A stretch of 61,452 nt of DNA from a phage. The DNA is taken from the sequence record PQ826432.1. One strand, given 5' to 3'. Below are positions 1 to 61,452 of the stretch, piece after piece (the first letter of the stretch is position 1; each line of letters starts with the position of its first letter). A program made the position numbers and the translations under genes. The notes beneath the pieces were generated by a model. That model searched no databases. It saw only the letters and a program-made list of their open reading frames with translations, and was not told the origin of the DNA.

Positions 1-77
1 CCACTTCATACGGTTGAATATACGCACGGCTATCCCGAAGATGGAAATCCCCTACCCCGTAATTCATTACCCCGTTC
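1..77. repeat. 77-nt terminal overlap, identical to 61376..61452 (circular-permutation or assembly junction)
   Basis: exact identity of window start and end read directly. Confidence 0.9.
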
Positions 78-301
78 ATTGTTGGACCAACTGTACCTGT
101 GTTAATCAGGTTCTCTACCCAACGTTTAGTTGTCGCATCATAATCGCTAACGGGGTCCCCAGCTAAGGGTGTAGACCCAATTGGTCGAACGTTTAACCAC
201 GCAGCAGCACGGTCCGCAAGATCAGATAAGTTATTACTTTTATCCATCTTTTCGGATTTAAGCTTTGTAATGTCCTGAGGGATATTAGTATGAGTAGTCA
301 T
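1..301 (-). CDS. tail fibre protein, N-terminal segment; continues in-frame into 60024..61452 across the junction
   Basis: ATG at 299..301 with GAGGT 6 nt upstream, directly after stop of 312..578; no stop in frame down to codon 65..67, which equals the track start of ORF 60024..61442. Confidence 0.5.
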   Translation of the reverse strand, partial: MTTHTNIPQDITKLKSEKMDKSNNLSDLADRAAAWLNVRPIGSTPLAGDPVSDYDATTKRWVENLINTGTVGPTMNGVMNYGVGDFHLRDSRAYIQPYEV

Positions 302-311
302 TGCTTACCTC

Positions 312-578
312 TTATGCCCATTTACGTACACAAGGATTCTTAATAATAAATTGTTCAAGATCTGACAAGTCCACATTGTCCCCTATTATTCTTATGTTTA
401 TATAATAACCCTCTTTACCAATGACAACTGGAGTCTTACTTTTCGGGTCATCTACTATGAGGACAAAACCAATTTCATCTACAAACACTTTACCGTAGTT
501 TGTCTTAAGCCACTCACTATTAATGACAACATCCCGATAATGTTTTTCGTCTTTAAATTGTAAATTAATATCTTTCAT
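312..578 (-). CDS. hypothetical protein (88 aa)
   Basis: ORF track; ATG with GGGAG upstream; stop overlaps SD of next gene. Confidence 0.5.
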   Translation of the reverse strand: MKDINLQFKDEKHYRDVVINSEWLKTNYGKVFVDEIGFVLIVDDPKSKTPVVIGKEGYYINIRIIGDNVDLSDLEQFIIKNPCVRKWA

Positions 579-2684
579 TTAAACTTTCTCCCTCATCTGA
601 CCATCTGTTAATACCCGATTCCATACTCTAAGGTTTCGTATGTGTCCATATAATTTACTTGAATCGGAATGTCTTCCACCTATTTCTACTAGCGAGTCCG
701 AGTCCGTTCCTTTCCATGTAAAACCGTGTGAGGTCCCCCCCTTATTCCCATTAACAAATGAGGTGACATCTCCATTACCACTAAAAATAAAACCAAATAC
801 ATGTGAAGAAAATTGTTTTTCAAATGAATAACCCCTGGACAATATAGATGATCCATCCTCATTTACCACATACACATAAGGTGTAACGGAGGTTCTGTCA
901 AATTCCGCAACAAATGCTTTTCCTCTTACGTAGTATTGGTTATTATCCATTATCATTGGGTATGTATTATCTAATTGAAAGCTATCCCAGTTAACGCTCA
1001 CTTCAGCAAGGAATGAAATATTTGTCCCTGAGAAATTATTTCTTGCAGGTATAGTAACATAATCCACAGCCCTTGTTGCAGGAGTGCTTCCCGTAATAAT
1101 GAAGGAGGATGCACAAAAACCCTTTTCAAATTGCGGAGTACAAAATGATATTGTATCCCCAACTTGCAAGTTATCCCCGTTAGAGCCGCGAGCATAGTTA
1201 ATACTCCCAATCATGGCACCTGCAATATCAGAAAATTTACATGTTATTTCAACTTTCAGCCATCCATTATCTTCTTTGATGATTCTGTGTGTTACAGTTC
1301 CTCTAGCTTCTAGTGTATATGTCACCTCCCCTGTGTCGCATGACACTATAGATCTTGCAACAAGAATAAGGGCATTATCTTCCCCTAACGCATAGAATTG
1401 AGGAATTATGGAAATATTAGTTGCTTTCACTCTAATAGATAAGGTTGCGTATTCGTTCTGTTCACAATATATGTTGTTATTGTATTCGCAATAAAATAGT
1501 GATGGTGTATCACCTTGACCGTTTTCATTTGCGGTTGCGGTAGTATATGTAAATCCATATTTATCAACGCCGTAGGTAACGTCGCTACGATACTTATCAC
1601 TATTCAATGAAGATGGGTCATTGCTGTAAGTTATGTGGTTTGTCCTCTGCCCTTCAATTAAGAGTCCTTGCTTTTCAAATCTAGGTTCATCTATACCGGC
1701 AATACAAAACTCACCGTGCTTATTTATGTATGTTGCATTTGATGCACGCGAGAAGCTAACAACCTTATCAGAAGGCATTGTAATAACATCTTCACCAACT
1801 GTTATTTTCTTATAGCCTGGCGAGTAACCTGCAAGCATATCAAGCGAGTCATTAAATGGGATCCACACGTCAGGGAAAGGTTGAAGATCCGGAGCCCTGT
1901 TAGCTGCAACTTCCGCACGGTCTGCTTCTGCCTTTGCACGATCCGCGTCGTTTTTAGCTGCGGTTGCGCTTGTACCTGCGTTGCTTGCTTGTTTTCCAGC
2001 TTCGGTGGCGCTATTGCTTGCTTGTGTAGCAGACGCGGCAGCGGCGTCTTTTAGCGCGGTAGTTTCCGTTACTGCACTGTCCTTAATACCCTGTGTGTCT
2101 GCTTTTAACTGCTCAACGTCAGATTTTAGACCTTGAATTGTGGTCACAGCTTGTGATGCAGTATTAGCGGAACCAGCAGCGCCAGCCTGTGCTTGTTTAG
2201 CAGCGTCTTCGCTAGCTTTAGCATCATTTTTATAGACAAGTGCATCCGAAGCAGATTGAGCAGCCGAAGCCTTACTATTGCGAGCGTCCGTAGCATCTGC
2301 GTTTGCCGCCGCAGCAGAGCGACCAGCTTGCAAAGCATATTCTTCAGAGTTAGCTACAAGTTGTTGGACTTGTTTAATAACGTCCGGAGTTAATTCTTCT
2401 GGTGCCCAGTTAATTAAATAACCGTTCAGCGAACCTTCAGGGCTGTCGGAATAAATGACGATCTCACCAGCTTTATAAGGCTCAAGACCCTGCGGCCCAA
2501 TGATTACTTTGTAATGCCCCGCTTGTACAGTTACATTATAAGCACCTTCTCCATCTGTACGAAATACAGCCTCGCTACCATTAAGAACGGTAATTGTGTT
2601 CCCTTTTGCTAAAAGAGCAACGGTAGCGTTAACAATCGGTTTATTTAAACCATCTGTCAAAATACCATATAAACGAGTTGCCAT
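579..2684 (-). CDS. tail fibre protein (Ala-rich coiled-coil shaft, beta-rich C-terminal domain)
   Basis: ORF track 579..2714; start moved to ATG at 2684 (AGAGG SD; track start is TTG); composition typical of phage fibres. Confidence 0.65.
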   Translation of the reverse strand: MATRLYGILTDGLNKPIVNATVALLAKGNTITVLNGSEAVFRTDGEGAYNVTVQAGHYKVIIGPQGLEPYKAGEIVIYSDSPEGSLNGYLINWAPEELTPDVIKQVQQLVANSEEYALQAGRSAAAANADATDARNSKASAAQSASDALVYKNDAKASEDAAKQAQAGAAGSANTASQAVTTIQGLKSDVEQLKADTQGIKDSAVTETTALKDAAAASATQASNSATEAGKQASNAGTSATAAKNDADRAKAEADRAEVAANRAPDLQPFPDVWIPFNDSLDMLAGYSPGYKKITVGEDVITMPSDKVVSFSRASNATYINKHGEFCIAGIDEPRFEKQGLLIEGQRTNHITYSNDPSSLNSDKYRSDVTYGVDKYGFTYTTATANENGQGDTPSLFYCEYNNNIYCEQNEYATLSIRVKATNISIIPQFYALGEDNALILVARSIVSCDTGEVTYTLEARGTVTHRIIKEDNGWLKVEITCKFSDIAGAMIGSINYARGSNGDNLQVGDTISFCTPQFEKGFCASSFIITGSTPATRAVDYVTIPARNNFSGTNISFLAEVSVNWDSFQLDNTYPMIMDNNQYYVRGKAFVAEFDRTSVTPYVYVVNEDGSSILSRGYSFEKQFSSHVFGFIFSGNGDVTSFVNGNKGGTSHGFTWKGTDSDSLVEIGGRHSDSSKLYGHIRNLRVWNRVLTDGQMREKV

Positions 2685-2808
2685 TTTTACCTCTTGTTTC
2701 GCAGAGTTGATCAATTAATGGATGCACTATGGCATACAAATATGGTAAATTAAATTAGAATATAAAACAATATTGTCTATCATCTTTAACCACATTGTTG
2801 GAGTAATT

Positions 2809-3774
2809 ATGCCAGAGGGTATTTATATAAACTACAATGACGGCAGGCCTGCAATGCAGATAACAGCAGGATTACGCGCCCCGTCTTTTTGCGCCAACTT
2901 CAATCAACGCTGTCAATCCGATAAAACTCTAACCATCAATACACCTTTAACGCCGGGATCGCAGCTTATCGTTGTTATGACTAACCCCGTTGAAGTATTA
3001 GAAGTATTTGATCAGACGCTAGTTATCCCTGATCCAATGTATGTAACGTCTGTAACTCGAAACGGTGACGGTGGGGTGACGTTGCGAGGCGCGGATGGAC
3101 TTGGCGCTTATAGTGGATTGCCGCAATGGGCAGGGGTAATTATGGAAGTGTTACCTGTAGGAACGCGAAACGAGGGTCTATTTGTAGCTAACTCCACGGA
3201 CTTCACAGCAATATCCAACGCAGCCTTTCTCATGACTTGTCAGTATTCCCAGTACGTATGGGTTAACGGCAGTATGCCATTACCTGTCGGTGGTGTTCCG
3301 TTTGCTCGCTGGAACGACCCTAACGTATCAGTAGGTTTTGATGGTTCGAATATTATCGTTCGCAACGCAGCATATGGTGGAATTGATGACGTATCAGCTT
3401 CTGTTGGGATGGAATTAGTAATATTTAATAACACTCCCCCACAGCCTGGTGATGGTATTACCATGACGAACAGCGCGGGGCAGGTTACGTTCTCCACGGT
3501 TAAGAAGCCTTTTGTATTCAACGGAACAGTAGATCTTAGCGCGGGCTGGCAAAATATTGGTAACAGCTTAATACAACTTGCATACACAGGCACGCTTATT
3601 GAGAACAACGGGGGTTATAATCACATTCGCATGAACGGGATTCGTATGGCGGATAATGTGGTAGGTGCTGCAAGAAACCGCGTGGTAGGCAACTACTCGC
3701 GACAACAATTCCAAATGCCCGGTCGTAACGTGGTAATCTCAACACCGCTCATAGCTATACCAAATATGTATTAA
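2809..3774 (+). CDS. hypothetical protein, opposite-strand gene inside the tail module
   Basis: ORF track 2773..3774; ATG at 2809 with GGAG SD; own terminator downstream. Confidence 0.5.
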   Translation: MPEGIYINYNDGRPAMQITAGLRAPSFCANFNQRCQSDKTLTINTPLTPGSQLIVVMTNPVEVLEVFDQTLVIPDPMYVTSVTRNGDGGVTLRGADGLGAYSGLPQWAGVIMEVLPVGTRNEGLFVANSTDFTAISNAAFLMTCQYSQYVWVNGSMPLPVGGVPFARWNDPNVSVGFDGSNIIVRNAAYGGIDDVSASVGMELVIFNNTPPQPGDGITMTNSAGQVTFSTVKKPFVFNGTVDLSAGWQNIGNSLIQLAYTGTLIENNGGYNHIRMNGIRMADNVVGAARNRVVGNYSRQQFQMPGRNVVISTPLIAIPNMY

Positions 3775-3775
3775 T

Positions 3776-3797
3776 AAACGGGGCATGCGCCCCGTTT
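3776..3797. terminator. bidirectional stem-loop between convergent genes
   Basis: 9-bp stem AAACGGGGC/GCCCCGTTT, 4-nt loop, A/T-rich flanks on both strands. Confidence 0.6.
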
Positions 3798-3806
3798 ATT
3801 ATTTAA

Positions 3807-6458
3807 TCACCAGCGTCCTACTATGACAACCCCCCCACCGGATAACGGAACGCGAATACCATTACTATCAATTGTAATACCTCCATTTCCGTTGAAACCA
3901 AATTGACCAGCGTTAGCAATGACCGTCCCTCTGACGGTAACGTTATTAAATACGCAATAACCGTCTTTTGTAATTGCCCAACCTTGATCGTTACCATTCC
4001 AGTTATTGGACTGAATAACATTACCAATCTTGGCGTTGGTGATTGAGCCATTCTCAATAAAGGCTTCTTGTAAGAAACTTTGACCGTTTTTAATAGCAAA
4101 AGCAAGCTGTGCTGCTCCCGCTACAGGATTATAAATAGCGAAGTTGTCCGCACTCACCATGAAGTAAGACTGGAATTGACCTCCGCTACCTTCTATACCT
4201 AACTGCATACCGGCGACATATTTATTACCGTTACTATCAATCTGAACTTTTTGTCCCCATTGGGCAGAGAGTTTACCATTAAGATCTGCTAATGCTTGGG
4301 ATTGTTGTTGAACTGTGACTACAACATCCCCGACACTTGTCTGAACAGAATCTATCTTGGAAGCTTGACCTTCTACCACTTTGGATAATTCTGTTACACC
4401 GTCATCAACCTTTTGCACAGTCTCCATGAGGTTTTTGAAAGTCTCAGTTTCTTGAAACTCTTTATCCATGATTTCTATAATCTGTGCGGTTTCTGCCCAT
4501 ACACGAGCTTCAACTTCCACAAACTCGGACGAGCCAAAGGCGTTGATAGTTCTTATATACCAGTAATAAGTGTGGTCATTGAGTAAGTTATTTTTCTGCC
4601 ATATAGTTCCCATACCTTCACGGGTAGCATCACGCTCAACAACATCTGTATTAGCAGATGCCAGTTTTGTTTCACCAGACGTCCAGAAATCAAATTGCGT
4701 GCTAACACTAGTCAGCTCTGCAATCTTTGGTATAAGAGTTAAAGAAAAATAACCGTTCTGTATCTCGACAGATGAAGGCGGCGGTGGAGCTTGAATATTA
4801 AACTCCAGATAAGCTTCCGGTGATATTGCACCGCTGTGAGATACAGCTTGAACGTGCGCAGTATACGCCCCACGAAGCAGCCCAGTAACACGAACGCTTT
4901 GGCCAGGGACTTGTGCGGTCCAAATAGTAACGCCTCCCTGTCGCACAGCTACGCGGTTATATGCGACTTGCCCCATGTTTGTCCAGGATAATACCCCCTG
5001 TACCACATCACTGATTTGCAATATCTGGTATTGAAGATTTTGAGGTTGAGCAACACCACCACTTGGCAAGTCTACAAGATCCGGTCTGTCCATAGGTTTA
5101 CCAATTGCATCGTCCCACATTTCCAGGAAATCTTGACGTAATGTAAGGTTAACACCACCTTTAGGGTTAAAAGACCATTTGGTAACGCGCATTTCAACAT
5201 TCTTCATGCCAATCTGCGTGATGGTAACTTTTACATACATTCCTGGACGGAACTTATAACCCTTCATGTTACAAGGGATTTCAATTGTACGTCCAACACG
5301 TTTACGACGTAGAATAATATTAGACAAACGTTGTGCCTGATATTCACTAGTTACAAAACGAAAATCCATGTCCTGAGTTATTTCCCCGCCATCCTTTTCC
5401 ACCCATTCCTTAACCACAACTGGAGGGAAGTCTGCTTCAACGTAGTTCTGCTTCGGATCAATAAATGTCCCTGTGATGGTGTTTGTGCGCTCCTTATAAG
5501 AAGTCTCTGGAACAATCTTAATATCCCCAGCAATACAACTTTCGTCCAGCGTCATTGTTGCTGGACCGTAATATGCGCCAACCAGAAGACCGTGTTTACC
5601 CGCCACATACGTTAGCTCGCCGCCACAAGCTTGCAACATAGCATCCAGAATTTTGGAGGGGGCTTCATCTACTTCAAATTCACCGTTAATTTTATAACGG
5701 CGCTCTGTAGAACCATCAGCGTTATTGACGTATTCATCACAGATGTTAGCAGCTTCTTTGAACTGGTCCCAGTTAATATCTTCATCTTTTCGCTTTAAAT
5801 ACGTGCGGAAGTAATCAAGTATTACTAAAGCTGCATTATCGCTAAATATGGTATAGCCAGAACGAGGATCATATACACGGCGTCCTCTTTTAAGAAGCTT
5901 AATGTTTGGCAAACCAGAAGGGAATTTTTCTGCATTAAATTTAAAGCTAATGCGAAGCCATGCAATCCCTTTCCCAATCATATCCTCTTTCCAGGAAGGG
6001 CAATTGCTTAACATGAATGGATCTACAGTCTGACGGTCGTTATGAAATTCCCAAGTAACATACTGTTCGAAAGTCTGTACAAGATCATCCCCAAGCCAAA
6101 TATCACCAATCCCCTCCAATGGATGTGAAGCTACAACAAGCGCCATATGCAGGAGTTCGTCTTCGTCTTGATCACCAGGCTGCTCCTCGGCAAACGTCAT
6201 AACACCGGAAGCAACCGTTGTCCCGTATACTACTGTTCGGGACGCTGCGGCTGCTCGTAAAACCTGCTTACGCTCTTGTTGGCCTTTATAAGCATTAAAG
6301 TTCATATTAGGTGTCTTAGTTAAAAGAGCACCTGCCGCAGTTGCAGCCATACCAATAGCCAAAGCTACGCCCGTAGCAATCCACCCCGCCGCAGCGGCAG
6401 CGGAAGCACCTAAAGCTATTGCTGCTCCAATTATTGCTGGTGGCATTAGACCCTCCAA
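3807..6458 (-). CDS. tail tip / host specificity protein, lambda J-like
   Basis: 883 aa; segments YYWYIRTINAFGSSEFVEVEA and FNIQAPPPPSSVEIQNGYF recall lambda gpJ by memory; position after minor tail genes; true start uncertain. Confidence 0.75.
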   Translation of the reverse strand: MEGLMPPAIIGAAIALGASAAAAAGWIATGVALAIGMAATAAGALLTKTPNMNFNAYKGQQERKQVLRAAAASRTVVYGTTVASGVMTFAEEQPGDQDEDELLHMALVVASHPLEGIGDIWLGDDLVQTFEQYVTWEFHNDRQTVDPFMLSNCPSWKEDMIGKGIAWLRISFKFNAEKFPSGLPNIKLLKRGRRVYDPRSGYTIFSDNAALVILDYFRTYLKRKDEDINWDQFKEAANICDEYVNNADGSTERRYKINGEFEVDEAPSKILDAMLQACGGELTYVAGKHGLLVGAYYGPATMTLDESCIAGDIKIVPETSYKERTNTITGTFIDPKQNYVEADFPPVVVKEWVEKDGGEITQDMDFRFVTSEYQAQRLSNIILRRKRVGRTIEIPCNMKGYKFRPGMYVKVTITQIGMKNVEMRVTKWSFNPKGGVNLTLRQDFLEMWDDAIGKPMDRPDLVDLPSGGVAQPQNLQYQILQISDVVQGVLSWTNMGQVAYNRVAVRQGGVTIWTAQVPGQSVRVTGLLRGAYTAHVQAVSHSGAISPEAYLEFNIQAPPPPSSVEIQNGYFSLTLIPKIAELTSVSTQFDFWTSGETKLASANTDVVERDATREGMGTIWQKNNLLNDHTYYWYIRTINAFGSSEFVEVEARVWAETAQIIEIMDKEFQETETFKNLMETVQKVDDGVTELSKVVEGQASKIDSVQTSVGDVVVTVQQQSQALADLNGKLSAQWGQKVQIDSNGNKYVAGMQLGIEGSGGQFQSYFMVSADNFAIYNPVAGAAQLAFAIKNGQSFLQEAFIENGSITNAKIGNVIQSNNWNGNDQGWAITKDGYCVFNNVTVRGTVIANAGQFGFNGNGGITIDSNGIRVPLSGGGVVIVGRW

Positions 6459-6880
6459 ATATCCGTGATTTTGATCTTATTAAGCGGGAATGTTTCCACA
6501 CCGTTCGGGCCCATAGCCCATACATATCCCGTCCATAATATGCCAGCAGTTAAGCCCAATGCTCCCTCAAATGTAACCACATCTCCTCTTTGTGCAAAGT
6601 TCTTATCAACACGCTCACTCAGGTAAGCATCCAGCAAGGTTGGAAGATAAGCTGTTCCGACTTTTTCAATTGAAAATCGCTTGCTTCCAAGCTCTGTGCT
6701 ATATTTACCTGCTATCTGATTATAAATATTTGTGTTGTATTGTGCATCAACACATTTAGCGGCAAACGTACAGCAATCGTTTTCGCCCCAAGAAAAAGGA
6801 GTCGATGCTAACTCCTTTACTGTGGTTAATAAACGTGTCTGCCATCCTGGCATTTTACTCATACGTGAATCCTGGCGCAT
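6446..6880 (-). CDS. tail assembly protein, K-like (possible NlpC/P60-type Cys)
   Basis: ORF track 6446..7030; start moved to ATG 6880 with GGGGGAG SD; position between L-like and J-like. Confidence 0.4.
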   Translation of the reverse strand: MRQDSRMSKMPGWQTRLLTTVKELASTPFSWGENDCCTFAAKCVDAQYNTNIYNQIAGKYSTELGSKRFSIEKVGTAYLPTLLDAYLSERVDKNFAQRGDVVTFEGALGLTAGILWTGYVWAMGPNGVETFPLNKIKITDIWRV

Positions 6881-7439
6881 CTTTTTTACTCCCCCAAAAG
6901 ATTGAACGTTCAGCCATTTGCGCAACATATCTAAAGAACCGATCACCCGGATGTAAACGTTGCTGACTTTCATCCGTATAGCGATCCGGTAAACCCTGCG
7001 ACCAACGCTCAAAGACATTGGCAATAACATAACTCAACGCATTCTGTTGACCTGCTTGTAAAGCAGTGTCTGTGATAAACCCTTCAAATAATACGTTTGC
7101 ACCAGTGACAACGCCTTGATCGTTCATAACCGCAAGATAGCAAATAACATTGCGGCCAATAACTTCTTCGTTTAACGTTTCTCCTACAAGACTCATATCC
7201 AGACCGCTAAGTGCCATGGACATAGTGCTTGAGCTTGTGCTGTTTTCTTCTGTAACCGATCCAACATCCCCTAGAGTGCCTACACCAAGAAAAGTCTGAC
7301 CATTGATAATAACAGTTCCTGTTCCAGTATGAACGCGGGTTATACCGGAAGGGAAGTCTATTTCCGCTGCCAACACTAGCGCAACGTTTGGTTGCTCCAT
7401 TGCGCTAAGAAGGCTGTCGCTAAACGGACTGAATAACAT
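6855..7439 (-). CDS. minor tail protein (L-like position)
   Basis: ORF track; gene order in tail module. Confidence 0.45.
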   Translation of the reverse strand: MLFSPFSDSLLSAMEQPNVALVLAAEIDFPSGITRVHTGTGTVIINGQTFLGVGTLGDVGSVTEENSTSSSTMSMALSGLDMSLVGETLNEEVIGRNVICYLAVMNDQGVVTGANVLFEGFITDTALQAGQQNALSYVIANVFERWSQGLPDRYTDESQQRLHPGDRFFRYVAQMAERSIFWGSKKDAPGFTYE

Positions 7440-8023
7440 TAAAATGCCTCCGAGAATTTTAAAGTAAAGGAGTTATTAAAAGCAGGCTGACGTTTAACTC
7501 CATTTGTGTTTTCGGCTAAACGGAAAGATCCTTGTGGTTTCTGAGTTTCAATCTTTGCACCGTTTGGAGGGATGCTTCTTAACATCGGGGCAATATTTAA
7601 AATCACGTTACCAGAAGAATCACTCCAAGCATCTTCTGTTATTAATTTTAATTCATTGTTCACTGCGATGTAGTCCCCTTCCCATAATACCTTACGGTCA
7701 GGAGTCCAGCCCTTAGTTGACAAAGTTGTCCCAGTGTTATTTGCCCCATTGACCACAGGTGATCCCATTGGAGGCCGACCCCAGCGACCAAAATCCTGAA
7801 GCATAATGCGACCAGCTTTGCCATCAAGTTTAGCTAACGTTGATTCAAGCTTTCTGGATTGCCAGTCATTTAAGTTGCTAAATGTCAGTGTCGCTTCCCA
7901 TCGTGATCCAGGATAGGACACAGTTTGGGAAGCCCCATTGAAGGGGCTTGTAAATTCTACAGCGTTTGAGACTAGATACCATTCCATTTCCGATGGTCTA
8001 AGCTCTTCGGGCCAAGTGAGCAT
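7439..8023 (-). CDS. minor tail protein (M-like position)
   Basis: ORF track; directly downstream of tape measure. Confidence 0.45.
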   Translation of the reverse strand: MLTWPEELRPSEMEWYLVSNAVEFTSPFNGASQTVSYPGSRWEATLTFSNLNDWQSRKLESTLAKLDGKAGRIMLQDFGRWGRPPMGSPVVNGANNTGTTLSTKGWTPDRKVLWEGDYIAVNNELKLITEDAWSDSSGNVILNIAPMLRSIPPNGAKIETQKPQGSFRLAENTNGVKRQPAFNNSFTLKFSEAF

Positions 8024-8026
8024 ATA

Positions 8027-11000
8027 TTACCCCATTGCAGTTCTACGAATTGTTCCTCGGGATGCAAAGTCAGTAAGAACTTTATTATATCCCTGCTCCG
8101 CACCATCACGAGCTGCTTGCTGCATGGCTTGCGTGAGCGCAGCATCGCCATTTCCTTGCACCGTGATATACTGAACAATGCTAACACCACCGGACATATT
8201 CACGCCACCTTGTTGTGAAGCTTGACTATCCAGGAAGCGATTTAACTTGTCATTAGACGGAGCATTGAGTACACGTTCCCCTTTATCCAGCAACCATGTA
8301 CCTTCGCGCGGAACATTATCAATACCGTCGTGTGCCATGCCGGCAATTGCTAAGCCACCCACAGTAGCAGCCGACGCATAACCCATAGCTTTTACTATAC
8401 CAGCCATAGCTGCGCCCATTGTAGCACCGCCTTGCTGTGTACCCCACGCAAGCGCCGCAGATGCCGCTGTTTCCGTGTTAGAAAGAATTGAGGGAATTTG
8501 CATTGCTTTCTGTGCTGCAAACATTGCTTTATAAATAAAGTTCTGTTTACTAACACCTTCTTCCAGACCTGACAATATAACACCCAACGATTCTTGAGAA
8601 AAGGATATCATCCTGTTCATAAGAACTTTATCCAGGTTTTCCCTTTCCATACTTGCTTTCTTCAGGACTTGTGTTTTAGCATCTTCGTAAAGCTGATAGT
8701 AAGCTAAATCATCCGCTCGCTGTTTTGCATTAAGCTCTGCAATCTTTGTATTTTGCTCGTACGCAATTTTTTCATAGTCTGTCATACCTTCATCTAACAG
8801 ACCCTGAGCAAACTTACGGTTCTTCTTACGCTCGTCCAGTTTCTTTTGAGCTTCTTCTGCATCGTAGATTGCAGCAGCAAGTCTAACAACTTCCTCTTTT
8901 TCCGCAGCCGTTGCAGACGAATTGAGCTTATTAAGTGCCACCGCTTGCGCTTTAGCTTTAGCGTTTTCCTTAACCCCTGTGGTTACTTCGTTAAGCTTGT
9001 TTCGTAAATCGTCAATAACCTTAGCGTTTTGTTGATCTGCCTTAATAGCGTCTTTTGTAGCTTTAGTCCGGTTTCTCTCTGCTTCTTCAAGATCGTAGTT
9101 TTTGCCAAGAGCTTGGGCCAAATCTTGAGCGTATTTAACAAGCTCTTTAGCGGATTCGCTTGTTGCCTCTGAGCTAACGTCCTGACCCATAGCCACTTTG
9201 CGAATAAGACTTCCGTATGTATCCGCATCCTTGCCCAGCGTCTGGTACAGTCCACTAAGGATTGCAGCTTGGCGAGCATTACCAGCGCCCTTAACCGTGT
9301 TAACATCAATCTCACGGTTAACGTCCCCGAGTTGACCTTTAAAGCGATCCAATACTTTTTCGTCAATTAACGGACCGGATTTAATGCTAAGGACAGCCTT
9401 CATATCCGCAGCAAGCTGACGTGCTAGAGGGATTATTTTCTCTATAGCGGGGCTTGTCATTTCAAGCACATTGTTATATCGACGTTGTGCGTCTTCCGCG
9501 CGTTCAGCAGCTAGCTTGACGTTATCCGTAGCAATCTGTAAGTTCTTTTCCGCACTAGCAGTATCTCGACCGGATGCAGCTCGACGTTTTAATTGTGCTT
9601 CGTAGAACTTCTGCGTTTCCGTTGCAGATTTTAGAGCGGTCTGTTCCCGCTTCATTTGCTCTTCAAGCTCAGGAAGGATTGCTCTAGCTTTGACCGCGTT
9701 AGCTGCCAACTGAGCTTCTGTCATTTGCATCAGTTTTTCGCGTACACTGTCAACACTATCTGCAAACTGATTGTTTTCCGCACGACCCGCTTCCAGCGAC
9801 GCTTTATAGGAGTAAATTGCACCCGCTGCCAGCATTGCTACACCAACAGGACCGCCAATCAACCCCATAGCACCGCGTAGCACGCTCATTGCTGTAGCGG
9901 CTCGGCTTGCGGCTGGTACGGTTGCATTGAGCGCAGCATTGAGCGCTTGCCGCGCTTGTACGTCCGCCATAATTGCCGCAGAATGCGCACGGGTAGCGTT
10001 AATAAGAGCAAGACGTGCGCCTGCTTCCGCTGCCGTACCTTTAGCAACTGCTAATGCACCGCGTGCCACCTGCAACGATGCAAGCGAAGCAGCACGATCC
10101 GCAGCCGCTTTCTGTGCGGTAACGCCAATAGAGCTTTGCATCACCGCAGTAGTTGCCGCCGTTTGTGCAGCTTCCATCCGTGATGCTTTTGCAGCAGCTA
10201 TAGACGCTTTAGTCTTGGCCAACATTGCCGTGATGATACGGGCGGTAATCACTGTGGCTAAAGCTGAACCAACCGTTACAACCGTTCCTAAGTTTTCGGA
10301 TAATGCAACAAACGTCTGTCCCAATGCAGCAACAGCACCTTGAGTCTTTTGGGATTCGCCCATAAACTTAGTCAGGTTGTTTGTTGCAACTGTCCATTGC
10401 TGGTTGAACGTTGGCATAGTGCGGCTAAATTCTTTATCAATTGTATCCGCAGCACCAGACAACGATTTGATAACCACATCGGCTGTTAACTTGCCGCTGT
10501 ACGCCAGCTCACGCAATTGTCCAATAGTAACGCCTAACGAATCGGACATGATTTGAGTTAAGCGCGGCGCTTGTTCTGCAACAGAGCGGAATTCATCCCC
10601 ACGCAGAACACCGGATGCCATTGCTTGCGAAAACTGAATAAGGGCAGCACTTGCTTCATGGGATGTTGCACCGGAAACAATCATTGCTTTGTTAATTGTT
10701 TCCGTGATACGTCCAAGCTCCATACCAGTCATACCAGTATTCTTCATCGCACGCTGGAGACGGGAGTACAGAGTTGCAGTTGCTTCCAAGCTTGTACGTG
10801 ACCGCTGGGCAATATCAAACACGCGTTGCTGCGCATCCGCAACGGTTTCATTACCCGTACGAGCCAGTTCAAGTTTGTTGGTGAGGATAGTCCAGGAGTC
10901 CGATAGCGAAATAACACGGCTAATGGTGTCGACGCTAATCATTCCTACAATTGCAGCATCTAAACGACTTGTGACAGTTGCAAGTTCGTTAGATGTGTTA

Positions 11001-11143
11001 GACAATGTTTTATAGCTGGAGGTAACACGTTGAGCAGACCGCTCCGCTGTGTCACCTGTACGCGCTAAGTTCCGCAACATAGAGTCCGCGGTACTAATCC
11101 CTCTCGCGTCAACTCTGATTACTAGCGAAGCGGTTTCGGCCAT
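8027..11143 (-). CDS. tail tape measure protein
   Basis: 1038 aa, Ala-rich alpha-helical, follows chaperone pair; GGAG SD before ATG. Confidence 0.85.
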   Translation of the reverse strand: MAETASLVIRVDARGISTADSMLRNLARTGDTAERSAQRVTSSYKTLSNTSNELATVTSRLDAAIVGMISVDTISRVISLSDSWTILTNKLELARTGNETVADAQQRVFDIAQRSRTSLEATATLYSRLQRAMKNTGMTGMELGRITETINKAMIVSGATSHEASAALIQFSQAMASGVLRGDEFRSVAEQAPRLTQIMSDSLGVTIGQLRELAYSGKLTADVVIKSLSGAADTIDKEFSRTMPTFNQQWTVATNNLTKFMGESQKTQGAVAALGQTFVALSENLGTVVTVGSALATVITARIITAMLAKTKASIAAAKASRMEAAQTAATTAVMQSSIGVTAQKAAADRAASLASLQVARGALAVAKGTAAEAGARLALINATRAHSAAIMADVQARQALNAALNATVPAASRAATAMSVLRGAMGLIGGPVGVAMLAAGAIYSYKASLEAGRAENNQFADSVDSVREKLMQMTEAQLAANAVKARAILPELEEQMKREQTALKSATETQKFYEAQLKRRAASGRDTASAEKNLQIATDNVKLAAERAEDAQRRYNNVLEMTSPAIEKIIPLARQLAADMKAVLSIKSGPLIDEKVLDRFKGQLGDVNREIDVNTVKGAGNARQAAILSGLYQTLGKDADTYGSLIRKVAMGQDVSSEATSESAKELVKYAQDLAQALGKNYDLEEAERNRTKATKDAIKADQQNAKVIDDLRNKLNEVTTGVKENAKAKAQAVALNKLNSSATAAEKEEVVRLAAAIYDAEEAQKKLDERKKNRKFAQGLLDEGMTDYEKIAYEQNTKIAELNAKQRADDLAYYQLYEDAKTQVLKKASMERENLDKVLMNRMISFSQESLGVILSGLEEGVSKQNFIYKAMFAAQKAMQIPSILSNTETAASAALAWGTQQGGATMGAAMAGIVKAMGYASAATVGGLAIAGMAHDGIDNVPREGTWLLDKGERVLNAPSNDKLNRFLDSQASQQGGVNMSGGVSIVQYITVQGNGDAALTQAMQQAARDGAEQGYNKVLTDFASRGTIRRTAMG

Positions 11144-11550
11144 TATCTTCTCCTTTTTCTTCTACCTTTATTTTGATTTTGCATTTGACTTTCCATGAGT
11201 TTAGCATTTTGTTCAGCTTCTGACACGCGCTTTTCAAGCCATAGCTGCCGCAGTATTTCGCATTCGTACGGTTGAAGATGTAAGCCCATTGTCACTTGAT
11301 AGCTGTGCAATTCTGTATAACTAAAATCCCCTCCAGTGTAAATATCATCAAATAAAGTAGATAGATATTCGAAGCAAAGCGGTATTTCCTTTTCCCGATA
11401 TTCTTTAAGCTTAGGTGGCGTCTTACCAGACTGTTCCTCAACCTTTTGCAGTTGCGATAATAAAGAAGATCCCCCGCCGGGGACTTTACTATTTAGTTCC
11501 CATTGGAGGATCTTCTTATCAATTAACTGTCTGCGCGCTTTTAGAAAAAA
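11143..11550 (-). CDS. tail assembly chaperone extension reached by -1 programmed frameshift (G-T type fusion)
   Basis: slippery T_TTT_TTC at 11544..11550 (minus strand) two codons before stop of 11541..11948; -1 frame open ~134 codons with no own start; stop overlaps tape measure ATG. Confidence 0.6.
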   Translation of the reverse strand, partial: FFLKARRQLIDKKILQWELNSKVPGGGSSLLSQLQKVEEQSGKTPPKLKEYREKEIPLCFEYLSTLFDDIYTGGDFSYTELHSYQVTMGLHLQPYECEILRQLWLEKRVSEAEQNAKLMESQMQNQNKGRRKRRR

Positions 11551-11948
11551 TTACTATCTTTAGCGGCAAACACGTTAAGGTCTTCTCGAACAGTTGGGTT
11601 CTCCGTTAAGAACTCAAACACGTTGTCAACGGTTGGAGGCTCATCAAAGGTCCAACCTGCTACAAGATTACACAGTGAACGGGTAAGGATGTCTTCCTTC
11701 ATAGCATCCGTTACTTCACCGTCTTTACCCTGCATAAGCGCCAACAGTTGACGTTGTGCTTTCAATTCTGCGTCACGATACTCTGTGCAGTAACGGCTAC
11801 GAATGTAGAGTTTTTCGCCAGTGTCGCCTACACCAGGAATAACCACATTCATAGGCTTAGTGTTTGCCGGATCATTTGCCCGGCTCACAGTTTTAAAATC
11901 ACGGAAGCTTTTAGCTACTGCAACTTTGGCTTTTTTGGTGTCGGTCAT
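11541..11948 (-). CDS. tail assembly chaperone (G-like)
   Basis: 135-aa ORF between major tail protein and tape measure; carries slippery site at 3' end. Confidence 0.6.
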   Translation of the reverse strand: MTDTKKAKVAVAKSFRDFKTVSRANDPANTKPMNVVIPGVGDTGEKLYIRSRYCTEYRDAELKAQRQLLALMQGKDGEVTDAMKEDILTRSLCNLVAGWTFDEPPTVDNVFEFLTENPTVREDLNVFAAKDSNFF

Positions 11949-11957
11949 TTCTTATCC

Positions 11958-12881
11958 TTATGCTCCCGCTAAAACGCGGGTAATTTTGATGGAACTTGCG
12001 GTTGTTGGGTCCAGCAATCCGCGGTAGCCCATATTAAGCATGATATCGCCTTCACCGTCAATAGGACGCGGAGCCTCTGTGAATTTCACGCGAGGGATTT
12101 CCACAGTGTATTTTTGTTGCGGATTGCTTGGGTCAATCAGATCAAACTTGATTGAAGTTTCCACTTCATCCAGATACTTCTTACGCAGTTTGTTATCCAG
12201 GAAGTAAACGTTAGCTGTACCAGTTACAGCACGGCGACCAGCAGACGGTTCAATGGAGAACTTCGAGCCAACAACGAAGCGCGGGGAGATATCGTTTTCA
12301 ACGGTAAGACCGATTTCCGTAATAACGCTAATCTCCTGACCGCCTTCCAGCAAGCGGCCGGAGAAACCATCCATCGGTGAAGAAGTTGTACGAGGTTTAA
12401 TGGAAGCACCAGCAGGAAGTGATTCAGCAATTTCCATGGAACGACCAACAATACCAAACTCTACTGTGGTCATGTTTTCAGCTGACAATGAGAAAGTCAT
12501 GCTGTTAACTTCACAACCGCGATAGATTGTGTATTTACCTGATGGCAGATCTGCGTTATAGTCTACAAAAGTAAATGACTGGCGAACAATACCACCTTTA
12601 AGGACGTTCTCCTGCCATTCACCGCGCAGCGCTGCCGCAATGAGGTCGTCAAACGTACCGAAGGACATTTCGCCCGTTACCGTACCTTCAACGCTTCGAG
12701 CGCCAAGACGAAAGTCTGCGGTTTCTGCGTCATCACGCAGTTCTTCAGACTCCAGCGTCGCAATGTTAATATCCAGACCGGAACTCGTTACACGAAACGG
12801 GGTAAACTTCGCGCTTGCTGGAGTTGTGTTGCTCACATCTTCTTTGACGTAATAACACGAATAACGTGAACCTGTAGCCAT
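11958..12881 (-). CDS. major tail (tube) protein
   Basis: 307 aa, position upstream of chaperone and tape measure. Confidence 0.7.
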   Translation of the reverse strand: MATGSRYSCYYVKEDVSNTTPASAKFTPFRVTSSGLDINIATLESEELRDDAETADFRLGARSVEGTVTGEMSFGTFDDLIAAALRGEWQENVLKGGIVRQSFTFVDYNADLPSGKYTIYRGCEVNSMTFSLSAENMTTVEFGIVGRSMEIAESLPAGASIKPRTTSSPMDGFSGRLLEGGQEISVITEIGLTVENDISPRFVVGSKFSIEPSAGRRAVTGTANVYFLDNKLRKKYLDEVETSIKFDLIDPSNPQQKYTVEIPRVKFTEAPRPIDGEGDIMLNMGYRGLLDPTTASSIKITRVLAGA

Positions 12882-12895
12882 ATTTAGATCCTCTC

Positions 12896-13345
12896 TTACC
12901 TCGGCTCACGAGCCGACCAATAGATTGTAATAAAGTTAACGTCCCAGTTGTCTTCAACCCCGCCTCTGGTAAAATCATTCAGCGAAGTTTGTCCACCCTG
13001 CGAAAAGTCTAAGCTGACAATTCGTATCGTGTGGTCATCCGGGCACGGGATACGCAAGCCCAGTTTAAACTTTTTCCGAATGGAATCCAAGATTTGATTC
13101 TGTTTAGACGTTCCAGTGTTTAACGGACTGTACACTGTAACTTGATAGAATCCTGGAATTTCATTCAGACCGTTGTCACCTAACGTTGCCGCGTATGTAG
13201 ATGCAGGTGCATTGATTGCCTTTAACCACATCTGATTCGCTTTAGGTGTAAACTTCTTGTTCTTCCACGCTATACCTATATCCGGTCCAACGGCTTCGCG
13301 TAGCATCTTATTAAATGCGTCATTGATAAAATCGTATCCCAGCAT
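12896..13345 (-). CDS. tail terminator / tail completion protein (by position)
   Basis: ORF track; gene order. Confidence 0.35.
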   Translation of the reverse strand: MLGYDFINDAFNKMLREAVGPDIGIAWKNKKFTPKANQMWLKAINAPASTYAATLGDNGLNEIPGFYQVTVYSPLNTGTSKQNQILDSIRKKFKLGLRIPCPDDHTIRIVSLDFSQGGQTSLNDFTRGGVEDNWDVNFITIYWSAREPR

Positions 13346-13752
13346 TATAGTTTTCCTTCTACAATAGCTTGGCGTATCAACATTGGTAGCTTCGCTACGT
13401 TAATACGCACCATGCCATTTGGCGCTTGCTGCGACCAACCAAGATATTCAAGTTTCGGAGCATACGGGGTTAAGTTGCTAAAGTAGAAAGTCCAGTCTTT
13501 ATCATCTGGCAACTGTCTTACGATAACCCTAGCTTCCGCTTTAGCTAATTCCCCAGTAGGATCGAGGCGGATAGTTTCCGTCGCATATGGTGCACCAATG
13601 GATGAACGCCAACCGCCTTTTGTACGTCCGGTCTTAACAGGAGTATCCTGAATTACATTCTCCGTGAACTTGACAACAACCTTTTTGGCTTGCTCCCCAG
13701 TCTGGACAAGCACCTTTTGACTTGCACGCCGTATATCCGCCCCGAATCCCAT
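13345..13752 (-). CDS. head-tail joining protein (HK97 gp10-like by position)
   Basis: ORF track; gene order. Confidence 0.35.
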   Translation of the reverse strand: MGFGADIRRASQKVLVQTGEQAKKVVVKFTENVIQDTPVKTGRTKGGWRSSIGAPYATETIRLDPTGELAKAEARVIVRQLPDDKDWTFYFSNLTPYAPKLEYLGWSQQAPNGMVRINVAKLPMLIRQAIVEGKL

Positions 13753-14132
13753 TATCGCGTCACCTTGAAAGTATAAAGAACAGAAACATTAGCAGGTCTT
13801 GTATCAACGAACTCGTTAATTGTCCATACTTCCAACTCACCATCAGGAGACATACGCTCAATGCGTGCAGTCATTGCTTTATCCCGTGTCAATGGTGGAG
13901 TCATTGGATAGGTTAAGACTTTCAATTCGCCAGTAGCAACAAGGCTCCCACCGATCATTTTTTCCTTCGGAGAAAGAAAAGCTCCGATAAATGGGTAGCG
14001 TTTTTCAACACTAGGATCGTCCCACTCATCTTGGCCTTCACCTTTTTCCATGACCACAAGGGTACAGTTCACGCCAGCGTCGTTGATCATTTGCTTTGCA
14101 GCTTCAACTAACTGCTCATAAGGAAAGCTCAT
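13752..14132 (-). CDS. head closure / head-tail joining protein
   Basis: ORF track; gene order. Confidence 0.35.
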   Translation of the reverse strand: MSFPYEQLVEAAKQMINDAGVNCTLVVMEKGEGQDEWDDPSVEKRYPFIGAFLSPKEKMIGGSLVATGELKVLTYPMTPPLTRDKAMTARIERMSPDGELEVWTINEFVDTRPANVSVLYTFKVTR

Positions 14133-14135
14133 AAA

Positions 14136-14642
14136 TCACCGTATTAATCTGTTACCCATTTGATAACCCAGCAAAGGTGATAAAAACGTCATAGCTTTAT
14201 CATATGTTTTTGCTGGACCTGACTGTGCTGTGCTACCAGTTGCATATTCAATCTCAAGACCTTCTACTTTAGTTCTTTTGACTGCATATGCAGTAGTTTT
14301 CCCATTAAGAGGACCGCCAGTAGCTGAGTCCGCTGTAAGCTGGCAAACAGCGTTTATAAGTGCCTTTGGTAAGGGGCTTTGGGGTAGCTCGAACCCATCC
14401 ACAAACACCCCGTAGCGTGGCCAATTTAGCGGTTGCTGTGGGTCCATTTTATAACCCTTAAACCGTTGACCGTACCCTTCCACAAAATCCATAGCGTCGA
14501 AGATCTTTGTCTTTAGATCTTCATCATCACTTGGAAGAACAATACCTCGCATTGCGGCATACATGCGGACTTGTTCAATGGTCACATAACTGTTGGCGTC
14601 CGATACACCAGTACCATCTTCAACTATCAGTGGAATCTCCAT
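14136..14642 (-). CDS. head-tail connector / adaptor protein
   Basis: ORF track; gene order. Confidence 0.4.
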   Translation of the reverse strand: MEIPLIVEDGTGVSDANSYVTIEQVRMYAAMRGIVLPSDDEDLKTKIFDAMDFVEGYGQRFKGYKMDPQQPLNWPRYGVFVDGFELPQSPLPKALINAVCQLTADSATGGPLNGKTTAYAVKRTKVEGLEIEYATGSTAQSGPAKTYDKAMTFLSPLLGYQMGNRLIR

Positions 14643-14780
14643 CTTTCTTCCTCATTGCGATGGTTGTAGGGATAAGTGGCGGGAGCTCTTCTTCAGGAAC
14701 AGAAACGGCGTCTTCTTGACGCCGTTTTCTATTACGTCGGAGGAGCCACAACACATATTGTCTATGGCTCATTTCCATGG

Positions 14781-15434
14781 TTAACCTCGACGCATCATAT
14801 TACGTGCAACCATACGGGCGACCGGATCGTCAATAGGGTTCTGGAAGCGATGGTCAGAAAGCATGTCTTCAGGTTTACGTTTTTTCTGCGCTTCAAGATA
14901 CATCTGAGTTGCAGTAAGACCGGACTTAGGACGACGACTTTCCTGCTCAACGATAATCTTATCCAGATCCGCTTGAACGTCGGAAATAGCAAGCTCCAGC
15001 GCGTGCTTAGTGTGGGCAATTTCTTTAACCACATTGCTAAGCTTTTCACGCTTCGCTTTCAGCTCTTCATCGCTTAGGCTGGAAGTGTCACCGATTTTTT
15101 CCGGCTCCAGAAGAGCACGCAGTGCTTCGCTAATCTTAACTTCGATTTGCATCGTTGCAACCGCGACTTTCTTTTGTTCTTCATGAGCTTTCTCCTGTTT
15201 GACAGCTTCATGTAAAACTGGATCAGCAGATTTAACAGGTTCCACTGGCTCGGGCTCTTCCAGCACGCGGTTATCGCGGGTAAACAGCGGAGCAGCAGTT
15301 GTAATATCGTCGCGGGTTAAAGACGGGTTAGCGGTAGCGAAACGCAGAGCATCAACTTTAGGTAAGCCATCGCTGGTCCAATGATTCGGGTTCTCCGGAT
15401 CAAGTTCTAACAATGCTTCAATTAATGTCTTCAT
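14781..15434 (-). CDS. hypothetical structural protein
   Basis: ORF track; between capsid and connector genes. Confidence 0.4.
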   Translation of the reverse strand: MKTLIEALLELDPENPNHWTSDGLPKVDALRFATANPSLTRDDITTAAPLFTRDNRVLEEPEPVEPVKSADPVLHEAVKQEKAHEEQKKVAVATMQIEVKISEALRALLEPEKIGDTSSLSDEELKAKREKLSNVVKEIAHTKHALELAISDVQADLDKIIVEQESRRPKSGLTATQMYLEAQKKRKPEDMLSDHRFQNPIDDPVARMVARNMMRRG

Positions 15435-15451
15435 TGTTTAATCCTTATTTT

Positions 15452-15775
15452 TTAGGTCACATTAATAACACATGTACCAGTAACACTATCCTTTGCCTTG
15501 GACGTTACTGTCAAGTTTGAAGTACCACTGCTTTCGGTTGTGGTCACAGTAATTGTACCGTCCCCGTTGTCTTTAATTGTAGCAGAGGAACCGTCAACTG
15601 ACGCGCTATACGCTTTGTTTGTAGTTCCGCCTGGGACAAAGTTTATTTTAACAGTAACCGTTTTTACTTCTGAAGTTGTGGTGTCAATCTTAGCAGGATC
15701 AAGAGTAATCGAAATTGGCTCCACCTGCAACGATTTTTCCATCAAGTCATGTCGTTCATAACGTTGATAACGCAT
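15452..15775 (-). CDS. Ig-like domain protein, possible capsid decoration
   Basis: 107 aa, Thr/Ser-rich beta pattern; directly downstream of major capsid gene. Confidence 0.45.
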   Translation of the reverse strand: MRYQRYERHDLMEKSLQVEPISITLDPAKIDTTTSEVKTVTVKINFVPGGTTNKAYSASVDGSSATIKDNGDGTITVTTTESSGTSNLTVTSKAKDSVTGTCVINVT

Positions 15776-15844
15776 GGTTGTTCTCCTAAAAAAGAGGGGA
15801 CATAAATGTCCCCAAAATACTACAGCGCGGCGTTGAGTGAAGCC

Positions 15845-16906
15845 TTAGGAACCCTGATACTCACGAGTGATCAGGCGTGCGACTTTAAGCTGCTTGCGCT
15901 CAGGGAACGCACGACGCCAGGAATCTTCATGGGCCAGGTTGTTAGTGGTTGCAGCGTTAGACGGACCACCTTTAGCAGTTTGAGCAGCAGCCCAAGCATG
16001 ACCGACCGGATGCAGAATCCATTCAACACGGTTGTGAAGAACTTCTTCACCAGCGCCATTGTTAGCAGCTTCATCACGAACCACAGCAGTCGGAACTTTT
16101 GGTGAACCAGCACCCATTGCGGTAGCGCCCGGGCCGAACAGCCAGCTTTCAAAGATACCAGTAGACGGATCGTGCGGCATGGAGTCGTCTTCGATAATAC
16201 GCAGACCCTGATAATACTCAAACTGAGTTTCACCGCGAGCATCCGGAATGAAGTCGATCAGGTTCAACTGACGCATACGGTTACGAACGGTAGAGTGTAC
16301 CATAATCATGGTCAGACCGCGAGCAGCATCACCCATCGTTGCAGTTGCGTTGATGAAGTTAGACGCGGTAAAGTTGGTCTGGTTGTTTACAAATGAAGAA
16401 CCGGAAATATCGAACGTCAGATCGTCCGAATGGGATTTCTTGGCATTAGCAAACACACCTTTCCATGTTGCAATATAAGCAGCCTGAAGACGGCGAACCC
16501 ACCATGCAGAAACGCGGTTGCCAATAGCGGTCATTGGGTCGTTACCGATCAAAGCTGATACCAGATCCGCAGAACCCCAGGATTTCGAACGACTCATACG
16601 AACCTGAACTTCAGATCCGGTAGTGATGTTTGACGGTTTGGACGGAGCACCTTTATCGATCGCAATATCTTCGTCTTCGTCTTTCAGGTCATTATAGAAC
16701 GGCTCGTTAAAAGTCAAACCTGCACCAGCAAGGTTAGCAGATAAACGCTCGTCCATTACAACCGCACCGGATTGGATCAGGGCAGAAAGTTCAGCGGTCT
16801 GCGTCTGCACATAACCAGTGAAGATCTCAGGGACAATGACATCCTTCAAACGAGTCAGGTCAGTTTCACCACGACCAAATGGTAGAATAATTTTAGATTT
16901 AGACAT
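15845..16906 (-). CDS. major capsid protein
   Basis: 353 aa after scaffold gene; GGAG SD. Confidence 0.75.
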   Translation of the reverse strand: MSKSKIILPFGRGETDLTRLKDVIVPEIFTGYVQTQTAELSALIQSGAVVMDERLSANLAGAGLTFNEPFYNDLKDEDEDIAIDKGAPSKPSNITTGSEVQVRMSRSKSWGSADLVSALIGNDPMTAIGNRVSAWWVRRLQAAYIATWKGVFANAKKSHSDDLTFDISGSSFVNNQTNFTASNFINATATMGDAARGLTMIMVHSTVRNRMRQLNLIDFIPDARGETQFEYYQGLRIIEDDSMPHDPSTGIFESWLFGPGATAMGAGSPKVPTAVVRDEAANNGAGEEVLHNRVEWILHPVGHAWAAAQTAKGGPSNAATTNNLAHEDSWRRAFPERKQLKVARLITREYQGS

Positions 16907-16946
16907 ACTTGTCTCCAGGAAAAGGATTGATTTGTTTACTGTTGGT

Positions 16947-17014
16947 AGCCTTTCCCCGTGGAAGGCTGTTTAGGAACCCGTGTCCCTGATGTGTTGAAAC
17001 TTAACATCAGGGAC
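16947..17014 (-). promoter_or_regulatory. two stem-loops in the scaffold-capsid intergenic region of the late transcript
   Basis: AGCCTT/AAGGCT stem near 16947..16967 and 11-bp stem GTCCCTGATGT/ACATCAGGGAC near 16982..17014; no U-run. Confidence 0.4.
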
Positions 17015-17028
17015 GTCGGGATGTCAAC

Positions 17029-17901
17029 TTATTTCTTAGCAGGACGTACAGGCTTCAACGGATCTACGCCATTCTTTTCAGCTAAGCGTTTAGCTAAAGA
17101 TTGATTAGTTTTCCAGAGATTCATCTGCTTAGAAATGTTCCAGCCGTCGTGACTGTATGGGTCTTCACCGTGATGGCCGCCAGCGCCAGGACCAGATGCA
17201 CCGCCACCAGCAGATCCTTCGACCCAGTGCGGACGTTTCGGAAGGATTTCGTTCAGCCAGTCAGCCGGAGTTAGATACGGGGTAACACCAGCACCATCTT
17301 TCGTAACCACGTTGCCGTTCTCGTCGACGGTCATCTGCAACTGTGCATAAGTTACAGCGTCTTCGATAGCAGATGGACGCAATTTAGCACCAGAAGCAGC
17401 GGCAATAACTGCATCTTTAATCTTCGCTTTAGTTTCGCGAGCGCGGTAGCCTTCAATTTCCTGCTTAACCGTGTCACGCTCGGTGATAACAGTTTGCAAT
17501 TGGCGCTCAAGCGGAGCAAGACGGGCTTTGACCATCTTCTCAATGTCTTCCGGATTACCTTTACCGCTAGCAGCAGCTTCCAGCTCAGGAATACGATCCA
17601 AATCCGCCAGGACTTCTTCAACCGGACGCCCCAGTGCGCTAATTTGTTGTTTCACCTGACGATGATCGTTACGCTCTTTTGCTAACGCACTTTCCAGACG
17701 ACGAACGCTATCAGCAGGTGCTACACCTTTGACTTTTGCAAGAACGTATTTACCACCCTGCTCTGCGTAAAGAGTTGCAAATTCCGCTGGGATTTCTTCC
17801 GCAGATGCATACTCGTATTGCAATTCCACATCACCTTCACCGCGAGCGCGTGGATTAATTAGAGCAAAACCAACACTAATAGCTACAGAACTCTTTTTCA
17901 T
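17029..17901 (-). CDS. scaffolding protein
   Basis: 290 aa helical, charged; between portal and capsid. Confidence 0.55.
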   Translation of the reverse strand: MKKSSVAISVGFALINPRARGEGDVELQYEYASAEEIPAEFATLYAEQGGKYVLAKVKGVAPADSVRRLESALAKERNDHRQVKQQISALGRPVEEVLADLDRIPELEAAASGKGNPEDIEKMVKARLAPLERQLQTVITERDTVKQEIEGYRARETKAKIKDAVIAAASGAKLRPSAIEDAVTYAQLQMTVDENGNVVTKDGAGVTPYLTPADWLNEILPKRPHWVEGSAGGGASGPGAGGHHGEDPYSHDGWNISKQMNLWKTNQSLAKRLAEKNGVDPLKPVRPAKK

Positions 17902-17936
17902 TTCTTATCTCCGTTGTCACCCGTGTGACGTTTTTG

Positions 17937-17956
17937 GGGCTGAGCCGTCCCAGCCC
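17937..17956 (-). promoter_or_regulatory. stem-loop in portal-scaffold intergenic region
   Basis: GGGCTG/CAGCCC stem with 8-nt loop. Confidence 0.3.
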
Positions 17957-17995
17957 GTGTTTGTTAATATAAACCAATCAATTTGGAAGTTGCAA

Positions 17996-19492
17996 CTATT
18001 CTTTATCGGAAGCGTCGTCTTCCTTAGGATCTTTGTTTACTTGCTGCTCTGCGTTTAAATCAGCTTTAGCATCATCGGGCAGAGGCCACTTCTTAAGCTC
18101 TTCTTCAAGAATTGCCATTTCTTCTTCAAAGCTTAGTGTGGTTAAGCCCTGATCAACAAGCCAGCCATGAATAGACTGCAAGCTGATCGGAGCCTTAAGG
18201 TTGCGTGCAGTAATAATTTGAACAAAGTCCTGACCGTTAAACATGCTCTTGGTAAATTCAAGATTAGGCTTAACCACAACTTTCTCTGGATCAGCACCCA
18301 TCCATTTAGCGCAGACCTTCAGCAAGTTTTCCAAACCTGCCGCACCAGTATACGCGATTCGAATCAGGCTAGCGGTACGCGCAGCGATACGCGTTTTCAT
18401 AGCTTCGCCTGATTCCTGCGTGCTCTTGGTGTTGTTTACCATCTGCCCAGCTTTAATCTGAGCTTCCTGCTTATCCGCTGCTAGGGCAAGGCGTTGCTCG
18501 GACAAACCGTCACCGCTAACGCCTACATATTTAGCGTCACCCCCAATAGCAACGTTAATGACCGCTCCAGGACCGATACGCTGAGGGGCTTTATCTCCAT
18601 TCTCCCCAGTACCACCAACGACAACTAATGTGTCCTGTCCCTGCATATGCAGACTCTGACGGTAATCCGCATCACTTCGGTACATGCTTAGGCAGATGTT
18701 AGCTAACCCCAGCAATGGAGGCGCTTCCGGTGCTGGAGTAATATCCGTTGTATTAACAAACTGGAAAGGTATTTCGTCCAGCGTATTACCTTTATAATAA
18801 GGAGCAATCATTTGCCCTTCATCATAATTGGTATTGTTGATAAATAGATGCTGGGAGTAAACCGCACCACCTGCAACTTCATCTGTGTCCATTGGACCTA
18901 ATTGCAGAACGCGATAACGCTTCTCTTCTTTCCAGTCAAACTGATTGACACGTACAGGACCGCTTTCATCCAGAACAACCATGTTCAAGTTGATATTGCC
19001 TAATTCATCTTTACCATCATCCCAGTTGATAATGGATAAAGCATCATAAACGCTAATATAAGGTCTGTTATTTACATCCTCACCTTTCGGCAAGTCCAGA
19101 AGCAGGCCCAAACGTCCATTTTTTAACTGCATTTCGTTGATGCGACGTAGCAGAGCAACAATGTCTTCACCATCCGCAGTGCACAGCTCCCGCATGTATT
19201 CCATTTCAGGAGGAAGCTGGATTGTAGGTGGCTTCTGGTGCAACAGACCTAAATTGTTTGTGACAGCACTTGAATAATCGTCAGGGAAGTTAGCACGCAG
19301 ACGATAAGCGAGCCAACGTTGAAAGCCCAAATCATTAGGGTTATTCATCCCATCGATAATCATGGAAGCTAAAGGTGGTAGATATTTAACACCTTCTTCC
19401 TTAATTTTATCTTCACCCTCATAGCAGTCGTTGCACTTAACCCATGCATTCTTCCACTTGTCATATAGCGGGTGAGTTGCATCAATACCCAT
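17996..19492 (-). CDS. portal protein
   Basis: 498 aa directly downstream of large terminase. Confidence 0.7.
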   Translation of the reverse strand: MGIDATHPLYDKWKNAWVKCNDCYEGEDKIKEEGVKYLPPLASMIIDGMNNPNDLGFQRWLAYRLRANFPDDYSSAVTNNLGLLHQKPPTIQLPPEMEYMRELCTADGEDIVALLRRINEMQLKNGRLGLLLDLPKGEDVNNRPYISVYDALSIINWDDGKDELGNINLNMVVLDESGPVRVNQFDWKEEKRYRVLQLGPMDTDEVAGGAVYSQHLFINNTNYDEGQMIAPYYKGNTLDEIPFQFVNTTDITPAPEAPPLLGLANICLSMYRSDADYRQSLHMQGQDTLVVVGGTGENGDKAPQRIGPGAVINVAIGGDAKYVGVSGDGLSEQRLALAADKQEAQIKAGQMVNNTKSTQESGEAMKTRIAARTASLIRIAYTGAAGLENLLKVCAKWMGADPEKVVVKPNLEFTKSMFNGQDFVQIITARNLKAPISLQSIHGWLVDQGLTTLSFEEEMAILEEELKKWPLPDDAKADLNAEQQVNKDPKEDDASDKE

Positions 19493-19503
19493 ATACCCTC
19501 CAG

Positions 19504-21063
19504 TTAAATACCGATAGTTTTACCAACACCTGTATAAACAGCTTGATCCAGAACCATATAACGTACTTCATCGCCCATATGGTCTTCACATTCCGTATCA
19601 ACGTCGTCCTGATCTACTTCATCGCGCGGAAGACTTGGAACCAGTTCAAAGAAATAATTGCAGTTATCGAAAACATACATTGCTGGATTTTCACGTGGTC
19701 CCGGCAAAGGTTTACCGTTTGCATCTTCCCGCAATGCAGCTTTAAGAAACTCACGCATTTTCTGCCATCCACGTTTACGTGACCCAGCAGATTTATCACT
19801 TCTCTTCCAATGGATACCGTTATACAGCTTGCCGTTAAGACGGATTTTCTTCGCCATTGTTGCGGCGGTAGAGTTATTGTTCTCCAGATCCCAAATAGAG
19901 TTATCCGCAGGTCCAGGAACTACACGGTCGTGTATACCCCAGGCCAATTCCCGCTCCAGTATACCGCTTGCAATCTCTGAGTCCAGCAAATGTAGGCCTT
20001 CGTTTGTTTTACCGTTAGTGCCGTACCATTCGTTAATACGGAACAAGTCACCGCGAACAGTAGAGAAGGTAGTACCATCTTCACGTACAACATCCGAACC
20101 GTCACTAATAGCCCACCAGCCAACGGAGAATGGTTTTGAAGAACCCCAGTCGAAAGAACGTGTGATCTTCCAGCTTGATGGGATTGGGAATGGGCGTATT
20201 TTATGAACAGTGCTACGCCACAGATCATCGAACATACCGCCGGAGGTGATATCCCAGCTACCGCCTAACCATGCGGCGCGTTTATTGGGGTCTGTGATAG
20301 ACATAAGTTCTGCAATATATTTCGGGCTCAGGTTTTTGTTCTCGCGGTAAGATCCGAAGATATGACATTGCGTCGTAACCACATCTTCCTCTTTCTGCGT
20401 CCGCGGGTTAAACACTCGCGTAGTTTTCCTGAGTATCTTACCCATCGGTGCGGCGTCAATGAAGCGTTTCTTAACCCAGTTATGCCCAGCACCAAACGGG
20501 TTACTAGTGGCAAACACTTCCAGAGGAATGTCTGGTAAATATGTGACAGTACCGTCCGGATTGATAATTGGATTATCTTCGGGCAGGAATGATGAACGGT
20601 TACAGGACATCATTGCTTCAAACAAACGCCCGTCCGGATACTTTGTTAATTCGTTCCATCCGATAAACGGGTATTCGTGACCATGATAAGACCAATAATC
20701 CTTTTCTTTGCAAGCAACACGGAACAGCAATTCTTCCCCAGTGGGCCAAACCCATTTATAATCAGACTTCGAGCTAAGGAATTTAGCACCATCTTTAAAT
20801 TCAGGGAACCAACGCTGTGATTTGGTTACAAGGTCATCAAGGTTTTTATATTCACGGTCGAATATAATACCTTTCCAGAATTTACCGTACCCTACGCCAA
20901 CATTTTTACGGAAACGCATAAGCTGGCAGTCTGTTTTTCCAGGACCGCGAGTTCCGTGGTATAAGATGATATCAGCAGGGCAGGATAGAGCGAGTGTCTG
21001 TGAACCTGGATGTGGTTTCCAGACTACTCGCGGCATGTTATCAGGTTGTTGGTTTAGCTCCAT
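19504..21063 (-). CDS. terminase large subunit
   Basis: 519 aa; Walker A-like GTRGPGKT near N-terminus. Confidence 0.8.
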   Translation of the reverse strand: MELNQQPDNMPRVVWKPHPGSQTLALSCPADIILYHGTRGPGKTDCQLMRFRKNVGVGYGKFWKGIIFDREYKNLDDLVTKSQRWFPEFKDGAKFLSSKSDYKWVWPTGEELLFRVACKEKDYWSYHGHEYPFIGWNELTKYPDGRLFEAMMSCNRSSFLPEDNPIINPDGTVTYLPDIPLEVFATSNPFGAGHNWVKKRFIDAAPMGKILRKTTRVFNPRTQKEEDVVTTQCHIFGSYRENKNLSPKYIAELMSITDPNKRAAWLGGSWDITSGGMFDDLWRSTVHKIRPFPIPSSWKITRSFDWGSSKPFSVGWWAISDGSDVVREDGTTFSTVRGDLFRINEWYGTNGKTNEGLHLLDSEIASGILERELAWGIHDRVVPGPADNSIWDLENNNSTAATMAKKIRLNGKLYNGIHWKRSDKSAGSRKRGWQKMREFLKAALREDANGKPLPGPRENPAMYVFDNCNYFFELVPSLPRDEVDQDDVDTECEDHMGDEVRYMVLDQAVYTGVGKTIGI

Positions 21064-21598
21064 CTTCAGTCTCTTTAACTAGTCGTTGTTGAGACTCGGA
21101 TGCAGTTTTTTCCCATTCGTCAATATTTGCTACAGCAGGGACTATCATTACGCCGCCTCTGTTAGTAACATCAATTTTAGCCTTCTTGGGCGCATCCAAA
21201 TCATAAATTTGTGCAAGCTTGCCCAATGCAGCCACTCTAGCAGCTTGAGAAGATCCCGGTCCTGTATAATGAGCTTCACGTTTTAATGCTTCAATGATAT
21301 GCTGACGCTCTAGGTCTGCTTCAATGTTAGCTTGCTCAGAAGTACGTTGAACACGGGATCTTTCAATCTCCTTGAGCTTCCATCGAACATAACAGTCCGT
21401 GGCAAAGCGTTGGCCAAGCTCCTGTGCAAACATAGCATTGAACCCGCATCTCATGCAAGCGTTAGTCCAATTGTAGTCGAACATATACTCAGCAACAACT
21501 TTGTCACGTATTGCCATCTCGTCAGCGGACAAGCTATTTGCATACTGGATATAATTCGTCCAGTCACGATCATATTGCTCTTGACTTGCCCCGTTCAT
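21041..21598 (-). CDS. terminase small subunit (by position)
   Basis: 185 aa immediately upstream of and overlapping terL. Confidence 0.45.
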   Translation of the reverse strand: MNGASQEQYDRDWTNYIQYANSLSADEMAIRDKVVAEYMFDYNWTNACMRCGFNAMFAQELGQRFATDCYVRWKLKEIERSRVQRTSEQANIEADLERQHIIEALKREAHYTGPGSSQAARVAALGKLAQIYDLDAPKKAKIDVTNRGGVMIVPAVANIDEWEKTASESQQRLVKETEDGAKPTT

Positions 21599-21618
21599 GG
21601 AAGCCCCCTTTCTTATTG

Positions 21619-21924
21619 CTATTTAGGCTGAATATAATTGCTTGATCCTACAAAATCAAGCGAAACATTTTCAGCTTCATAGCGTATGATTTCCTTAACC
21701 CTTAGCTTACATTCAGTCAGAGCAGTTTCTGTATCCTGTAAACGTCGGATAATATCTCTTGTGTAAACCAAAGGAATTTTCTCAACTTCCCGACATTCTA
21801 CCAACAGATGAGCTGGAAGTTTTATCTTCACTATCTGTGGAGCTGGGGGAGGTTGAGTCTGCGTCGAGCAACCTGCGCAAATCATCAGGAATACGCTCGT
21901 TAAGATAAGCTTTGACGTCAGCAT
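21619..21924 (-). CDS. o-spanin (Rz1-like lipoprotein), overlapping i-spanin
   Basis: internal ATG; hydrophobic signal ending in Cys (LMICAGC), Pro-rich segment; out of frame with i-spanin 3' end. Confidence 0.45.
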   Translation of the reverse strand: MLTSKLILTSVFLMICAGCSTQTQPPPAPQIVKIKLPAHLLVECREVEKIPLVYTRDIIRRLQDTETALTECKLRVKEIIRYEAENVSLDFVGSSNYIQPK

Positions 21925-22258
21925 TGCTTTTCTCCAGTGTCCGCAACTTGTCCTGAAGCAACTTGTGGTTATGTTGTTCATCTTGAATTGCAGAAGTTAG
22001 TTTCTTGAAAGAGTCCGTGTCCTTCTCCCTTTGTGCAGCAAGAAATACAACAGCCTCGCCCAGCTTTGCATTGTCTTTCTCCACAACGGTTAAACGTTCT
22101 TCAGCCAAACTTAAATTTGATTTGTTAAGCTCGTTCTGTGACCACAGGTGGGCAGCCACCCCGCATAAAAACACCACCGCGCCAATCATCAGGTACTCGA
22201 TAAATAGACGCGGTTTAGCTTTTATAAAACTGAAGAAGTTATTTAGAATCATTTTCAT
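21782..22258 (-). CDS. i-spanin (Rz-like)
   Basis: N-terminal TM helix then coiled coil; follows holin. Confidence 0.55.
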   Translation of the reverse strand: MKMILNNFFSFIKAKPRLFIEYLMIGAVVFLCGVAAHLWSQNELNKSNLSLAEERLTVVEKDNAKLGEAVVFLAAQREKDTDSFKKLTSAIQDEQHNHKLLQDKLRTLEKSNADVKAYLNERIPDDLRRLLDADSTSPSSTDSEDKTSSSSVGRMSGS

Positions 22259-22583
22259 GTTTGCAGTCCTCTGAGTCGAGTTTGATCCCTGTCCGCAATG
22301 CTAGAAGCGACTTTAGAGCTTTTAGCGTAGCACGTGAACCCGCCCAAGCGAATAGGCCAGCAAGGCCAAAAGCGAACCAAAGGCTGATATTAAACTCCCT
22401 GTAGATCGCGTACATTATAACGCCAAAGAACGCGGCGGATAAACCTTCAAGACATGCAATGCTTATCCGTACCTTCTTACCAGCGTCAATTGTACGCATG
22501 ACGTAACCGAGAGCTCCCCCAATGAGGGAAATCAGAGCAAACCCCGCTAGAACTGCCCAATGTTCGTTCGATGAGTTGAACAT
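22239..22583 (-). CDS. holin
   Basis: ORF track 22239..22616; start moved to ATG 22583 with GGAGGG SD; about three hydrophobic helices. Confidence 0.55.
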   Translation of the reverse strand: MFNSSNEHWAVLAGFALISLIGGALGYVMRTIDAGKKVRISIACLEGLSAAFFGVIMYAIYREFNISLWFAFGLAGLFAWAGSRATLKALKSLLALRTGIKLDSEDCKHENDSK

Positions 22584-22600
22584 GTTCCCTCCAATAAAAA

Positions 22601-22614
22601 GGGGCTGACGCCCC
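22601..22614 (-). terminator. short hairpin plus U-run between endolysin and holin (possible attenuator)
   Basis: minus strand GGGGC-GTCA-GCCCC followed by TTTTT, then holin SD. Confidence 0.3.
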
Positions 22615-22619
22615 ATCAG

Positions 22620-23057
22620 TTAAATTACCATTGCAATAGCGCGGTCGATCACGTCATCAGTATAAGGCATCATGCCATTTTCATGACGAATGATTGCTTT
22701 CACCAAACCTGACATTATTGTCTTGTCGAAGACATTAATTGGATCGTTAGGTTGAACACCAATTGCTTTGGCAACAGAACGAATATACGCTTCCGTATCG
22801 TTTTCATTAGGTGGAGCCCAGCGAGCGATAATTTCACGTACAGTGTCGATGTTTTTCTTACCCACATTGGGCAAGCCTTCACGTTTGGTGTAGTTTGTCA
22901 GGATTTTCGCTAGTGCACGAATGCCGTAAATCGGTTGCGTGAATTGAGCAAAAGATTTATCGGTCCGCTTATCAGCAGGAACTAAGCCCTGCCAATTGTC
23001 ACCCCAGCGAATATTACCTGGATTGTTATTACGAATACCACGAGGTTGAAGCGCCAT
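22620..23057 (-). CDS. putative endolysin
   Basis: ORF track 22620..23327; start moved to ATG 23057 with GGAGGA SD; position next to holin/spanins; catalytic class not determined. Confidence 0.45.
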   Translation of the reverse strand: MALQPRGIRNNNPGNIRWGDNWQGLVPADKRTDKSFAQFTQPIYGIRALAKILTNYTKREGLPNVGKKNIDTVREIIARWAPPNENDTEAYIRSVAKAIGVQPNDPINVFDKTIMSGLVKAIIRHENGMMPYTDDVIDRAIAMVI

Positions 23058-23139
23058 ATCGAGTTCCTCCGCTTGACATGAACCACTGAAGGGTAACAGA
23101 GAAACTTGATACGGCGCAAGAAGAATTGATCTAAGGAGA

Positions 23140-23400
23140 TTACCCGTCAAACCACTCGCTAATGTACCAGCTAACAAGACCTTTTCCACCTTCATCAACC
23201 CCGTAGCTGGAGTAAAAAGTGAAGTTATCGGGTTCGTGTTGCAGGATAACCATAAAGTCATGCTGAGTGCTGTCAATAATTGCAATGGCGATTTCCTCGT
23301 TATCCGTGATAAAGATTTCGCCACCAATTACAACATGCGTCCCGTGGTCAACTACCTTGCTGTGATAAGCAGGTGGGATCAGGTAACTGAATGTAGTCAT
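23140..23400 (-). CDS. hypothetical protein (86 aa)
   Basis: ORF track. Confidence 0.4.
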   Translation of the reverse strand: MTTFSYLIPPAYHSKVVDHGTHVVIGGEIFITDNEEIAIAIIDSTQHDFMVILQHEPDNFTFYSSYGVDEGGKGLVSWYISEWFDG

Positions 23401-23865
23401 TTAAAAACCCTCAAACGATATTGTATCAACGCCAAGAAATGCACATGTGGTATGCTTGATTGCTAGCTCGATAGCTTCGCGTGCGCTTGCACCAGCAGCT
23501 AGAGCACCCGCAGCAAACACGCAGCCACTGCCATCCGACCCCCATCCATCTAGCATGGGTTCGCTCAAAGTACCATCATTATAAATAAAATGGCAAGTAC
23601 CTTCCGGAGTAACAGCAAGACCGCAAGTTTGCCCATAATCGTCATCTTTGCTGTAAACTTTAATATCTGGGAACTTAACAGGCTCAGGACTATTAAAATA
23701 ACGCAGCACTTGGTCAGTGAATGCAGTCAAACCGCACAAGCCCAGCAAGAAGCGTCCACGATGTCCATTTACGCTGTGAACTTTCTTATAAGCAGTCACA
23801 GCTTCCCCGCGCATAACTCCACGGTCCGCAGCTAATACTTTTCCATCGTAAGCAATGGTTGTCAT
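23401..23865 (-). CDS. HslV-like Ntn-hydrolase peptidase (proteasome beta-type)
   Basis: N-terminus MTTIAYDG with Thr2; GLCGLTAF and GSDGSGCVFAAGALAAG align by eye to HslV GFAGGTADAF and GSGGPYAQAAARAL. Confidence 0.55.
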   Translation of the reverse strand: MTTIAYDGKVLAADRGVMRGEAVTAYKKVHSVNGHRGRFLLGLCGLTAFTDQVLRYFNSPEPVKFPDIKVYSKDDDYGQTCGLAVTPEGTCHFIYNDGTLSEPMLDGWGSDGSGCVFAAGALAAGASAREAIELAIKHTTCAFLGVDTISFEGF

Positions 23866-24047
23866 TTAATTTTCCTTTGGTCTTGAATAATAACAATACA
23901 TAAGACAAATAGAATAAGACAGATGCACAGCCCTGTACTGGCAAAGATTCGAATAACCGTGGAAGGTTGTTCGACTACTGTATAGGTATAAAGCCCAGCG
24001 AACATTAACGTCGCAAATAAAAACAATCCGGCGTATAGTTTGGTCAT
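23862..24047 (-). CDS. small membrane protein (61 aa)
   Basis: ORF track; two hydrophobic segments. Confidence 0.4.
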   Translation of the reverse strand: MTKLYAGLFLFATLMFAGLYTYTVVEQPSTVIRIFASTGLCICLILFVLCIVIIQDQRKIK

Positions 24048-24109
24048 TGTGTACCCCTCTTATTCGATGGGTACACAATACAATGAAGGGTTATCTGATA
24101 GCAAGGTTT

Positions 24110-24532
24110 TTAATTAAGCACAATCTCAACGTCTTTAACCCAAGTATGAATGATAAATGCTCCTGGCTGTTCAGGATCTTGATCCGGGCCAACGTAGAAC
24201 TTTTTACCTTCCCAACCTTTAATCGGGTCATGTACAATAAACTTGTGATTAGTTGTATCGATCACAACCTGATGCAGTGCTCCAGGAACATTGAGACTTG
24301 GGACAGTGCACAAAAACAAACCACCCATGCATATAGTTTCACGCCCACCGCCTACAGAACAGATGTGGTCAACATTATTTTGTACTAGATATTCGGAAAT
24401 TGTTATTTCCCAGTTGTTATAATAACGACTATGAAATTCCGCAATTACTTCTTCTACAGGTCTATTAAGGATCATTGCCAAACACGCAGAAACGCATGTA
24501 TTTAAAGTTGGCTGTTTGACATGTTTAATCAT
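24110..24532 (-). CDS. putative papain-like cysteine peptidase (C39-like)
   Basis: QPTLNTCVSACLAMIL resembles the C39 Cys motif; downstream His (HQVVID). Confidence 0.4.
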   Translation of the reverse strand: MIKHVKQPTLNTCVSACLAMILNRPVEEVIAEFHSRYYNNWEITISEYLVQNNVDHICSVGGGRETICMGGLFLCTVPSLNVPGALHQVVIDTTNHKFIVHDPIKGWEGKKFYVGPDQDPEQPGAFIIHTWVKDVEIVLN

Positions 24533-24533
24533 C

Positions 24534-25004
24534 TTATGCCTCGTATATGACTTCCGGCTCGTTATTATAAGGACGCAGCAGCAAACGCGCTACCATCGCC
24601 GTACGCCCGCTTAACCCTTGTAGATGCACAAACCCAACAAACTGGTAGTGACAACCGCGCAGGTGATGCAAGCTCTTAGCGCAATGGCACGCTTCTAAAC
24701 GAAGTGTCTCGCCCGTCTGCCATTTAACCACAATGGTAGAGCTCGCGGTCATGTTAATTTCTACATCACCGATTTCAACCTGAAGACGCAGAACATCTTC
24801 TACAACATTACGGACATAGACAAGGATCTGTGATGTGGGCATAACAATGAGCCCATTCCAGTCCTTCCCGCGACCCAATCCGCAATAACGCGCAAAGTTG
24901 GCTATCAACTGCGTTTCTGTAACCTGTTTTACTTCAAACGACTTCTTCAGTTGGCAGTCTTTGGATTCGTCCATTGCATCAACAATAGTTTTAACGTCAG
25001 CCAT
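24534..25004 (-). CDS. hypothetical protein (156 aa)
   Basis: ORF track. Confidence 0.45.
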   Translation of the reverse strand: MADVKTIVDAMDESKDCQLKKSFEVKQVTETQLIANFARYCGLGRGKDWNGLIVMPTSQILVYVRNVVEDVLRLQVEIGDVEINMTASSTIVVKWQTGETLRLEACHCAKSLHHLRGCHYQFVGFVHLQGLSGRTAMVARLLLRPYNNEPEVIYEA

Positions 25005-25007
25005 TAT

Positions 25008-25400
25008 TTACTCCGCTAATGTGTAAGAAATACCGGATGCTTTAATCCGTCTGTACATATCCATAGTACCAGCTCCGCCCGGAAACACAATAGCGTGATC
25101 TGGTTTAGGATCAGTATCCAGCATTAATTGATTACGGTAAGCGCCCGCTTGGGCATTATAAGCACCTCTGGCGTTATACCGTATCTTAGTATTTGGAAGC
25201 GAAAGATTGTCCCACGGTGCAGGAAACGCCTCCGTCTTAATACCGTTCCGCTCCGCCCAATGTGCGCAAATGCGGTCAACACCGTCAGCGTCACCGTGGC
25301 GAAGTGTGGTTATCCTTCTTTGCATATGCAGCTTATCCAACTGAGCGTAAATATACTCCACATGCTTAAAATCTCGACCTCCGGTGACGACTAATAGCAT
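25008..25400 (-). CDS. SLOG-family protein (DUF2493 / YspA-like)
   Basis: motifs VVTGGRDF, HGDADGVD, FPGGAGT typical of the family. Confidence 0.55.
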   Translation of the reverse strand: MLLVVTGGRDFKHVEYIYAQLDKLHMQRRITTLRHGDADGVDRICAHWAERNGIKTEAFPAPWDNLSLPNTKIRYNARGAYNAQAGAYRNQLMLDTDPKPDHAIVFPGGAGTMDMYRRIKASGISYTLAE

Positions 25401-25467
25401 TATTTCTTCTCCATCGGTTTCAGCATTTCGTCAATAAAACCTTTCCAATATTTGATATTTTCTTCAA

Positions 25468-25737
25468 TCACCATGCCACCTCAGTACGCTCGTTATCCCG
25501 TTGGTCCATTGAAGGATAGTATAGGACAGTAAAACCAGAATCAGCTAACCATTTAGCAATCTTCATAGTGGTTGGGTCTTGAGTGTCGGGATTACCAACA
25601 GCTCCGTATTTAGTTACCAGTGATACTTTATTGTATCCCTTTGTAGCAGCTACGCGAATGCTATCACTGATAAATTCAATATCCTCGCTAATATCCAGCT
25701 TATCACTTAATTCACGAGCTTCTTGAGCGGTAATCAT
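25468..25737 (-). CDS. hypothetical protein (89 aa)
   Basis: ORF track. Confidence 0.4.
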   Translation of the reverse strand: MITAQEARELSDKLDISEDIEFISDSIRVAATKGYNKVSLVTKYGAVGNPDTQDPTTMKIAKWLADSGFTVLYYPSMDQRDNERTEVAW

Positions 25738-25937
25738 TTCACAATCTCCTTAAAACGGTTATACAAATCACGATAGAACAAAGGACCGTTAGCGTTGCGA
25801 CGCAGGAAGTCCTTTGCTACAGCACGAAGTTCCTTTACTTCTTGTGCCAACGACATAACTTCGTCATTGCTTGCACAGTCATATTCCGCAAGCTTAGCAA
25901 CACGCTCATCTGTCAGTCTATGCATTATTATCTCCAC
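25734..25937 (-). CDS. hypothetical protein (67 aa)
   Basis: ORF track; overlapping start/stop. Confidence 0.4.
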   Translation of the reverse strand: MEIIMHRLTDERVAKLAEYDCASNDEVMSLAQEVKELRAVAKDFLRRNANGPLFYRDLYNRFKEIVK

Positions 25938-26152
25938 CTGTTACGGTCATTACATTTATATTCATACTCAGTAATAACCTGAGGATACATTGACATTACA
26001 TTACCTTTTGCATCGTAAATATATTGCCAAATAATATCCTCCCGGCTGTTACCAGTACGTTGGCAGTTTTGCCGCTCCATTTCTTTAGAGTCTACGATTG
26101 CAAATACAACGAAAGCGGCAATTATAGCGCCTAATATCATGAATATTTTCAT
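25928..26152 (-). CDS. small membrane protein (74 aa)
   Basis: ORF track; N-terminal TM helix. Confidence 0.4.
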   Translation of the reverse strand: MKIFMILGAIIAAFVVFAIVDSKEMERQNCQRTGNSREDIIWQYIYDAKGNVMSMYPQVITEYEYKCNDRNRWR

Positions 26153-26451
26153 GGGTTAAGCCTATATTCTTTAATTTCCATTAGCGTATTGCGCCAGTCC
26201 ACACCTTCAATGTCAACTTCACCGCAGTAGCGACTCTTATGACCATCATGCAACCATTCTTTAAGTTGTTCATATGCTTTAGGCTTACTATTATAACAGT
26301 GGACAACACCGTTAGCGTCCACTGCAATGTGAGTAGCCCAAGGCGCCACAGGGATCTCCTGACCAAAAAACAGGACTTTGATTGCAGTTTTAAAATCGAC
26401 CGCAGGGATATCCGGTTTTTCTCGATTTAAATCCATTCCTAAATACAGCAT
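26149..26451 (-). CDS. hypothetical protein (100 aa)
   Basis: ORF track. Confidence 0.4.
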   Translation of the reverse strand: MLYLGMDLNREKPDIPAVDFKTAIKVLFFGQEIPVAPWATHIAVDANGVVHCYNSKPKAYEQLKEWLHDGHKSRYCGEVDIEGVDWRNTLMEIKEYRLNP

Positions 26452-26502
26452 AACAATCTCCAGATAATTAAGGGCTCCGTAGAGCCCATTATAGATTGAT
26501 AA

Positions 26503-26781
26503 TTACACTTCCTCCAGGAAATTGGGGCTTACAAGACCAGTATAACTGATTTCGTAAGCATCCTCTTCTTCATCGTATTCATCGCTACCCTGGCTAACAA
26601 TTACAGTATGGTTCCACTGCCCGAAAAGGATATGCAGATCAAACACCACCTTATTAACAGTAACAATAGAACCAGCTTTCAGTTCCCGAAACTCAACACC
26701 ATCGCCCGGAGTATAGCCTACAGCGCCAATATCTGTGGTTAAACGATACTCTTTACCTTCAACAATATCTTCTACACGCAT
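26503..26781 (-). CDS. hypothetical protein (92 aa)
   Basis: ORF track. Confidence 0.4.
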   Translation of the reverse strand: MRVEDIVEGKEYRLTTDIGAVGYTPGDGVEFRELKAGSIVTVNKVVFDLHILFGQWNHTVIVSQGSDEYDEEEDAYEISYTGLVSPNFLEEV

Positions 26782-27023
26782 TCTTCTTGCTCCTCTACAT
26801 ATTTAGTGACACATTTTTGAAAATTAAGAACGATATTTTTCTCTTTTACGGAGTGAAATTTAACACGTTCCGGACAGATAATCCAGCCTTCAAAACGTTG
26901 AGTAGCGTCATTCCATGCAGCACGACCATAATAGCCGCGATATGGACCTAATCGCATTGCATTTACCTCTGTAACCACATTGCTGGAGGTGCTGGGTGTA
27001 GCGCTTGCACTGGAGTCGCACAT
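26772..27023 (-). CDS. hypothetical protein (83 aa), first gene of minus-strand block
   Basis: ORF track; AGGAGG SD. Confidence 0.45.
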   Translation of the reverse strand: MCDSSASATPSTSSNVVTEVNAMRLGPYRGYYGRAAWNDATQRFEGWIICPERVKFHSVKEKNIVLNFQKCVTKYVEEQEECV

Positions 27024-27369
27024 AAATACCTCCTTGATGCTCTAAAACTGGTAAGAATTGATAGAAATTGGTTGCATCCGCTTAAAGATGGTAGCTATGG
27101 AGCAGCTACAAGACGAATTATACGTTGACGACTCAGAATTTACTACCAAAATCCATATATTTAGAAAGGATGAGCGCAATATATTCAAAAAGAAGGTAGG
27201 TGGGGTCATGTATGTAGGTGGATAGGCTATGTGATGGGTGTGTATGTCGGCAACAACATAGTTGACGAGTTAGATTTTCAAACAAGGATACTATCAGGAT
27301 GGACAGGGCACGCCCCAGCGATCCAAGTACCTGGAAAAGGATGGGTGGGGTCGCGCGGCTGGGCCTGTG

Positions 27370-27481
27370 TGGGTCGGTGTGCGCTGTGCGAGCTGTGCGC
27401 GACGCTGTGCGCCTGTTTCGCTCGAGCTAATGCATTACCATTGCCTATGTACATTAGCTCGCTAGCGTGGCGCTGTGTGCG
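27370..27481. repeat. GC/GT-rich direct repeats (GCTGTGCG-type) and a 10-bp inverted repeat
   Basis: CTGTGCG recurs at least 4 times; CGAGCTAATG at 27423 pairs with CATTAGCTCG at 27452. Confidence 0.5.
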
Positions 27482-27640
27482 TTATAGCGCCGCTCCTCTT
27501 TTGCGGGCTTTACGTGCCACATAACGCTGTTCCATTACTTCGTTGTATTGTCGATCCCATTTAGCATCCATTACTTCGGTTACGATCAGTGCTACCAGTG
27601 GAGATACTACTGCGACGACCATCATGATTAAGATTAACAT
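27482..27640 (-). CDS. small membrane protein (52 aa)
   Basis: ORF track 27482..27706; start moved to ATG 27640 with GGAG SD; track N-terminus overlaps a conserved leader. Confidence 0.4.
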   Translation of the reverse strand: MLILIMMVVAVVSPLVALIVTEVMDAKWDRQYNEVMEQRYVARKARKRGAAL

Positions 27641-27722
27641 TTTGTTTTCTCCGTTGTTTGGTTGATGTGTGTAGTATCCACCAGACCGATCATGTTGTCT
27701 AGGCATTTTGTGCTATTAATTG
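27641..27722 (-). promoter_or_regulatory. conserved early promoter/leader module, copy 1
   Basis: minus strand ATAGCACAA...TAGACA-17 nt-GATACTACACACATC..SD..ATG; shares a 15-mer with copy 2. Confidence 0.35.
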
Positions 27723-27843
27723 CGCGTAGAACTCGCGCCCTGTCTGCATGGCTTGGGACCAGTTGGTTTCCTCCCACTCCATGCGCATAACCTGCAATAA
27801 TAACGCGTGCTGTGCGCGTGTAAGCGTGTATTTGCGTGACATA

Positions 27844-27996
27844 TTATTTCACCTGAACTAAATCATATTGTTCGTAGATTTCGCTAATGTACATATCGAA
27901 CTGGCCCATTAAGAAGATTTCGGCCTCCTCCCAGCTTGGGGCAGATACATAACCAGCGATTTTGAGCGTTTCTTTTTCGATCAGTTTAAAGTGCAT
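27844..27996 (-). CDS. small protein (50 aa), not in ORF track
   Basis: ATG with GAGGAA SD preceded by same leader module as 27482..27640. Confidence 0.35.
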   Translation of the reverse strand: MHFKLIEKETLKIAGYVSAPSWEEAEIFLMGQFDMYISEIYEQYDLVQVK

Positions 27997-28080
27997 TTTG
28001 TGTTCCTCAGTATTGTTTCGATGTGTGTAGTATCAGGCATCCAAGCGAAGTTGATTAGGCCAATTGTGCTATCTTTGATA
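27997..28080 (-). promoter_or_regulatory. conserved early promoter/leader module, copy 2
   Basis: minus strand ATAGCACAA...GATACTACACACATC..SD..ATG. Confidence 0.35.
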
Positions 28081-28139
28081 TGGCGAACATCCTTTATATA
28101 CGCGTGTGCGCGTAATACACCAATCACATCAAACCGCAT

Positions 28140-28165
28140 TAGGCAGAATGTGCTATTACATGATT
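28140..28165. promoter_or_regulatory. third copy of TGTGCTAT-containing motif
   Basis: AGGCAGAATGTGCTATTACATG resembles motifs at 27700 and 28057. Confidence 0.3.
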
Positions 28166-28270
28166 TAAATCAATATCAATTATGCCACTTTTGGCCTATT
28201 CAATATCACGATGCAAGGCTATTATTACTTCAACAAAGCAATACTGCTTAACCACATTAAGGGTTAGACC

Positions 28271-28420
28271 ATGTACGAAGTTATTAACAAATACGGTGTT
28301 ATCGTCGCGTTCATTGAAGCCAACAATTTCGTTGAAGCTGAAGCGGCTGCAATTGACCAATTGGGCATTAGTCCGGCAGAATTTGATGCTGACTACTGTG
28401 TAGATAAAATTACAAATTAA
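28271..28420 (+). CDS. small protein (49 aa), not in ORF track
   Basis: ATG with AAGGG upstream; first ORF of plus-strand block. Confidence 0.3.
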   Translation: MYEVINKYGVIVAFIEANNFVEAEAAAIDQLGISPAEFDADYCVDKITN

Positions 28421-28492
28421 GTGATTTATATCTTGCCTGGTTGATCTGACTGGGCAATAATAAGTCAACTTAAACAAAACGAGGATTACATC

Positions 28493-28741
28493 ATGGCTAC
28501 TTCTATCGTCACTAAATTTTTGGCACCAACTAACACCAAAGGCGCACGCATTGCAGTTAAAGGTTTTGGCAAGCGCAAAGTCTATAGCTGGGACTATGCA
28601 CTCGACGTAACGCTTAACCATAAAGCAGCAGTACAGCAGTTCCTCAAAGCGTTTAACGCCGAAAACGACACCGACTATAGCATCGTTGCTTTCGCAAGCA
28701 TGGATATCGCAACCGTCGATTTCGTAGCAATCGTGCAATAA
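28493..28741 (+). CDS. hypothetical protein (82 aa)
   Basis: ORF track; GAGG SD. Confidence 0.5.
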   Translation: MATSIVTKFLAPTNTKGARIAVKGFGKRKVYSWDYALDVTLNHKAAVQQFLKAFNAENDTDYSIVAFASMDIATVDFVAIVQ

Positions 28742-28814
28742 GTTTTCTTATACACTGCTCATCATTACGGTGGGCAGTAATAAGCAAACTAACATTAACG
28801 AAAGGAGCTATACC

Positions 28815-29429
28815 ATGTCTAAAGTAACTCACCGCGAACAGGACAAAATGCGCTACACCATGAAAACGAATGCACGCCGCGCTCTGAAGACCCGCTGGGG
28901 TCAGGTTGCACGCGACGCACACGAACAGTTAATCCATCAGGACGATATTGGTTTTTACATCATCGAAAAGGAAGTCCTTCAGGTTCTGCGCGAGCACGAA
29001 AAAGCGCAACAGCCCGAGCAGAAAGTCCCAGCACCGACCGCCGCGCCAGCTGCTAGCGTCTCGGTACTGCGCCCGATGGTAAATCCGGAAATTGTCAAAA
29101 GCTGCCTCGAATCTCTGGAGCAGGAGGAAGAGAAAGATATGAAACACGCAAAAGCTGCCACGCAGGTTTCTGAAATCAAAATTGAAGAGCCAAAAGCTGC
29201 CTTGCCAAAACAAGATGCAAAAGCTGCTCGCTGCGATTTCAAAAATGGCGCTCGCAAGCCGCTCAAAGGAAAAACTGCCGAAGTGTGGGCAATGGGTGAC
29301 AAGCTTCTGAAGGAACTGGGCCGCACGCCGGAGCTGAAAGAGATGAAAGCTGCAATGCCTTCTTACAACGGGACGACGGTAGCCATTCAGTTCTACGCCT
29401 GGCGCAAATATAACGGCCTGGACGCATAA
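28815..29429 (+). CDS. hypothetical protein (about 204 aa)
   Basis: ORF track 28770..29429; ATG 28815 with AAAGGAG SD. Confidence 0.5.
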   Translation: MSKVTHREQDKMRYTMKTNARRALKTRWGQVARDAHEQLIHQDDIGFYIIEKEVLQVLREHEKAQQPEQKVPAPTAAPAASVSVLRPMVNPEIVKSCLESLEQEEEKDMKHAKAATQVSEIKIEEPKAALPKQDAKAARCDFKNGARKPLKGKTAEVWAMGDKLLKELGRTPELKEMKAAMPSYNGTTVAIQFYAWRKYNGLDA

Positions 29430-29485
29430 TCTATAACCACACTGTTCAACTGACGGGCTTCTGCGGGAGCCCTAAGGATAAGAAG

Positions 29486-29662
29486 ATGCAATTAGATAGC
29501 TTCGCGACTCAATACCTAAAAGACCTTCAGCGCCGTGTAAATGAAGCTCGCGCCAAAGAAGGCCTCAAGCCTCTAAACCAGTCCCAGCTTGTTGGCGAAT
29601 TAATCGAGCAAGCTGCTACTCAGTCAACATTATTTGTCGGCTCTGTGTTCGTAAGGAAATAA
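29486..29662 (+). CDS. small protein (58 aa), not in ORF track
   Basis: ATG with AAGGA SD, stop 2 nt before next gene. Confidence 0.35.
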   Translation: MQLDSFATQYLKDLQRRVNEARAKEGLKPLNQSQLVGELIEQAATQSTLFVGSVFVRK

Positions 29663-29664
29663 AT

Positions 29665-29991
29665 ATGAAAAAGTTCATCCGCTCTTACACTGACATCCGG
29701 GGCTTGCGAAAAGGAACGGTTTATGAAGTCGCCGATTTCGGAAATAAAATATTGATCCCTTATTACAATAAGGACGAAAAGCCGGTTCCAATGACCAGCG
29801 TATGCTTCACCCGCCTTATTCAGGACAAGTTCCTTGCAGAAGTGCAACCGATGCGCAAAGAAGGCACATCCGAAATCTGGTTTGTGCACCGCCAGGAACC
29901 GGATAGTATTTGGTCCGAATGGGTAAGCGAAAAACTGTCGGGTATTATGTCCGACGATACGCTAGCCCACTTCACACCTGTACAGCTCTAA
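29665..29991 (+). CDS. hypothetical protein (108 aa)
   Basis: ORF track; AGGA SD. Confidence 0.5.
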   Translation: MKKFIRSYTDIRGLRKGTVYEVADFGNKILIPYYNKDEKPVPMTSVCFTRLIQDKFLAEVQPMRKEGTSEIWFVHRQEPDSIWSEWVSEKLSGIMSDDTLAHFTPVQL

Positions 29992-29998
29992 ACTACTT

Positions 29999-30024
29999 CC
30001 GGACCAGTCCTCCTACTGGTCCGG
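29999..30024 (+). terminator. stem-loop after 29665..29991
   Basis: 10-bp stem CCGGACCAGT/ACTGGTCCGG with 6-nt loop; weak U-run. Confidence 0.45.
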
Positions 30025-30162
30025 TTAACCGCGCAATAAAGTCCTCCTCCAATATCCCGCGATTAAGCGCATTATAGCTTGATATACCTTCCGATCACAA
30101 TAGTTCAATAAATTTCCCTCAAAAGCACTTGACTTCTCACTTTTGATCTGCATCCGTTCAGG

Positions 30163-30191
30163 TTTATGAAAATTTATAGAGTTTATATAAT
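30163..30191 (+). promoter_or_regulatory. candidate sigma70-type promoter
   Basis: TTTATG, 17-nt spacer, TATAAT at 30186..30191. Confidence 0.3.
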
Positions 30192-30312
30192 GACCATAAA
30201 CTCGTCAAATAATACCAATAGGTACTATATACATTAATAATAAATCCTTATTTTATATATATTTATAGTTATTATTAATATTAGTTTAATTTGGTTTATT
30301 TTAGTTAGTTGA

Positions 30313-30595
30313 CTGAAAGTTTATAAGTTTATAGGGGGGTATACCCTACCAAATGTTAGAGAATTAATAGTATAGTAGTGATAGTGGCATTTACACGTTT
30401 TCACTACTACTACTAATTCTTAGATTTACATAAGGTGTTAAGGGAGCAAACATAAACTTATAAACTTTGCTCTGTGTCAAAAATAAAAATTAGTGAATAG
30501 TGGAATAGTGGTTTATAGTGGCAAACTTTTACAAAGCCAGTAACGGCGTACTATACGCAAATTTTCCACTATGTACGCCACTAAGCACTATATTA
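30313..30595. repeat. iteron-like array and 16-bp inverted repeats in AT-rich region (candidate origin or operator)
   Basis: ATAGTGG at 30381, 30497, 30505, 30515; inverted CCACTAT/GCACTAT at 30566, 30585; AAGTTTATAAGTTTAT (30317..30332) matches reverse complement at 30452..30467. Confidence 0.55.
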
Positions 30596-30660
30596 AAACA
30601 ATCCTTGCAAATAGCTAATGTCTGTTTTATAGTAACATTACCAGTTCACTAGGAGGATTT

Positions 30661-31389
30661 ATGAGCGAAGAAACTATTACGTCTAAAACTGTGGTTAAAG
30701 ACCTGTGCTATGTTGCATGGGTTGCCCAAGCTTGCTCGCAGTTGCGCGGTGCGCCAACCAAATCACAGGCGCTTGCTATGGTGGAGGATTACTTCAACGA
30801 TGATGTGGAACAGCCTGTTAAAAAAGCCGTAAGACAAAAAGCGGGAAAGCTGGATGCAGAACGAGCGGCTTTTCTTGCATGGGTTAGTGATAAGCTGGGT
30901 CATGAACTGGATGCCAAAGAGCTTCGCAGCTATACGGGCAAATTCAATTACCACATGGGCAAGGGTAACGACCCATATGAAGAAGCATTTAAGGTAAAAG
31001 AAGATAAGGGTAAGGCAGGGCGCAAGGAAAACGTCGAGCTTAAAGCATGGATAGAGCGCCAGGCTTTACTCAAAGGGGATGCTCTGACAGATAAGGAAGT
31101 TAATTCTTTAACGCAACGCTGGTACAGGATGCGCCGGAGCGGCGATATCCAGGACTGGGATAATCGCGGTCGCTGGCCTACGTGTTCTCTGCACCATTAC
31201 GAAACCGCTACCGCTATCCGCGTCAAGCTTGGTACTCATTGGGTAGACCTTGCAATATACAAGGATGCAGAGCAGGCTAAAAATATTCTTCCTAACATTG
31301 ATAATTGGCTTATTAGCTTAAGACAGGGAAGGGAGCCGCAGGACGTTATGTTAGAAGTTGGTAACAATATTATCACAACTCCGCAATAA
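30661..31389 (+). CDS. hypothetical protein (242 aa) downstream of iteron region
   Basis: ORF track; strong SD AGGAGG. Confidence 0.55.
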   Translation: MSEETITSKTVVKDLCYVAWVAQACSQLRGAPTKSQALAMVEDYFNDDVEQPVKKAVRQKAGKLDAERAAFLAWVSDKLGHELDAKELRSYTGKFNYHMGKGNDPYEEAFKVKEDKGKAGRKENVELKAWIERQALLKGDALTDKEVNSLTQRWYRMRRSGDIQDWDNRGRWPTCSLHHYETATAIRVKLGTHWVDLAIYKDAEQAKNILPNIDNWLISLRQGREPQDVMLEVGNNIITTPQ

Positions 31390-31454
31390 TGCAAAAATAG
31401 TTGCAAAGTAAAGCGTTACTGTGTATTGTGTGGACGGTTGTAACGGAGGGTATT

Positions 31455-31658
31455 ATGGATCACGAATCGGAATTTGATTTGAACTACATAACGGCGGCAG
31501 AAATCGAAGACCGTTATGGCATATCTAAGTTTAAGATGTCGCGCATACGTGACAGCATCCCGGGCGCTATCAGAATTGCTAACCAGTACATCTACAAACG
31601 CTCCTTAGCAGTGCCCGTTCTGGAAAAGATGCAAGGCGATAAGCGTCGGAGGTCATGA
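31455..31658 (+). CDS. hypothetical protein (67 aa)
   Basis: ORF track 31401..31658 starts TTG; ATG 31455 has GGAGGG SD. Confidence 0.45.
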   Translation: MDHESEFDLNYITAAEIEDRYGISKFKMSRIRDSIPGAIRIANQYIYKRSLAVPVLEKMQGDKRRRS

Positions 31659-31870
31659 TGGTACTTTATGAATTTGGTCAAACTAAGCTTCGGGAACAGG
31701 GTTGGTTTATTGGGCATTACATGCATTACCGCACAGCTTATATTATGGTTGCAGGCGCTATCGTTTACCTTGGACATTATGAGAGCTATCTGGATGCTGA
31801 GAAAGCCATTAACAAGACTAAGGAATGTTTATTAGCTGCGGTTGGTCGTGCAATGGTTGGTTCTCTGTAA
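31655..31870 (+). CDS. hypothetical protein (71 aa)
   Basis: ORF track; start overlaps upstream stop. Confidence 0.45.
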   Translation: MMVLYEFGQTKLREQGWFIGHYMHYRTAYIMVAGAIVYLGHYESYLDAEKAINKTKECLLAAVGRAMVGSL

Positions 31871-31881
31871 AAGGATAAGTC

Positions 31882-34224
31882 ATGGAACTGTTTCCCGCTG
31901 AAATTAAAGCTTTCCCACAATGGGCTGTCGCCGATGCGGATAAAAAGCCGCTTGTATGGGACAACGATATCGGACGTTTGATGGCGGCGGACGTTACCGA
32001 TCCGGATATGCTAATGACATTTGAAGCTGCCAAAGGTTGCGCCGCTCATTTCAATAAACCTTATATCGGATTCGTGCTTACTGCGCAAGACCCGTTCACC
32101 TGCATCGACCTGGATGTGAAGAACGCAACCAATGAACCGGATCCCAAGAAGCACACGACGCCGGAACAGTTGCGTCGCTTCGAACAGATCATGACTGCGT
32201 TTGATACTTACACCGAAGTAAGTCGCTCAGGCTTGGGCGTCCACCTGTGGTTAAGAGGTAACATCGGTAAAGGTCGTCGACGTGATGGTGTCGAAGTTTA
32301 TAGTCAGGAGCGTTTTATTATCTGCACGGGCAATCCTGTCTATAACAAACCAGTTGCAGAACGTGATCATTATCTTACTATGCTTGTGAATGAGATTGAT
32401 CTTCAGCGCAAGACATATGAAATTGAACTGGTAGAAAAAGATCCGGTAGAAGACGATGCAACTATTCACCAGCGCGCACTTGAAGCGGACAACGGAGATA
32501 AGTATGCACGCCTATTCAATGGCGAATGGGTTGAAATGGGATTCCCTTCCCAGTCTGAAGCAGATCTTGCCCTTATTTCCATGTATGCATTCTACACAGA
32601 AAGTAATGAGCAATGTCGCCGTCTGTTCCGTTACAGTGCACTGGGCAAACGTGAGAAGGCTAATAAGAACAATGTTCATATTGACCGTTGTTTGCGTATG
32701 TGTCGCGGTCGCATGGAGCGTGAACGCATTGCCCAGGAAAACGTAGCGGCGCTGGCGCGGGATTACGCTGCCCGTATGCAAGCTGCACACAGTGCAATGC
32801 AGCAGGTAACGGAAATGCCTGTAACCGTCGAAACAACACAGGGGCAGACAGTAGTTGCAGAAAGCACATCCGTTGATGCAACAGCTATTGAATGGCCGCC
32901 GGGACTTGCTGGTGAGCTTGCAAAGTATATCTACAAAGCATCCGTCAGACCAGTGAAAGAAATCTCTATTGTTACCTCGCTCGGATTTATGGCTGGGGTA
33001 TGCGGGAAAGTATGGCAGATCCCGCAATCCGGTCTTAATGGTTATTTTGTCTTAATTGCTCGTTCTGGTGTTGGTAAAGAGACGTTGAACAGCGGGCTGT
33101 CTAATATAGTTAGCCAGATTCAGGACCAGTTTCCGCAGATTCATAGCTTTGTATCTTTTGATAGATGCGCTTCTGGATCTGCACTGCGTAAATCTTTTGC
33201 AGACAAACAATCTTTTATCAACCTGAATGGTGAGTTCGGTAAGATTATCAAAGCAATGGCAACGGCTCCAGCAGGCTCGCCGATGCAAAGTTTCAAGAAT
33301 GACCTTACCGATGTTTATCAAAAGTCCGGTCAGATGTCTATTGTTGGTGGTATGTCTTATTCTGATAAGGCTAATAATACTGAAGCTCAACAAGGTGTGG
33401 CATATAGCATCATGGGCGAAACAACACCGGACACATTCTTTGAAGCGTTAACCCGTGAAATGATGGAGGATGGATTCTTATCCCGTTTCCATGTTGTACG
33501 CTATGAAGGTGATCGACCACCTTTAAACAAAAATCAGCAGACTACAATGGATCAGCAGTTGAAAGACATGGTGTGCCATCTTGTTAACCACACTTTAGTA
33601 ACAATGGCAAAGCATCAGAGTATTGAAGTACAGTTTAGCCCGGATGCGGAAGCATTATGTGATCAGTTTAACGATGAATGTGATCGCAATATTAACGCAA
33701 CCAAAGACGAAGCAATCCGTCAGCCGTGGAACCGTGCTCACCTGAAGGTCTTGCGACTTTCTGCCTTGTTAGCTGTGGGTGAGAACTGGATCAATCCGGT
33801 GGTACAAACCTATCATGTGCAATGGGCTTTGGACTTTGTGCGACATGGACAGGACATTATTATGAAGGAATGGCATAGCGGTGGTATCGGGACTAACGAT
33901 GAAGCTCGTATCCGTACTATGTGTCAGGTCTGTGTGAATTATCTAACTAAAGACTGGGTGAAAGTTAAACGTGTAGATTTGCGCAAAGAAGGTATTATCA
34001 CGCGGGGTGATATTACTACGCGTCTTGCAAGTAAGTCCGCGTTTAAAAACTATCATCACGGATTATCCGCTGCAATCGAGTCTACAATCAAGGAGATGGT
34101 TGCTATGGGTGCACTTGTTCCGGTAACACGGGAGGAGACTATTAAACTGGGATTTACTGGGGCAGCTTGGCGCATTACGCAAGATGTTGAAGGAATTATG
34201 GCAAACTTAGGTGAAGAGGAATAA
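31882..34224 (+). CDS. DNA primase-helicase (primase-polymerase-like N-terminal domain plus P-loop helicase-like C-terminal domain)
   Basis: 780 aa; IDLDV and SRSGLGVHLW motifs; SGVGKET P-loop-like segment. Confidence 0.6.
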   Translation: MELFPAEIKAFPQWAVADADKKPLVWDNDIGRLMAADVTDPDMLMTFEAAKGCAAHFNKPYIGFVLTAQDPFTCIDLDVKNATNEPDPKKHTTPEQLRRFEQIMTAFDTYTEVSRSGLGVHLWLRGNIGKGRRRDGVEVYSQERFIICTGNPVYNKPVAERDHYLTMLVNEIDLQRKTYEIELVEKDPVEDDATIHQRALEADNGDKYARLFNGEWVEMGFPSQSEADLALISMYAFYTESNEQCRRLFRYSALGKREKANKNNVHIDRCLRMCRGRMERERIAQENVAALARDYAARMQAAHSAMQQVTEMPVTVETTQGQTVVAESTSVDATAIEWPPGLAGELAKYIYKASVRPVKEISIVTSLGFMAGVCGKVWQIPQSGLNGYFVLIARSGVGKETLNSGLSNIVSQIQDQFPQIHSFVSFDRCASGSALRKSFADKQSFINLNGEFGKIIKAMATAPAGSPMQSFKNDLTDVYQKSGQMSIVGGMSYSDKANNTEAQQGVAYSIMGETTPDTFFEALTREMMEDGFLSRFHVVRYEGDRPPLNKNQQTTMDQQLKDMVCHLVNHTLVTMAKHQSIEVQFSPDAEALCDQFNDECDRNINATKDEAIRQPWNRAHLKVLRLSALLAVGENWINPVVQTYHVQWALDFVRHGQDIIMKEWHSGGIGTNDEARIRTMCQVCVNYLTKDWVKVKRVDLRKEGIITRGDITTRLASKSAFKNYHHGLSAAIESTIKEMVAMGALVPVTREETIKLGFTGAAWRITQDVEGIMANLGEEE

Positions 34225-34227
34225 ATA

Positions 34228-34247
34228 AAGGGCCTTTCGGCCCTTTA
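34228..34247. terminator. bidirectional terminator
   Basis: 8-bp stem AAAGGGCC/GGCCCTTT, loop TTTC, A/T flanks on both strands. Confidence 0.6.
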
Positions 34248-34250
34248 TTG

Positions 34251-34475
34251 TTAGTTGAGATAGTAATCATCGACGTCGTACCTTGCCATAATTTCGGATG
34301 CTTCCGCTGCACTTTCCGCTTCTTCATAAGCTTGCTCAGCGTCGTCATAAGTACCGTAATACATCCAACCTTCACCCATTGGGCGGATATATGCTTCAAA
34401 TTTACCAGTACGCTGGTGACGTACAACTTTATAATCCACGCCCATTGTGCTATATACTTTATTCAGCATGACCAT
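34251..34475 (-). CDS. hypothetical acidic protein (74 aa), antisense to the surrounding block
   Basis: ORF track; strong SD GGAGGA 8 nt upstream; convergent with primase gene. Confidence 0.45.
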   Translation of the reverse strand: MVMLNKVYSTMGVDYKVVRHQRTGKFEAYIRPMGEGWMYYGTYDDAEQAYEEAESAAEASEIMARYDVDDYYLN

Positions 34476-34632
34476 TTTGTAATCCTCCGCTCTGTTTATG
34501 GGTTAATAGTACAGTTAGACTGATCAGATGTAAAGGCAAATCGTGCTTTTTATAAATGCATTTCAATTCTAAAGTTGTTGCATACATCGCAAGTCCTGCT
34601 ATACTTACAGCATAAAGTTAACGGATGGAACA

Positions 34633-34707
34633 ATGTTCGAGCTTTTAAAATTATTTGCGGGTGCTATTTTCGTAGCTGGTTATTTCTGGTTTATGTATAT
34701 TCTGTGA
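34633..34707 (+). CDS. tiny hydrophobic peptide (24 aa), candidate leader or small membrane peptide
   Basis: ATG..TGA read directly; stop overlaps SD of 34715 gene; very low confidence. Confidence 0.2.
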   Translation: MFELLKLFAGAIFVAGYFWFMYIL

Positions 34708-34714
34708 GGTATAA

Positions 34715-34972
34715 ATGAACATTAAAGATTTTCCTGTGTGGCCTACCTTCATACCGCCTCTGTCTGCTACTGGGTCTTATTTTAGAATTGGGTTTGTCAT
34801 AGAGTATCAATTAAATCTTTTGTCATATTTAAGAAAAGAATTAGACAAACTGAACATTAATAATATTGGTCAATTGCGAAAAAGGCTCAAAATTAAACGG
34901 CGTATCACGGAATTAGATAAGGTTGTTACACAACTTCTTAGATACCAGAGAGTAGTTAAGTCTAAGTTGTAA
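34715..34972 (+). CDS. hypothetical protein (85 aa)
   Basis: ORF track; GAGGT SD. Confidence 0.45.
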   Translation: MNIKDFPVWPTFIPPLSATGSYFRIGFVIEYQLNLLSYLRKELDKLNINNIGQLRKRLKIKRRITELDKVVTQLLRYQRVVKSKL

Positions 34973-34992
34973 CTTTTGTGAGGGTGATAAAG

Positions 34993-35319
34993 ATGACCGA
35001 TAACGTTCTAAGATTACGCGCTTATGGATTAGCAAGTAAATTTGGTTTCGGGGACGGAGATATTATTGATGGTTTTTGTGAAGACAATAATATTGATTTG
35101 CAGGAAAGAGATCAACATGATGTCTTGATCAAGCTGGTAAGGACTTATCTTTTACCGCTCATCCCTCATGTTCAAGTGTATGAAATTGGATCGCTTCATA
35201 ATCCAATTCGCTGTGAGGATGAGTTTATAAAAGAGCTTGAGCAGAGCGAGATTTACGTTGATGTAAGTATTGATCAACTTGTACAATGTATTAACGAAAC
35301 AGAAAAGGCGGACTGGTGA
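34993..35319 (+). CDS. hypothetical protein (about 108 aa)
   Basis: ORF track 34978..35319; ATG 34993 has GAGGGTGA SD. Confidence 0.45.
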   Translation: MTDNVLRLRAYGLASKFGFGDGDIIDGFCEDNNIDLQERDQHDVLIKLVRTYLLPLIPHVQVYEIGSLHNPIRCEDEFIKELEQSEIYVDVSIDQLVQCINETEKADW

Positions 35320-35624
35320 TGGGAATTGTAAATACTATCTGTGAAGCGATTTATGCGGAACTTATCCGCGAAAACGTAAATAATGAGGACAATAACCAAA
35401 TCCAAAAGATTTTGGTTGATCATAAAACTTATGCAGACATTCGTCACGACAATGCATTTCCTCATTGGTGTCATATTTATTATCCGCGTCGGGAGGATGA
35501 ATCCATTGTACTTACAATTATGGGATATGCTATTGTACCAACTTATGAAGTAGAAGGTTTTCAAATACTTTTGAAAGGCGGTATTTTAGCACCAAAAGCG
35601 GCAAAGGGAACCGCGCAAAATTGA
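35316..35624 (+). CDS. hypothetical protein (102 aa)
   Basis: ORF track. Confidence 0.45.
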   Translation: MMGIVNTICEAIYAELIRENVNNEDNNQIQKILVDHKTYADIRHDNAFPHWCHIYYPRREDESIVLTIMGYAIVPTYEVEGFQILLKGGILAPKAAKGTAQN

Positions 35625-35935
35625 AGCTTGCCATTCAAGACTGCATCCTTTAAGATAACCACAGTTAACGAGGTTTAACAATTTAACAACATTAACTTAG
35701 TGAACGATGCTTAACTCAAGCCTTTGAAAGCGGTAGCTGTACCTCCTTACAGCAACTACTTTCGCTAGGCTTCCTGGAGCGGACAGGATAAACCCGCAAA
35801 CAGATTAACGATGTGAACGATGTTTAACGCGACGGCGCCAGATGTACCAAACCGTCACCAGCCTTTGGCGAGGCTGTACAAGTAGGCCAGGATAGACGAA
35901 GACGGCAGTCAAAGTAAGCTATCCGACAATCAAGA

Positions 35936-35966
35936 GAGCCCAGGAATCCTTATGCCTGGGCTTTTT
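35936..35966 (+). terminator. rho-independent terminator
   Basis: AGCCCAGG...CCTGGGCT stem followed by TTTTTT. Confidence 0.65.
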
Positions 35967-36041
35967 TGTTCCTTGAGATCAACAGAACTTCAATATAAAA
36001 TTCTTTATGAAGTGTTTTACATTAAAGTTATGGAGACAAAC

Positions 36042-36509
36042 ATGGCAGTAAATATTCGCGCTAAAGGTCAACGCGGTGAGCGGGAAGTATGCGATTTCTT
36101 TAATGCAATTTATGCTGAAATCTACGCAGAGCTGGGGATGCAGTTACCGGAAAAACCTATTGCTCAGCGTAACCAGAATCAAAGTGCGGTCGGTGGTTGC
36201 GACATTAGCAATACGTGCCACCATGCGGTTGAAGTAAAAAACCACGCTACGCCACAAGTAAACACATGGTGGAAGCAGACTGTCCAATCCGCTAAAGAAC
36301 TTGGAAGATATCCAGTTCTGATGTATAAAATAGAACGTAAAGGATGGAAGGTTGTTCTACCGCTTAATCCAGTTGTCTTCAGTAACGGTGAGTGGAAATG
36401 GTATGAAGTTAAAGACTCCATCCGCGCGGAAATTAGTCTTGATGACTATCGCATTATTTTTAAAGCGCACGCGAAACAATGGTTAATTGATCGCGGTTCA
36501 ATTCAATAA
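36042..36509 (+). CDS. PD-(D/E)XK-type nuclease, possible Holliday-junction resolvase-like
   Basis: ORF track 35952..36509; ATG 36042 with GGAG SD; Glu, Asp and EVK residues spaced as in the fold. Confidence 0.35.
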   Translation: MAVNIRAKGQRGEREVCDFFNAIYAEIYAELGMQLPEKPIAQRNQNQSAVGGCDISNTCHHAVEVKNHATPQVNTWWKQTVQSAKELGRYPVLMYKIERKGWKVVLPLNPVVFSNGEWKWYEVKDSIRAEISLDDYRIIFKAHAKQWLIDRGSIQ

Positions 36510-36518
36510 GGTGAAATT

Positions 36519-37112
36519 ATGACTGACGTATTAAATAACATGCACACTATTTCTATAACTGATTCTAGCGTAACTGCTACATCCTTTGCGCCAACTCTTC
36601 TCGGGGTGAAGCGGTTAACTGATACGGCAATTCTACCAGCGTTCGCTACTGCTGGGGCAGCTTGCTTTGACCTGCACGCGGATCTCAAAAGTGAAGACGG
36701 TTGTGAACAAATCATTTTCTCATACGAGCACGTATTCCGTACAGGGTTAGCATTTGATATCCCTAAAGGATATGCGCTTATGGTCTACTCCCGGAGTGGG
36801 CACGGATTCAAAAATGACGTGCGTTTGGCAAACTGCGTGGGTGTTATTGACAGCGATTACACTGGGGAAGTTAAGGTTAAGCTTACTATTGATAATGATG
36901 GTGGTTTTGTAGTCAGTCATGGCGACCGTATTGCGCAAGCTATGCTTATTAAGGTGCCTTGCGTGCAACTGGTAGAAGTAGACAAGCTCAAAACTACTGA
37001 GCGCGGTGCTAATGGTTTCGGATCAACTGGCACGTCTGCCAATGTGGTTACAGCAGAGGAAGAAGCTGCTACGCATCCGATCATGACTTCACGTCATTTA
37101 GATAAAAAATAA
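36519..37112 (+). CDS. dut: dUTP diphosphatase
   Basis: motifs AGAACFDL, YSRSG, GVIDSDYTGE, GDRIAQ, RGANGFGSTG. Confidence 0.8.
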   Translation: MTDVLNNMHTISITDSSVTATSFAPTLLGVKRLTDTAILPAFATAGAACFDLHADLKSEDGCEQIIFSYEHVFRTGLAFDIPKGYALMVYSRSGHGFKNDVRLANCVGVIDSDYTGEVKVKLTIDNDGGFVVSHGDRIAQAMLIKVPCVQLVEVDKLKTTERGANGFGSTGTSANVVTAEEEAATHPIMTSRHLDKK

Positions 37113-37175
37113 GTCTTGACCTGTCACATGGATGTGCTACTATACATACATCGAAACACAACAGAGGACAGAAAA

Positions 37176-37586
37176 ATGTTCGACGCGGATAAAGCTGTAC
37201 AAGCAACAGAAGCAGATGTAATTGAATGGTATAAAACTAAAGCGGAATTGCAGAAGCTGCAAGCTCGTGAGCGAGCACTCCGTGATAAGATTATTAAGTC
37301 CTATTTCCCAGCGCCGTCTGAGGGGACTAATAAAGTTGAAATTACTGGCGGGGTTATGAAAATGACTCACAAGATTGATCGTAAGATTGATCTTCAAAGC
37401 CTTAACGGAATCCTGGGCGATCTGATTAAAGTTGGTGTTGACGTTGATCAGCTTGTGGAAAATAAACCTGTATTGAAAGTTGCGGCTTGGCGTAAACTTA
37501 CAGCGGAGCAAGCCGCAGTCTTCAACCAGTGCGTTGAATCTAAAGTTGGTTCCGCGTCTCTGGAAATTGTTCCAAATAAAGCTTAA
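37176..37586 (+). CDS. hypothetical protein (136 aa)
   Basis: ORF track 37116..37586; ATG 37176 with AGAGGA SD. Confidence 0.45.
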   Translation: MFDADKAVQATEADVIEWYKTKAELQKLQARERALRDKIIKSYFPAPSEGTNKVEITGGVMKMTHKIDRKIDLQSLNGILGDLIKVGVDVDQLVENKPVLKVAAWRKLTAEQAAVFNQCVESKVGSASLEIVPNKA

Positions 37587-37627
37587 CCACATTAACGGGC
37601 GGTCAATCCGCCCAAGAGGAAACTAAA

Positions 37628-38419
37628 ATGCGTAAAGAATTTCAGAAAGCTTACCATGCCCTGCTGAAAGGTGTTGTAACTGTCAAAGTTAAGTTTGAAG
37701 CAGGTGTTCGTCTTTATACCTACCGTGCCCTGGAAAGCGACGAATTGCAGCCGGGCGATACAGTTGTTATTCAATATAACGGCAAGTTCTTTACTACGGA
37801 AGTAGTAGAAGTGGATCAATATCCGGACTTCAGTAAGGATGTTGAATACAAATGGATTGTCTGTAAAGTGGATGAAGAGCGCTATGCTCACTTCCTGGAA
37901 CAGGAACACATGTTCGAACAACAGATGTTGGCTTTGTCCGCAAACAAAGAAGCAGAAGCGACCAAGAAAGAATTGATCGAGTTGTACGGTGAAGAAAATG
38001 TCGGTTATTTGGCAGGTATTGCTCAGGGTAAAGTAATGGCCCCGACATTGAATGACGTTATTGACACTCTGTTGCAAAACTTTGCAGATGGTGCAGATCT
38101 TAACGGTAGTGTTGTTGAGTTTAAAACCGGATCTTATAATGGCGAAGCTGTACAACGTCAGAAAGATTTATATGTACAGGTGCTTGGGCGCGGTTTACGC
38201 AAGATGGAAGGTCCGCGTCTGGACTGGGAAAGTCGTTACAATAAACACATCGCTAAGATGCATAACCTGAACGGTTTTACATGGCGTGATTTTATGGCGC
38301 CTGGTGCAAGTAAAGAGAGCGACGAAGACGTAGAATCTGCTAAAATCTTGTTTGATCGTTTCAAGCGCAAGCAGTATCCGATCGAGCAATATATCGAAGA
38401 GTTCAAAGACAAACTGTAA
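37628..38419 (+). CDS. hypothetical protein (263 aa)
   Basis: ORF track; AAGAGGA SD. Confidence 0.5.
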   Translation: MRKEFQKAYHALLKGVVTVKVKFEAGVRLYTYRALESDELQPGDTVVIQYNGKFFTTEVVEVDQYPDFSKDVEYKWIVCKVDEERYAHFLEQEHMFEQQMLALSANKEAEATKKELIELYGEENVGYLAGIAQGKVMAPTLNDVIDTLLQNFADGADLNGSVVEFKTGSYNGEAVQRQKDLYVQVLGRGLRKMEGPRLDWESRYNKHIAKMHNLNGFTWRDFMAPGASKESDEDVESAKILFDRFKRKQYPIEQYIEEFKDKL

Positions 38420-38430
38420 ACGGGGGAATA

Positions 38431-38661
38431 ATGGCTGTAAGAAAGATCAAAGCGACCGATGCGCTTCCTGGAATGATTTACCGTGACTTTTACGGTAACG
38501 AAATGAAAGTAGAAAGTATCTGTCATTACGAGCAGGATAATACGATAGCCCTTACCTTTGCTTTCGGGCGCCCAGGAGATGGTTTCCGTCTAACCTTCCA
38601 AAATGAAGAAGAGATTGAAATCGTGATCCCTGAAGAACCGGAAGAATCTATTCCTGCATAA
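38431..38661 (+). CDS. hypothetical protein (76 aa)
   Basis: ORF track. Confidence 0.45.
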   Translation: MAVRKIKATDALPGMIYRDFYGNEMKVESICHYEQDNTIALTFAFGRPGDGFRLTFQNEEEIEIVIPEEPEESIPA

Positions 38662-38667
38662 CTTACA

Positions 38668-38694
38668 AGGGGGTCTTTCGACCCCCTTTTTATT
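38668..38694 (+). terminator. rho-independent terminator
   Basis: 9-bp stem AAGGGGGTC/GACCCCCTT, loop TTTC, then TTTTATT. Confidence 0.7.
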
Positions 38695-38706
38695 AAGGAA
38701 AAAACA

Positions 38707-39330
38707 ATGAGAGTAACAATTATTTCTGATGCAAGTTTTTGCCCAAATACAAAAGCCGCAGGCTATGGTGGATGGGTAGTTTGTAACCGTGGAAATAATG
38801 CTAACGGTGGTCCATTACGCGGTGCTCCGGATAACAATGCAGCCGAAACAATGGCAATTTGTAATGTCATTTGGGAAGGATTGAAAGCTAATTTGATTCA
38901 ATCGGGGGATCATCTAATCGTCCAAACAGATTGTTCAACTGCTATTAAAGTGTATAAAGAGGCAAGCTGGAAAAGCGAACAGGAAGGTACAGCTTTCAAA
39001 TGGTTGAACGATCAACTTCGTAAATATAACCTTACTATTGAGTTTCGCCACGTTAAAGGTCATACAAGTAATCAGGACCAGCGTAGCAAAGCTCAAAGAT
39101 TTTGTGATGAACGTGCGCGTTCTGCTATGCGGTTGGAAAGAAGCAAAATTCGTTTGCAGGAATGCAAAGATCTTATTTCCGAAGCAAAGAAAAAGGAAAA
39201 CAGACCTAAAAAGGGTAGCGGACATTTACGCCGTAATACCCGTATGAAAGAGAAAGCTCAAAAAGCTGCAATACTTTTAGAACGTTGCGGTATACGCAGC
39301 AGTTCCCATCAACATGATTATTATGAATGA
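38707..39330 (+). CDS. ribonuclease H-like protein
   Basis: IISDASF..GYGGW start, acidic residues and VKGH spaced as in RNase H. Confidence 0.55.
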   Translation: MRVTIISDASFCPNTKAAGYGGWVVCNRGNNANGGPLRGAPDNNAAETMAICNVIWEGLKANLIQSGDHLIVQTDCSTAIKVYKEASWKSEQEGTAFKWLNDQLRKYNLTIEFRHVKGHTSNQDQRSKAQRFCDERARSAMRLERSKIRLQECKDLISEAKKKENRPKKGSGHLRRNTRMKEKAQKAAILLERCGIRSSSHQHDYYE

Positions 39331-39338
39331 GGTTAACA

Positions 39339-40253
39339 ATGGCATTCAAACCACATTTAGCGACTGACGCGGTTGAAGAAAAGATTAAGTTTCCGTGCTG
39401 CATACTGCCTAAAATTGACGGTGTGCGCGGTTTAAATCCGGACGGGCAAATAGTAGGGCGAAGCTTAAAGCTGTTTAAAAACCGCCATACAAGCGCAATT
39501 TTCAGCGGTCCTCAATACATGGGCTATGACGGTGAGCTTGCGGCAGGGGTGGAGACAGATCCGGACCTGTGCCGTAAAACAACAAGTGCGGTAAACACAA
39601 TTGAAGGTGAACCGTTCCTGAAATGGCACATTTTTGATCTGTGCGCGGAAAGTGTTGCAGAGCTGGGCTATGAAGCACGCTACAACATGATGAAAGACTT
39701 CATAACCACACAGCACGCCAAAGGTGAACTGCTCGACCTGCAAGTTGTGCCAATGTATGTGGTTAAGTCTTTGCAAGAGCTGCTCTACTGGGAAAACATC
39801 TGGCTTGATATGGGTTATGAAGGTATTATTATCCGCGATCCTGAAAAGCCTTATAAGCATGGGCGAGGTACAGTTCGCGAAGGTGGATATCTTCGTATTA
39901 AACGCTTTATTCAGGAAGACGCTATTGTCCTCGATATTATTGAGGGTGAAACTAATCTTAATGAAGCTACCGTTAACGAGCTGGGAAGGACTACACGATC
40001 TTCACATCAGGAAAATAAAGTTCCTAACGGTATGATCGGGACGCTTGTTTGTAAAGACGTTAAGACGGGCAATACAATCAACGTTAGTCCTGGTAAACTA
40101 ACGCAAGAGGATAAGATTTATTATTGGAATAACCCTGACAAGATTAAAGGTCGGACTATTTCATATAAACACTTTCCTCATGGTGTTAAAGATAAACCGC
40201 GTTTTGCTAACTTTATGCATTTCCGCGATGAAAGTGATCAGGCTTTAGATTAA
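39339..40253 (+). CDS. ATP-dependent DNA ligase
   Basis: adenylation motif KIDGVRG; start moved to ATG 39339 with GAGG SD. Confidence 0.7.
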   Translation: MAFKPHLATDAVEEKIKFPCCILPKIDGVRGLNPDGQIVGRSLKLFKNRHTSAIFSGPQYMGYDGELAAGVETDPDLCRKTTSAVNTIEGEPFLKWHIFDLCAESVAELGYEARYNMMKDFITTQHAKGELLDLQVVPMYVVKSLQELLYWENIWLDMGYEGIIIRDPEKPYKHGRGTVREGGYLRIKRFIQEDAIVLDIIEGETNLNEATVNELGRTTRSSHQENKVPNGMIGTLVCKDVKTGNTINVSPGKLTQEDKIYYWNNPDKIKGRTISYKHFPHGVKDKPRFANFMHFRDESDQALD

Positions 40254-40318
40254 AAAGTAATTGAGGGTTCAAAGTATATTACGTTACAATGAGCACGAAC
40301 TTAAAAGAGAGGCGTTAA

Positions 40319-41047
40319 ATGGCCATTGAAATTAAAATGTCTTCACAAGTAGTGCAAGACACAGGCGTTAAAATTCTGGTTTACGGTGAAGCGGGTATGG
40401 GTAAAACCAGCCTTGTAGCTACGCTACCTAAACCAATTTTGATCAGCGCAGAGTCCGGTCTGTTATCTATTGCAGCGGAAAACCTTAATCGCGTTTATGG
40501 TAACATGGGATTGCCGATCGTTTATGATATCCCAGTTATTGAAGTTAAATGTCTGGAGGACGTTGAAGCTGCTTATCAGTGGTGTGTAACTCCAGCTAAC
40601 CAGCAGTATTTCGATTCTATTGCGCTTGACAGCTTGAGCGAAATTGCTGAACAATGTTTAAACAATGCGAAAAAAGGAACAAAAGATCCTCGTCAAGCTT
40701 ATGGTACTTTGCTTGAAAAGATGCAAGATCTGATCCGTAAATTTCGCGATATTCCTGGCAAACATGTTTATATGTCTGCTAAAATGGGCAAAGACAAAGA
40801 TGAAGTCTCCGGTGTTACCGCGTATGCTCCATCTATGCCTGGGTCCAAATTGGGGCAAATGCTCCCTTACTTCTTCGACGAAGTGTTTCGTCTGAATGTA
40901 AATAAGGATCAGCAAGGTAACTCATATCGTTACTTGCAAACTCAACCGGACTTTAATACAATCGCTAAGGATCGTTCGGGACGTTTAGATGCGGTTGAAG
41001 TCCCACACTTAGGTTCTGTTATCAACAAAATGAAAGGTATCAACTAA
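40319..41047 (+). CDS. RecA-like AAA ATPase (Sak4-like)
   Basis: Walker A GEAGMGKTS near N-terminus; followed by SSB-like and nuclease genes. Confidence 0.5.
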   Translation: MAIEIKMSSQVVQDTGVKILVYGEAGMGKTSLVATLPKPILISAESGLLSIAAENLNRVYGNMGLPIVYDIPVIEVKCLEDVEAAYQWCVTPANQQYFDSIALDSLSEIAEQCLNNAKKGTKDPRQAYGTLLEKMQDLIRKFRDIPGKHVYMSAKMGKDKDEVSGVTAYAPSMPGSKLGQMLPYFFDEVFRLNVNKDQQGNSYRYLQTQPDFNTIAKDRSGRLDAVEVPHLGSVINKMKGIN

Positions 41048-41916
41048 TGACTATGCCAACTAATTTCCACTTTGACGCGAGCAGCTATCAAGCACCTTCT
41101 TACGGCGCATTGCCGAAAGGTTGGTATAAAGCAGTAATTGAAGCATCTGAATTTAAACCGACCAAAAATGGCGGTATGGCAATCCAGGTAACGTTTAGCA
41201 TCATTGACGGTTTTGCTAAAGGTCGCAAAATCTTCGCTCGTTATAACGTTATTAACGACAACGAAGATACTGTGCGTATCGCTTACGAGCAACTGGGAGC
41301 TCTTTCCCACGCTGTAGGTGTAATTCGCTGGGATACTCCTGCGCAACTGCATAACATTCCGCTGAACCTGCGTCTGAAAGTTCGTTCTCAGGAAGGTTAT
41401 GAAGACAGCAACGAGCCGAACGGTTACGCTAACATCAACGATCCGGTTAAATATGCAGAAAAAGCAGCAGAGGCTCCATCAATGGGTGCTCCAGCAGTAG
41501 CTAACCCGTTTGGTGCAGGTGCGCCAGCACAGCAGCCAACTTTCCCGGGCGCAGCGCCACAGCAGCCAGCAGCTAACCCGTTTGCTCAGCAACAGCAAGC
41601 ACCTGTACAGCAGCAAGCTCCGGTACAGCAACAGCAGCCTGTTCAGCAACCAGCACCGCAGCAGGGCGCAGCAGCTCAACCGTGGCAGAATGCCGCACCG
41701 CAGCCGTGGGATAACCCTGCTCAAAACGCAGCGCCACAGCAGCCAGTTCAGCAAGCTCCGGTACAACAGCCAGTAGCACCGGAAGCAGCTCAGCAGCCGT
41801 GGGCGCAGCAGGTAGCACAGCCGGGTCAGGCAGCAGCACCGCAGCAGCAAGCGCAGCCACAGCAGCAAGCTGAACCGCATCCGGCACAAGCAGCAGTCCC
41901 GCCGTGGCAGCAGTAA
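41047..41916 (+). CDS. single-stranded DNA-binding-like protein with Pro/Gln/Ala-rich C-terminal tail
   Basis: position after Sak4-like ATPase; low-complexity C-terminus. Confidence 0.4.
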   Translation: MTMPTNFHFDASSYQAPSYGALPKGWYKAVIEASEFKPTKNGGMAIQVTFSIIDGFAKGRKIFARYNVINDNEDTVRIAYEQLGALSHAVGVIRWDTPAQLHNIPLNLRLKVRSQEGYEDSNEPNGYANINDPVKYAEKAAEAPSMGAPAVANPFGAGAPAQQPTFPGAAPQQPAANPFAQQQQAPVQQQAPVQQQQPVQQPAPQQGAAAQPWQNAAPQPWDNPAQNAAPQQPVQQAPVQQPVAPEAAQQPWAQQVAQPGQAAAPQQQAQPQQQAEPHPAQAAVPPWQQ

Positions 41917-41981
41917 GTTAACCCTCCCTCTGTAGTGTCCCTAAGCCGTCTTTCGACGGCTTATTTTTCTAAGGTACTCCA

Positions 41982-42890
41982 ATGGCTATTTATATTGCAG
42001 AAAAAACACTTCAAGCAATCAATGACGGTGTGCAAAAAGATCAGGGTGGGACTTACCGTAAGTATCTTGGCGTAGTCATTCCCACAATTGAAGACGCATA
42101 TCGCCCCGAAAGCGGCAACCGCAGTCACTTAGGTGCTTCCCTTATTGGACAACAATGTGCTCGCAAGCTGTTCTACGGATATCGCTGGGCTACTCGTAAA
42201 GAATTTGATGGACGCCAGCTCCGCCTATTTAACCGCGGACATCTGGAAGAAGCGCGTTTCATTGCTATGCTTCTTGCGGCAGGTATGCAGGTCTACCAGC
42301 AGGATGAAAACGGACACCAGTTCCGTATCAGCGAAGCTGGCGGACACTTTGGCGGTTCCTGCGATGGTGTGGTTATAGGTTGTCCGGACGTTCAGCCTGG
42401 AATGCCCGTGCTTACTGAAATGAAGACTCACAACGATAAGTCGTTCAAGAAGCTGAAAGCTAAAGGTGTCAAAGAAGCTAAACCTGAGCACTATGTACAG
42501 ATGAACGTGTACATGCGCAAGCTTGGACTTGGCGCAGCGTTATATCTTGCGGTAAACAAGAACGATGATGAAGTTTACGCAGAAATTATTCCGTTTGATC
42601 CGGTCACTGCGGACATGTATATTGATCGTGGTGTGCAGATTGCTATTGCTACGGATATTCCTGACCGTGCATTCAAAGACTCTACCTTCTTCGAATGCAA
42701 ATGGTGCGACCATTCCTCATTGTGCTGGCGTAAAACTATGCCGGAGGTAAACTGCCGCACATGTCAATTTCTTGAGCCAAAAGATGATGGAACATGGTAT
42801 TGCAATTTCCATTCCGTTGCAGTAGATACTCAGGGTCAAAAAGTTGGTTGTCAAAACTATCAAGTAGCTAACTATTACGGGAAAGATTGA
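41982..42890 (+). CDS. Cas4/RecB-like PD-(D/E)XK exonuclease with C-terminal Cys cluster
   Basis: CDGVV...EMKT and QMNVY motifs; Cys-rich C-terminus. Confidence 0.45.
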   Translation: MAIYIAEKTLQAINDGVQKDQGGTYRKYLGVVIPTIEDAYRPESGNRSHLGASLIGQQCARKLFYGYRWATRKEFDGRQLRLFNRGHLEEARFIAMLLAAGMQVYQQDENGHQFRISEAGGHFGGSCDGVVIGCPDVQPGMPVLTEMKTHNDKSFKKLKAKGVKEAKPEHYVQMNVYMRKLGLGAALYLAVNKNDDEVYAEIIPFDPVTADMYIDRGVQIAIATDIPDRAFKDSTFFECKWCDHSSLCWRKTMPEVNCRTCQFLEPKDDGTWYCNFHSVAVDTQGQKVGCQNYQVANYYGKD

Positions 42891-42892
42891 TT

Positions 42893-43399
42893 ATGAAAAG
42901 GTTGCCGTTACCGACGCAAGAAGAACTCAATAGGATTTTTAGCTATAGCGAAGATAGCGGTAACTTATTCTGGAACCATAACGGCCAGATCGCAGGGAGT
43001 GAAGTTACTTTTAGTCATGGTAAAACCTATATTATGGTTTTTATGAACGGTCTTAATTATTACGCACACCGTATAATCTGGAAAATGCTCTATAACGAAG
43101 AACCCGAATATATTGATCATGATGATGGTGACGGTACGCATAATTGGAAAACTAATCTAAATAAAAGTGATAAATACCATAACAACCATAATAGAAAACT
43201 ACCATCGAATAATAAGAGCGGTTGTCCTGGAGTAACATGGGCTAAGGCAAACAAGAAATGGAAAGCTCAAATTGATGTATACGGTATTCGGCTACATCTT
43301 GGTTATTTTGAAAGTCTACAAGACGCAATAAAGACAAGAAAAGAGGCTGAAATTACATACGGGTTTAACAAGAATCATGGAACAGTGAGACCTTTATGA
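42893..43399 (+). CDS. HNH homing endonuclease with AP2-like DNA-binding domain
   Basis: AHRIIW...IDHDDGDGTHNWKTNL and GVTWAKANKKWKAQI. Confidence 0.65.
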   Translation: MKRLPLPTQEELNRIFSYSEDSGNLFWNHNGQIAGSEVTFSHGKTYIMVFMNGLNYYAHRIIWKMLYNEEPEYIDHDDGDGTHNWKTNLNKSDKYHNNHNRKLPSNNKSGCPGVTWAKANKKWKAQIDVYGIRLHLGYFESLQDAIKTRKEAEITYGFNKNHGTVRPL

Positions 43400-45372
43400 A
43401 ATTAAGAGATTATCAACAGGAAGCAGTTTATAGCGTATTCCGCTATTTTGATGCTGAAAAGGGTAACGCGGGGAACCCTTTGATCCTGTTACCAACAGGG
43501 ACAGGAAAATCGCTCGTTATCGCGGGGTTCCTCGATCTGCTTTATAAATGGTATCCAAACCAGCGCGTAATGATGTTAACTCACGTCAAAGAGTTGATCG
43601 CGCAAAACTATGATAAATTAATGAAAGTCTGGCCTGAAGCGCCAGCAGGTATTTACAGCGCAGGTTTGAAGCGTAAAGAAGTTTATAATCTTATCACATT
43701 TGCGGGGATTGCATCCGTTGCTAAGCATCCTAAAAAGTTCGGCAAGGTTGATCTAATCTTTGTAGACGAAGCGCACCTTATTAGTCCGCGTGATGCAACA
43801 ATGTATAAGAAGTTCTTTGCAGCATTGCGTGAAGTTAACCCGTATTTAAAAATTATCGGTCTTACCGCTACACCTTACCGACTGGGTTACGGCTCAATTG
43901 TTAAGGAAAACGAAGACGATGATGCTTTATTCGATAAAGTAACGTTTGATGCAACTACCCCTGAAGCCTTTAACTGGTTCCTGGAGCAAGGTTATCTTCT
44001 TCCGGTTGTGCCAAAGCGTACTAAGATGGAGCTGGACCTCAACGGGGTAGGTAAACGCGGCGGTGAGTTTATCCAGAGTGAGCTGCAAAGCGCGGTGAAC
44101 CGCGACGATGCAACACTCCGCGCGCTTGAGGAAGCCATTGAATGTGGTGAAGACCGCCAAAGCTGGCTTATATTTTGTTCTGGTATTGAACACGCTAAAG
44201 ATGCGTGTGATATGCTGAACGATATGGGTATTAGTTGCGGATGTATCCATTCAAAACTTGATGCAAAAGAGCGTGACGAAATTATTGAAAAGTTCAAGCG
44301 TGGAGAGTTTCGAGCGTTAACGAACAACAACGTCTTAACCACAGGTTTTGACCATCCGATGCTCGATCTAATTATCATGCTTCGCCCCACTGCGTCGGCG
44401 GTGCTATGGGTTCAGATGCTTGGTCGTGGTACGCGTCCGGTATACGCGGAAGGCTTTGATCTTTCCACGCAGGAAGGCCGCTTGCAAGCTATTGCAGCAA
44501 GCCCTAAGCAAAACTGCCTTGTACTGGATTTCAGCGGTAATACGCGCCGTTTGGGCCCTATTAACGACCCTGTTAAACCCAAGCGCCCGGGCGAAAAAGG
44601 TGCTGGTACTGCTCCGGTTAAAGAATGCGATGTGTGCGGGTCGTATAATCATGCATCTGCTCGCTATTGCGGTGGCTTTGCACCAATTCCTATGGACAGC
44701 GTTACACAGGAACAAGCTCAACAATTATATTTGAAGGGATTCAGACTACGTGGAACGGATTATGTTAAAGAAGGATTTTGCGGTCATGAGTTTAAGTTCC
44801 AGACGAAACTTAAAAAGGCAGCAAGTACCGAAGCACTCATCAAACAGGACATTCCGGTAGTTGAAGACTTTAAAGTTACGCATGTCACTTATGCAAAGCA
44901 CACTAAACGCAATGACAGCTCCAAACCTCCAACAATGAAGGTGACTTATTATTGCGGTAGTAAAATATTCAGCGAATGGGTAGCTTTGCTTCATGGCGAC
45001 TGGGCTGGTCGTAAAGCTGTTGCATGGTGGAAGAAAAGGACGCATCTTCCTTTACCACAAACTATTGAAGAAGCTCTTGATGTTGCTGCAATGCTTAAAA
45101 CACCGAAATACATCAAAGTTCATACCAATAAGAAATGGCCTGAGATATTGAACTACGATTATGATGGTACGTGTTTCGGTAAGTTTGAAGCTCCACAGGA
45201 CGATGAATCTATTCAAGTTAAAGTATACGGGCAAGATGGAACAACCGAAGGTCCGAGCTATAACGATGATGTGAGCTGGGATGATATTGTTTCGCAGAAT
45301 ACGCAAGGTATAACAGTGAACAATGTGGTTAATCCTGTACAAGTAGATGATCCAGATTACGTTCCGTTCTAA
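43396..45372 (+). CDS. SF2 DNA helicase (DEAH-type)
   Basis: Walker A PTGTGKS and Walker B FVDEAH. Confidence 0.7.
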   Translation: MKLRDYQQEAVYSVFRYFDAEKGNAGNPLILLPTGTGKSLVIAGFLDLLYKWYPNQRVMMLTHVKELIAQNYDKLMKVWPEAPAGIYSAGLKRKEVYNLITFAGIASVAKHPKKFGKVDLIFVDEAHLISPRDATMYKKFFAALREVNPYLKIIGLTATPYRLGYGSIVKENEDDDALFDKVTFDATTPEAFNWFLEQGYLLPVVPKRTKMELDLNGVGKRGGEFIQSELQSAVNRDDATLRALEEAIECGEDRQSWLIFCSGIEHAKDACDMLNDMGISCGCIHSKLDAKERDEIIEKFKRGEFRALTNNNVLTTGFDHPMLDLIIMLRPTASAVLWVQMLGRGTRPVYAEGFDLSTQEGRLQAIAASPKQNCLVLDFSGNTRRLGPINDPVKPKRPGEKGAGTAPVKECDVCGSYNHASARYCGGFAPIPMDSVTQEQAQQLYLKGFRLRGTDYVKEGFCGHEFKFQTKLKKAASTEALIKQDIPVVEDFKVTHVTYAKHTKRNDSSKPPTMKVTYYCGSKIFSEWVALLHGDWAGRKAVAWWKKRTHLPLPQTIEEALDVAAMLKTPKYIKVHTNKKWPEILNYDYDGTCFGKFEAPQDDESIQVKVYGQDGTTEGPSYNDDVSWDDIVSQNTQGITVNNVVNPVQVDDPDYVPF

Positions 45373-45431
45373 TTGACTTCAACATCTAATGCCCCTACTA
45401 TTGGGGCATTACTTATTTATAGGGGATTGCA

Positions 45432-45926
45432 ATGTACGTCCTGATTGATACAGATAAATTTGAACTCTTGGCAAAGCATCCCAATTGGCTGACACTACAC
45501 CAACTTGGAATTATTTGTTGCCCTGAGTCAACACTGGTGACACCAGTAGACGATTTACATGATCTTGAAGATGTTGATCTTCAAATGCTTTATATTAACT
45601 TGACAGAAAACTTAGGAGCTGCACCTTATGAACGGGAAATCGTTGAGCGCATTTTGTTTGATTACTTTACGCAACTTCCAGAAAAAATCCTGGATCACGC
45701 CCAAATCAGCGCACAAGCCGAATTCTGTGTGGAATACGATATCCAAGGCTTTTGCTCACCTCAAATTGGGCAATACGTTCCGTCAATGGATGAAGGACTT
45801 TGGAAACCTGCCCGTGTCAAATACGATGCTGAACGGGAGGGTGGTATTATTTCCGGTGCCAGGGTCGTTTGTGAGCAACCCGCATTGCAAGCCGCATGGA
45901 CACCGGGCAGAGGGGCAAAGAGTTAG
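45432..45926 (+). CDS. hypothetical protein (164 aa)
   Basis: ORF track; AGGGGA SD. Confidence 0.45.
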   Translation: MYVLIDTDKFELLAKHPNWLTLHQLGIICCPESTLVTPVDDLHDLEDVDLQMLYINLTENLGAAPYEREIVERILFDYFTQLPEKILDHAQISAQAEFCVEYDIQGFCSPQIGQYVPSMDEGLWKPARVKYDAEREGGIISGARVVCEQPALQAAWTPGRGAKS

Positions 45927-46053
45927 TAAGTTCTAAGCTTGATCAAAAATATTTTTAAAAATATTCAGATAAGGGGTTGCGTGTCACAAAATCCTTTGGT
46001 ACATTTAACCCCGTTGGTAACAAACGAACCCATAACAATTCGGAGTGAAGAGA

Positions 46054-46857
46054 ATGAGCAACATTGAAGACAAAAAAGCTGCTGCCGCAGCCGCTGCTGC
46101 CGCCGCTGCAAAATCTGCTAAACCTGCAAAGAAAGAAGCTACTGTGAATGATACAGAAGCTAAGAAAGCCGCAGCCGCTGAAGCTGCACGCGTAGCAAAA
46201 GAGAAAAAAGAAGCAGAGAAAAAAGCTGCCGCTGAAAAGAAACAAGCTGAAATCCGCACTGAAGCGGAAAACAAATTCAATGCGATTGCTAACGCTGCTG
46301 AAATCCTGAAAAACTCTTTGGCTACCGTCACCGACGAAAGCACTGTTGAACAGATCACGGAAGCAGAAACTCAGGGATCTGCAAACCTGAAGACCATTAA
46401 AGAAGCTCTGAAAGAGCTGAAAGCTGTCGTTAAGAAGTCTAAAGGTGAAGACCTGTCCGGTGCTGTAACTTCTGCCCAGGGTCTGGTGGATGGTCTGGAA
46501 GCTACTATTAAAGGCTTCAAAGACAAGATCCGTGCTGCAAAACAGGCAGAAAAAGAAGCGGAAAAAGCACGCGCTAAAGAGCTCCGCGAGAAAGAAAAAG
46601 AAGCTAATCGTATGCCTGAACAGAACGGTGTTCGCCGTCCGCAACCGGAAACTTCCTGCGGTCGTGCCTGGGCTCTGATGGACCAGATTAGCGCTACGCT
46701 GGGTCAGCCTGCTCCAATCTCTTATGTTCTGAACCTGGCTGGTCGACATGGTCTGAACGAAGATACCGTTAAAACCCAGTATGCACGCTGGAAGAAATTT
46801 AATGGTGTGACTGGTCGCGTACCTGTACCAGTACCGGAAGCCCTGAACGGCTTGTAA
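46054..46857 (+). CDS. Lys/Ala/Glu-rich coiled-coil protein with poly-Ala tract, histone H1-like composition
   Basis: ORF track 46045..46857; ATG 46054 with GGAG SD; 11-Ala run and AKK/EKK repeats. Confidence 0.4.
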   Translation: MSNIEDKKAAAAAAAAAAAKSAKPAKKEATVNDTEAKKAAAAEAARVAKEKKEAEKKAAAEKKQAEIRTEAENKFNAIANAAEILKNSLATVTDESTVEQITEAETQGSANLKTIKEALKELKAVVKKSKGEDLSGAVTSAQGLVDGLEATIKGFKDKIRAAKQAEKEAEKARAKELREKEKEANRMPEQNGVRRPQPETSCGRAWALMDQISATLGQPAPISYVLNLAGRHGLNEDTVKTQYARWKKFNGVTGRVPVPVPEALNGL

Positions 46858-46883
46858 TATCAAAACATATCACGTTATAATGA

Positions 46884-46910
46884 AGGCGCCCAATGAGGCG
46901 CTTTCTTTTT
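46884..46910 (+). terminator. weak stem-loop plus U-run
   Basis: GCGCC/GGCGC stem then TTTCTTTTT. Confidence 0.35.
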
Positions 46911-46926
46911 CACTAGAGGAGTTAAG

Positions 46927-47634
46927 ATGAATATTAATCAACAAGCTCCCGAGTCTCGTTCTAAAGAAAACGATATGTATTTAGACGTGCATTCGGTATT
47001 CTCTACCATTCAGGGTGAAGGGCCATTCTGCGGCCAACCTGCTGTATTTGTGCGACTTGCTGGGTGTAACCTGCAATGTCCGGGCTGTGATACTGACTAT
47101 ACTGTAGGTCGTTCTCTTTATCACATTGTTGATATCGTGCGTTTAATCGAAAGCCGTAAGCTGGAATCAGGCAATAGCACCTCACTTGTGGTTATTACTG
47201 GGGGTGAACCGTTCCGTCAGCAAATTAACCCGTTTATTGAACAACTGTTATCGCGGGGCTATTTGGTGCAAATCGAAACTAATGGGTCTATGCCTTTACC
47301 TAAGAACTTTTCCCAGTTGCCTGTGATTGTATGTAGTCCCAAGACCTCAAAGATTCATCCTTCTGTGCTGTACCGCGCTAATGCATTTAAATATGTACTT
47401 AAAGCGTGCTGTGTAAATGTGGAAGACGGTTTACCGCTTCAGGCATTGGATCATCAAGCTACGCCATTTATCGCTAGACCTCCGAAGGGTTTCAAGGGTA
47501 AGATATATTTACAGCCAATGGACGAGCAGGATGAAGACCTTAACCACAGTAATATCCAAGCGGTTGTCCAAAGCTGTATGAAACACGGGTACACGTTGCA
47601 GCTTCAGGTCCACAAATATATCGGGGTGGAATAA
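46927..47634 (+). CDS. queE: 7-carboxy-7-deazaguanine synthase (radical SAM)
   Basis: CNLQCPGC cluster, ITGGEP motif; strong SD GAGGAG. Confidence 0.75.
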   Translation: MNINQQAPESRSKENDMYLDVHSVFSTIQGEGPFCGQPAVFVRLAGCNLQCPGCDTDYTVGRSLYHIVDIVRLIESRKLESGNSTSLVVITGGEPFRQQINPFIEQLLSRGYLVQIETNGSMPLPKNFSQLPVIVCSPKTSKIHPSVLYRANAFKYVLKACCVNVEDGLPLQALDHQATPFIARPPKGFKGKIYLQPMDEQDEDLNHSNIQAVVQSCMKHGYTLQLQVHKYIGVE

Positions 47635-47933
47635 TGCGTGTATTAAGTCAGGTTGTGCATACTAAAGAAGTTGAATACTTTGGTAATAAGCTTGATGTCC
47701 CTGAATGGGTACGGTGGCTGGCTACGGATCAAGACGGTACAGTTTACGGATTCGAGTATGAGCCAACGTTGATGGACATTGAAACTAAATGGACATCATA
47801 CTGGGAAGATGATAACTTTTGTGAAATGGCAGAAGTTGACCTCGAAGGTATGGATTATAGACAAACATTAGTGAAGGTGAAAAGAAATGATCACTTTGGA
47901 AGAAGCGAAACAGCATCAGGAAATGATTACTGA
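47634..47933 (+). CDS. hypothetical protein (99 aa)
   Basis: ORF track. Confidence 0.4.
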   Translation: MRVLSQVVHTKEVEYFGNKLDVPEWVRWLATDQDGTVYGFEYEPTLMDIETKWTSYWEDDNFCEMAEVDLEGMDYRQTLVKVKRNDHFGRSETASGNDY

Positions 47934-48099
47934 GCTGGTAGAAAAACTTAATTCTTCAATTGCTCACGCTACTATGCAAGGTGTGCATGTAGAATTAGAT
48001 ATTAATCACGTTAGCACAATTGGAGCTCGCAATCATCCAATTGTAATGTCTAACGTAACAATCAACCCTTGTAATATTAAAGGTGAAGTAAATGAATGA
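47887..48099 (+). CDS. hypothetical protein (70 aa)
   Basis: ORF track; overlaps upstream ORF end. Confidence 0.3.
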   Translation: MITLEEAKQHQEMITELVEKLNSSIAHATMQGVHVELDINHVSTIGARNHPIVMSNVTINPCNIKGEVNE

Positions 48100-48280
48100 A
48101 GAAACTGTAATCCTTATGCAGAAAATTCAACGTTTACAAGACGAGTTGAATGACGCTATTTGTCGTGCTGCATCCAAGAAAATACATTCGGAGCTTGAGA
48201 TACACCAGCGTCAGGTAACCTCTGAAGCTGTAGTTGAACAAGTAGTCATTAACCTTAATATTAGCCTTAAAGGTTTCTAA
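48092..48280 (+). CDS. hypothetical protein (62 aa)
   Basis: ORF track. Confidence 0.3.
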   Translation: MNEETVILMQKIQRLQDELNDAICRAASKKIHSELEIHQRQVTSEAVVEQVVINLNISLKGF

Positions 48281-48281
48281 A

Positions 48282-48989
48282 ATGAATAAATTAGATAAAC
48301 TGGTATTCCCTGTAAAAAATCATAACTCCGCCGTTGTGGTCCTGTCTGGCGGCCAGGACAGCGTGACCTGTTTAGGTCTTGCACTTAATAACTATGATAA
48401 GGTTTACGCTATTGGTTTTGCATACGGTCAACGTCACACTGTGGAATTGGCTTGCGCTGAACAGATATGTAAAGAGCACGATGTCCCATTTGTTGTCTTT
48501 GAATTACCTGCTTTGAAACAGATTGGTAATAGTGCTTTAATCGGGAACGAAGGTGATGTTAACGAACATCACGAACAGCACAACAACCTTCCGGCAAGCT
48601 TTGTGCCAAACCGTAATGCGCTTTTCCTGACTACCGCGCACGCCTACGCGCAGAAAGTTGGCGCCAGATATGTGGTTACAGGCGTTTGTGAAACAGACTA
48701 TAGCGGTTATCCGGATTGCCGCCAGCAGTTTGTAGACCTGCTTGAAGCTACATTAAACGTTGGATATGAAACAGATATTCATTTCGTTACCCCGCTTATG
48801 CGTTTAAATAAAGCAGAAACGTTTGAGCTGGCGGATAAGGTTGGTTTCTTAACCACAGTGATTGAGCAGTCCCATACTTGCTATAATGGCGTCCGTCGTA
48901 CTCTGCATGACTGGGGATATGGTTGCGGTGAATGTCCTGCGTGCAAACTGCGTGCTAAAGGGTACAGCGAATTTATTAGCAAAGCTTGA
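48282..48989 (+). CDS. queC: 7-cyano-7-deazaguanine synthase
   Basis: PP-loop SGGQDS; C-terminal Cys4; no amidotransferase domain. Confidence 0.8.
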   Translation: MNKLDKLVFPVKNHNSAVVVLSGGQDSVTCLGLALNNYDKVYAIGFAYGQRHTVELACAEQICKEHDVPFVVFELPALKQIGNSALIGNEGDVNEHHEQHNNLPASFVPNRNALFLTTAHAYAQKVGARYVVTGVCETDYSGYPDCRQQFVDLLEATLNVGYETDIHFVTPLMRLNKAETFELADKVGFLTTVIEQSHTCYNGVRRTLHDWGYGCGECPACKLRAKGYSEFISKA

Positions 48990-49109
48990 TCTTACAGCGA
49001 AAACCGCACCGCTAGCGCATTGTTTAGGGTGCGGGAACCCAACTATACTACTAAAGCTTTTAAACCCAACAACCAGCGAATAACGCTGTTAAAACTGGAG
49101 AACAAAAGT

Positions 49110-49589
49110 ATGAAATTTATCGTCGCTTATCTGGCTGCAATTACATTCGTAAACCTGGGCTTTTCCTACCTTCCAATGCTTAATACGCCGCTTGGCGTGG
49201 TCCCGATGATGGCTTTCTTTGTAGGTATTATCTTTGTGTTGCGTGACTACGCACAGCGTAACGCTGGCAAAGGCGTTATCCCTGCAATGATTGTGGGTTG
49301 CATTCTTAGCTGGGTATTTGGAGATCCTGCTGTTGTAGTTGCATCCGTTGCATCCTTTGCTCTTAGCGAGTTTGCGGACTATGCGGTATACACGATTACT
49401 AAGAAGCCATTTCATCAACGTGTATTTATTAGCTCTTTGGTAGCTGTACCAATTGACTCCATTGTGTTCTTAAGTATTATAGGTATTGTTAATCCGGGAT
49501 CAATGGTAGCAATGAGCTTAAGTAAGTTCACAGCATCTGCCATCCTTTGGGTTGTTTATGAAGTTCATTCACGTACAGCGAGAGCGTAA
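49110..49589 (+). CDS. membrane protein, possible YhhQ-like queuosine-precursor transporter
   Basis: ORF track 49020..49589; ATG 49110 with GGAG SD; multi-TM with SEFADYAVYT; location inside que cluster. Confidence 0.4.
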   Translation: MKFIVAYLAAITFVNLGFSYLPMLNTPLGVVPMMAFFVGIIFVLRDYAQRNAGKGVIPAMIVGCILSWVFGDPAVVVASVASFALSEFADYAVYTITKKPFHQRVFISSLVAVPIDSIVFLSIIGIVNPGSMVAMSLSKFTASAILWVVYEVHSRTARA

Positions 49590-49591
49590 AA

Positions 49592-50182
49592 ATGAAAGAT
49601 AATCTTAATAAAATTTGGCACCAGCACGATGGGAAAGGAATGCCAATCTTTCTTCGCAATGAAAAGTTTGAAGTTCGTTTGCGCAACGGCACACACGTTA
49701 AGAATCTATTACATGGATGGGACTGGGCTATAGAAGGGCGTTCGGCTATGGATGAGAATAGCCCTTATAAAATTCAAGATATTATAGCCTGGCGATATAT
49801 CGTTGCGGATGATTACGTCAAACAAGCCCAGGAAAATACTCGCTCCGGAGTGTATCATCACCCTTCTAGTGAAATAAGCATAAGTAATACATTTAATGGT
49901 GCAGTTTTTACGAAATATGAACCATCTAAAATTCCCATGAATAAATATCAGAGAATTATTTATGGTAAAGATCAAAACGGTAATGTTGTAAAATGCATCG
50001 TGGACGTGTATGATGTCTTGGAAGCTTGGAAAACAACTAACCCAGCTTTACAACATTTGATTAAAAAGGCGTTGCAGCCTGGCGAACGCGGTCATAAAAG
50101 TCTGGTAGAAGACTTGAAAGATATTATTGCATCCGCACAGCGTGCGTTAGAAATTGAACAGTCTAAAGAGGTATTAAAATGA
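49592..50182 (+). CDS. hypothetical protein (196 aa)
   Basis: ORF track. Confidence 0.45.
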   Translation: MKDNLNKIWHQHDGKGMPIFLRNEKFEVRLRNGTHVKNLLHGWDWAIEGRSAMDENSPYKIQDIIAWRYIVADDYVKQAQENTRSGVYHHPSSEISISNTFNGAVFTKYEPSKIPMNKYQRIIYGKDQNGNVVKCIVDVYDVLEAWKTTNPALQHLIKKALQPGERGHKSLVEDLKDIIASAQRALEIEQSKEVLK

Positions 50183-50703
50183 GCTATACAGTAATTCGTT
50201 CACATGAAATTTGCGCAGGACATCGTGTTGTAGGCCACGAAAGCAAATGTCGCCACCTGCACGGTCACAACTATAAGTTTCACTTTAAGGTTGCACCGAA
50301 ACATGGATGCGGAAAAGTAGTGACACGAGGAAAGCTGGTTGAGGACGGACTGGACAACGTTGGGCGCGTGATAGACTTTAGTGTGGTTAAAACTACGCTG
50401 TGTCAGTGGTTGGAAGATAATTGGGATCATAAGTTCCTGCATTGGGAACATGACAGCGTAATTAATTCACTTATTGTTGTTGCATCAACTGAGTTCGCAC
50501 GTGAAAATAATCTAGTAAAGGATGAAGATTATGATCCTTTCGTTGATTCACTGGTAGCTCTACCATTCAACCCAACTGCGGAAAACTTAGCTGCATATAT
50601 GGTTGACGTGATTGGTCCTCAATTACTTGACCAGTATGGTGTTGAACTTGTAGAATGCACCATTGAAGAAACGTCCAAATGCCATGTTAACTATTGCAAA
50701 TGA
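50179..50703 (+). CDS. queD: 6-carboxy-5,6,7,8-tetrahydropterin synthase
   Basis: CRHLHGHNY motif (Cys-x3-HGH). Confidence 0.75.
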   Translation: MSYTVIRSHEICAGHRVVGHESKCRHLHGHNYKFHFKVAPKHGCGKVVTRGKLVEDGLDNVGRVIDFSVVKTTLCQWLEDNWDHKFLHWEHDSVINSLIVVASTEFARENNLVKDEDYDPFVDSLVALPFNPTAENLAAYMVDVIGPQLLDQYGVELVECTIEETSKCHVNYCK

Positions 50704-50729
50704 TTGACCACACAAGGAAACTGCAAACC

Positions 50730-51338
50730 ATGTCTAAATATAGTATTAATAGTGAAGGTGTTCAATTCCGTATTGCTAACGCTGTGCGTACTTTACTATC
50801 CCAAATTGAAGTTAGCGCGGTTCTGCGCCCAGGGCTGGAGGAGACTCCAGATCGTGTAGCTAAAGCTTATGCTACATGGTTTAGCGGTTACGATGTAGAT
50901 ATTGCTGGTCTGTTTAAAACCTTTGAGGATGGGGCGGAAAACACCAATGAAATGGTCATAGTCCGTGATATTCCTGTATACAGTCATTGTGAGCATCACA
51001 TGGCCCCTATCATCGGTCATGCTGTTGTGGGTTATGTCCCCAATGGGAAGATCGTTGGGCTCAGTAAGCTGTCTCGCGTTGTGGATGCTTTTAGTCGTCG
51101 CTTGCAAGTTCAGGAACGTCTTACTAATCAGATTGCAGACGCTATTGAAGAGCATTTAAATCCGAAAGCTGTATGCGTTTATATTGACGCCAAACATATG
51201 TGCATGGAGTCGCGCGGTGTTAAGCAGGTATGCGGCAGCTCTACTATTACCAAAGCGTTCCGGGGCGCTACAGAACTGTGGCATGGTAGCGATATTGGCA
51301 AAGAATGGCGCCGGGAGTTTCTCGAAGCTTGTAAATAA
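50730..51338 (+). CDS. folE: GTP cyclohydrolase I
   Basis: ETPDRVAKAY, SHCEHH, GLSKLSR, QVQERLT motifs; start moved to ATG 50730. Confidence 0.85.
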   Translation: MSKYSINSEGVQFRIANAVRTLLSQIEVSAVLRPGLEETPDRVAKAYATWFSGYDVDIAGLFKTFEDGAENTNEMVIVRDIPVYSHCEHHMAPIIGHAVVGYVPNGKIVGLSKLSRVVDAFSRRLQVQERLTNQIADAIEEHLNPKAVCVYIDAKHMCMESRGVKQVCGSSTITKAFRGATELWHGSDIGKEWRREFLEACK

Positions 51339-51408
51339 TAGATAGCTTTACAGATCAAGCCCATATTGGTCATAATACTGATATGGGCTTTTTAGTTGGT
51401 ATAAGACA

Positions 51409-51966
51409 ATGGAAATTATCACAAGAGCTGAAGCAAAAGAAAGAGGTTTGAAATATTATTTTACTGGTAAGCCTTGTGCGAAAGGTCATGTTTCTGAAAG
51501 AAAGACTGTAGATGGATATTGTATTACTTGTGACAGAGAAGCACGAAAGAAAAGAATGCGTATTTACAATAAAACAGAAGCTGCAAGGAATGCTGTTAAG
51601 AGATACCATAAGTCACAGAAAGGAAAAGAAGCCCTCCAACGTTCAAAAGCTGCTTATGATTCTACTGAGAAAGGTAAAGAACAAAATAAAGAAAGGCTGA
51701 AACGCTGGGCTAAGACAGATTACGGTAAAGCTAGATCAAGGTTACATTCCCTTGAAGTGCATAAGAAAAGGTCTTTAAGAATCCCTGCGTGGTCTGAAAA
51801 AGAACAAATTGAATTGTTCTACGCTAACTGCCCGGATGGGATGGAGGTTGATCATATTATACCTCTTTGCGGTAAAAGAGTCAGTGGACTTCACGTCCTT
51901 AGTAACCTACAATACTTATCTATTGAAGAAAACAGATCTAAGCGTAATAAATTTGAGGTGGAATAA
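51409..51966 (+). CDS. HNH endonuclease inserted between folE and dpdA-like gene
   Basis: Cys-rich N-terminus; DHIIPL...GLHVLSNLQYL...N HNH motif. Confidence 0.6.
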   Translation: MEIITRAEAKERGLKYYFTGKPCAKGHVSERKTVDGYCITCDREARKKRMRIYNKTEAARNAVKRYHKSQKGKEALQRSKAAYDSTEKGKEQNKERLKRWAKTDYGKARSRLHSLEVHKKRSLRIPAWSEKEQIELFYANCPDGMEVDHIIPLCGKRVSGLHVLSNLQYLSIEENRSKRNKFEVE

Positions 51967-52886
51967 TGCATCTGTTTGTCGCTGCGGTATATACCAACGG
52001 CTATAAAGCTGGTCAACAACGATATGAAAAGTTAAACGATCGGGAAAAAGACATTGTTAATAGCCTTCCAAATATTTTGGAATCATACCACTACGTTGGG
52101 CGTCAGAAGTATGTTGATCAGATGCGTGCGGATGGGGCTAAAGTGTTTCTCGACTCCGGTGCATTCTCTGCGCACTCTTTGGGTGCTCACATTGATATTG
52201 TTGAATACTGCGAATACATTAAGCGCAACAAAGACATCCTTCGCGTAGAAGATGGTGCAGTAATGGCGTCGGTGCTCGATGGTATCGGTGATCCGTTGCA
52301 GACCTACCGTAACCAGCTTGAAATGGAAGCACGCGGTGCTAAACCGTTACCTTGCTTTCACTTTGGGGAGGACTTCCGCTATCTCGAATATTACATGAAG
52401 AACTACGAATATATCACCATCGGGGGTATGGTAGGGCGTTCTACGGACACGCTAAAGACTTGGCTTGACCGCATGTGGGACAAATACATTTGCGATGGTA
52501 GCGGTCGCCCTAAGATTAAGCTTCATGCGTTTGGTATTACGTCAACAACCATTATGGAGCGTTATCCGTGGTATAGCTGTGACTCATCCTCCTGGATTCA
52601 AGCAGCAGCGTTTGGAAGTGTGGTTACTCCTCCGTGGGGACCAATGCGCGTATCAGATAAGTCACCGGACCGCCATCATTTTGGTAAGCATGTTTCAACA
52701 TTAACTGAAATTGAACAAGACGCTGTCCTTAAATACCTTGAGCAAAACGGTTTCACTTACGAACGTTTATCAACAATCTATGAATCACGTGCTGCCTTCA
52801 ACTTATGGGCGTATGGTGTAATTGCTGCAAATATCAACGCTACCCATGACGGCACATTCCGTGATCGTGTAATGGAGTTGTTCTGA
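51966..52886 (+). CDS. dpdA: DpdA-like 7-deazaguanine DNA transglycosylase (TGT-like)
   Basis: FLDSGAFS and HAFGI resemble TGT motifs; size and location in deazaguanine cluster. Confidence 0.55.
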   Translation: MHLFVAAVYTNGYKAGQQRYEKLNDREKDIVNSLPNILESYHYVGRQKYVDQMRADGAKVFLDSGAFSAHSLGAHIDIVEYCEYIKRNKDILRVEDGAVMASVLDGIGDPLQTYRNQLEMEARGAKPLPCFHFGEDFRYLEYYMKNYEYITIGGMVGRSTDTLKTWLDRMWDKYICDGSGRPKIKLHAFGITSTTIMERYPWYSCDSSSWIQAAAFGSVVTPPWGPMRVSDKSPDRHHFGKHVSTLTEIEQDAVLKYLEQNGFTYERLSTIYESRAAFNLWAYGVIAANINATHDGTFRDRVMELF

Positions 52887-53113
52887 TGGCTAACTTAAGA
52901 AGACCAAAAAGTAAACGTAAATATACTCACACAGGCGTAAGAATTAATTATTACGGTGAAAACAGAGTAGTATTTCTCCACAAGACACCTAAGCAGTGGC
53001 AGGATCCGTCAGGCACATGGTTTAATGCACAAGGAAAACAAATGGGACTTTATGGATACCCTCCAACCTGTGAATTAGATTTAACCACAATTAGAGCAAT
53101 CGAGGATCGCTAA
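52886..53113 (+). CDS. hypothetical protein (75 aa)
   Basis: ORF track. Confidence 0.4.
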   Translation: MANLRRPKSKRKYTHTGVRINYYGENRVVFLHKTPKQWQDPSGTWFNAQGKQMGLYGYPPTCELDLTTIRAIEDR

Positions 53114-54066
53114 TGTTAGACGCTCTTAAATTTGTTCAAGGTTCCGTCGCTAAAAAGGAACTGGTAGAAGGGCTTACCAGCTTTCTTATTCGTGACGGAC
53201 AGGTTCAAGGCTTTAATGGTGTTATTGCACTGGGTAGCCCTATTGAGCTGGATATTGATTGCAAGCCCGAAGCTGGGCCTATGATTAAAGCTATTTCGAA
53301 CTGCGATGAAACAGTGCAGCTAACAATGATGGCTAACGGTAAGCTGAATATCAAGTCAGGGCCGTTTCGTGTTGCTATACGCTGCATTGATAAAGAAACA
53401 CCACACGTATTTCCTGAAGGTGATTTGTACGAAATAGACGGTGCTCGCTTCGTGCATGGCGTGAAGTCAGTTGCTCCATTTGTGGGGTCGGATGCTTCCC
53501 GTCCGTGGGCTTGCGGCATTCTGATCAATAACGGTAGTTTGTTTGCTACAAATAACGTCACTATTGCGGAATACTGGTTTGGCAATCAGTTCCCTATTGA
53601 CTGCATAATACCGTCTGTTGCTATCAAAGAAATACTTCGCATTAAAGCTAACCCGACACATATTCAGGTCAGTAAAAATAACGTAACGTTCCATTATCCG
53701 GAAGGTCGCTGGTTGCGGACACAGCTTATTGATGCAGAGTGGCCCGATATACGTCGTATTTTAAATGTTCCATGCAATGCACATCCTGTTGATCCAGGTC
53801 TTTTTGAAGGCTTGCATAAAATTAAACCGTTCGCAGAAGACCGACCGCGTGTATATATTGAAAACGGTCTGGCCCGTACTCATTACGACGATGCAGAAGG
53901 TGCAAGCTTCGTATTACAAGACCGAACAATAACGGGAGTGTACAATATTGATATCCTGCTATTGCTTGAAAATGTGGTTAAGACTGCGGACTTTAGTTTG
54001 TATCCGCAACCTTGCGCATTCTTTGGGGAAAATCTTCGCGGTGTATTAATTGGAGAACGTGTCTAA
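53113..54066 (+). CDS. DnaN-like sliding clamp
   Basis: DAEWPDIRRILN resembles E. coli DnaN DGRFPDYRRVLP; ATN(N)...A segment resembles VATDGHRLA; precedes DNA polymerase. Confidence 0.45.
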   Translation: MLDALKFVQGSVAKKELVEGLTSFLIRDGQVQGFNGVIALGSPIELDIDCKPEAGPMIKAISNCDETVQLTMMANGKLNIKSGPFRVAIRCIDKETPHVFPEGDLYEIDGARFVHGVKSVAPFVGSDASRPWACGILINNGSLFATNNVTIAEYWFGNQFPIDCIIPSVAIKEILRIKANPTHIQVSKNNVTFHYPEGRWLRTQLIDAEWPDIRRILNVPCNAHPVDPGLFEGLHKIKPFAEDRPRVYIENGLARTHYDDAEGASFVLQDRTITGVYNIDILLLLENVVKTADFSLYPQPCAFFGENLRGVLIGERV

Positions 54067-56051
54067 TGCGGACAGATGCTATTGGTTTCTTTTGGCAGGA
54101 CTTACCGCCTGAGCCAAAAGCAAAGAAAGAAAAGGTTAAACGTTTACCGCCGGAGCGCACTTGGGAGCGCCCGGAATATTTGCCCAATCTTGAGGAAGCG
54201 CGGAACTTCCAATACAACCTGTACACACAGGACGAACTTATTCAAGCATGGATTAACCGCGAACCGCTTGTATACGATATTGAATGTTATCCAAACTATT
54301 TCTTGATTGCATTTCGCGGAGTACGAACTAAGAAAGTTGTTTACTTTGAAATGTATCACGGTTGTAGTTTGAATTGCTTGTTACTTAACTGGGTAATGAC
54401 AAACTTCCTTATCGTAAGCTTTAACGGTAACGGGTACGATATGCCCATTGCTACGCTTGCTCTTAACGGCTGCTCTAATGCTCAGCTTAAAGATGCAACC
54501 GATAAGATAATCGTGGAAGACTGGCGTCCTTCCGATGTGTTGAAGAGTTACCGCCTTAAGCGTATGCAGAACGTTAACCACATTGATATTATGGAAGTTC
54601 TGCCTGGATCTGGTGGTTTGAAACAATATGGCGGACGTGTACATACTCGCCATATGCAGGATTTACCGTTCAAGCCAAATACAATGTTGACGCAGGACCA
54701 GATGTTAATTGTACGCTGGTACTGTATTAACGACCTTGTACAGACGGAAGAATGTTTTATTGCATTACAGGAACCTTTACATCTTCGTGAAATTATGTCG
54801 CAAGAATACGGTGTGGATCTGCGTTCACGTTCTGATGCGCAGATTGCAGAAGACGTGATTAAACACGAAATTCAAGCGTTAACGGGCGTGCGTCCGCAGC
54901 GTCCACAAGTTTATCCTGGAACTAAATATGCATATAACATACCGGACTTTATTCGTTTTCAAACACCTCTGATGAATAGTGTTTTGGATATTGTTCGGGA
55001 CTGCCGCTTTGTTGTTAGCGATAACGGTGGCGTTAGCTTGCCTCCAGCGTTAACAGGTCTTGAGATTAAGATTGCAGACGGTGTTTACCGTATGGGTATT
55101 GGCGGTTTGCACAGCTCTGAAGAATGTGCTGGTCACGGTAAAGAGCCAGGTATTAAGAAGCGGGACATTGACGTAACGTCCTATTACCCTTCAATTATTC
55201 TTAATCAGGGCTTATACCCCGAACAGTTGGGACCAGCTTTCCTTCGTGTTTATAAAAGCATTGTAGACCGTCGTATTGCGGCTAAGCACTCAGGGGACAA
55301 GAACACAGCCAACACGCTGAAGATCGTTATCAACGGATCGTTCGGTAAGTTGGGGTCCATGTGGTCTGTACTGTACGCGCCCCAATTATTGATACAAGTT
55401 ACATTAACCGGACAGCTTTCACTGTTGATGCTTATTGAGGCATTTGAGTTGAATGGTGTTAAAGTAATTTCGGCTAACACGGACGGCATTGTGGTTAAGT
55501 ATCCAGACCACATGCAGGACTTCGTTGATAATATGATCAAGTGGTGGGAATCCGTAACAGGTTTTGAAATGGAATCCAACTACTATGACAAGCTGTACAG
55601 TGCTAACGTCAATAACTATGTTGCAGTAAAAGAACCTGACGAGGAAGGAAATGTTGAAATCAAGCGTAAAGGCTGGTTCGCAAAGACAGGTCTTCAAAAG
55701 AACTGTACTGGTGAAATTATTATGGAAGCTGTATGTGAATGTTTGGCCCACGGTACGCCTGTTTCTCGTACTATACGCAATTGCAACGATATTAGAAAAT
55801 TCATTATCCTACGTGCGGTAAAAGGCGGCGCGGTGTGGAATGGCGAATTTTTGGGTAAGGTTGTACGCTGGTACTTAAGCACTAATGAAGAAACACCTGA
55901 AATAATCTATGCTAACTCGGGCAACCGTGTAGCTGGTAGCGCGGGAGGTGTCCCGATTATGACGCTACCGGATAAAATACCGGACGACATAGATTATGAT
56001 GCTTATATAGCTAAAGCAGAGAAGTATCTCGAAGACATGGGATACGCCTAA
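54066..56051 (+). CDS. DNA polymerase (family B-like motifs, with 3'-5' exonuclease DxE)
   Basis: YDIE exo motif; DVTSYYPSII, KIVINGSFGK, NTDG; start at ATG 54066 overlapping upstream stop. Confidence 0.65.
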   Translation: MRTDAIGFFWQDLPPEPKAKKEKVKRLPPERTWERPEYLPNLEEARNFQYNLYTQDELIQAWINREPLVYDIECYPNYFLIAFRGVRTKKVVYFEMYHGCSLNCLLLNWVMTNFLIVSFNGNGYDMPIATLALNGCSNAQLKDATDKIIVEDWRPSDVLKSYRLKRMQNVNHIDIMEVLPGSGGLKQYGGRVHTRHMQDLPFKPNTMLTQDQMLIVRWYCINDLVQTEECFIALQEPLHLREIMSQEYGVDLRSRSDAQIAEDVIKHEIQALTGVRPQRPQVYPGTKYAYNIPDFIRFQTPLMNSVLDIVRDCRFVVSDNGGVSLPPALTGLEIKIADGVYRMGIGGLHSSEECAGHGKEPGIKKRDIDVTSYYPSIILNQGLYPEQLGPAFLRVYKSIVDRRIAAKHSGDKNTANTLKIVINGSFGKLGSMWSVLYAPQLLIQVTLTGQLSLLMLIEAFELNGVKVISANTDGIVVKYPDHMQDFVDNMIKWWESVTGFEMESNYYDKLYSANVNNYVAVKEPDEEGNVEIKRKGWFAKTGLQKNCTGEIIMEAVCECLAHGTPVSRTIRNCNDIRKFIILRAVKGGAVWNGEFLGKVVRWYLSTNEETPEIIYANSGNRVAGSAGGVPIMTLPDKIPDDIDYDAYIAKAEKYLEDMGYA

Positions 56052-56115
56052 ATTCTACTTGCAGACCCTTCGCGGGTCTGTTTTAATATATGCATACAAC
56101 AAGAGGAGATACAAA

Positions 56116-56400
56116 ATGAGCTTAGTAGACGATTACAATAAAGGTAAAATCGACGCGGTAGAACTTAACCGTCAGCTTAATAAACAAAATGAAGAACGCA
56201 AACAAGGTAAGTACCTTACAATGATTGTTGCGCTTATCTTCACTCTTATTGGTGGATGTGTTTACGGCTACATTAACCACACTGTTGAAGTCGGCAACGA
56301 ATGTCGCGCTAAATATCCAATTCACGTTGGTGTAACTCCACAGGAAGACATTGATGCGCTTCTGGAACTTCAAGCCTTATGTCGTAAAGGGAAAGCATAA
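56116..56400 (+). CDS. small membrane protein
   Basis: ORF track 56059..56400; ATG 56116 with AAGAGGAG SD; one TM helix. Confidence 0.4.
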   Translation: MSLVDDYNKGKIDAVELNRQLNKQNEERKQGKYLTMIVALIFTLIGGCVYGYINHTVEVGNECRAKYPIHVGVTPQEDIDALLELQALCRKGKA

Positions 56401-56693
56401 TGAAACGTTTATTACTCGTAACTTTGCTGATAGCGCCTGGTGTCCAAGCTGTGGATTTAAAAGATGCAGCAAAGAAACTATGCCAAGACCATCCTATTAA
56501 GTTACAATGTGAAGACCTTGTATCCAGCATGTTAACTCATTCTTACGTGATGGGACAAACGCAGCTTGGATGTGAGTTAGGTATTATTGATGCGTGCAAA
56601 GCAGCTCGTACCAATAAACATTTTGAAAAGAACGCACGTTGGCTGGAGCAGCGCATTAGAACCCTTGATCATAGGGGTACTTTTGGGGGCTAG
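56400..56693 (+). CDS. predicted secreted protein with signal peptide
   Basis: N-terminus MKRLLLVTLLIAPGVQA; four Cys. Confidence 0.4.
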   Translation: MKRLLLVTLLIAPGVQAVDLKDAAKKLCQDHPIKLQCEDLVSSMLTHSYVMGQTQLGCELGIIDACKAARTNKHFEKNARWLEQRIRTLDHRGTFGG

Positions 56694-56725
56694 CTGCGTG
56701 TAAAACCTTAAAGGGGTATATTAGC

Positions 56726-56932
56726 ATGGCTGGTAAAGAAAAGAGCGTAGCAAGCGATTTAGGTGTGGATGTAGTAAGTCGCGAACCGTGGCAACATGGG
56801 GATAAACCAGTAGTTTACATTCACGTCTATTACTGGAATAATATGACCGCTGAGCAACAAGAAGCGTTAAAGGTTTTAGCTGACGTTATTGTTGTTCCAG
56901 ATGAGCCAACTTCGGAATCACCGGAAGCGTAA
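56726..56932 (+). CDS. hypothetical protein (68 aa)
   Basis: ORF track. Confidence 0.4.
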   Translation: MAGKEKSVASDLGVDVVSREPWQHGDKPVVYIHVYYWNNMTAEQQEALKVLADVIVVPDEPTSESPEA

Positions 56933-56940
56933 TAAAATAA

Positions 56941-56964
56941 TACCCGCGTTCGCGCGGGTATTTT
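56941..56964 (+). terminator. rho-independent terminator
   Basis: TACCCGCG/CGCGGGTA stem, loop TTCG, then TTTT. Confidence 0.6.
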
Positions 56965-56975
56965 AAGGAGTGAAT

Positions 56976-57161
56976 ATGGCTAGAGCAGCAAAAGGTTACA
57001 GACAGACTTTTAAGCTAATTGGCGGTCCGTGGGACGGGCAAAAGGTGCAACTATATAGCGCGGGAACGCTGGAATTTTCAGTGAAAAGCTTCGACTCACG
57101 TCCAGGGCGCTATGTACCAGCGGGCAATAATTATAATCTAATCTGGGAGTTTGCTAAATGA
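56976..57161 (+). CDS. hypothetical protein (about 61 aa)
   Basis: ORF track 56970..57161 (GTG); ATG 56976 with AAGGAG SD. Confidence 0.4.
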   Translation: MARAAKGYRQTFKLIGGPWDGQKVQLYSAGTLEFSVKSFDSRPGRYVPAGNNYNLIWEFAK

Positions 57162-57364
57162 ATGTATATGTGGTTATGTATTTTGTAATTGGTGCAATCA
57201 TTGCGGCAATGACTTATTTCTTTTGTTGGGATAACTATGATTATGCGCTAGCCCATAAGAAACGTTGGGAGAAGATTGTGAGTCTTCTATGTATACTCGC
57301 TTGCTGGCCAGTCACTATTATTGCGACTACTTATGATCAATACATGTACAGGAGAAGACGTTGA
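57158..57364 (+). CDS. small membrane protein
   Basis: ORF track; two hydrophobic helices. Confidence 0.4.
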   Translation: MNVYVVMYFVIGAIIAAMTYFFCWDNYDYALAHKKRWEKIVSLLCILACWPVTIIATTYDQYMYRRRR

Positions 57365-57642
57365 TGGAATACCTGCTAGTAATTGTTGCGCTGTTTCTTA
57401 TTATTGTGGTTATAATGACCGGAGACAGTAACGAGAAAGGTTTCACAGCAATGAGCAGGGCGTTATTACGCGCCCTTGCTGTCGCACTGCTTGGAACCAG
57501 CTTTGCTATAGCGTTTGGGATTGTGGAGATCCCTAGCACCTATTACGGTTTTGTTAAAGTTCAACATCAACTCACTTATGCTACCGTCGTCGGATTGGGT
57601 GCTGTAACACTTGCAATCCTGTCAGCTTTTCATAAGCGTTAA
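57361..57642 (+). CDS. small membrane protein
   Basis: ORF track; hydrophobic helices. Confidence 0.4.
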   Translation: MMEYLLVIVALFLIIVVIMTGDSNEKGFTAMSRALLRALAVALLGTSFAIAFGIVEIPSTYYGFVKVQHQLTYATVVGLGAVTLAILSAFHKR

Positions 57643-57644
57643 AG

Positions 57645-57664
57645 AAAGGGGCGTTTGCCCCTTT
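57645..57664. terminator. bidirectional terminator at convergence of plus and minus blocks
   Basis: AAAGGGGC/GCCCCTTT stem, loop GTTT. Confidence 0.55.
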
Positions 57665-57671
57665 TCTCTTC

Positions 57672-57875
57672 TTAGAATATAGGAAAGAAAGCACCGTATG
57701 GGTATACGCTAAAAGTATTGAAAACAGGCGGTGCAAAAGCATTCACAAACACCGGAGTTGGCGCTACTGGTTGAAACGTCTTGCAATTACACGCTGCTTG
57801 AGCCAATTGCCCCTGAAGTATACCTGCTTGTGTTGCGGGACTGCCTAAACAGCAACGGTTAGTATTACCACACAT
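57672..57875 (-). CDS. small Cys-rich protein (67 aa)
   Basis: ORF track; five Cys in first 31 residues, Pro/Phe-rich C-terminus. Confidence 0.4.
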   Translation of the reverse strand: MCGNTNRCCLGSPATQAGILQGQLAQAACNCKTFQPVAPTPVFVNAFAPPVFNTFSVYPYGAFFPIF

Positions 57876-57886
57876 AGTAGACCTCC

Positions 57887-58171
57887 TTAAAGGTCGCTTT
57901 CGTTATCCTGCTTGGAACTGGGCTTTTCGGCTTCAATTATCCCAAGTACCGCAATAACTTTAACAGCAATACGCTGAGCTAGACTGATTTGCTGCTGGGT
58001 TAATTTTCCGGTCGACACCACCGTCATTAACCCGCTTAAGTTTCCAAGCGACTTGAAATCGCTGAATGCGGATTTCATAATAGTAAGTTGATCATGACCT
58101 TCATCTGCTATAACATGAGCGCGAATAGAAAGCCCTTCAACAACTTTATCAATACCTTCATTCTTCGTCAT
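57887..58171 (-). CDS. hypothetical protein (94 aa)
   Basis: ORF track. Confidence 0.4.
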   Translation of the reverse strand: MTKNEGIDKVVEGLSIRAHVIADEGHDQLTIMKSAFSDFKSLGNLSGLMTVVSTGKLTQQQISLAQRIAVKVIAVLGIIEAEKPSSKQDNESDL

Positions 58172-58688
58172 TTGGTTTTACCTTCTGCTCCGGTTTCTGA
58201 GGGGCCGTTTGAGCGGTCTTCGGCTGCAACACTTCCTGATCAATCATTGGTGGCCACGGACTAATATGTTCCCGGGCTTCTACAGGTTGCTCCGGTTGCA
58301 CGCCAAGAAACTTATTAATAAAATCACCTGCAAAGTCTGTACCATCGCTGACGTAAACGTGCATACGATCAAGATCAGACTGACTAATGGAGTTTGGAGC
58401 GATCGTGATTTTAAACTGGTGGAAGCCGACATACATCACATTCACGGGTCGTTCGATAGTGCCCGGCGTAGGCGGTATCACTCCCATAATCCAACAGTAA
58501 TGAACCCTTCCATCACCCATAGGTTCACAGCCAGCATTAAGCCAGCTCACCTTCTGGTGTGGGAACATGGTAGTTGAATCGGTAGCGTCCCGACGTAACG
58601 TCCAATCAACACCGCCCATGTTGATGGAGTTTTTCGGTTTCATCCCGTTGAACTGGGTTACGCCCATTCCTGCGTTTACGTTTTGCAT
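58158..58688 (-). CDS. hypothetical protein (176 aa)
   Basis: ORF track. Confidence 0.45.
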   Translation of the reverse strand: MQNVNAGMGVTQFNGMKPKNSINMGGVDWTLRRDATDSTTMFPHQKVSWLNAGCEPMGDGRVHYCWIMGVIPPTPGTIERPVNVMYVGFHQFKITIAPNSISQSDLDRMHVYVSDGTDFAGDFINKFLGVQPEQPVEAREHISPWPPMIDQEVLQPKTAQTAPQKPEQKVKPNDEE

Positions 58689-58703
58689 GTCGGCTTCCTA
58701 TTC

Positions 58704-59072
58704 TTACATATCTTTCATTTTTTGAAGAGCGCAAGTACAAGCTGCGGCAAGATCAGTCAACTCTTTCATGATCCCTGCGCGGTCGCCTTCTTTCTTACAC
58801 TCCATTAATTCGCGGTATTCCATTTCAACAATGGACATCATACCGCCGGGCTTGTCGTGGTACGCCGCCCACGTATGCGGAGGTTCTTCCATCCGGTCAA
58901 GAACATCTGACATAGCTGCCATATGTTCATGATCTCGAGCATAAGAGTGAGCATGTTTATATTCCTCTTTCTCATGTTCATGGTGGTGCTCGCCTACGCT
59001 AATGCGAGGTAAAGCAACCTTAGGCAATTTGACCCGTGGCATTCCCATCGTTGCGATTTTAATGTGGCTCAT
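58704..59072 (-). CDS. His-rich protein (122 aa), possible metal-binding or MazG-like helical domain
   Basis: HHHEHEKEEYKHAH segment; C-terminal E..E..KEGD..KEL pattern. Confidence 0.35.
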   Translation of the reverse strand: MSHIKIATMGMPRVKLPKVALPRISVGEHHHEHEKEEYKHAHSYARDHEHMAAMSDVLDRMEEPPHTWAAYHDKPGGMMSIVEMEYRELMECKKEGDRAGIMKELTDLAAACTCALQKMKDM

Positions 59073-59143
59073 GATAGTACCTCTGTTAAAAGCGCCCCAA
59101 GCGGAGGAGCGAAAGGCGCTTTAGTTTAACCACACTTCAACGA

Positions 59144-59851
59144 TTAGCAGCAGCCAGTCGGAGGAGTTGGAGGAGTTGGCAGTTTAAAGTTAACTAACTG
59201 CTCAACCTGATTGATCTTACAAGTAAGACCAGCCGTTTGTGCCAACTGAGAGTTCGCAAAGCGAGCTTCCTGCAACTGGGACTTCAGGTCGCAGATCAGA
59301 ACAGCTTGCGCCTGTGCGTGTTGATCACGGATCAGTGCACGGGTAGCTTCAGCTTGACGCTCGATGTTCAGGTTGGTTTCGCAGCAACACTTCTCGGCTG
59401 CTAACTGTGCCTGGAAAGAACGGGTAATGTTAGCTGCCTCGTTGCTACACAGAGCCGCGAGCACTTGGCTGGTGCCGCCCTGGATTTGCGTGTTCAGACC
59501 AGCAAATCCCTGAACGGAAGCCAGCATATTCTGAGTGTTCTGCTGAGTGATGCCGTTATAGGTAGAAGCAGCAGAGCGCTCAACAGTCAGGTTAGTACCG
59601 TTCTGCCCCTGAATGGTCTGAAGAGTACCGTTGTTAATGGCTTGCAGAATTGCGTTGGTGTCAACAGAAGCTTGAACTTCCACCGGACCAGCGAAGTTAC
59701 CGCGACCACCCCAACCACCATTGCCACCCCAACCGTTACCGATCCAGGAACCAATCAAACCACCGATTGCACCACCGATACCAGCCGCACCAGCTTCACC
59801 GCCGAAACCGTCGCCACCGAGATTAGTAGGTAAAAGAGTCATGTCAGACAT
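59144..59851 (-). CDS. Gly-rich protein with C-terminal Cys cluster (about 235 aa)
   Basis: ORF track 59144..59980 (TTG); ATG 59851 with GGAG SD; GGDGFGGEAGAAGIGG...GWGGNGGWGG tract; ends PTPPTPPTGCC. Confidence 0.45.
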   Translation of the reverse strand: MSDMTLLPTNLGGDGFGGEAGAAGIGGAIGGLIGSWIGNGWGGNGGWGGRGNFAGPVEVQASVDTNAILQAINNGTLQTIQGQNGTNLTVERSAASTYNGITQQNTQNMLASVQGFAGLNTQIQGGTSQVLAALCSNEAANITRSFQAQLAAEKCCCETNLNIERQAEATRALIRDQHAQAQAVLICDLKSQLQEARFANSQLAQTAGLTCKINQVEQLVNFKLPTPPTPPTGCC

Positions 59852-59986
59852 AGGAAAATCTCCATATATGGATTTGTTAAGCGGATGTAACCAACTGGTT
59901 ACGAAGTAAAGCATACCCCTTAACACGATTTTTACAATCATCCAAATGTAAAGATTTTGTAAATTAGGATTGACAGTCAATAAAAA

Positions 59987-60006
59987 AGCGCGCCCGAAGA
60001 CGCGCT
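59987..60006 (-). terminator. rho-independent terminator after tail fibre gene
   Basis: minus strand AGCGCG-8 nt loop-CGCGCT followed by TTTTTT. Confidence 0.55.
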
Positions 60007-60023
60007 GTTGAAGTTAGATGTGG

Positions 60024-61452
60024 TTATGGAAGGTTAGTTTGTTGTGAACCATTCGCTTCTTTTAATGCAGCAAGTTCTGTTTCCAATTTCTCCACCTTTT
60101 CCATCAAAGCAAGAATTGCTTCATGATGCAAAGCGGCAGCAACACCATAAGTATCTACACCCTTAACGTCGGAGATCACCTCATTACCACGTAAAGTCAT
60201 GGAGCCCGCATTGAAGACAGCATCTGGGAATACTTTCTCCACATCCTGGGCAATGAAGCCATAGTTAACCTTAGAGTTGTCATGCTTGACACGCCACGAT
60301 ACACCCTTAATGGCGCGCATAGCGCCAAGAGGGTTAGGGATACGTGTAATATCTTCCTTGATACGTTCGTCAGAAGAAGTGCTCCACCCACCCGAACATA
60401 CAGCATTACCACCCTTCAAGAACTGGAAATACTTCTGAGTATCAACACCACCAGACGAAGTGGTCATTAAGGTAATATCGCCCTTCCGTTCGGAGTAGAC
60501 TCGCGCATATACTGTATCATCTGGTGAGACGAAGTCCAAAAACCCTTCGATATCACTACCACGACCCACGATACGCATAAAACTACCCCTGGAACGTATG
60601 ATGCCAGGTACATTTAAGTCACCATCATCGCCGAAGTCAAAGTTCTGAGTAGTACCTAGAGTAGCGTTGTACACTGATACACGGGCCGCATACGTAGAAC
60701 CTATCGTACCGACCATACGGAAATCTGCGGAACCATTCAACTGACTACCAACACGGTACTCACTTATAACACGGCCACCAGTAACAAATGTTGTTGCGGG
60801 CGGTAGTGTGGAATCACTGTTTATCACAGACCATGACGTATTCGCGGCAATGAACCCGCCAGATGCACGTATAACCCAGACGCCGACGAAGTTGCGGCCC
60901 ATAATCTCGTCAGTTGATGCTCCGTAAATTGGACTCGAGCGTGAAGCGTTAAAATTACATGTGTTATATCGACCTGCTAGTGCTGTTGCGCCTCCAGGGA
61001 TTGCATCACCAGCACCATCAGGGAATACGCCATTGTTGGAATAAAATGCACCATAAGATGAACCAATAGCTTGCGCGTAACTCCCACCGGAATAAGAGGT
61101 AAAATAACCAGTAATATTAGGTGCGGCGGATTCAAATAGCTGACCATTTGCACTACTATTCCCACCATCACCACGACCATAAAGAGCGCGTATTGACCCT
61201 TCTTGAACACCATTTTTATCGGGGACACGAAAAGTTGTTGCTCCGTCACCCTTAGAATACTTGCCGCGCTGAAATTTATCAGCCAGCCATTCAGAATCAT
61301 CTATAGCACCCACCATTTGAGCGTAATTCCATAATTCAGGCCAGTCAGCACGATTAAGCAATTGACCGTCAGCGACCACTTCATACGGTTGAATATACGC
61401 ACGGCTATCCCGAAGATGGAAATCCCCTACCCCGTAATTCATTACCCCGTTC
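60024..61452 (-). CDS. tail fibre protein with C-terminal intramolecular chaperone (S74-like) domain; 5' part wraps to 1..301
   Basis: ORF track 60024..61442; C-terminus ...SSDERIKEDI...GFIAQDVEKVFPDAV... then coiled coil; frame open beyond track start to window end. Confidence 0.7.
   Translation of the reverse strand, partial: NGVMNYGVGDFHLRDSRAYIQPYEVVADGQLLNRADWPELWNYAQMVGAIDDSEWLADKFQRGKYSKGDGATTFRVPDKNGVQEGSIRALYGRGDGGNSSANGQLFESAAPNITGYFTSYSGGSYAQAIGSSYGAFYSNNGVFPDGAGDAIPGGATALAGRYNTCNFNASRSSPIYGASTDEIMGRNFVGVWVIRASGGFIAANTSWSVINSDSTLPPATTFVTGGRVISEYRVGSQLNGSADFRMVGTIGSTYAARVSVYNATLGTTQNFDFGDDGDLNVPGIIRSRGSFMRIVGRGSDIEGFLDFVSPDDTVYARVYSERKGDITLMTTSSGGVDTQKYFQFLKGGNAVCSGGWSTSSDERIKEDITRIPNPLGAMRAIKGVSWRVKHDNSKVNYGFIAQDVEKVFPDAVFNAGSMTLRGNEVISDVKGVDTYGVAAALHHEAILALMEKVEKLETELAALKEANGSQQTNLP
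61376..61452. repeat. 77-nt terminal overlap, identical to 1..77
   Basis: exact identity read directly. Confidence 0.9.

What the first reader, a model, noticed from the sequence alone, without database searches (positions are those of the whole stretch)
30030..30660. AT-rich region with iteron-like heptamers and nested inverted repeats: candidate origin or operator
Seen: 630-bp non-coding stretch after a terminator. ATAGTGG occurs in direct orientation at about 30381, 30497, 30505 and 30515, and inverted (CCACTAT/GCACTAT) at about 30566 and 30585. A perfect 16-bp inverted repeat (AAGTTTATAAGTTTAT, itself a tandem 8-mer) sits at 30317..30332 and 30452..30467. A TATAAT box lies at 30186..30191. 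Inference: iterons next to an AT-rich unwinding element are typical of replication origins; alternatively operator sites for the product of 30661..31389.
Basis: partly seen in the sequence, partly recalled or inferred. Interest (0 to 1): 0.55.

Follow-up and report, generated by a model that had tools for sequence, protein, structure and literature searches.

The report
Probable Seuratvirus replication origin and operator
The 670-bp gene-free spacer ahead of this E. coli phage's primase-helicase operon carries two interleaved sets of DNA repeats that change in step with two different phage proteins, which marks it as the likely replication origin fused to a control region; it is a familiar kind of element that has not been described for this phage group.

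Summary
The window is a Seuratvirus (Queuovirinae) genome, and all relatives keep the same spacer architecture.

Comparing about 20 relatives separates two repeat families.
- **Motif A (ATAGTGG).** It becomes ATAGGGT or TAGGGGTA when the adjacent 242-aa protein changes type. It is absent in three of three phages that lack that gene. These are most likely that protein's binding sites or operators.
- **Motif B (RTTTATAR).** It brackets a 101-bp, 87% AT block, which is the most AT-rich stretch of the window and holds the global GC-skew minimum. Motif B switches to GTTTTGCGA or ATTTTAYG only when the C-terminal domain of the primase-helicase switches allele.

That C-terminal domain is predicted to be a winged helix. 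A genome-wide control found no other protein that tracks motif B.

My best reading, with no experimental test behind it, is an iteron origin of the SaPI Rep/PriRep type next to an autoregulated promoter. I file it as a new member of a known kind, of moderate interest.

The parts
29999..30024 (+). Hairpin CCGGACCAGT-cctcct-ACTGGTCCGG at the end of the upstream transcription unit. It is a putative terminator but has no T tract.
   Evidence: Perfect 10-bp inverted repeat (I23). Annotated as a rho-independent terminator in SA80RD and SA126VB. Not picked up by the terminator scan.
30030..30160 (.). Conserved left block of the spacer. It contains the best sigma-70-like match of the neighbourhood, on the minus strand (TTGTGA-18-TATAAT, 30100->30071). 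Function unknown.
   Evidence: About 95% identical even in relatives whose remaining spacer is replaced. Promoter scan.
30162..30202 (+). Left array of motif B iterons: GTTTATGA (30162), ATTTATAG (30172), GTTTATAT (30181), then TGAC, then the inverted copy CATAAACT (30195-30202). The TATAAT box at 30186-30191 overlaps the third copy.
   Evidence: Relatives keep the same geometry with a switched core: GTTTTGCGA/GTTTTGGGA/CTTTTTAAC...CCAAAAAC, or ATTTTATGC/ATTTTATGA/ATTTTCTGA...TATAAAAT.
30205..30310 (.). AT-rich block of about 101 bp and 87% AT. Candidate DNA-unwinding element.
   Evidence: The most AT-rich 100-bp window of the whole 61-kb window starts at 30227 (87%; the next best is 77%). The global minimum of cumulative G-C lies at 30247. 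Its length is held at 101-102 bp (107 in one locus) in the 13 loci measured.
30316..30468 (.). 153-bp imperfect palindrome. The outer arms (30316-30332 and 30452-30468) each carry two tandem motif B copies, AAAGTTTATAAGTTTAT.
   Evidence: Both arms change together in relatives, for example AAAGTTTTAGGTTTTTGG / CCAAAAACCCAAAACTTT.
30366..30415 (.). Tip of the palindrome: the first dyad-symmetric array of motif A (ATAGTAT-AGTAGTG-ATAGTGG ... CACTACTACTACTA).
   Evidence: (I16, I17). Replaced at the same position by ATAGGGAGTAGGGTATAGGGT...ACCCTAGTACCCCTAT in Seurat-type phages.
30490..30591 (.). Second dyad-symmetric array of motif A. Four direct copies (30490, 30497, 30505, 30515), then a spacer holding the conserved AAGCCAGTAACGGCG, then inverted copies (30566, 30578, 30585, and a weak one at 30550).
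   Evidence: (I2). The motif switches with the type of the 242-aa protein.
30605..30660 (+). Promoter of the replication operon, TTGCAA-17-TATAGT (30605-30633). Degenerate motif A copies lie at the -10 element (ATAGTAA, 30627) and at 30646-30651 (TCACTA). The ribosome-binding site is AGGAGG.
   Evidence: A promoter at the same position is annotated in SA80RD and SA126VB. In relatives the -10 element reads TATAGTGGC, or an inverted motif A pair lies between -10 and the ribosome-binding site: ATAGGGTtaaggcaatACCCTAT or ATAGTGGCACTAT.
30661..31389 (+). Gene for the 242-aa protein (phrog_27223). Inferred to bind motif A.
   Evidence: No Pfam, NCBIfam or PDB match. The family has only 11 clusters. 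The N-terminal 110 aa are 64-86% identical among ATAGTGG phages and 39-57% identical to GGG-motif phages.
31455..31658 (+). 67-aa protein (phrog_11967), a conserved neighbour of the primase. Role unknown.
   Evidence: It does not track either motif.
31882..34224 (+). Primase-helicase of 780 aa: an AEP primase-polymerase with an NrS-1-type helix-bundle domain, then an MCM-like ATPase, then a C-terminal winged-helix domain (aa 661-780, coordinates 33862-34221). The C-terminal domain is inferred to bind motif B.

Best explanation
The spacer is the cis-acting control region of the phage's replication module. It combines a probable origin of replication with the operator and promoter of the replication operon.

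**Origin core (about 30160-30470).** Motif B iterons (RTTTATAR) lie on both sides of a 101-bp, 87% AT block. The left side has three direct copies and one inverted copy. The right side has two tandem copies, mirrored about 120 bp further on by two inverted copies. The inferred mechanism is this: the winged-helix C-terminal domain of the primase-helicase (31882-34224) recognises these iterons; the MCM-like ring loads itself and melts the AT block; the primase-polymerase domain then primes. This is how SaPI Rep/PriRep initiators work.

**Control layer.** Motif A heptamers (ATAGTGG) form two dyad-symmetric arrays. One sits at the tip of the palindrome, next to the origin core. The other sits directly upstream of, and weakly over, the sigma-70 promoter of the operon. 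They are inferred to be bound by the operon's first product, the 242-aa protein. That protein would feed back on the operon's transcription and possibly gate origin use.

**What is shown and what is inferred.** Shown here: the repeats, their geometry, their clustering, the AT and skew extremes, the winged-helix fold prediction, and both covariations. Inferred: the binding itself, the melting, and initiation at this site.
For: 1. **Clustering.** Motifs A and B are strongly clustered here and only here.
2. **AT and skew extremes.** The AT block is the AT extreme of the window and holds the cumulative GC-skew minimum. Its length is conserved across types.
3. **Motif B tracks the primase-helicase C-terminal half.**
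   - All 13 GenBank phages with a B1-type array carry allele 1 (at least 98% identity).
   - All 9 B2 phages examined carry allele 2 (about 60%).
   - A third motif, ATTTTAYG, goes with a third allele.
   - Divergence is greatest in the C-terminal domain, at 37-45% identity between alleles. The ATPase domain is 68-81% identical and the primase domain 90-96%.
4. **The pairing survives mosaicism.** Sequence is about 95% identical on both outer sides, and the primase N-terminal 315 aa stay 96-100% identical between the two diverged blocks.
5. **Genome-wide control.** Among tiles of all 234 ORFs, only primase aa 261-780 segregates with the motif B type. The single other candidate, a tail-fibre chaperone, is present in many B2 phages.
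6. **Fold of the C-terminal domain.** It is predicted with high confidence to be a winged helix. The closest solved sequence relative, PriRep5, binds iterons through exactly such a domain. Those iterons flank an AT-rich region in opposite orientations (PMC9371898).
7. **Motif A tracks the 242-aa protein.** It reads ATAGTGG, ATAGGGT or TAGGGGTA according to the protein's N-terminal type. L013 and L014 share primase and motif B but differ in both this protein and motif A. Three of three phages without the gene lack the array.
8. **Motif A at the promoter.** In relatives, motif A pairs overlap the -10 element and 5'UTR of the operon promoter.
Against: - There is no experimental evidence of any kind.
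- Covariation rests on three allele classes for motif B and about three or four for motif A. Phages within a class are closely related, and the partners are only 1-3 kb apart, so linkage contributes.
- The GC-skew minimum is broad, flat from about 27.0 to 30.5 kb, and lies near the switch in transcription direction.
- In B2 phages, motif B copies also overlap the operon promoter. This would fit a purely transcriptional role for the protein that binds motif B.
- SaPI origins lie just downstream of rep, not upstream of the operon.
- Pantoea phage Vid5 has a 56%-identical primase C-terminal half but no comparable spacer upstream of its operon.
- The 242-aa protein has no recognisable DNA-binding fold, and its N-terminal model is of low confidence.
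- In Seurat-type phages the outer right arm of the palindrome is degenerate.
- In this window the promoter-proximal motif A copies are weak.
Confidence: 0.6

Rival explanations
1. The spacer is only a transcriptional control region. Both repeat families are operators: motif A for the 242-aa protein and motif B for the primase-helicase C-terminal domain or another regulator. They set expression of the replication operon, and replication starts somewhere else.
For: A sigma-70 promoter lies at 30605-30633, with motif A copies just upstream and, in relatives, over the -10 element and 5'UTR. In B2 phages, motif B copies overlap the -35 element. The GC-skew minimum can be explained by divergent transcription.
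Against: Most motif B copies lie 270-440 bp upstream of the promoter and bracket the most AT-rich block of the genome, whose length is conserved. Motif B's co-varying partner is the winged-helix domain of a helicase whose solved relative uses that domain for origin recognition (PMC9371898). No second iteron cluster exists elsewhere in the window.
Confidence: 0.22
2. The 153-bp palindrome encodes a structured non-coding RNA, or is a transcription attenuator or terminator. On this reading the repeats are by-products of the stem.
For: Folding is much better than for shuffles on both strands. Both arms change together in relatives.
Against: No Rfam family or tRNA matches. No conserved promoter or terminator brackets the palindrome. 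The same 8-mer also occurs as direct repeats outside the stem, and those copies switch in parallel. The arm is degenerate in Seurat-type phages and the arm spacing differs in GottfriedDienst. The tip consists of motif A repeats that also form a second, unpaired array 100 bp away.
Confidence: 0.04
3. The spacer is a recombination-prone mosaic junction with no specific function. The apparent covariations then reflect only physical linkage of neighbouring cassettes.
For: Several mosaic breakpoints fall in the spacer, at about 30115, 30160 and 30375. HNH homing-endonuclease genes are inserted nearby in relatives.
Against: The architecture is preserved in all types: the array geometry, the 101-bp AT block, and the inverted arrays at the same positions. 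Only the motif cores are replaced. Motif B and the C-terminal domain stay paired although the sequence between them is either homogenised (primase aa 1-315) or shuffled (the motif A and 242-aa modules). Repeat clustering is far beyond chance.
Confidence: 0.06
4. The ATAGTGG arrays are priming sites read by the primase-polymerase domain itself. The NrS-1 primase-polymerase starts synthesis at GTGG or GTGA.
For: The primase has an NrS-1-type helix-bundle domain. NrS-1 primase-polymerase uses 5'-GTGG-3' and 5'-GTGA-3' most efficiently (PMC8718748). Motif A contains GTGG or GTGA.
Against: The primase and helix-bundle part (aa 1-314) is essentially identical in Seurat, CAjan and SLUR76, whose arrays read ATAGGGT and contain no GTG. 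Motif A instead tracks the 242-aa protein.
Confidence: 0.05

Closest known systems
SaPI replication origins with Rep / PriRep5 self-loading initiator-helicases (Staphylococcus aureus pathogenicity islands; PMC9371898)
   Same: Short iterons lie in two sets flanking an AT-rich region, with opposite orientation on the two sides. The initiator is the helicase itself. In PriRep5 it is fused to an N-terminal primase, giving 790 aa against 780 aa here. A C-terminal winged-helix domain confers cognate iteron specificity. PriRep5 is the best PDB sequence match of the window's primase.
Satellite phage P4 ori/crr and the alpha protein
   Same: One polypeptide carries primase, helicase and a C-terminal origin-binding domain. 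It recognises octamer iterons present in both direct and inverted orientation.
   Different: P4 needs a second cis element, crr, about 4.5 kb away. No second iteron cluster exists in this window. P4 alpha's primase domain belongs to a different family. P4 replication is controlled by Cnr, not by an upstream operon partner.
Iteron plasmids (RepA/pi/TrfA type; review PMC4980987) and phage lambda ori/O
   Same: Repeated initiator-binding sites lie next to an AT-rich unwinding element. The initiator gene is autoregulated through inverted copies of the site at its promoter.
   Different: In those systems the initiator is a dedicated winged-helix protein that recruits a host helicase. In lambda the iterons lie inside the O gene. 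Here the iteron partner appears to be the helicase itself, and the putative autoregulator (the 242-aa protein) has a different site and no recognisable fold.
NrS-1 phage primase-polymerase (PMC7102993, PMC8718748)
   Same: The N-terminal primase-polymerase plus helix-bundle domain is homologous (Pfam PF22763; PDB 6K9A, 6A9W and 7RR3). A ring helicase domain follows it.
   Different: NrS-1 origin choice is proposed to come from a short template sequence read by the primase and helix-bundle domains. Here the primase part is invariant while the repeats vary, so specificity must lie elsewhere.

Membership tests
Iteron origin served by a self-loading initiator-helicase (SaPI Rep/PriRep type) | Short repeats (iterons) in two sets flanking an AT-rich region | tested here: met
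   Motif B copies lie at 30162-30202 and 30319-30334 (with their mirror at 30451-30467) around the 87% AT block 30205-30310.
Iteron origin served by a self-loading initiator-helicase (SaPI Rep/PriRep type) | Iterons on the two sides of the AT region point in opposite directions | tested here: met
   The copy nearest on the left is inverted (CATAAACT, 30195-30202). The copies nearest on the right are direct (GTTTATAA and GTTTATAG, 30319-30334).
Iteron origin served by a self-loading initiator-helicase (SaPI Rep/PriRep type) | The initiator is a ring helicase with a C-terminal winged-helix domain | tested here: met
   [not shown]
Iteron origin served by a self-loading initiator-helicase (SaPI Rep/PriRep type) | The C-terminal domain binds its cognate iterons specifically | not testable with these tools
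   The support is indirect. Three alleles of the C-terminal domain pair with three iteron cores, with no discordant pair among the roughly 24 genomes or contigs scored for both. No other protein in the genome tracks the iterons.
Iteron origin served by a self-loading initiator-helicase (SaPI Rep/PriRep type) | The origin lies immediately downstream of the rep gene | tested here: not met
   The site lies upstream of the operon, 1.4-1.7 kb before the primase start codon. Only a terminator palindrome follows the primase stop codon.
Iteron origin served by a self-loading initiator-helicase (SaPI Rep/PriRep type) | The helicase and C-terminal domain are homologous to SaPI Rep | tested here: inconclusive
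   [not shown]
Iteron origin served by a self-loading initiator-helicase (SaPI Rep/PriRep type) | Replication actually initiates at the site | not testable with these tools
   Only compositional hints are available: the GC-skew minimum at 30247 and the AT maximum at 30227.
P4-type ori/crr system | A second cis-acting iteron cluster (crr) is present elsewhere in the genome | tested here: not met
   There is no other cluster of motif B or of the tandem 15-mer in the window.
Autoregulated operator-promoter | Regulator binding sites overlap the promoter of the regulator's own operon | tested here: inconclusive
   The overlap is strong in relatives: a TATAGTGGC -10 element, and ATAGGGT-N9-ACCCTAT or ATAGTGGCACTAT between -10 and the ribosome-binding site. 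In this window only degenerate copies are present (ATAGTAA at 30627 and TCACTA at 30646). The full array ends 14 bp upstream of the -35 element.
Known structured RNA families (Rfam 15) and tRNA/tmRNA | A match to a covariance model at gathering score | tested here: not met
   There are 0 Rfam matches and 0 tRNA or tmRNA genes in the whole window.

The most novel reading that the evidence does not exclude
The origin may be "double-keyed". Firing would need both the winged-helix domain of the helicase on the motif B iterons and the lineage-specific 242-aa protein on the motif A arrays at the palindrome tip. In other Seuratviruses the non-homologous GGAATAAT system would replace the 242-aa protein. 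The two exchangeable specificity cassettes would then act as replication-incompatibility or exclusion determinants between co-infecting phages. That would explain why they are swapped as matched protein-and-site pairs while the DNA between them is homogenised.
Probability: 0.15. Interest if true: 0.65.

Novelty: new member of a known kind. Interest (0 to 1): 0.45.

Why it matters
The paper searches run here turned up no mapped or proposed replication origin for Seuratvirus or Queuovirinae phages. This group includes the BASEL collection phages and carries 7-deazaguanine-modified DNA.

The analysis yields several concrete things:
- A testable origin, with a core at about 30160-30470.
- A putative DNA partner for an orphan protein family (phrog_27223).
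- A natural set of specificity swaps: three winged-helix alleles paired with three iteron cores, and three or four regulator types paired with heptamer cores. These could be used to work out the recognition rules of primase-helicase initiators.
- A basis for building orthogonal phage replicons.

It also shows that annotation pipelines call spurious small ORFs inside this spacer.

Tried and rejected
- **Chance or low complexity.** Rejected by the cluster statistics.
- **Structured RNA or tRNA.** Rfam and ARAGORN found nothing. The compensatory arm changes are explained by iteron switching, because direct copies outside the stem switch too.
- **TATAAT at 30186 as a promoter.** The hexamer is not conserved.
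- **Small ORFs in the spacer.** The 44-aa GTG ORF (30518-30652) is not conserved as a protein.
- **The 242-aa protein as the motif B binder.** Rejected. L013 and L014 share motif B but have only 40% identical C-terminal halves, and phages without the gene keep motif B.
- **The 67-aa protein as the motif B binder.** Its types do not follow motif B.
- **The primase and helix-bundle domains as readers of ATAGTGG (NrS-1 GTGG analogy).** Rejected.
- **The tail-fibre chaperone that segregated with motif B in four genomes.** The association breaks in the wider collection.
- **Profile search of the 242-aa protein against PDB sequences.** Nothing found.
- **An internal repeat in the 242-aa protein, suspected by eye.** BLASTP found none.
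- **DnaA-box resemblance of TTTTCCACT.** By my own reading only one copy comes close, and no DnaA-box pattern search was run.
- **More loci from IMG/VR.** Only 2 were found.
- **afdb50 fold library.** Unavailable.
- **Literature.** The searches found nothing on Seuratvirus origins or promoters.

Full report
**Identity and setting**

The window is a complete or near-complete genome of a Seuratvirus (Queuovirinae), an E. coli siphophage. The segment 29900-30800 is 96.9% identical to phage KS_A8 and 90-92% identical to KurtStettler, KS_A3 and SHIN8.

The finding lies in the 669-bp spacer 29992-30660. On its left are a 108-aa ORF and a hairpin at 29999-30024. On its right is an operon made of:
- a 242-aa ORF (30661-31389; phrog_27223; no Pfam or NCBIfam family),
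- a 67-aa ORF (phrog_11967),
- a 71-aa ORF,
- a 780-aa primase-helicase (31882-34224; Pfam NrS-1 helix-bundle domain plus DUF3987).

All relatives have a spacer of 600-830 bp at this position.

**Check of the observation**

- ATAGTGG occurs 7 times in the window against 6.2 expected, but five copies fall within 186 bp. This is the top non-triplet 7-mer cluster in the window. Thirty Markov-1 simulated genomes reached at most 3-4 copies in 200 bp.
- The inverted repeat is 17 bp and perfect. It closes a 153-bp imperfect palindrome that folds far better than shuffled sequence (z -4.8 to -6.2).
- The TATAAT hexamer exists but is not conserved in relatives.
- The 44-aa ORF that some annotators call in the spacer is not conserved as a protein.

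**Two repeat families, not one**

I read the homologous spacers of 19 relatives (12 GenBank phages, four metagenomic contigs and, later, three more phages). I also ran an unbiased 6-mer enrichment on the spacers. The same architecture appears everywhere, but the repeat cores differ by lineage.
It forms two dyad-symmetric arrays. One is at the palindrome tip (30366-30415). The other lies just upstream of the operon promoter (30490-30591).
It occurs as three direct copies and one inverted copy at 30162-30202, spaced 10 and 9 bp apart. It occurs again as two tandem copies in each palindrome arm.

Between the left motif B array and the palindrome lies a 101-bp block of 87% AT. It contains the most AT-rich 100 bp of the whole 61-kb window (87%; the runner-up is 77%). 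It also contains the global minimum of cumulative G-C, at position 30247. Its length is held at 101-102 bp in nearly all types.

**What motif A follows**

- Phages whose 242-aa homologue has the window-type N-terminal 110 aa all carry ATAGTG(G). These N-terminal parts are 64-86% identical to one another.
- Seurat, CAjan and SLUR76 have N-terminal parts 46-53% identical to the ATAGTGG group, and they carry ATAGGGT at the same positions.
- L014 carries ATAGGGT or TAGGGTA. L017 carries TAGGGGTA or GTAGTAG.
- L013 and L014 have essentially identical primases and the same motif B, but they differ in both the 242-aa protein and motif A.
- GottfriedDienst, OddieOddie and Skure lack the 242-aa gene. 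They have no motif A array and carry GGAATAAT/ATTATTCC repeats instead.

In relatives, motif A copies overlap the promoter. The -10 element reads TATAGTGGC, or an inverted pair lies between -10 and the ribosome-binding site. In this window those copies are degenerate.

I infer that the 242-aa protein binds motif A through its N-terminal part and regulates its own operon. The protein's fold gave no help.

**What motif B follows**

Motif B has three versions with identical geometry:
- GTTTATGA-ATTTATAG-GTTTATAT...CATAAACT,
- GTTTTGCGA-GTTTTGGGA-CTTTTTAAC...CCAAAAAC,
- ATTTTATGC-ATTTTATGA-ATTTTCTGA...TATAAAAT.

The palindrome arms change accordingly on both sides. Motif B does not follow the 242-aa protein or the 67-aa protein. 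It follows the C-terminal half of the primase-helicase.
- All 13 distinct GenBank phages with a B1-type array (at least 93.7% identity to 30148-30335) have C-terminal allele 1 (at least 98% identity).
- All B2 phages have allele 2 (about 60% identity).
- The ATTTTAYG contigs have a third allele.

By domain, the primase and helix-bundle part is 90-100% identical across alleles, the N-terminal tier 64-79%, and the ATPase 68-81%. The last 120 residues are only 37-45% identical.

The diverged blocks are sharply bounded. Nucleotide identity to the window is about 95% up to roughly 30115-30160 and again from the primase stop codon onward.

In a control across whole genomes (two B1 and two B2 genomes, all 234 ORFs cut into tiles), only primase aa 261-780 segregated with the motif B type. 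The exceptions were an overlapping alternative-frame ORF, a 70-aa antisense ORF with a weak contrast, and a tail-fibre chaperone. The wider collection shows that chaperone to be present in many B2 phages.

**The helicase's C-terminal domain**

The best solved sequence relative of the whole protein is PriRep5 of SaPI5 (7OLA), ahead of the NrS-1 primase. PMC9371898 reports the following about PriRep5 and Rep:
- They are self-loading initiator-helicases.
- Their C-terminal winged-helix domain recognises iterons.
- The iterons lie in two sets around an AT-rich region, with opposite orientation on the two sides.
- Removing the C-terminal domain abolishes origin binding.

The window's arrangement matches this logic: an inverted motif B copy to the left of the AT block and direct copies to its right.

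**Interpretation**

The most economical reading is a composite element.
- **An iteron-type origin.** It consists of motif B, the AT block and the palindrome, and is read by the primase-helicase's own winged-helix domain.
- **An operator-promoter.** It consists of the motif A arrays and is read by the first product of the operon. One of its arrays is embedded at the palindrome tip, next to the origin core.

I put this at about 0.6. The steps that remain inferred are binding, melting and initiation.

The main rival, at about 0.2, is that both repeat sets are purely transcriptional operators and the origin lies elsewhere. Three points favour it: motif B copies sit over the promoter in B2 phages, the skew minimum is broad, and Vid5 lacks a comparable spacer.

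Four other readings are each unlikely:
- an RNA gene,
- a functionless mosaic junction,
- priming sites for the primase domain (NrS-1 primes at GTGG or GTGA, PMC8718748, but the primase domain is invariant while motif A changes),
- chance.

**Novelty**

The kind of element is well known: iteron origins, SaPI Rep/PriRep, P4 alpha, and autoregulated initiator operons. The literature searches found nothing on a Seuratvirus origin.

The unusual points are the interleaving of two protein-specific repeat sets within one palindrome-containing region, and the cassette-like co-replacement of each site family with its protein partner.

I rate it a new member of a known kind, with interest 0.45.

Noticed in passing
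window 30071-30100 (minus strand), within the conserved block 30030-30160: The best sigma-70-like match in 27-32 kb (TTGTGA-18-TATAAT, 10 of 12 positions) points leftwards, away from the putative origin. The block is about 95% conserved in almost all Seuratviruses. Two AGTCCTCCT copies (30006 and 30040) read AGGAGGACT on the minus strand. A 42-aa minus-strand ORF (30025-30153) is annotated in KS_A8.
   Followed up: partly
L018 2340-2378, 2624-2660 and 2991-3000; L030 and L031 at equivalent positions; L009 about 1540-1585: Seuratviruses that lack the 242-aa gene carry 9-10 copies of GGAATAAT/ATTATTCC where this window has ATAGTGG. The protein that binds them is unknown. Dru_SM1 has the left cluster of these repeats as well as ATAGTGG arrays.
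   Followed up: partly
window 30534-30548: The 15-mer AAGCCAGTAACGGCG, at the centre of the second ATAGTGG array, is conserved with small changes in all ATAGTGG-type phages and absent from ATAGGGT-type phages.
   Followed up: no
window 29096-29221: Four copies of AAAGCTG/CAAAAGC lie within 125 bp, inside ORF 28770-29429 (phrog_22313, unknown function). This is probably a coding repeat.
   Followed up: no
window 41530-41890: A dense CAGCAGC/CTGCTGC triplet-repeat cluster lies in the most GC-rich kilobase of the window (52.8% GC). It is presumably a coding low-complexity tract.
   Followed up: no
window 34223-34249: A 27-bp palindrome lies directly after the primase stop codon. SA80RD annotates it as a bidirectional terminator. 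It also marks the right-hand boundary of the variable primase cassette.
   Followed up: partly
[not shown]
   Followed up: partly
L002 6724-7248, L009 3180-3704, L017 4064-4597: HNH homing-endonuclease genes are inserted between the 67-aa gene and the primase in some relatives. GottfriedDienst has an HNH remnant there. This fits the heavy mosaicism of the module.
   Followed up: no
window 59144-59980 (minus strand): A lateral tail-fibre chaperone-like ORF (phrog_9288) is present or absent among Seuratviruses independently of the replication cassettes. Close homologues occur in Salmonella, Yersinia and other phage genera.
   Followed up: partly

What the first reader, a model, noticed from the sequence alone, without database searches (positions are those of the whole stretch)
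35625..35966. Long intergenic region ending in a strong intrinsic terminator: candidate small RNA
Seen: about 400 bp without a credible ORF between 35316..35624 and the next gene start at 36042, ending in a stem plus U6 terminator (35936..35966). A 15-mer GTGAACGATG(C/T)TTAAC occurs twice (about 35699 and 35811) and TTAAC recurs. The track ORF starting 35952 overlaps the terminator, and the SD-supported start is at 36042. Inference: a non-coding RNA or structured regulatory leader.
Basis: partly seen in the sequence, partly recalled or inferred. Interest (0 to 1): 0.5.

Follow-up and report, generated by a model that had tools for sequence, protein, structure and literature searches.

The report
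Conserved structured RNA gene in Seuratvirus phages
The 417-base gap holds a separate gene for a roughly 305-nucleotide folded non-coding RNA with its own promoter and terminator; every sequenced Seuratvirus coliphage examined has it, no RNA database lists it, and its function is unknown.

Summary
The window is a Seuratvirus (Queuovirinae) coliphage. The gap 35625-36041 holds no conserved ORF. It contains a sigma70-type promoter (35628-35656), about 305 nt of transcribed sequence and an intrinsic terminator (stem 35937-44/35955-62, T6 35962-67), followed by a second promoter for the RusA-like operon.

The element occurs in all 36 Seuratvirus records found and in metagenome relatives. It was not found in Nonagvirus JenP1 (first 50 kb of 60.8 kb), E. 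coli genomes, plasmids or GTDB genomes. It is better conserved than neighbouring synonymous sites: 100/92/68% against 88/61/43%.

Compensatory changes support a modular fold on the + strand:
- a long hairpin with an invariant apical CCUCCUU (anti-Shine-Dalgarno) loop;
- a compact H-type pseudoknot;
- three 3' hairpins, one with an invariant GAA/AGUA loop-E-like internal loop.

T(T/G)AAC repeats lie in two unstructured segments.

Rfam has no match. My own leads of a CRISPR-repeat mimic and a preQ1 riboswitch failed their tests.

Best reading: a new trans-acting phage small RNA. How it works (blocking ribosome-binding sites and/or binding a protein) is inferred, not shown. A transcribed replication origin remains the main rival.

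The parts
35628..35656 (+). Promoter P1 of the RNA gene: TTGCCA, 17-nt spacer, TAAGAT. The predicted start is about 35663/35664.
   Evidence: 9/12 match to consensus. STP-SP5 has TTGACA-17-TAATAT and yong3 has TTGCAA-17-TAAGAT with a diverged spacer. It is 100% identical across the E. coli clade.
35663..35718 (+). 5' segment predicted to be unstructured. It carries six T(T/G)AAC motifs at 8-10 nt spacing (35665-35715) and the first copy of the 25-nt repeat (35691-35715).
   Evidence: The cluster is unique in the window, against a maximum of 4 in 200 shuffles. Fold z = -0.2. yong3 keeps a periodic NT[TGA]AAC array although the rest of the sequence diverged.
35719..35771 (+). Hairpin H1: four stacked helices with an apical loop CCUCCU(U) at 35742-35747. 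ACCUCCUUA at 35741-35749 equals the 3' end of E. coli 16S rRNA (the anti-Shine-Dalgarno sequence).
   Evidence: 12 of 20 pairs show changes on both sides, 98% of cells are paired, and 0/500 shuffles reach this (that alignment was fitted to the model). Three lineages fold alike around the same loop with different stems.
35773..35797 (+). Compact H-type pseudoknot. P1 is CCUG 35773-76 with CAGG 35784-87. P2 is GCGG 35779-82 with CCGC 35794-97. L1 is GA, L2 is A, L3 is AUAAAC 35788-93.
   Evidence: P2 changes to GUGG/CCAC in STP-SP5. Metagenome variant L027 carries a second copy, CCAG-GA-CUGU-A-CUGG-AUAAAC-ACAG, with P1 and P2 both changed but complementary and all loops kept.
35798..35830 (+). 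Unstructured linker holding the second 25-nt repeat (35804-35828) and tandem (T/G)(T/G)AACGATG 9-mers. This is the least conserved part of the RNA.
   Evidence: 76-82% identity where the rest is 100%. Dru_SM1 has an extra 9-mer copy. Fold z = +1.4.
35831..35856 (+). Hairpin H3: GACGG/CCGUC with a 16-nt loop CGCCAGAUGUACCAAA, identical in all lineages apart from one U-to-A change in yong3 and mgL030.
   Evidence: The C-G pair becomes G-C in yong3. yong3 also has a second H3-like hairpin with loop CCAGAUUCUUACCAAAG.
35859..35876 (+). Hairpin H4: CAGCCU/AGGCUG with loop UUGGCG, which is complementary to CGCCAG in the H3 loop (a possible loop-loop contact).
   Evidence: Two pairs have compensatory changes and there is one G.U on the + strand. 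The loop complementarity never varies, so it is untested (helix 2).
35890..35924 (+). Hairpin H5: outer stem GGAUAG/CUAUCC, inner hairpin GAC-GGCA-GUC, and an internal loop with invariant GAA (35898-900) opposite AGUA (35913-16). This is a loop-E / sarcin-ricin (bulged-G) sequence signature.
   Evidence: The inner stem has three versions: GAC/GUC, GUC/GAC and GCU/AGU. The outer stem and the pairs flanking the loop covary, while GAAG and AAGUA are invariant in all lineages.
35937..35967 (+). Intrinsic terminator: 8-bp G+C-rich stem, 10-nt loop, U6.
   Evidence: -21.9 kcal/mol, z = -4.6. The SA80RD clade (GCGCAGCG/CGUUGCGC + U6-7) and yong3 (AGCCCAC/GUGGGCU + U6) have different stems followed by a U-tract.
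35973..36001 (+). Promoter P2 for the downstream RusA-like/dUTPase operon. It is not part of the RNA and marks the RNA gene as a separate unit.
   Evidence: TTGAGA-17-TAAAAT, 10/12. yong3 has TTGCAA-18-TATAAT at the same place. It is annotated as a promoter in SA80RD and SA126VB.

Best explanation
Window ~35663-35967 (+) is a stand-alone gene for a ~305-nt structured non-coding RNA. Host sigma70 RNA polymerase transcribes it from P1, and an intrinsic terminator ends it.

The RNA is built of modules:
- a single-stranded 5' segment with periodic U(U/G)AAC motifs;
- a long hairpin presenting an invariant CCUCCUU loop;
- a small H-type pseudoknot;
- a second single-stranded repeat linker;
- a 3' domain of three hairpins: one with an invariant 16-nt loop, one with a loop complementary to it, and one with a loop-E-like GAA/AGUA internal loop;
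- the terminator hairpin with its U-tail.

I think it most likely acts in trans during infection as a regulatory or protein-binding RNA. The exposed anti-Shine-Dalgarno loop would pair with strong ribosome-binding sites and block translation. The invariant loops and the loop-E-like motif of the 3' domain would bind a host or phage protein.

Shown by comparison: the gene boundaries, purifying selection, the strand, the secondary structure and the absence of coding. Inferred only: that it is expressed, that it acts in trans, and any target or partner.
For: - Distribution. All 35 BLAST-detectable Seuratvirus records have it. Hafnia phage yong3 has it by nhmmer and covariance model, 89 bits. Nine metagenome loci have it.
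- Conservation. Against GottfriedDienst, STP-SP5 and yong3, the 3' domain is 100/92/68% identical, while RusA third-codon positions are 88/61/43%. The adjacent upstream protein is only ~53% identical.
- Promoter and terminator. Both are kept although their non-essential bases diverged.
- Covariation, 3' domain. 98% of cells are paired, 8 pairs changed on both sides, 0/500 shuffles reach this, and slid controls give 26-41% paired.
- Covariation, H1 plus pseudoknot. 98.6% paired, 13 pairs changed on both sides, 0/500 shuffles. RNAalifold on a plain MAFFT alignment finds 17 such pairs.
- Strand. G.U pairs occur on the + strand, where the - strand would have A.C mismatches.
- H1 loop. CCUCCUU is invariant across three lineages whose stems differ.
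- Repeat segments. They fold no better than shuffles, so they are probably accessible.
- Modularity. Modules are gained, lost or swapped as units in L027, yong3 and the SA80RD clade.
- No coding. No ORF is conserved, and STP-SP5 reads the invariant core in a different frame.
Against: - No expression data exist, and I found no paper on it.
- No specific target was found. The phage genome has no extended complementarity to the H1 or H3 loops beyond chance. Host targets could not be screened.
- A 9-mer shared with 16S rRNA is common by chance for a 305-nt sequence. Its weight rests on where it sits and on its conservation, which I noticed after the fact.
- yong3 lacks H1 and the pseudoknot, so the anti-SD loop cannot be the function of the whole family.
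- The 3' domain is not unusually stable thermodynamically (z = -0.9).
- The periodic T(T/G)AAC array could work at the DNA level.
Confidence: 0.6

Rival explanations
1. Transcribed origin of replication. Transcription from P1 opens the A+T-rich repeat region, and the displaced + strand shows an array of T(T/G)AAC / GTGAAC sites to the phage primase-polymerase/helicase. The RNA would be a by-product, an R-loop former or a primer.
For: - The repeat cluster is unique in the genome and lies about 1.4 kb downstream of the primase/helicase gene, inside the replication module.
- The primase carries an NrS-1-type helix-bundle domain. NrS-1 PrimPol recognises 5'-TTTGGTTA-3' and 5'-GTGA-3' on the template (PMC8718748), which resemble the GGTTTAAC and GTGAAC repeats here.
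- Providencia phage PSTCR4 has a GT[TAG]AAC array in the syntenic gap without the homologous RNA.
Against: - An origin does not explain the conserved terminator, or the covarying hairpins with G.U pairs and invariant loops 150-300 nt downstream.
- The repeat linker 35798-35830 is the least conserved part and varies in copy number.
- The A/U-rich RNA would make a weak R-loop.
- The cumulative GC-skew minimum lies at ~29-30 kb, not 35.6 kb. This is weak evidence, because skew there follows gene orientation.
- The recognition sequence of this particular primase is unknown.
Confidence: 0.13
2. Cis-acting leader of the lambda PR'-tR' type. P1 constantly makes a short terminated transcript, and a phage antiterminator lets polymerase read through the terminator into the RusA-like/dUTPase operon. 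The RNA folds would serve pausing or factor loading.
For: - The layout is promoter, ~300-nt untranslated RNA, strong terminator, then a long co-oriented operon.
- The AACGAT hexamer inside the TGAACGATG repeats equals, as I recall it, the sigma70 pause-inducing element of lambda PR' (own knowledge, not tested).
- In Nonagvirus JenP1 a terminator sits 10 nt before the RusA ribosome-binding site.
Against: - A conserved sigma70 promoter P2 lies between the terminator and the operon in both the E. coli clade and yong3.
- No conserved anti-terminator pairing exists. The only candidate (35767-77 with 35940-50) weakens in STP-SP5 and is absent in yong3.
- No Q-like gene was identified, although I did not search for one systematically.
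- The invariant loop sequences point to a function of the RNA product itself.
Confidence: 0.1
3. RNA anti-CRISPR (solitary-repeat mimic). The segment 35768-35796, GGCUUCCUGGAGCGGACAGGAUAAACCCG, would imitate the E. coli type I-E repeat (hairpin followed by AUAAACCG) and trap Cas6e/Cascade. This was my own lead.
For: - It shares GGAUAAACC after a hairpin, and lies downstream of a promoter in a phage intergenic region. Racr genes are described in that kind of location (PMC10651486).
Against: - The local alignment score to the I-E repeat is 10, below the best random score of 10-14 in 20 shuffled windows and below the window's own top hits of 12.
- It is far from the SRUFinder thresholds of at least 90% identity and coverage.
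- No Rfam CRISPR-DR match appears even at E<=10 on 51 nt.
- The 'handle' varies (AUAAACCCGC, AUAAACCCAC, AUAAACACAG) in step with the hairpin loop, as a pseudoknot predicts and a repeat mimic does not.
Confidence: 0.02
4. Riboswitch-like sensor. The A-rich-loop pseudoknot or the 3' domain would bind a metabolite such as a 7-deazaguanine precursor made by these phages, and control termination.
For: - The pseudoknot has the same H-type topology as preQ1-I aptamers, with an A-rich L3.
- The phage belongs to the Queuovirinae, and the Nonagvirus relative JenP1 carries annotated queuosine-precursor genes.
- A terminator follows the 3' domain.
Against: - No preQ1 or other riboswitch model matches, even at E<=10 on 51 nt.
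- The ligand-pairing C of L2 is an A here.
- yong3 lacks the pseudoknot.
- There is no conserved alternative to the terminator, and P2 makes control by read-through unnecessary.
Confidence: 0.03
5. A small protein is encoded in the gap: the 21-aa + strand ORF 35820..35885, or the 53-71-aa - strand ORF annotated in some relatives.
For: - Several deposited genomes annotate a - strand 'hypothetical protein' here.
- The 21-aa ORF is intact in the E. coli clade.
Against: - The - strand ORF is split into 27 + 35 aa in this window.
- The + strand ORF is read in a different frame in STP-SP5 and yong3 across the invariant nucleotides. Indels of 1, 2 and 3 nt occur, and there is no SD in front of it.
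- The substitutions are compensatory in stems and do not fall at third-codon positions.
Confidence: 0.02

Closest known systems
Stand-alone phage-encoded small RNAs with their own promoter and intrinsic terminator (for example lambda OOP, P22 sar, and prophage sRNAs such as DicF and StxS)
   Same: It is a short untranslated transcription unit on a phage genome, bounded by a sigma70 promoter and a Rho-independent terminator, and is presumed to act in trans.
   Different: There is no sequence or model similarity to any of them (Rfam). At ~305 nt it is several times longer. It is multi-domain, encoded by a virulent siphovirus, and not antisense to a neighbouring gene.
P1/P7 C4 and P4 CI antisense RNAs; C-rich-loop sRNAs of Gram-positives (RNAIII, RsaE)
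   Same: They have a hairpin loop complementary to the Shine-Dalgarno region of target mRNAs, which is the mechanism proposed for the CCUCCUU loop of H1.
   Different: No target has been identified here. The loop equals the generic anti-SD rather than a gene-specific sequence. The Rfam scans returned no phage antisense-RNA family. The resemblance is one of mechanism and comes from my own knowledge.
Loop E / sarcin-ricin (bulged-G) motif of rRNAs
   Same: GAA lies opposite AGUA, flanked by Watson-Crick pairs. These bases are invariant while the flanking pairs covary.
   Different: It is identified by sequence signature only. The strand order and surrounding hairpin differ from the 23S sarcin-ricin loop. 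No 3D evidence exists.
Protein-sequestering or scaffold RNAs of similar size (CsrB/C, 6S, GlmY/Z)
   Same: It is 200-370 nt long and modular, with repeated short motifs in accessible segments and module copy number varying between relatives.
   Different: The GGA motifs here sit in stems, not loops. There is no 6S-like rod. None of these Rfam models match.
lambda PR'-tR' short transcript (6S RNA) / StxS
   Same: A constitutive-looking promoter and a ~200-300 nt transcript ended by a strong terminator lie upstream of a long operon.
   Different: A second conserved promoter follows the terminator. The RNA shows strong structural covariation and invariant loops. No Q-type factor is known in these phages.

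Membership tests
Rho-independent (intrinsic) terminator | G+C-rich hairpin immediately followed by a U-tract on the transcribed strand | tested here: met
   8-bp stem with 6 G-C pairs plus U6 at 35937-35967, -21.9 kcal/mol, z = -4.6. Relatives have three different stems, each followed by U6-7.
Sigma70 promoter | -35 and -10 hexamers with a 16-18 nt spacer, kept across relatives | tested here: met
   TTGCCA-17-TAAGAT in the window, TTGACA-17-TAATAT in STP-SP5 and TTGCAA-17-TAAGAT in yong3, with a diverged spacer. Activity was not measured.
Any Rfam 15 family (4227 models, including phage sRNAs, CRISPR-DR, riboswitches, ribozymes and tmRNA) | Covariance-model score at or above the family's gathering threshold | tested here: not met
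   0 hits at gathering score on the whole window. On 511 nt only 4 chance-level hits appear, E = 3.7-8.6. On the 51-nt pseudoknot there are 0 hits at E<=10. ARAGORN finds no tRNA or tmRNA.
RNA anti-CRISPR / solitary repeat unit (Racr, SRUFinder definition) | At least 90% identity and at least 90% coverage to a known CRISPR repeat, bit score at least 41.1 (PMC10651486) | tested here: not met
   Tested against the E. coli I-E repeat only. The local score is 10, against 10-14 for the best hit in shuffled windows. The repeat sequence came from my own knowledge, and the 17,823-repeat database was not available.
preQ1-I riboswitch | Match to the Rfam preQ1 models; a cytosine at the end of L2 that pairs with the ligand; an A-rich L3 | tested here: not met
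   No model hit. L2 is a single A. Only the H-type topology and the A-rich L3 (AUAAAC) are shared.
H-type pseudoknot (structural class) | Loop bases of a hairpin pair with the sequence 3' of it, supported by covariation in both stems | tested here: met
   P2 is GCGG/CCGC and becomes GUGG/CCAC in STP-SP5. The paralogous copy in L027 has CCAG/CUGG and CUGU/ACAG with L1 = GA, L2 = A and L3 = AUAAAC unchanged. P1 never varies among orthologues.
Loop E / sarcin-ricin bulged-G motif | 5'-AGUA-3' opposite 5'-GAA-3', flanked by canonical pairs; characteristic non-canonical pairs in 3D | tested here: inconclusive
   The sequence signature and its invariance are met, and the flanking pairs covary. The 3D geometry cannot be tested with these tools.
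Hfq-dependent base-pairing sRNA | Terminator hairpin with a U-tail, an accessible seed, binding to Hfq, and identified mRNA targets | not testable with these tools
   The terminator with U6 and an accessible conserved loop are present. Hfq binding and host targets could not be examined. No phage target stands out above chance.
Iteron-type or transcribed replication origin | Unique cluster of direct repeats next to an A+T-rich unwinding region, bound by the initiator; replication starts there | tested here: inconclusive
   A unique repeat cluster is present. GC skew does not switch here. Initiator binding and initiation mapping are not testable.
Protein-coding gene | An ORF kept in frame across relatives, with an RBS | tested here: not met
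   No ORF is shared by the window clade, STP-SP5, mgL030 and yong3. The reading frame differs over invariant nucleotides.

The most novel reading that the evidence does not exclude
The element is a dual-purpose module of a kind not yet described. It would be both the phage's transcription-activated replication start and the gene for a folded RNA. P1 transcription would expose the + strand array of primase-polymerase recognition-like sites (GGTTTAAC, GTGAAC). The released modular RNA would act on the host translation apparatus through its 16S-3'-end-like loop, its pseudoknot and its loop-E-like module, for example by occupying strong Shine-Dalgarno sites or by decoying a factor or nuclease that recognises rRNA features. 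It might assemble as a dimer through the G+C palindrome kept between H4 and H5 (GGCC, CCGG, ACCGGU or GCUAGC in different lineages).
Probability: 0.1. Interest if true: 0.85.

Novelty: new member of a known kind. Interest (0 to 1): 0.6.

Why it matters
Few non-coding RNAs are known in virulent coliphages (own knowledge). This one is long, modular and under strong purifying selection.

It is carried by phages that grow on E. coli K-12 and are widely distributed: CAjan, Seurat and the BASEL phages Bas21-23. Deletion, loop mutants, Northern blots and RNA-RNA or RNA-protein capture are therefore straightforward.

Several public genomes currently annotate a spurious 'hypothetical protein' on the opposite strand, or a false 5'-extended RusA start across the terminator. 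These annotations could be corrected.

The family gives a well-defined covariance model for Rfam. It also offers a test case for how phages might use an anti-Shine-Dalgarno loop, a minimal pseudoknot and a loop-E-like module. If the repeat array proves to be the origin, it would be, as far as I know, the first origin located for the Queuovirinae.

Tried and rejected
- CRISPR I-E repeat mimic. Similarity is below random, there is no CRISPR-DR hit, and the 'handle' covaries with the loop.
- preQ1-type riboswitch. No model hit, and the specificity base is wrong.
- CsrA sponge. There are three CAGGA(U/A) motifs, but the GGA lies in stems and they are absent in yong3 (own reading).
- rRNA mimicry beyond the anti-SD. 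Shared 7-9-mers with 16S and 23S rRNA are at chance level.
- tRNA, tmRNA and anticodon-loop mimic. ARAGORN is negative, and the UGUAC repeats are not in 7-nt loops.
- Wider family of the pseudoknot module. An IMG/VR scan for CCWGGA-N4-ACWGGATAAAC gave 16 non-Seuratvirus hits. This is about the number I estimate for chance, and none has P2 complementarity.
- Distant homologues. Covariance models R1 and R2 find nothing in Nonagvirus JenP1 (first 50 kb of 60.8 kb) or in 5-kb syntenic loci of Kpn2-P2, PSTCR4 and EC151. blastn finds nothing in E. coli genomes or plasmids.
- Core 20-mer scans. Metagenome and GTDB scans give only Seuratvirus-like contigs plus isolated hits with no flanking similarity, about the number I estimate for chance.
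- Targets in the phage genome. There is no extended complementarity to the H1 loop, the H3 loop or the repeat. Two small genes with a perfect AAGGAGGT SD have unknown function.
- Origin from GC skew. The switch is at ~29 kb.
- Literature. Three searches found nothing on this RNA. One was spoiled by 'Seurat', the software name.
Full report
**What the window is.** BLAST of 35300-36100 against phage genomes hits 35 records, all classified or recognisable as Seuratvirus (Queuovirinae). They include slur01 (95%), CAjan, Seurat and the BASEL phages GottfriedDienst, KurtStettler and WildeMaa. The finding lies in the replication and nucleotide-metabolism module. Upstream are an NrS-1-type primase-polymerase/helicase (31882-34224) and several small genes of unknown function. 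Downstream are a PD-(D/E)XK 'RusA-like' nuclease (36042-36509) and a dUTPase.

**Checking the observation.** The gap is 417 nt (35625-36041).
- The terminator is real. AGCCCAGG (35937-44) pairs with CCTGGGCT (55-62) around a 10-nt loop and is followed by T6 (35962-67). It folds at -21.9 kcal/mol, z = -4.6. The consensus scan missed it only because its loop limit is 8 nt.
- The repeated 16-mer lies at 35700-15 and 35813-28. It is the core of a 25-nt direct repeat at 35691-715 and 35804-828.
- There are six T[TG]AAC within 60 nt at 35665-35715. This is the only such cluster in the 61-kb window, and 200 shuffles never exceeded four.
- The ORF starting at 35952 would run through the terminator. 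Relatives annotate the 36042 start with an RBS.
- No tRNA or tmRNA and no Rfam family matches.

**Evidence that it is a gene.** Immediately after the upstream stop codon lies TTGCCA-17-TAAGAT (35628-56). The divergent Salmonella phage STP-SP5 has TTGACA-17-TAATAT there. Hafnia phage yong3 has TTGCAA-17-TAAGAT with a quite different spacer. That pattern is what a working sigma70 promoter predicts.

The terminator exists in three sequence versions, each a G+C-rich hairpin followed by a run of six or seven U. Directly after it comes a second promoter, TTGAGA-17-TAAAAT at 35973-36001. yong3 has TTGCAA-18-TATAAT in the same place. The RNA is therefore a separate unit and not simply the leader of the next operon.

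**Selection.** I used third-codon positions of the adjacent RusA-like gene as a rough neutral yardstick. They are 88%, 61% and 43% identical to GottfriedDienst, STP-SP5 and yong3. The 3' domain of the RNA is 100%, 92% and 68% identical. In the E. coli clade the promoter, 5' segment, 3' domain and terminator are 100% identical, and H1 and the pseudoknot 96-100%. The protein encoded just upstream is only ~53% identical between this window and most relatives. Only the linker 35798-35830 is relaxed (76-82%), and it varies in repeat copy number.

**It is not coding.** No ORF on either strand is shared by the four lineages. The - strand ORF annotated in some genomes is broken in this window. The 21-codon + strand ORF is read in a different frame in STP-SP5 and yong3 across nucleotides that are invariant.

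**Structure.** Twenty distinct homologues were aligned. RNAalifold on the plain MAFFT alignment finds 52 pairs, 17 of them with changes on both sides.
- 3' domain. For the structure I specified, 98% of cells pair and 8 pairs have double changes. 0 of 500 column shuffles reach this, and slid controls give 26-41% paired.
- H1 plus pseudoknot. On a model-fitted alignment that leans towards the structure, 98.6% pair and 13 pairs have double changes.
- Strand. G.U pairs appear on the + strand, which agrees with the promoter and terminator orientation.

**The parts.**
1. A 5' segment (35663-718) is predicted to be unstructured (z = -0.2) and carries the T(T/G)AAC array.
2. H1 (35719-71) is a long hairpin with apical loop CCUCCU(U). 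Three lineages keep the loop with three different apical stems (CUGUA/UUACAG, UAUAA/UUAUG, GCAG/CUGC) and three middle stems (GAAAG/CUUUC, GCAAU/AUUGC, UGUGG/CCACA). ACCUCCUUA equals the last nine bases of E. coli 16S rRNA.
3. A 25-nt H-type pseudoknot lies at 35773-97. Its second stem covaries in STP-SP5. A paralogous copy in metagenome variant L027 has both stems changed and all three loops kept.
4. A second repeat linker follows.
5. H3 has a 16-nt loop identical in all lineages apart from one U-to-A change in yong3 and mgL030.
6. The loop of H4, UUGGCG, is complementary to CGCCAG in the H3 loop. Both are invariant, so covariation cannot test this contact.
7. H5 has invariant GAA opposite AGUA, flanked by covarying pairs. 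This is the sequence signature of a loop-E / sarcin-ricin motif, as I know it from the literature.
8. The terminator closes the RNA.

**Modularity.**
- yong3 lacks H1 and the pseudoknot, and has a second H3-like hairpin instead.
- L027 has an extra [long hairpin + pseudoknot] unit.
- Five phages of the SA80RD clade carry a diverged H5, terminator and P2 next to an inserted HNH homing endonuclease.

**Distribution.** The element was found only in Seuratvirus.
- Covariance models of both halves find nothing in Nonagvirus JenP1 (first 50 kb of 60.8 kb), or in the syntenic loci of Klebsiella phage Kpn2-P2, Providencia phage PSTCR4 and Enterobacter phage EC151.
- There are no blastn matches in 5,426 E. 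coli genomes or in PLSDB plasmids.
- Exact-pattern scans of IMG/VR, metagenomes and GTDB genomes return Seuratvirus-like contigs. They also return isolated hits without flanking similarity, about the number I estimate for chance.

**How it may work.** The gene, its strand, its fold and the selection on it are well supported. The function is inferred.

I favour a trans-acting RNA for three reasons. It is a self-contained transcription unit. Its most conserved bases sit in exposed loops. Its modules are gained and lost as units.

The one loop whose sequence suggests a partner is CCUCCUU, the complement of a strong Shine-Dalgarno sequence. Pairing with such sites would block ribosome binding, as hairpin-loop antisense RNAs do in P1/P7. 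The invariant H3 and H4 loops and the loop-E-like motif look like a protein-binding or tertiary-folded core. This 3' core is the part that even the most divergent relative, yong3, keeps.

There are several points against a simple anti-SD model. No specific target emerges in the phage genome. Host targets could not be screened. yong3 lacks the loop. I noticed the 16S identity after the fact, and 9-mers shared with 16S are common by chance.

**Rivals.**
- A transcribed replication origin is the serious one. The repeat array is unique and sits beside the primase gene. NrS-1 PrimPol, which shares this primase's helix-bundle domain, recognises TTTGGTTA and GTGA on its template, and these resemble GGTTTAAC and GTGAAC here. 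PSTCR4 has a similar array in the syntenic gap. But an origin does not explain the conserved terminator or the covarying, G.U-containing hairpins downstream. GC skew also gives no support.
- A lambda PR'-tR'-like leader is weakened by promoter P2.
- My own leads of a CRISPR I-E repeat mimic and a preQ1-like riboswitch both failed direct tests. The pseudoknot covariation contradicts the first.

**Novelty and verdict.** I found no Rfam family and no paper describing this RNA. It is a new family within a known kind, the phage-encoded non-coding RNAs. It is unusual in being long, modular and carried by virulent coliphages that are easy to work with. What the RNA does remains open and is directly testable.

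Noticed in passing
window 35952-36041: The mechanical ORF start at 35952 (also annotated in phiG7 and SD04 as a 185-aa protein) runs through the RNA terminator and promoter P2. The RBS-supported start is 36042, giving 155 aa, as annotated in Seurat and slur01.
   Followed up: yes
window 35697-35912, - strand; L001 1890-2051: Several deposited Seuratvirus genomes annotate a 53-aa 'hypothetical protein' (a 53-71-aa ORF) on the strand opposite the RNA. It is split in this window and not conserved in divergent relatives, so it is probably a false gene call.
   Followed up: yes
L009 2220-2702, L031 794-, L034 785- (SA80RD, Dru_SM1, SA126VB): An HNH homing endonuclease is inserted just downstream of the RNA gene in five phages. 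In the same phages the last hairpin, the terminator and promoter P2 are replaced by a diverged version of the same shape. This looks like a co-conversion tract from homing.
   Followed up: partly
L027 about 1135-1240 (metagenome contig ERZ1026901 NODE-154): A ~100-nt insertion in the RNA gene adds a second unit of long hairpin plus pseudoknot. Both pseudoknot stems are changed but complementary, and all loops are conserved.
   Followed up: yes
L016 1860-2500 (Providencia phage PSTCR4, Craquatrovirus): The syntenic 640-nt gap has seven GT[TAG]AA-type motifs (1935-2045), two promoter-like sites (2089-2165) and a strong terminator (2301-2320). It has no homology to the Seuratvirus RNA. It may be an analogous non-coding RNA or origin region.
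   Followed up: partly
L014 2315-2500 (Nonagvirus JenP1): The shorter syntenic gap has GTAAAC/GTTAAC motifs and a terminator (GGGGGTAC..GTACCCCC + T-run) ending about 10 nt before the RusA-like ribosome-binding site, with no room for a promoter in between.
   Followed up: no
window 34224-34249: A perfect 11-bp hairpin (AATAAAGGGCC-GAAA-GGCCCTTTATT) lies between the primase/helicase gene and a convergent 74-aa gene. It looks like a bidirectional terminator and is annotated as such in Seurat.
   Followed up: no
window 35885-35888 and aligned positions in relatives: The linker between H4 and H5 holds a G+C palindrome in every lineage, with different sequence: GGCC, CCGG, ACCGGU or GCUAGC. This is a weak hint that the RNA could pair with itself between molecules. 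I estimate the chance of such palindromes as not small.
   Followed up: partly
window 27024-27037 (-) and 57876-57890 (-): Only two genes in the window have a perfect 8-nt AAGGAGGT ribosome-binding site: the 83-aa ORF 26772-27023 and the 67-aa ORF 57672-57875. Both belong to PHROG families of unknown function. They are the best in-genome matches to the anti-SD loop, but not above chance.
   Followed up: partly
H24/H26 records (MH230177 'Aeromonas phage SD04', KY982929 'Cronobacter phage CSP1'): These phages are about 95-97% identical to the window across this locus, although they are labelled as infecting other genera. Either the host range is broad or the host labels deserve a check.
   Followed up: no
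window 35703-35708, 35807-35812, 35816-35821: AACGAT occurs three times inside the (T/G)(T/G)AACGATG repeats. As I recall it, this equals the -10-like sigma70 pause-inducing element of lambda PR'. Possible promoter-distal pausing was not tested.
   Followed up: no

What the first reader, a model, noticed from the sequence alone, without database searches (positions are those of the whole stretch)
46054..46857. Poly-Ala, Lys-rich histone-like protein at the head of the modification locus
Seen: N-terminal run of 11 Ala followed by AKK/EKK-rich coiled coil, with a distinct C-terminal domain (…SCGRAWALMDQISATLGQPAPISYVLNLAGRHGLNEDTVKTQYARWKKFNG…). Composition resembles histone H1-like nucleoid proteins. 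Inference: a DNA-coating protein here could shield or organise phage DNA, or help target the transglycosylase. The opposite-strand 302-aa ORF over the same DNA is a codon-composition artefact.
Basis: partly seen in the sequence, partly recalled or inferred. Interest (0 to 1): 0.5.

Follow-up and report, generated by a model that had tools for sequence, protein, structure and literature searches.

The report
Abundant phage protein tied to deazaguanine DNA
This is a real phage gene built for very high expression; its small, conserved C-terminal domain belongs to no described family and occurs only in phages that carry the 7-deazaguanine DNA-modification genes, so it probably binds phage DNA, although it is not a true histone H1 relative and no one has tested it.

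Summary
The ORF at 46054-46857 (+) is real. It is the orthologue of Seurat gp44 and CAjan "FtrA-domain protein" (PHROG 11298, function unknown). The 11-Ala run, the Ala/Lys/Glu-rich helical region and the quoted C-terminal sequence are all present.

"Histone H1-like" is only superficially right. Acidic residues nearly balance basic ones (whole protein net +9). No H1, HU or HC2 family match was found.

- **Expression.** The gene has its own positionally conserved sigma-70-type promoter and its own terminator. It has the highest codon adaptation in the window, above the SSB and the major capsid protein. It ranks first in all 10 related loci tested.
- **Domain.** The conserved part is a basic domain of about 73 aa (QNGVRRP...YARWRKF). 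The model shows a beta-hairpin plus three helices, weakly winged-helix-like. It is absent from Pfam and the PDB.
- **Copies.** There are 2-3 (possibly more) copies per phage genome. A second copy lies in this window at 28815-29429. Some proteins carry it in tandem.
- **Distribution.** It is found only in the siphophage lineage that carries queE/C/D-folE-dpdA. The gene lies directly upstream of queE in every one of 80 viral-contig loci that keeps downstream sequence.

Best reading (confidence about 0.4): an abundant protein associated with phage DNA and co-inherited with 7-deazaguanine DNA. It is not needed for the transglycosylation itself.

The parts
45945..45965 (+). AT-rich palindromic tract (AAAAATATTTTTAAAAATATT) just upstream of the -35 hexamer; a possible UP-like element
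   Evidence: Read. Conserved in Seuratvirus orthologues, and AT-rich tracts sit in the same position in Nonagvirus and other lineages. Its function is inferred.
45977..46005 (+). sigma-70-type promoter-like site, TTGCGT-N17-TACATT, about 50 nt upstream of the ATG
   Evidence: TTGCxx-N17-TAxxxT is conserved in position in Seuratvirus, Nonagvirus (9g), Vid5-like and other lineages despite sequence divergence. A looser pattern (TTGNNN-N16-18-TANNNT) occurs upstream in 64 of 82 distinct loci against 29 of 475 random windows. The pattern is not enriched in the window as a whole, and no transcript has been mapped.
46042..46045 (+). Shine-Dalgarno GGAG, 8 nt before the ATG
   Evidence: annotated as an RBS in Seurat.
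46054..46857 (+). CDS of 267 aa, orthologue of Seurat gp44 / CSP1_078 / 9g gp09 (PHROG 11298)
   Evidence: Codon adaptation index 0.567, the highest in the window. Purifying selection acts in the + frame.
46054..46143 (+). N-terminal tail (aa 1-30) with the 11-Ala run (46078-46110) and the KSAKPAKK stretch; low model confidence
   Evidence: residues 23-28 have pLDDT below 50. Residues 1-66 differ from Seurat at only 2 positions despite 16 synonymous changes.
46150..46605 (+). three long helices (aa 33-90, 98-128, 135-184), Ala/Lys/Glu-rich at both ends; predicted antiparallel helical bundle; fast-evolving middle
   Evidence: AlphaFold2 model with pLDDT mostly above 90. Foldseek returned only generic three-helix bundles with E above 0.1. 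33 of 120 residues differ from Seurat. More distant homologues have only a shorter low-complexity A/K/E segment here.
46612..46830 (+). conserved C-terminal domain (aa 187-259): beta-hairpin QNGVRRPQP plus three helices ending in YARWKKFNG
46882..46905 (+). intrinsic terminator hairpin followed by TTTTT, closing the one-gene transcription unit
   Evidence: annotated in Seurat and SA126VB. A hairpin plus T-run follows the gene in 42 of 83 distinct loci against 29 of 475 random windows.
46852..46881 (+). promoter-like site TTGTAA-N18-TATAAT overlapping the gene's end and abutting the terminator; a candidate promoter for queE
   Evidence: 10 of 12 matches; annotated as a promoter in SA126VB. Not tested.
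28815..29429 (+). paralogue: a 204-aa protein (PHROG 22313) with an unrelated N-terminal part and a C-terminal copy of the same domain (FKNGARKP...FYAWRKYNGL)
   Evidence: Domain HMM E = 3.3e-7; sequence; PHROG; codon adaptation index 0.449.
45955..46863 (-). 302-aa antisense ORF; not a gene
   Evidence: It is codon-aligned with the real gene, is open because TTA, CTA and TCA are absent, and shows 3 synonymous against 96 non-synonymous changes.

Best explanation
The gene encodes a very abundant, non-virion phage protein that associates with phage DNA. It is transcribed by host RNA polymerase from its own promoter as a one-gene unit.

Shown:
- It is a real gene with a dedicated promoter and terminator.
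- It has the highest codon adaptation of the replication/modification module in every enterobacterial relative tested.
- The confident model has a flexible Ala/Lys tail, a long helical bundle and a basic domain of about 73 aa made of a hairpin plus three helices.
- That domain is a phage-lineage-specific module. It occurs in 2-3 (possibly more) genes per genome, sometimes in tandem, attached to different N-terminal parts.
- The family is found only in phages that also carry queE/C/D-folE-dpdA, and this gene sits immediately upstream of queE.

Inferred:
- The C-terminal domain is the binding module. The basic hairpin and the invariant Y-x-x-W-R/K-K-F helix would contact the DNA backbone without sequence specificity, since this surface barely varies between paralogues.
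- The helical bundle would mediate self-association or spacing.
- The protein would then coat or organise replicating phage DNA, which is 7-deazaguanine-substituted in sequenced relatives. This resembles phage-encoded architectural proteins that accompany modified DNA in other phages, such as SPO1 TF1.
- It is not part of the chemistry of base exchange.
For: - **Abundance signature.** Codon adaptation index is 0.567, against 0.546 for the SSB (41047-41916) and 0.541 for the major capsid protein. The gene ranks 1 of 15-26 genes in 10 related loci from Seuratvirus, Nonagvirus, Vid5-like and other lineages. It has a strong SD.
- **Own transcription unit.** The promoter is conserved in position with AT-rich upstream tracts. 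Promoter-like sites occur upstream in 64 of 82 loci and terminator-like sites downstream in 42 of 83, each against about 6% of random windows.
- **Charge.** The domain has a median net charge of +3, and is +3 or more in 69% of 86 homologues.
- **Modularity.** 52 of 97 loci hold at least 2 ORFs with the domain. Proteins with 2-3 tandem copies exist. Paralogues in other phages pair it with a SAP/Rho_N-like motif and a zinc ribbon, both sub-threshold in Pfam.
- **Link to modified DNA.** Phage records with the domain number 150. Their genus counts equal those of the full-length DpdA clade: Escherichia 41, Pseudomonas 31, Vibrio 23, Enterobacteria 8, Providencia 4, Salmonella 3. QueE starts 100-1100 nt (mostly under 500) after the domain in all 80 viral loci that retain flank. 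Three ~43-kb phages share the replication module but lack que/dpdA, and none has a copy of the domain. A 43-kb phage that has que/dpdA holds three copies.
- **Restriction to phages.** No hit in 72,556 plasmids. Only 8 hits in 185,579 species genomes, mostly on phage-sized MAG contigs.
- **Constraint.** The Ala/Lys N-terminus and the domain are almost invariant against Seurat (2 of 66 and 1 of 81 residues changed) despite many synonymous changes.
Against: - Nothing here demonstrates DNA binding.
- In the model the hairpin precedes helix 1 instead of following helix 3 as in classical winged helices.
- The long Ala/Lys/Glu region is nearly charge-neutral, which suits a spacer or coiled coil better than a DNA-coating tail.
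- Co-distribution with the que/dpdA cassette is confounded by common descent. The que-positive phages form one clade: helicase identity is about 50% within it and about 42% to the que-less relatives.
- In Synechococcus phage Ssp-JY38 the domain genes lie after the DNA polymerase, not before queE.
- The codon adaptation values use the Sharp-Li E. coli weights as I recalled them, so ranks are more trustworthy than absolute values.
Confidence: 0.4

Rival explanations
1. Transcription factor or RNA-polymerase-associated factor. The domain would be an HTH that recruits or adapts host RNA polymerase to middle or late promoters, or to 7-deazaguanine-containing templates. The paralogues would be stage-specific versions.
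Against: Regulators are rarely the most codon-adapted gene of a module, above the SSB. The putative recognition helix is almost invariant across paralogues and genera, which does not fit promoter-specific recognition. Database labels such as 'transcriptional activator FtrA' are automatic and no Pfam or NCBIfam match backs them.
Confidence: 0.15
2. Protein-protein adaptor. The domain would dock different N-terminal parts onto one shared partner, such as the phage clamp, SSB, DpdA or a host hub protein. The Ala/Lys/Glu helix would act as a rigid spacer, building a replication/modification 'factory'.
For: Many winged-helix matches are protein-binding modules: RPA32C, cullin WHB, APC2, Nse1. The same invariant domain is attached to unrelated N-terminal parts in several genes per genome. 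The near-neutral charged helix looks like a spacer.
Against: A partner present in catalytic amounts would not call for the highest expression in the module. Tandem arrays of 2-3 domains in one chain fit a polymeric ligand such as DNA better than a single protein partner. The domain is consistently basic.
Confidence: 0.15
3. Anti-defence protein. Its abundance would let it cover phage DNA against nucleases, or soak up or decoy a host immune sensor that recognises modified DNA.
For: High expression from a host-type promoter. The central region evolves fast: 33 of 120 residues differ between close relatives while the ends are fixed. The family is restricted to hypermodified phages, which are targeted by dedicated nucleases (PMC12191111).
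Against: A rough hand estimate (no formal calculation was run) puts dN/dS in the middle region at about 0.25, which is relaxed, not positive, selection. CAjan lacking dpdA loses all 7-deazaguanine and its DNA becomes cleavable by restriction enzymes in vitro, although the gene is still present (PMC6884629). That assay used purified DNA, so it does not test in-cell shielding. No PADLOC or anti-defence library was searched.
Confidence: 0.1
4. Dedicated helper of DpdA. It would prepare or mark DNA for guanine exchange, playing a role like that of DpdB in the bacterial Dpd system.
For: Invariant position directly upstream of queE. Strict co-occurrence with the que/dpdA cassette, including joint absence from Septimatrevirus relatives.
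Against: 9g DpdA alone inserts dPreQ0, and DpdA plus Gat-QueC converts 9-18% of plasmid G to dG+ in E. coli without this protein (PMC6884629). There is no ParB-like, ATPase or other enzymatic signature. A terminator separates it from queE. Paralogues lie elsewhere.
Confidence: 0.08

Closest known systems
SPO1 TF1 (phage-encoded HU-type protein that prefers hydroxymethyluracil DNA); comparison from my own knowledge of the literature
   Same: An abundant, phage-encoded, non-virion protein made by a phage whose DNA is hypermodified. It is the best analogy for the proposed role of organising modified phage DNA.
   Different: TF1 is an HU/IHF-fold dimer. Here there is no Bac_DNA_binding match, and the model is a helical bundle plus a small hairpin-and-three-helix domain. 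Preference for modified DNA is untested here.
Linker histone H1/H5 (winged-helix globular domain flanked by Lys/Ala-rich tails)
   Same: Overall layout: a small winged-helix-like domain joined to a long Ala/Lys-rich low-complexity region, including a short KSAKPAKK stretch.
KfrA of IncP plasmids (alanine-rich coiled-coil DNA-binding protein); comparison from my own knowledge
   Same: A small HTH-type DNA-binding domain attached to a long Ala-rich helical region. The sequence pattern is also similar: helix, G-x-P, helix, turn, helix ending in W-basic.
   Different: Domain order is reversed (the KfrA domain is N-terminal). No KfrA_N Pfam match for 35 + 29 family members. No hit in 72,556 plasmids.
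Pfam PF18780 HNH_repeat (homing-endonuclease-associated repeat)
   Same: It is the only Pfam family hit more than once, by two different sub-families of the domain. Both occur in tandem arrays. The pattern of the three-helix core is similar (G-R-x-P ... S/N-x-x-T ... F/Y-x-x-W).
   Different: Both hits are below the curated cut-off (E 0.0076 and 0.099; 17 and 13 bits against 26) and are not significant after about 70 queries. No member is fused to an HNH nuclease.
PHROG 11298 / 18634 / 21588 (unknown function)
   Same: The protein is a full-length member of PHROG 11298 (E = 5.6e-112). Its domain also matches 18634 and 21588.
   Different: These families carry no functional annotation. This work adds the domain boundaries, the paralogy, the expression signature and the link to the deazaguanine cassette.

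Membership tests
Linker histone H1/H5 | Globular winged-helix domain recognisable as Linker_histone (PF00538) | tested here: not met
Linker histone H1/H5 | Lys-rich, acid-poor, strongly cationic tails | tested here: not met
   K+R 18% against D+E 14.6%; net charge +9 for the whole protein, +7 over residues 1-195. Median net +4 in the non-domain part of 86 homologues.
Bacterial H1-like proteins (Hc1/Hc2, AlgP, Hlp C-terminal PAKKA repeats) | Tandem short Ala/Lys/Pro repeats with almost no acidic residues | tested here: not met
   Tandem Repeats Finder sees only the poly-Ala codon run. Glu is 11.6%. No HC2 or related Pfam hit.
HU/IHF type II DNA-binding proteins (includes SPO1 TF1) | Bac_DNA_binding fold and sequence signature | tested here: not met
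Winged-helix / HTH superfamily | Three-helix core with helix-turn-helix geometry plus a beta-hairpin wing | tested here: inconclusive
Winged-helix / HTH superfamily | Binds nucleic acid | not testable with these tools
   Needs gel-shift, ChIP or structural data.
KfrA-like plasmid proteins | KfrA_N DNA-binding domain (PF11740) followed by an Ala-rich coiled coil | tested here: not met
   No KfrA_N hit; domain order reversed; absent from plasmids.
Phage head scaffolding proteins (P22 gp8 type) | Gene in the head module next to the major capsid protein; the only scaffold of the phage | tested here: not met
   A canonical scaffold (PHROG 206) lies at 17029-17901 next to the major head protein at 15845-16906. 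The target lies in the replication/modification module.
DpdB-type accessory of DpdA | ParB-like/ATPase domain, and required for guanine exchange | tested here: not met
   No such domain. Published reconstitution works without the homologue (PMC6884629).
PF18780 HNH_repeat | Score above Pfam's gathering threshold (26 bits) | tested here: not met
   Best scores 17.0 and 13.4 bits. Matches 1 of 29 paralogue domain sequences and 1 of 4 sub-family consensus sequences; none of the 35 main-family sequences matches.
PHROG 11298 | Full-length profile match | tested here: met
   E = 5.6e-112, residues 16-267 against profile positions 1-260 of 273.

The most novel reading that the evidence does not exclude
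The ~73-aa QNGVRRP...YARWRKF domain is a previously undescribed fold family that specifically recognises 7-deazaguanine-substituted DNA. On this reading, Queuovirinae-type phages use it as a common 'address tag'. It would direct a set of proteins to their own modified genome and away from host DNA: this abundant architectural protein, SAP/zinc-ribbon paralogues, gp45-like proteins and tandem-domain proteins. It would be a reader module that co-evolved with the writer cassette queE/C/D-folE-dpdA.
Probability: 0.15. Interest if true: 0.8.

Novelty: new variant of a known kind. Interest (0 to 1): 0.5.

Why it matters
Work on 7-deazaguanine DNA in phages has focused on the biosynthetic enzymes and DpdA. 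In the papers I read, this gene is unannotated or auto-labelled ("hypothetical", "transcriptional activator FtrA", "outer capsid protein", "plectin"). I did not examine the published cluster figures.

Yet by codon usage it is the most expression-optimised gene of the replication/modification module. It is as widespread as DpdA within this lineage: 150 cultured phages and about 2,000 protein clusters. It defines a multi-copy domain family seen nowhere else.

If it binds or reads modified DNA, that would show how these phages package, transcribe or distinguish hypermodified genomes. It would also supply a small protein module usable for detecting deazaguanine DNA. If it does not, it remains a major unexplained investment of the phage.

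The experiments are straightforward, because CAjan can already be edited by CRISPR (PMC6884629).

Tried and rejected
- **Sequence families.** Pfam, NCBIfam and PHROG scans of the whole protein, of 35 + 29 domain sequences and of sub-family consensus sequences gave nothing above threshold.
- **Solved structures by sequence.** One search with the single protein and three with profiles returned only low-complexity or chance matches.
- **Fold searches.**
  - The full model against the PDB gave only generic three-helix bundles.
  - The domain against BFVD returned only uncharacterised members of the same family.
  - The afdb50 library was unavailable.
- **Head scaffold idea.** Rejected, because a canonical scaffold sits next to the capsid gene.
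- **'Fusions' with the upstream gp45-like protein** (P0090, P0161, P0172, P0175, P0181, P0195). These are most likely run-on gene calls. The translated Shine-Dalgarno region is visible just before the internal Met (for example GVTEM), and the frequency (6 of 150) is what chance allows. A genuine gp45-like protein with a C-terminal copy of the domain does exist (L003).
- **RNA elements.** No riboswitch or other Rfam family around the gene or before queE.
- **Other contexts.** Plasmids gave no hit. Bacterial genomes gave 8 hits, mostly phage-like MAG contigs.
- **Window-wide promoter pattern.** No enrichment of TTGC-N19-TA-N3-T (16 found, 13.7 expected).
- **Literature.** Searches and reading of the 9g/CAjan, Vid5, Iggy, CSP1 and END-nuclease papers found no statement about this protein.
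- **SAP/Rho_N and zinc-ribbon motifs in paralogues.** Only sub-threshold hits.
Full report
**What the window is.** The 2.3 kb around the finding is 91-98% identical to Seuratvirus genomes (Queuovirinae) such as RCIP0359, CSP1, OddieOddie, Seurat and CAjan. In Seurat the gene is CPT_Seurat44, "hypothetical protein". Other records call it "transcriptional activator FtrA domain-containing protein", "outer capsid protein" or "plectin 1". No Pfam or NCBIfam match backs any of those names. Gene order is helicase, gp45, this gene, queE, three small ORFs, queC, two genes, queD, folE, two genes, dpdA, clamp, polA.

**Checking the observation.** The ORF runs from 46054 to 46857 and encodes 267 aa, with GGAG 8 nt upstream of the ATG.
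- Residues 9-19 are 11 alanines.
- The next ~170 residues are rich in Ala, Lys and Glu.
- Against the Seurat orthologue, 87 of 125 nucleotide differences fall at codon position 3. Synonymous to non-synonymous codon changes are 63:36 in the sense frame and 3:96 in the antisense frame.
- The 302-aa minus-strand ORF is codon-aligned with the gene. It is open only because the gene contains no TTA, CTA or TCA codon.

The "histone H1-like" description is only partly right. K+R is 18% but D+E is 14.6%, pI is 9.4, and the net charge of the whole protein is +9. Over 86 homologues the non-domain part is 33% Ala, 23% K+R and 19% D+E, with a median net charge of +4. No DNA-level repeat unit exists apart from the Ala codon run.

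**Expression signature.** Using the Sharp-Li E. coli weights (entered from memory, so ranks matter more than absolute values), the gene has the highest codon adaptation index of any ORF of 60 aa or more in the window.
- Its value is 0.567. The 289-aa SSB (41047-41916, PHROG 6015) scores 0.546 and the major head protein (15845-16906) scores 0.541.
- In 10 related 12-20 kb loci from Seuratvirus, Nonagvirus, Vid5-like and other enterobacterial lineages, the orthologue ranks first of 15-26 genes every time, above the SSB wherever the SSB gene was located.
- Upstream lies TTGCGT-N17-TACATT (45977-46005), preceded by an AT-rich palindrome. The same TTGCxx-N17-TAxxxT arrangement with AT-rich upstream DNA sits at the same distance from the start codon in Nonagvirus (9g, SE1), Vid5 and three other lineages whose intergenic sequences are otherwise unalignable.
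- A promoter-like site occurs upstream in 64 of 82 distinct loci. A hairpin plus T-run occurs downstream in 42 of 83. Random windows give about 6% for each.
- In the window the terminator is at 46882-46905, as annotated in Seurat and SA126VB.

The gene is therefore a conserved one-gene transcription unit built for high output.

**Structure.** With a 94-sequence alignment, AlphaFold2 gives mean pLDDT 89 and pTM 0.61.
- A short helix covers the Ala run, followed by a low-confidence linker (residues 23-28).
- Three long helices follow: residues 33-90, 98-128 and 135-184.
- Then comes a hairpin (residues 189-194) and three short helices (201-216, 222-231, 236-249).
- Foldseek with the whole model against the PDB returns only generic antiparallel three-helix bundles, all with E above 0.1.
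- The C-terminal 85 residues modelled alone give the same hairpin-plus-three-helix domain at pLDDT 80.
- BFVD returns only uncharacterised proteins of the same phage group, including several hits whose accessions I recognise as BcepGomr proteins; the tool gave no names for those rows.

**The conserved unit is the C-terminal domain.**
- Homologues fall into two groups. Full-length relatives of 250-296 aa have 43-99% identity. Many proteins of 160-220 aa share only the last ~73 residues at 50-68% identity, preceded by low-complexity Ala/Lys/Glu sequence.
- Invariant positions are N191, P196, W206, Y243, W246 and G254.
- A profile of the domain finds 1957 cluster representatives at E <= 1e-3 and 829 at E <= 1e-10 among 1.84 billion proteins.
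- No Pfam family, NCBIfam model or PDB sequence matches it.
- The only Pfam family seen more than once is PF18780 (homing-endonuclease-associated repeat), at E 0.0076 and 0.099. Both are below threshold and are not significant given the number of queries.
- Some proteins hold two or three tandem copies of the domain (P0121, P0122, P0123, P0144, P0202, P0217).
- In others the Ala/Lys/Glu segment follows the domain instead of preceding it (P0103, P0110, P0185, P0193).

**Paralogues.**
- A six-frame HMM scan of the window finds a second copy at the C-terminus of the 204-aa product of 28815-29429 (E = 3.3e-7; PHROG 22313; codon adaptation index 0.449). This gene lies in the early part of the plus-strand block.
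- 52 of 97 fetched loci contain two or three ORFs with the domain, usually between the helicase and this gene.
- Those paralogues carry other N-terminal parts. One type has a SAP/Rho_N-like motif with a CxxC...CxxC zinc ribbon (sub-threshold Pfam hits, E 0.02-0.2). Another has a gp45-like domain.
- The window's own gp45 (164 aa) matches only the first 163 positions of its 242-position PHROG profile, so it lacks the C-terminal ~80 positions. In locus L003 a 235-aa gp45-like protein carries a weak copy of the domain at its C-terminus.
- Metagenomic "fusions" of gp45-like and Ala/Lys/Glu-domain proteins look like run-on gene calls across the intergenic region.

**Distribution and context.**
- In all 80 IMG/VR loci and the MAG contigs that retain flanking DNA, the order is Sak4-like ATPase, SSB, exonuclease, helicase, (gp45), this gene, queE, queC, queD, folE, dpdA, clamp, polA. 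QueE begins 100-1100 nt after the domain, mostly under 500 nt.
- The same arrangement holds in phages of Stenotrophomonas (42 kb), Rhizobium (54 kb) and Achromobacter (95 kb).
- The one exception seen is Synechococcus phage Ssp-JY38, where two adjacent domain genes follow the DNA polymerase.
- Among 50,697 phage records the domain occurs in 150.
- Full-length relatives of the window's DpdA occur in 155 records, with identical counts per genus name for Escherichia (41), Pseudomonas (31), Vibrio (23), Enterobacteria (8), Providencia (4) and Salmonella (3). Among the listed hits and genus counts, actinophage and Cellulophaga phages with distant DpdA do not appear among the domain hits.
- The helicase is far more widespread, with 402 records at 80% coverage or more.
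- Three ~43-kb relatives share the replication module but have the helicase directly next to the clamp: Xanthomonas phage Samson, Pseudomonas phage 73 and Variovorax phage VCLv11. They have neither que/dpdA genes nor any copy of the domain (HMM search with filters off, E <= 0.1).
- The 43-kb Variovorax phage VPv64 has the que/dpdA cassette and three domain ORFs.
- The domain is absent from 72,556 plasmids. It is almost absent from 185,579 species genomes, where 8 hits lie mostly on phage-sized MAG contigs.

The family is therefore specific to this lineage of virulent phages and is inherited together with the deazaguanine cassette. Because the que-positive phages form a clade (helicase identity about 50% within it, about 42% to the que-less relatives), this is co-inheritance. 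It is not proof of a functional link.

**What is published.**
- Hutinet et al. 2019 (PMC6884629) showed that 9g DpdA alone inserts dPreQ0 into plasmid DNA in E. coli.
- The same paper showed that DpdA plus Gat-QueC converts 9-18% of G to dG+, and that CAjan lacking dpdA loses all modification.
- The orthologue of this gene is therefore not needed for base exchange.
- The Vid5 virion proteomics text names gp07, gp10 and gp99 as the unexpected virion components. I did not open the supplementary table or map the gene number of the homologue (PMC6266253).
- None of the other papers read mentions the protein.

**Evolutionary constraint.** Between the window and Seurat, residues 1-66 have 2 amino-acid changes and 16 synonymous changes. 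Residues 187-267 have 1 and 14. Residues 67-186 have 33 and 33. The Ala/Lys N-terminus and the domain are tightly constrained, and the central bundle is much freer.

**Interpretation.** The abundance signature points to a stoichiometric role rather than a catalytic or regulatory one. A basic, invariant, modular and sometimes tandem domain fits a module that binds a polymer, most simply DNA. So do its weakly winged-helix-like predicted fold and its co-occurrence with SAP-like and zinc-ribbon motifs. Strict co-inheritance with the deazaguanine cassette suggests the ligand is the phage's own modified DNA.

I therefore favour an abundant phage-DNA-associated architectural protein (confidence 0.4). 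Its closest functional analogue is SPO1 TF1, and its layout is loosely linker-histone-like, but it belongs to neither family. The rivals are an RNA-polymerase or transcription factor (0.15), a protein-protein adaptor (0.15), an anti-defence role (0.10) and a DpdA helper (0.08). The remaining probability is unassigned.

The most novel reading not excluded is that the domain is a reader of 7-deazaguanine DNA, used as an address tag by several phage proteins (probability about 0.15).

**Verdict.** The histone H1 label is superficial. The DNA-organising idea is plausible but unproven. The transglycosylase-targeting idea is weakened. The real finding is an uncharacterised domain family, expressed at very high level and present in several copies per genome, that travels with the deazaguanine DNA-modification cassette.

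Noticed in passing
window 28815-29429 (+): A second gene in the window ends with a diverged copy of the same C-terminal domain (FKNGARKP...FYAWRKYNGL). It encodes 204 aa (PHROG 22313, unknown function), has a high codon adaptation index (0.449) and lies in the early plus-strand block, 17 kb from the que genes.
   Followed up: partly
window 46852-46905 (+): A near-consensus promoter-like site (TTGTAA-N18-TATAAT) overlaps the stop codon of the gene and abuts the terminator hairpin. Transcripts started there would begin inside the hairpin and read into queE, while upstream transcripts would stop. This may be a way to uncouple queE expression from the very strong upstream unit.
   Followed up: no
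window 45432-45926 (+); locus L003 7201-7908: gp45 (164 aa) covers only the first 163 of 242 positions of its PHROG 7864 profile. A 235-aa relative in L003 carries a weak C-terminal copy of the QNG...WRKF-type domain, so the window's gp45 looks like a version that lost the domain.
   Followed up: partly
loci L011 7956-8648, L045 8174-8596, L047 2995-3831, L054 3804-4697: Upstream paralogues in other phages combine an N-terminal SAP/Rho_N-like motif (MGKEELRxACKxxG...), a Pro/Ala linker, often a CxxC...CxxC zinc ribbon, and the domain. The Pfam hits are all sub-threshold.
   Followed up: partly
loci L100 (Samson), L101 (phage 73), L102 (VCLv11) against L103 (VPv64): Septimatrevirus-type phages have the same Sak4-SSB-exonuclease-helicase-clamp-PolA module, with the helicase directly next to the clamp and no que/dpdA genes or domain genes. 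The whole block of domain genes plus queE...dpdA behaves as one cassette inserted between helicase and clamp.
   Followed up: partly
window 46252-46611 (aa 67-186 of the target): The central helical bundle differs from Seurat at 33 of 120 residues, while the flanking 66 and 81 residues differ at 2 and 1. This could reflect relaxed constraint, recombination mosaicism or an arms-race surface.
   Followed up: no
window 59144-59941 (-) and 37628-38419 (+): Two further proteins of unknown function (PHROG 9288 and PHROG 27666) have unusually high codon adaptation (0.48 and 0.45), comparable to structural genes.
   Followed up: no
proteins P0090, P0161, P0172, P0175, P0181, P0195 (metagenomic gene calls): These apparent fusions of gp45-like and Ala/Lys/Glu-domain proteins show a translated Shine-Dalgarno region just before an internal Met. 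They are probably run-on ORF calls, which is a caution for domain-architecture counts in metagenomic protein sets.
   Followed up: partly
phage records (Mycobacterium phages Rosebush, Godines, Saguaro, Tres, Kheth): In actinophages the distant dpdA is gene 2 and sits next to a gene annotated as ParB-like or HTH DNA-binding protein. A DNA-binding neighbour of dpdA may therefore be a recurring theme, served by unrelated proteins in different phage lineages.
   Followed up: no
window 47634-48280 (+): Three small overlapping ORFs (99, 70 and 62 aa) separate queE from queC. They are conserved in Seurat and CSP1 annotations and have no known function.
   Followed up: no
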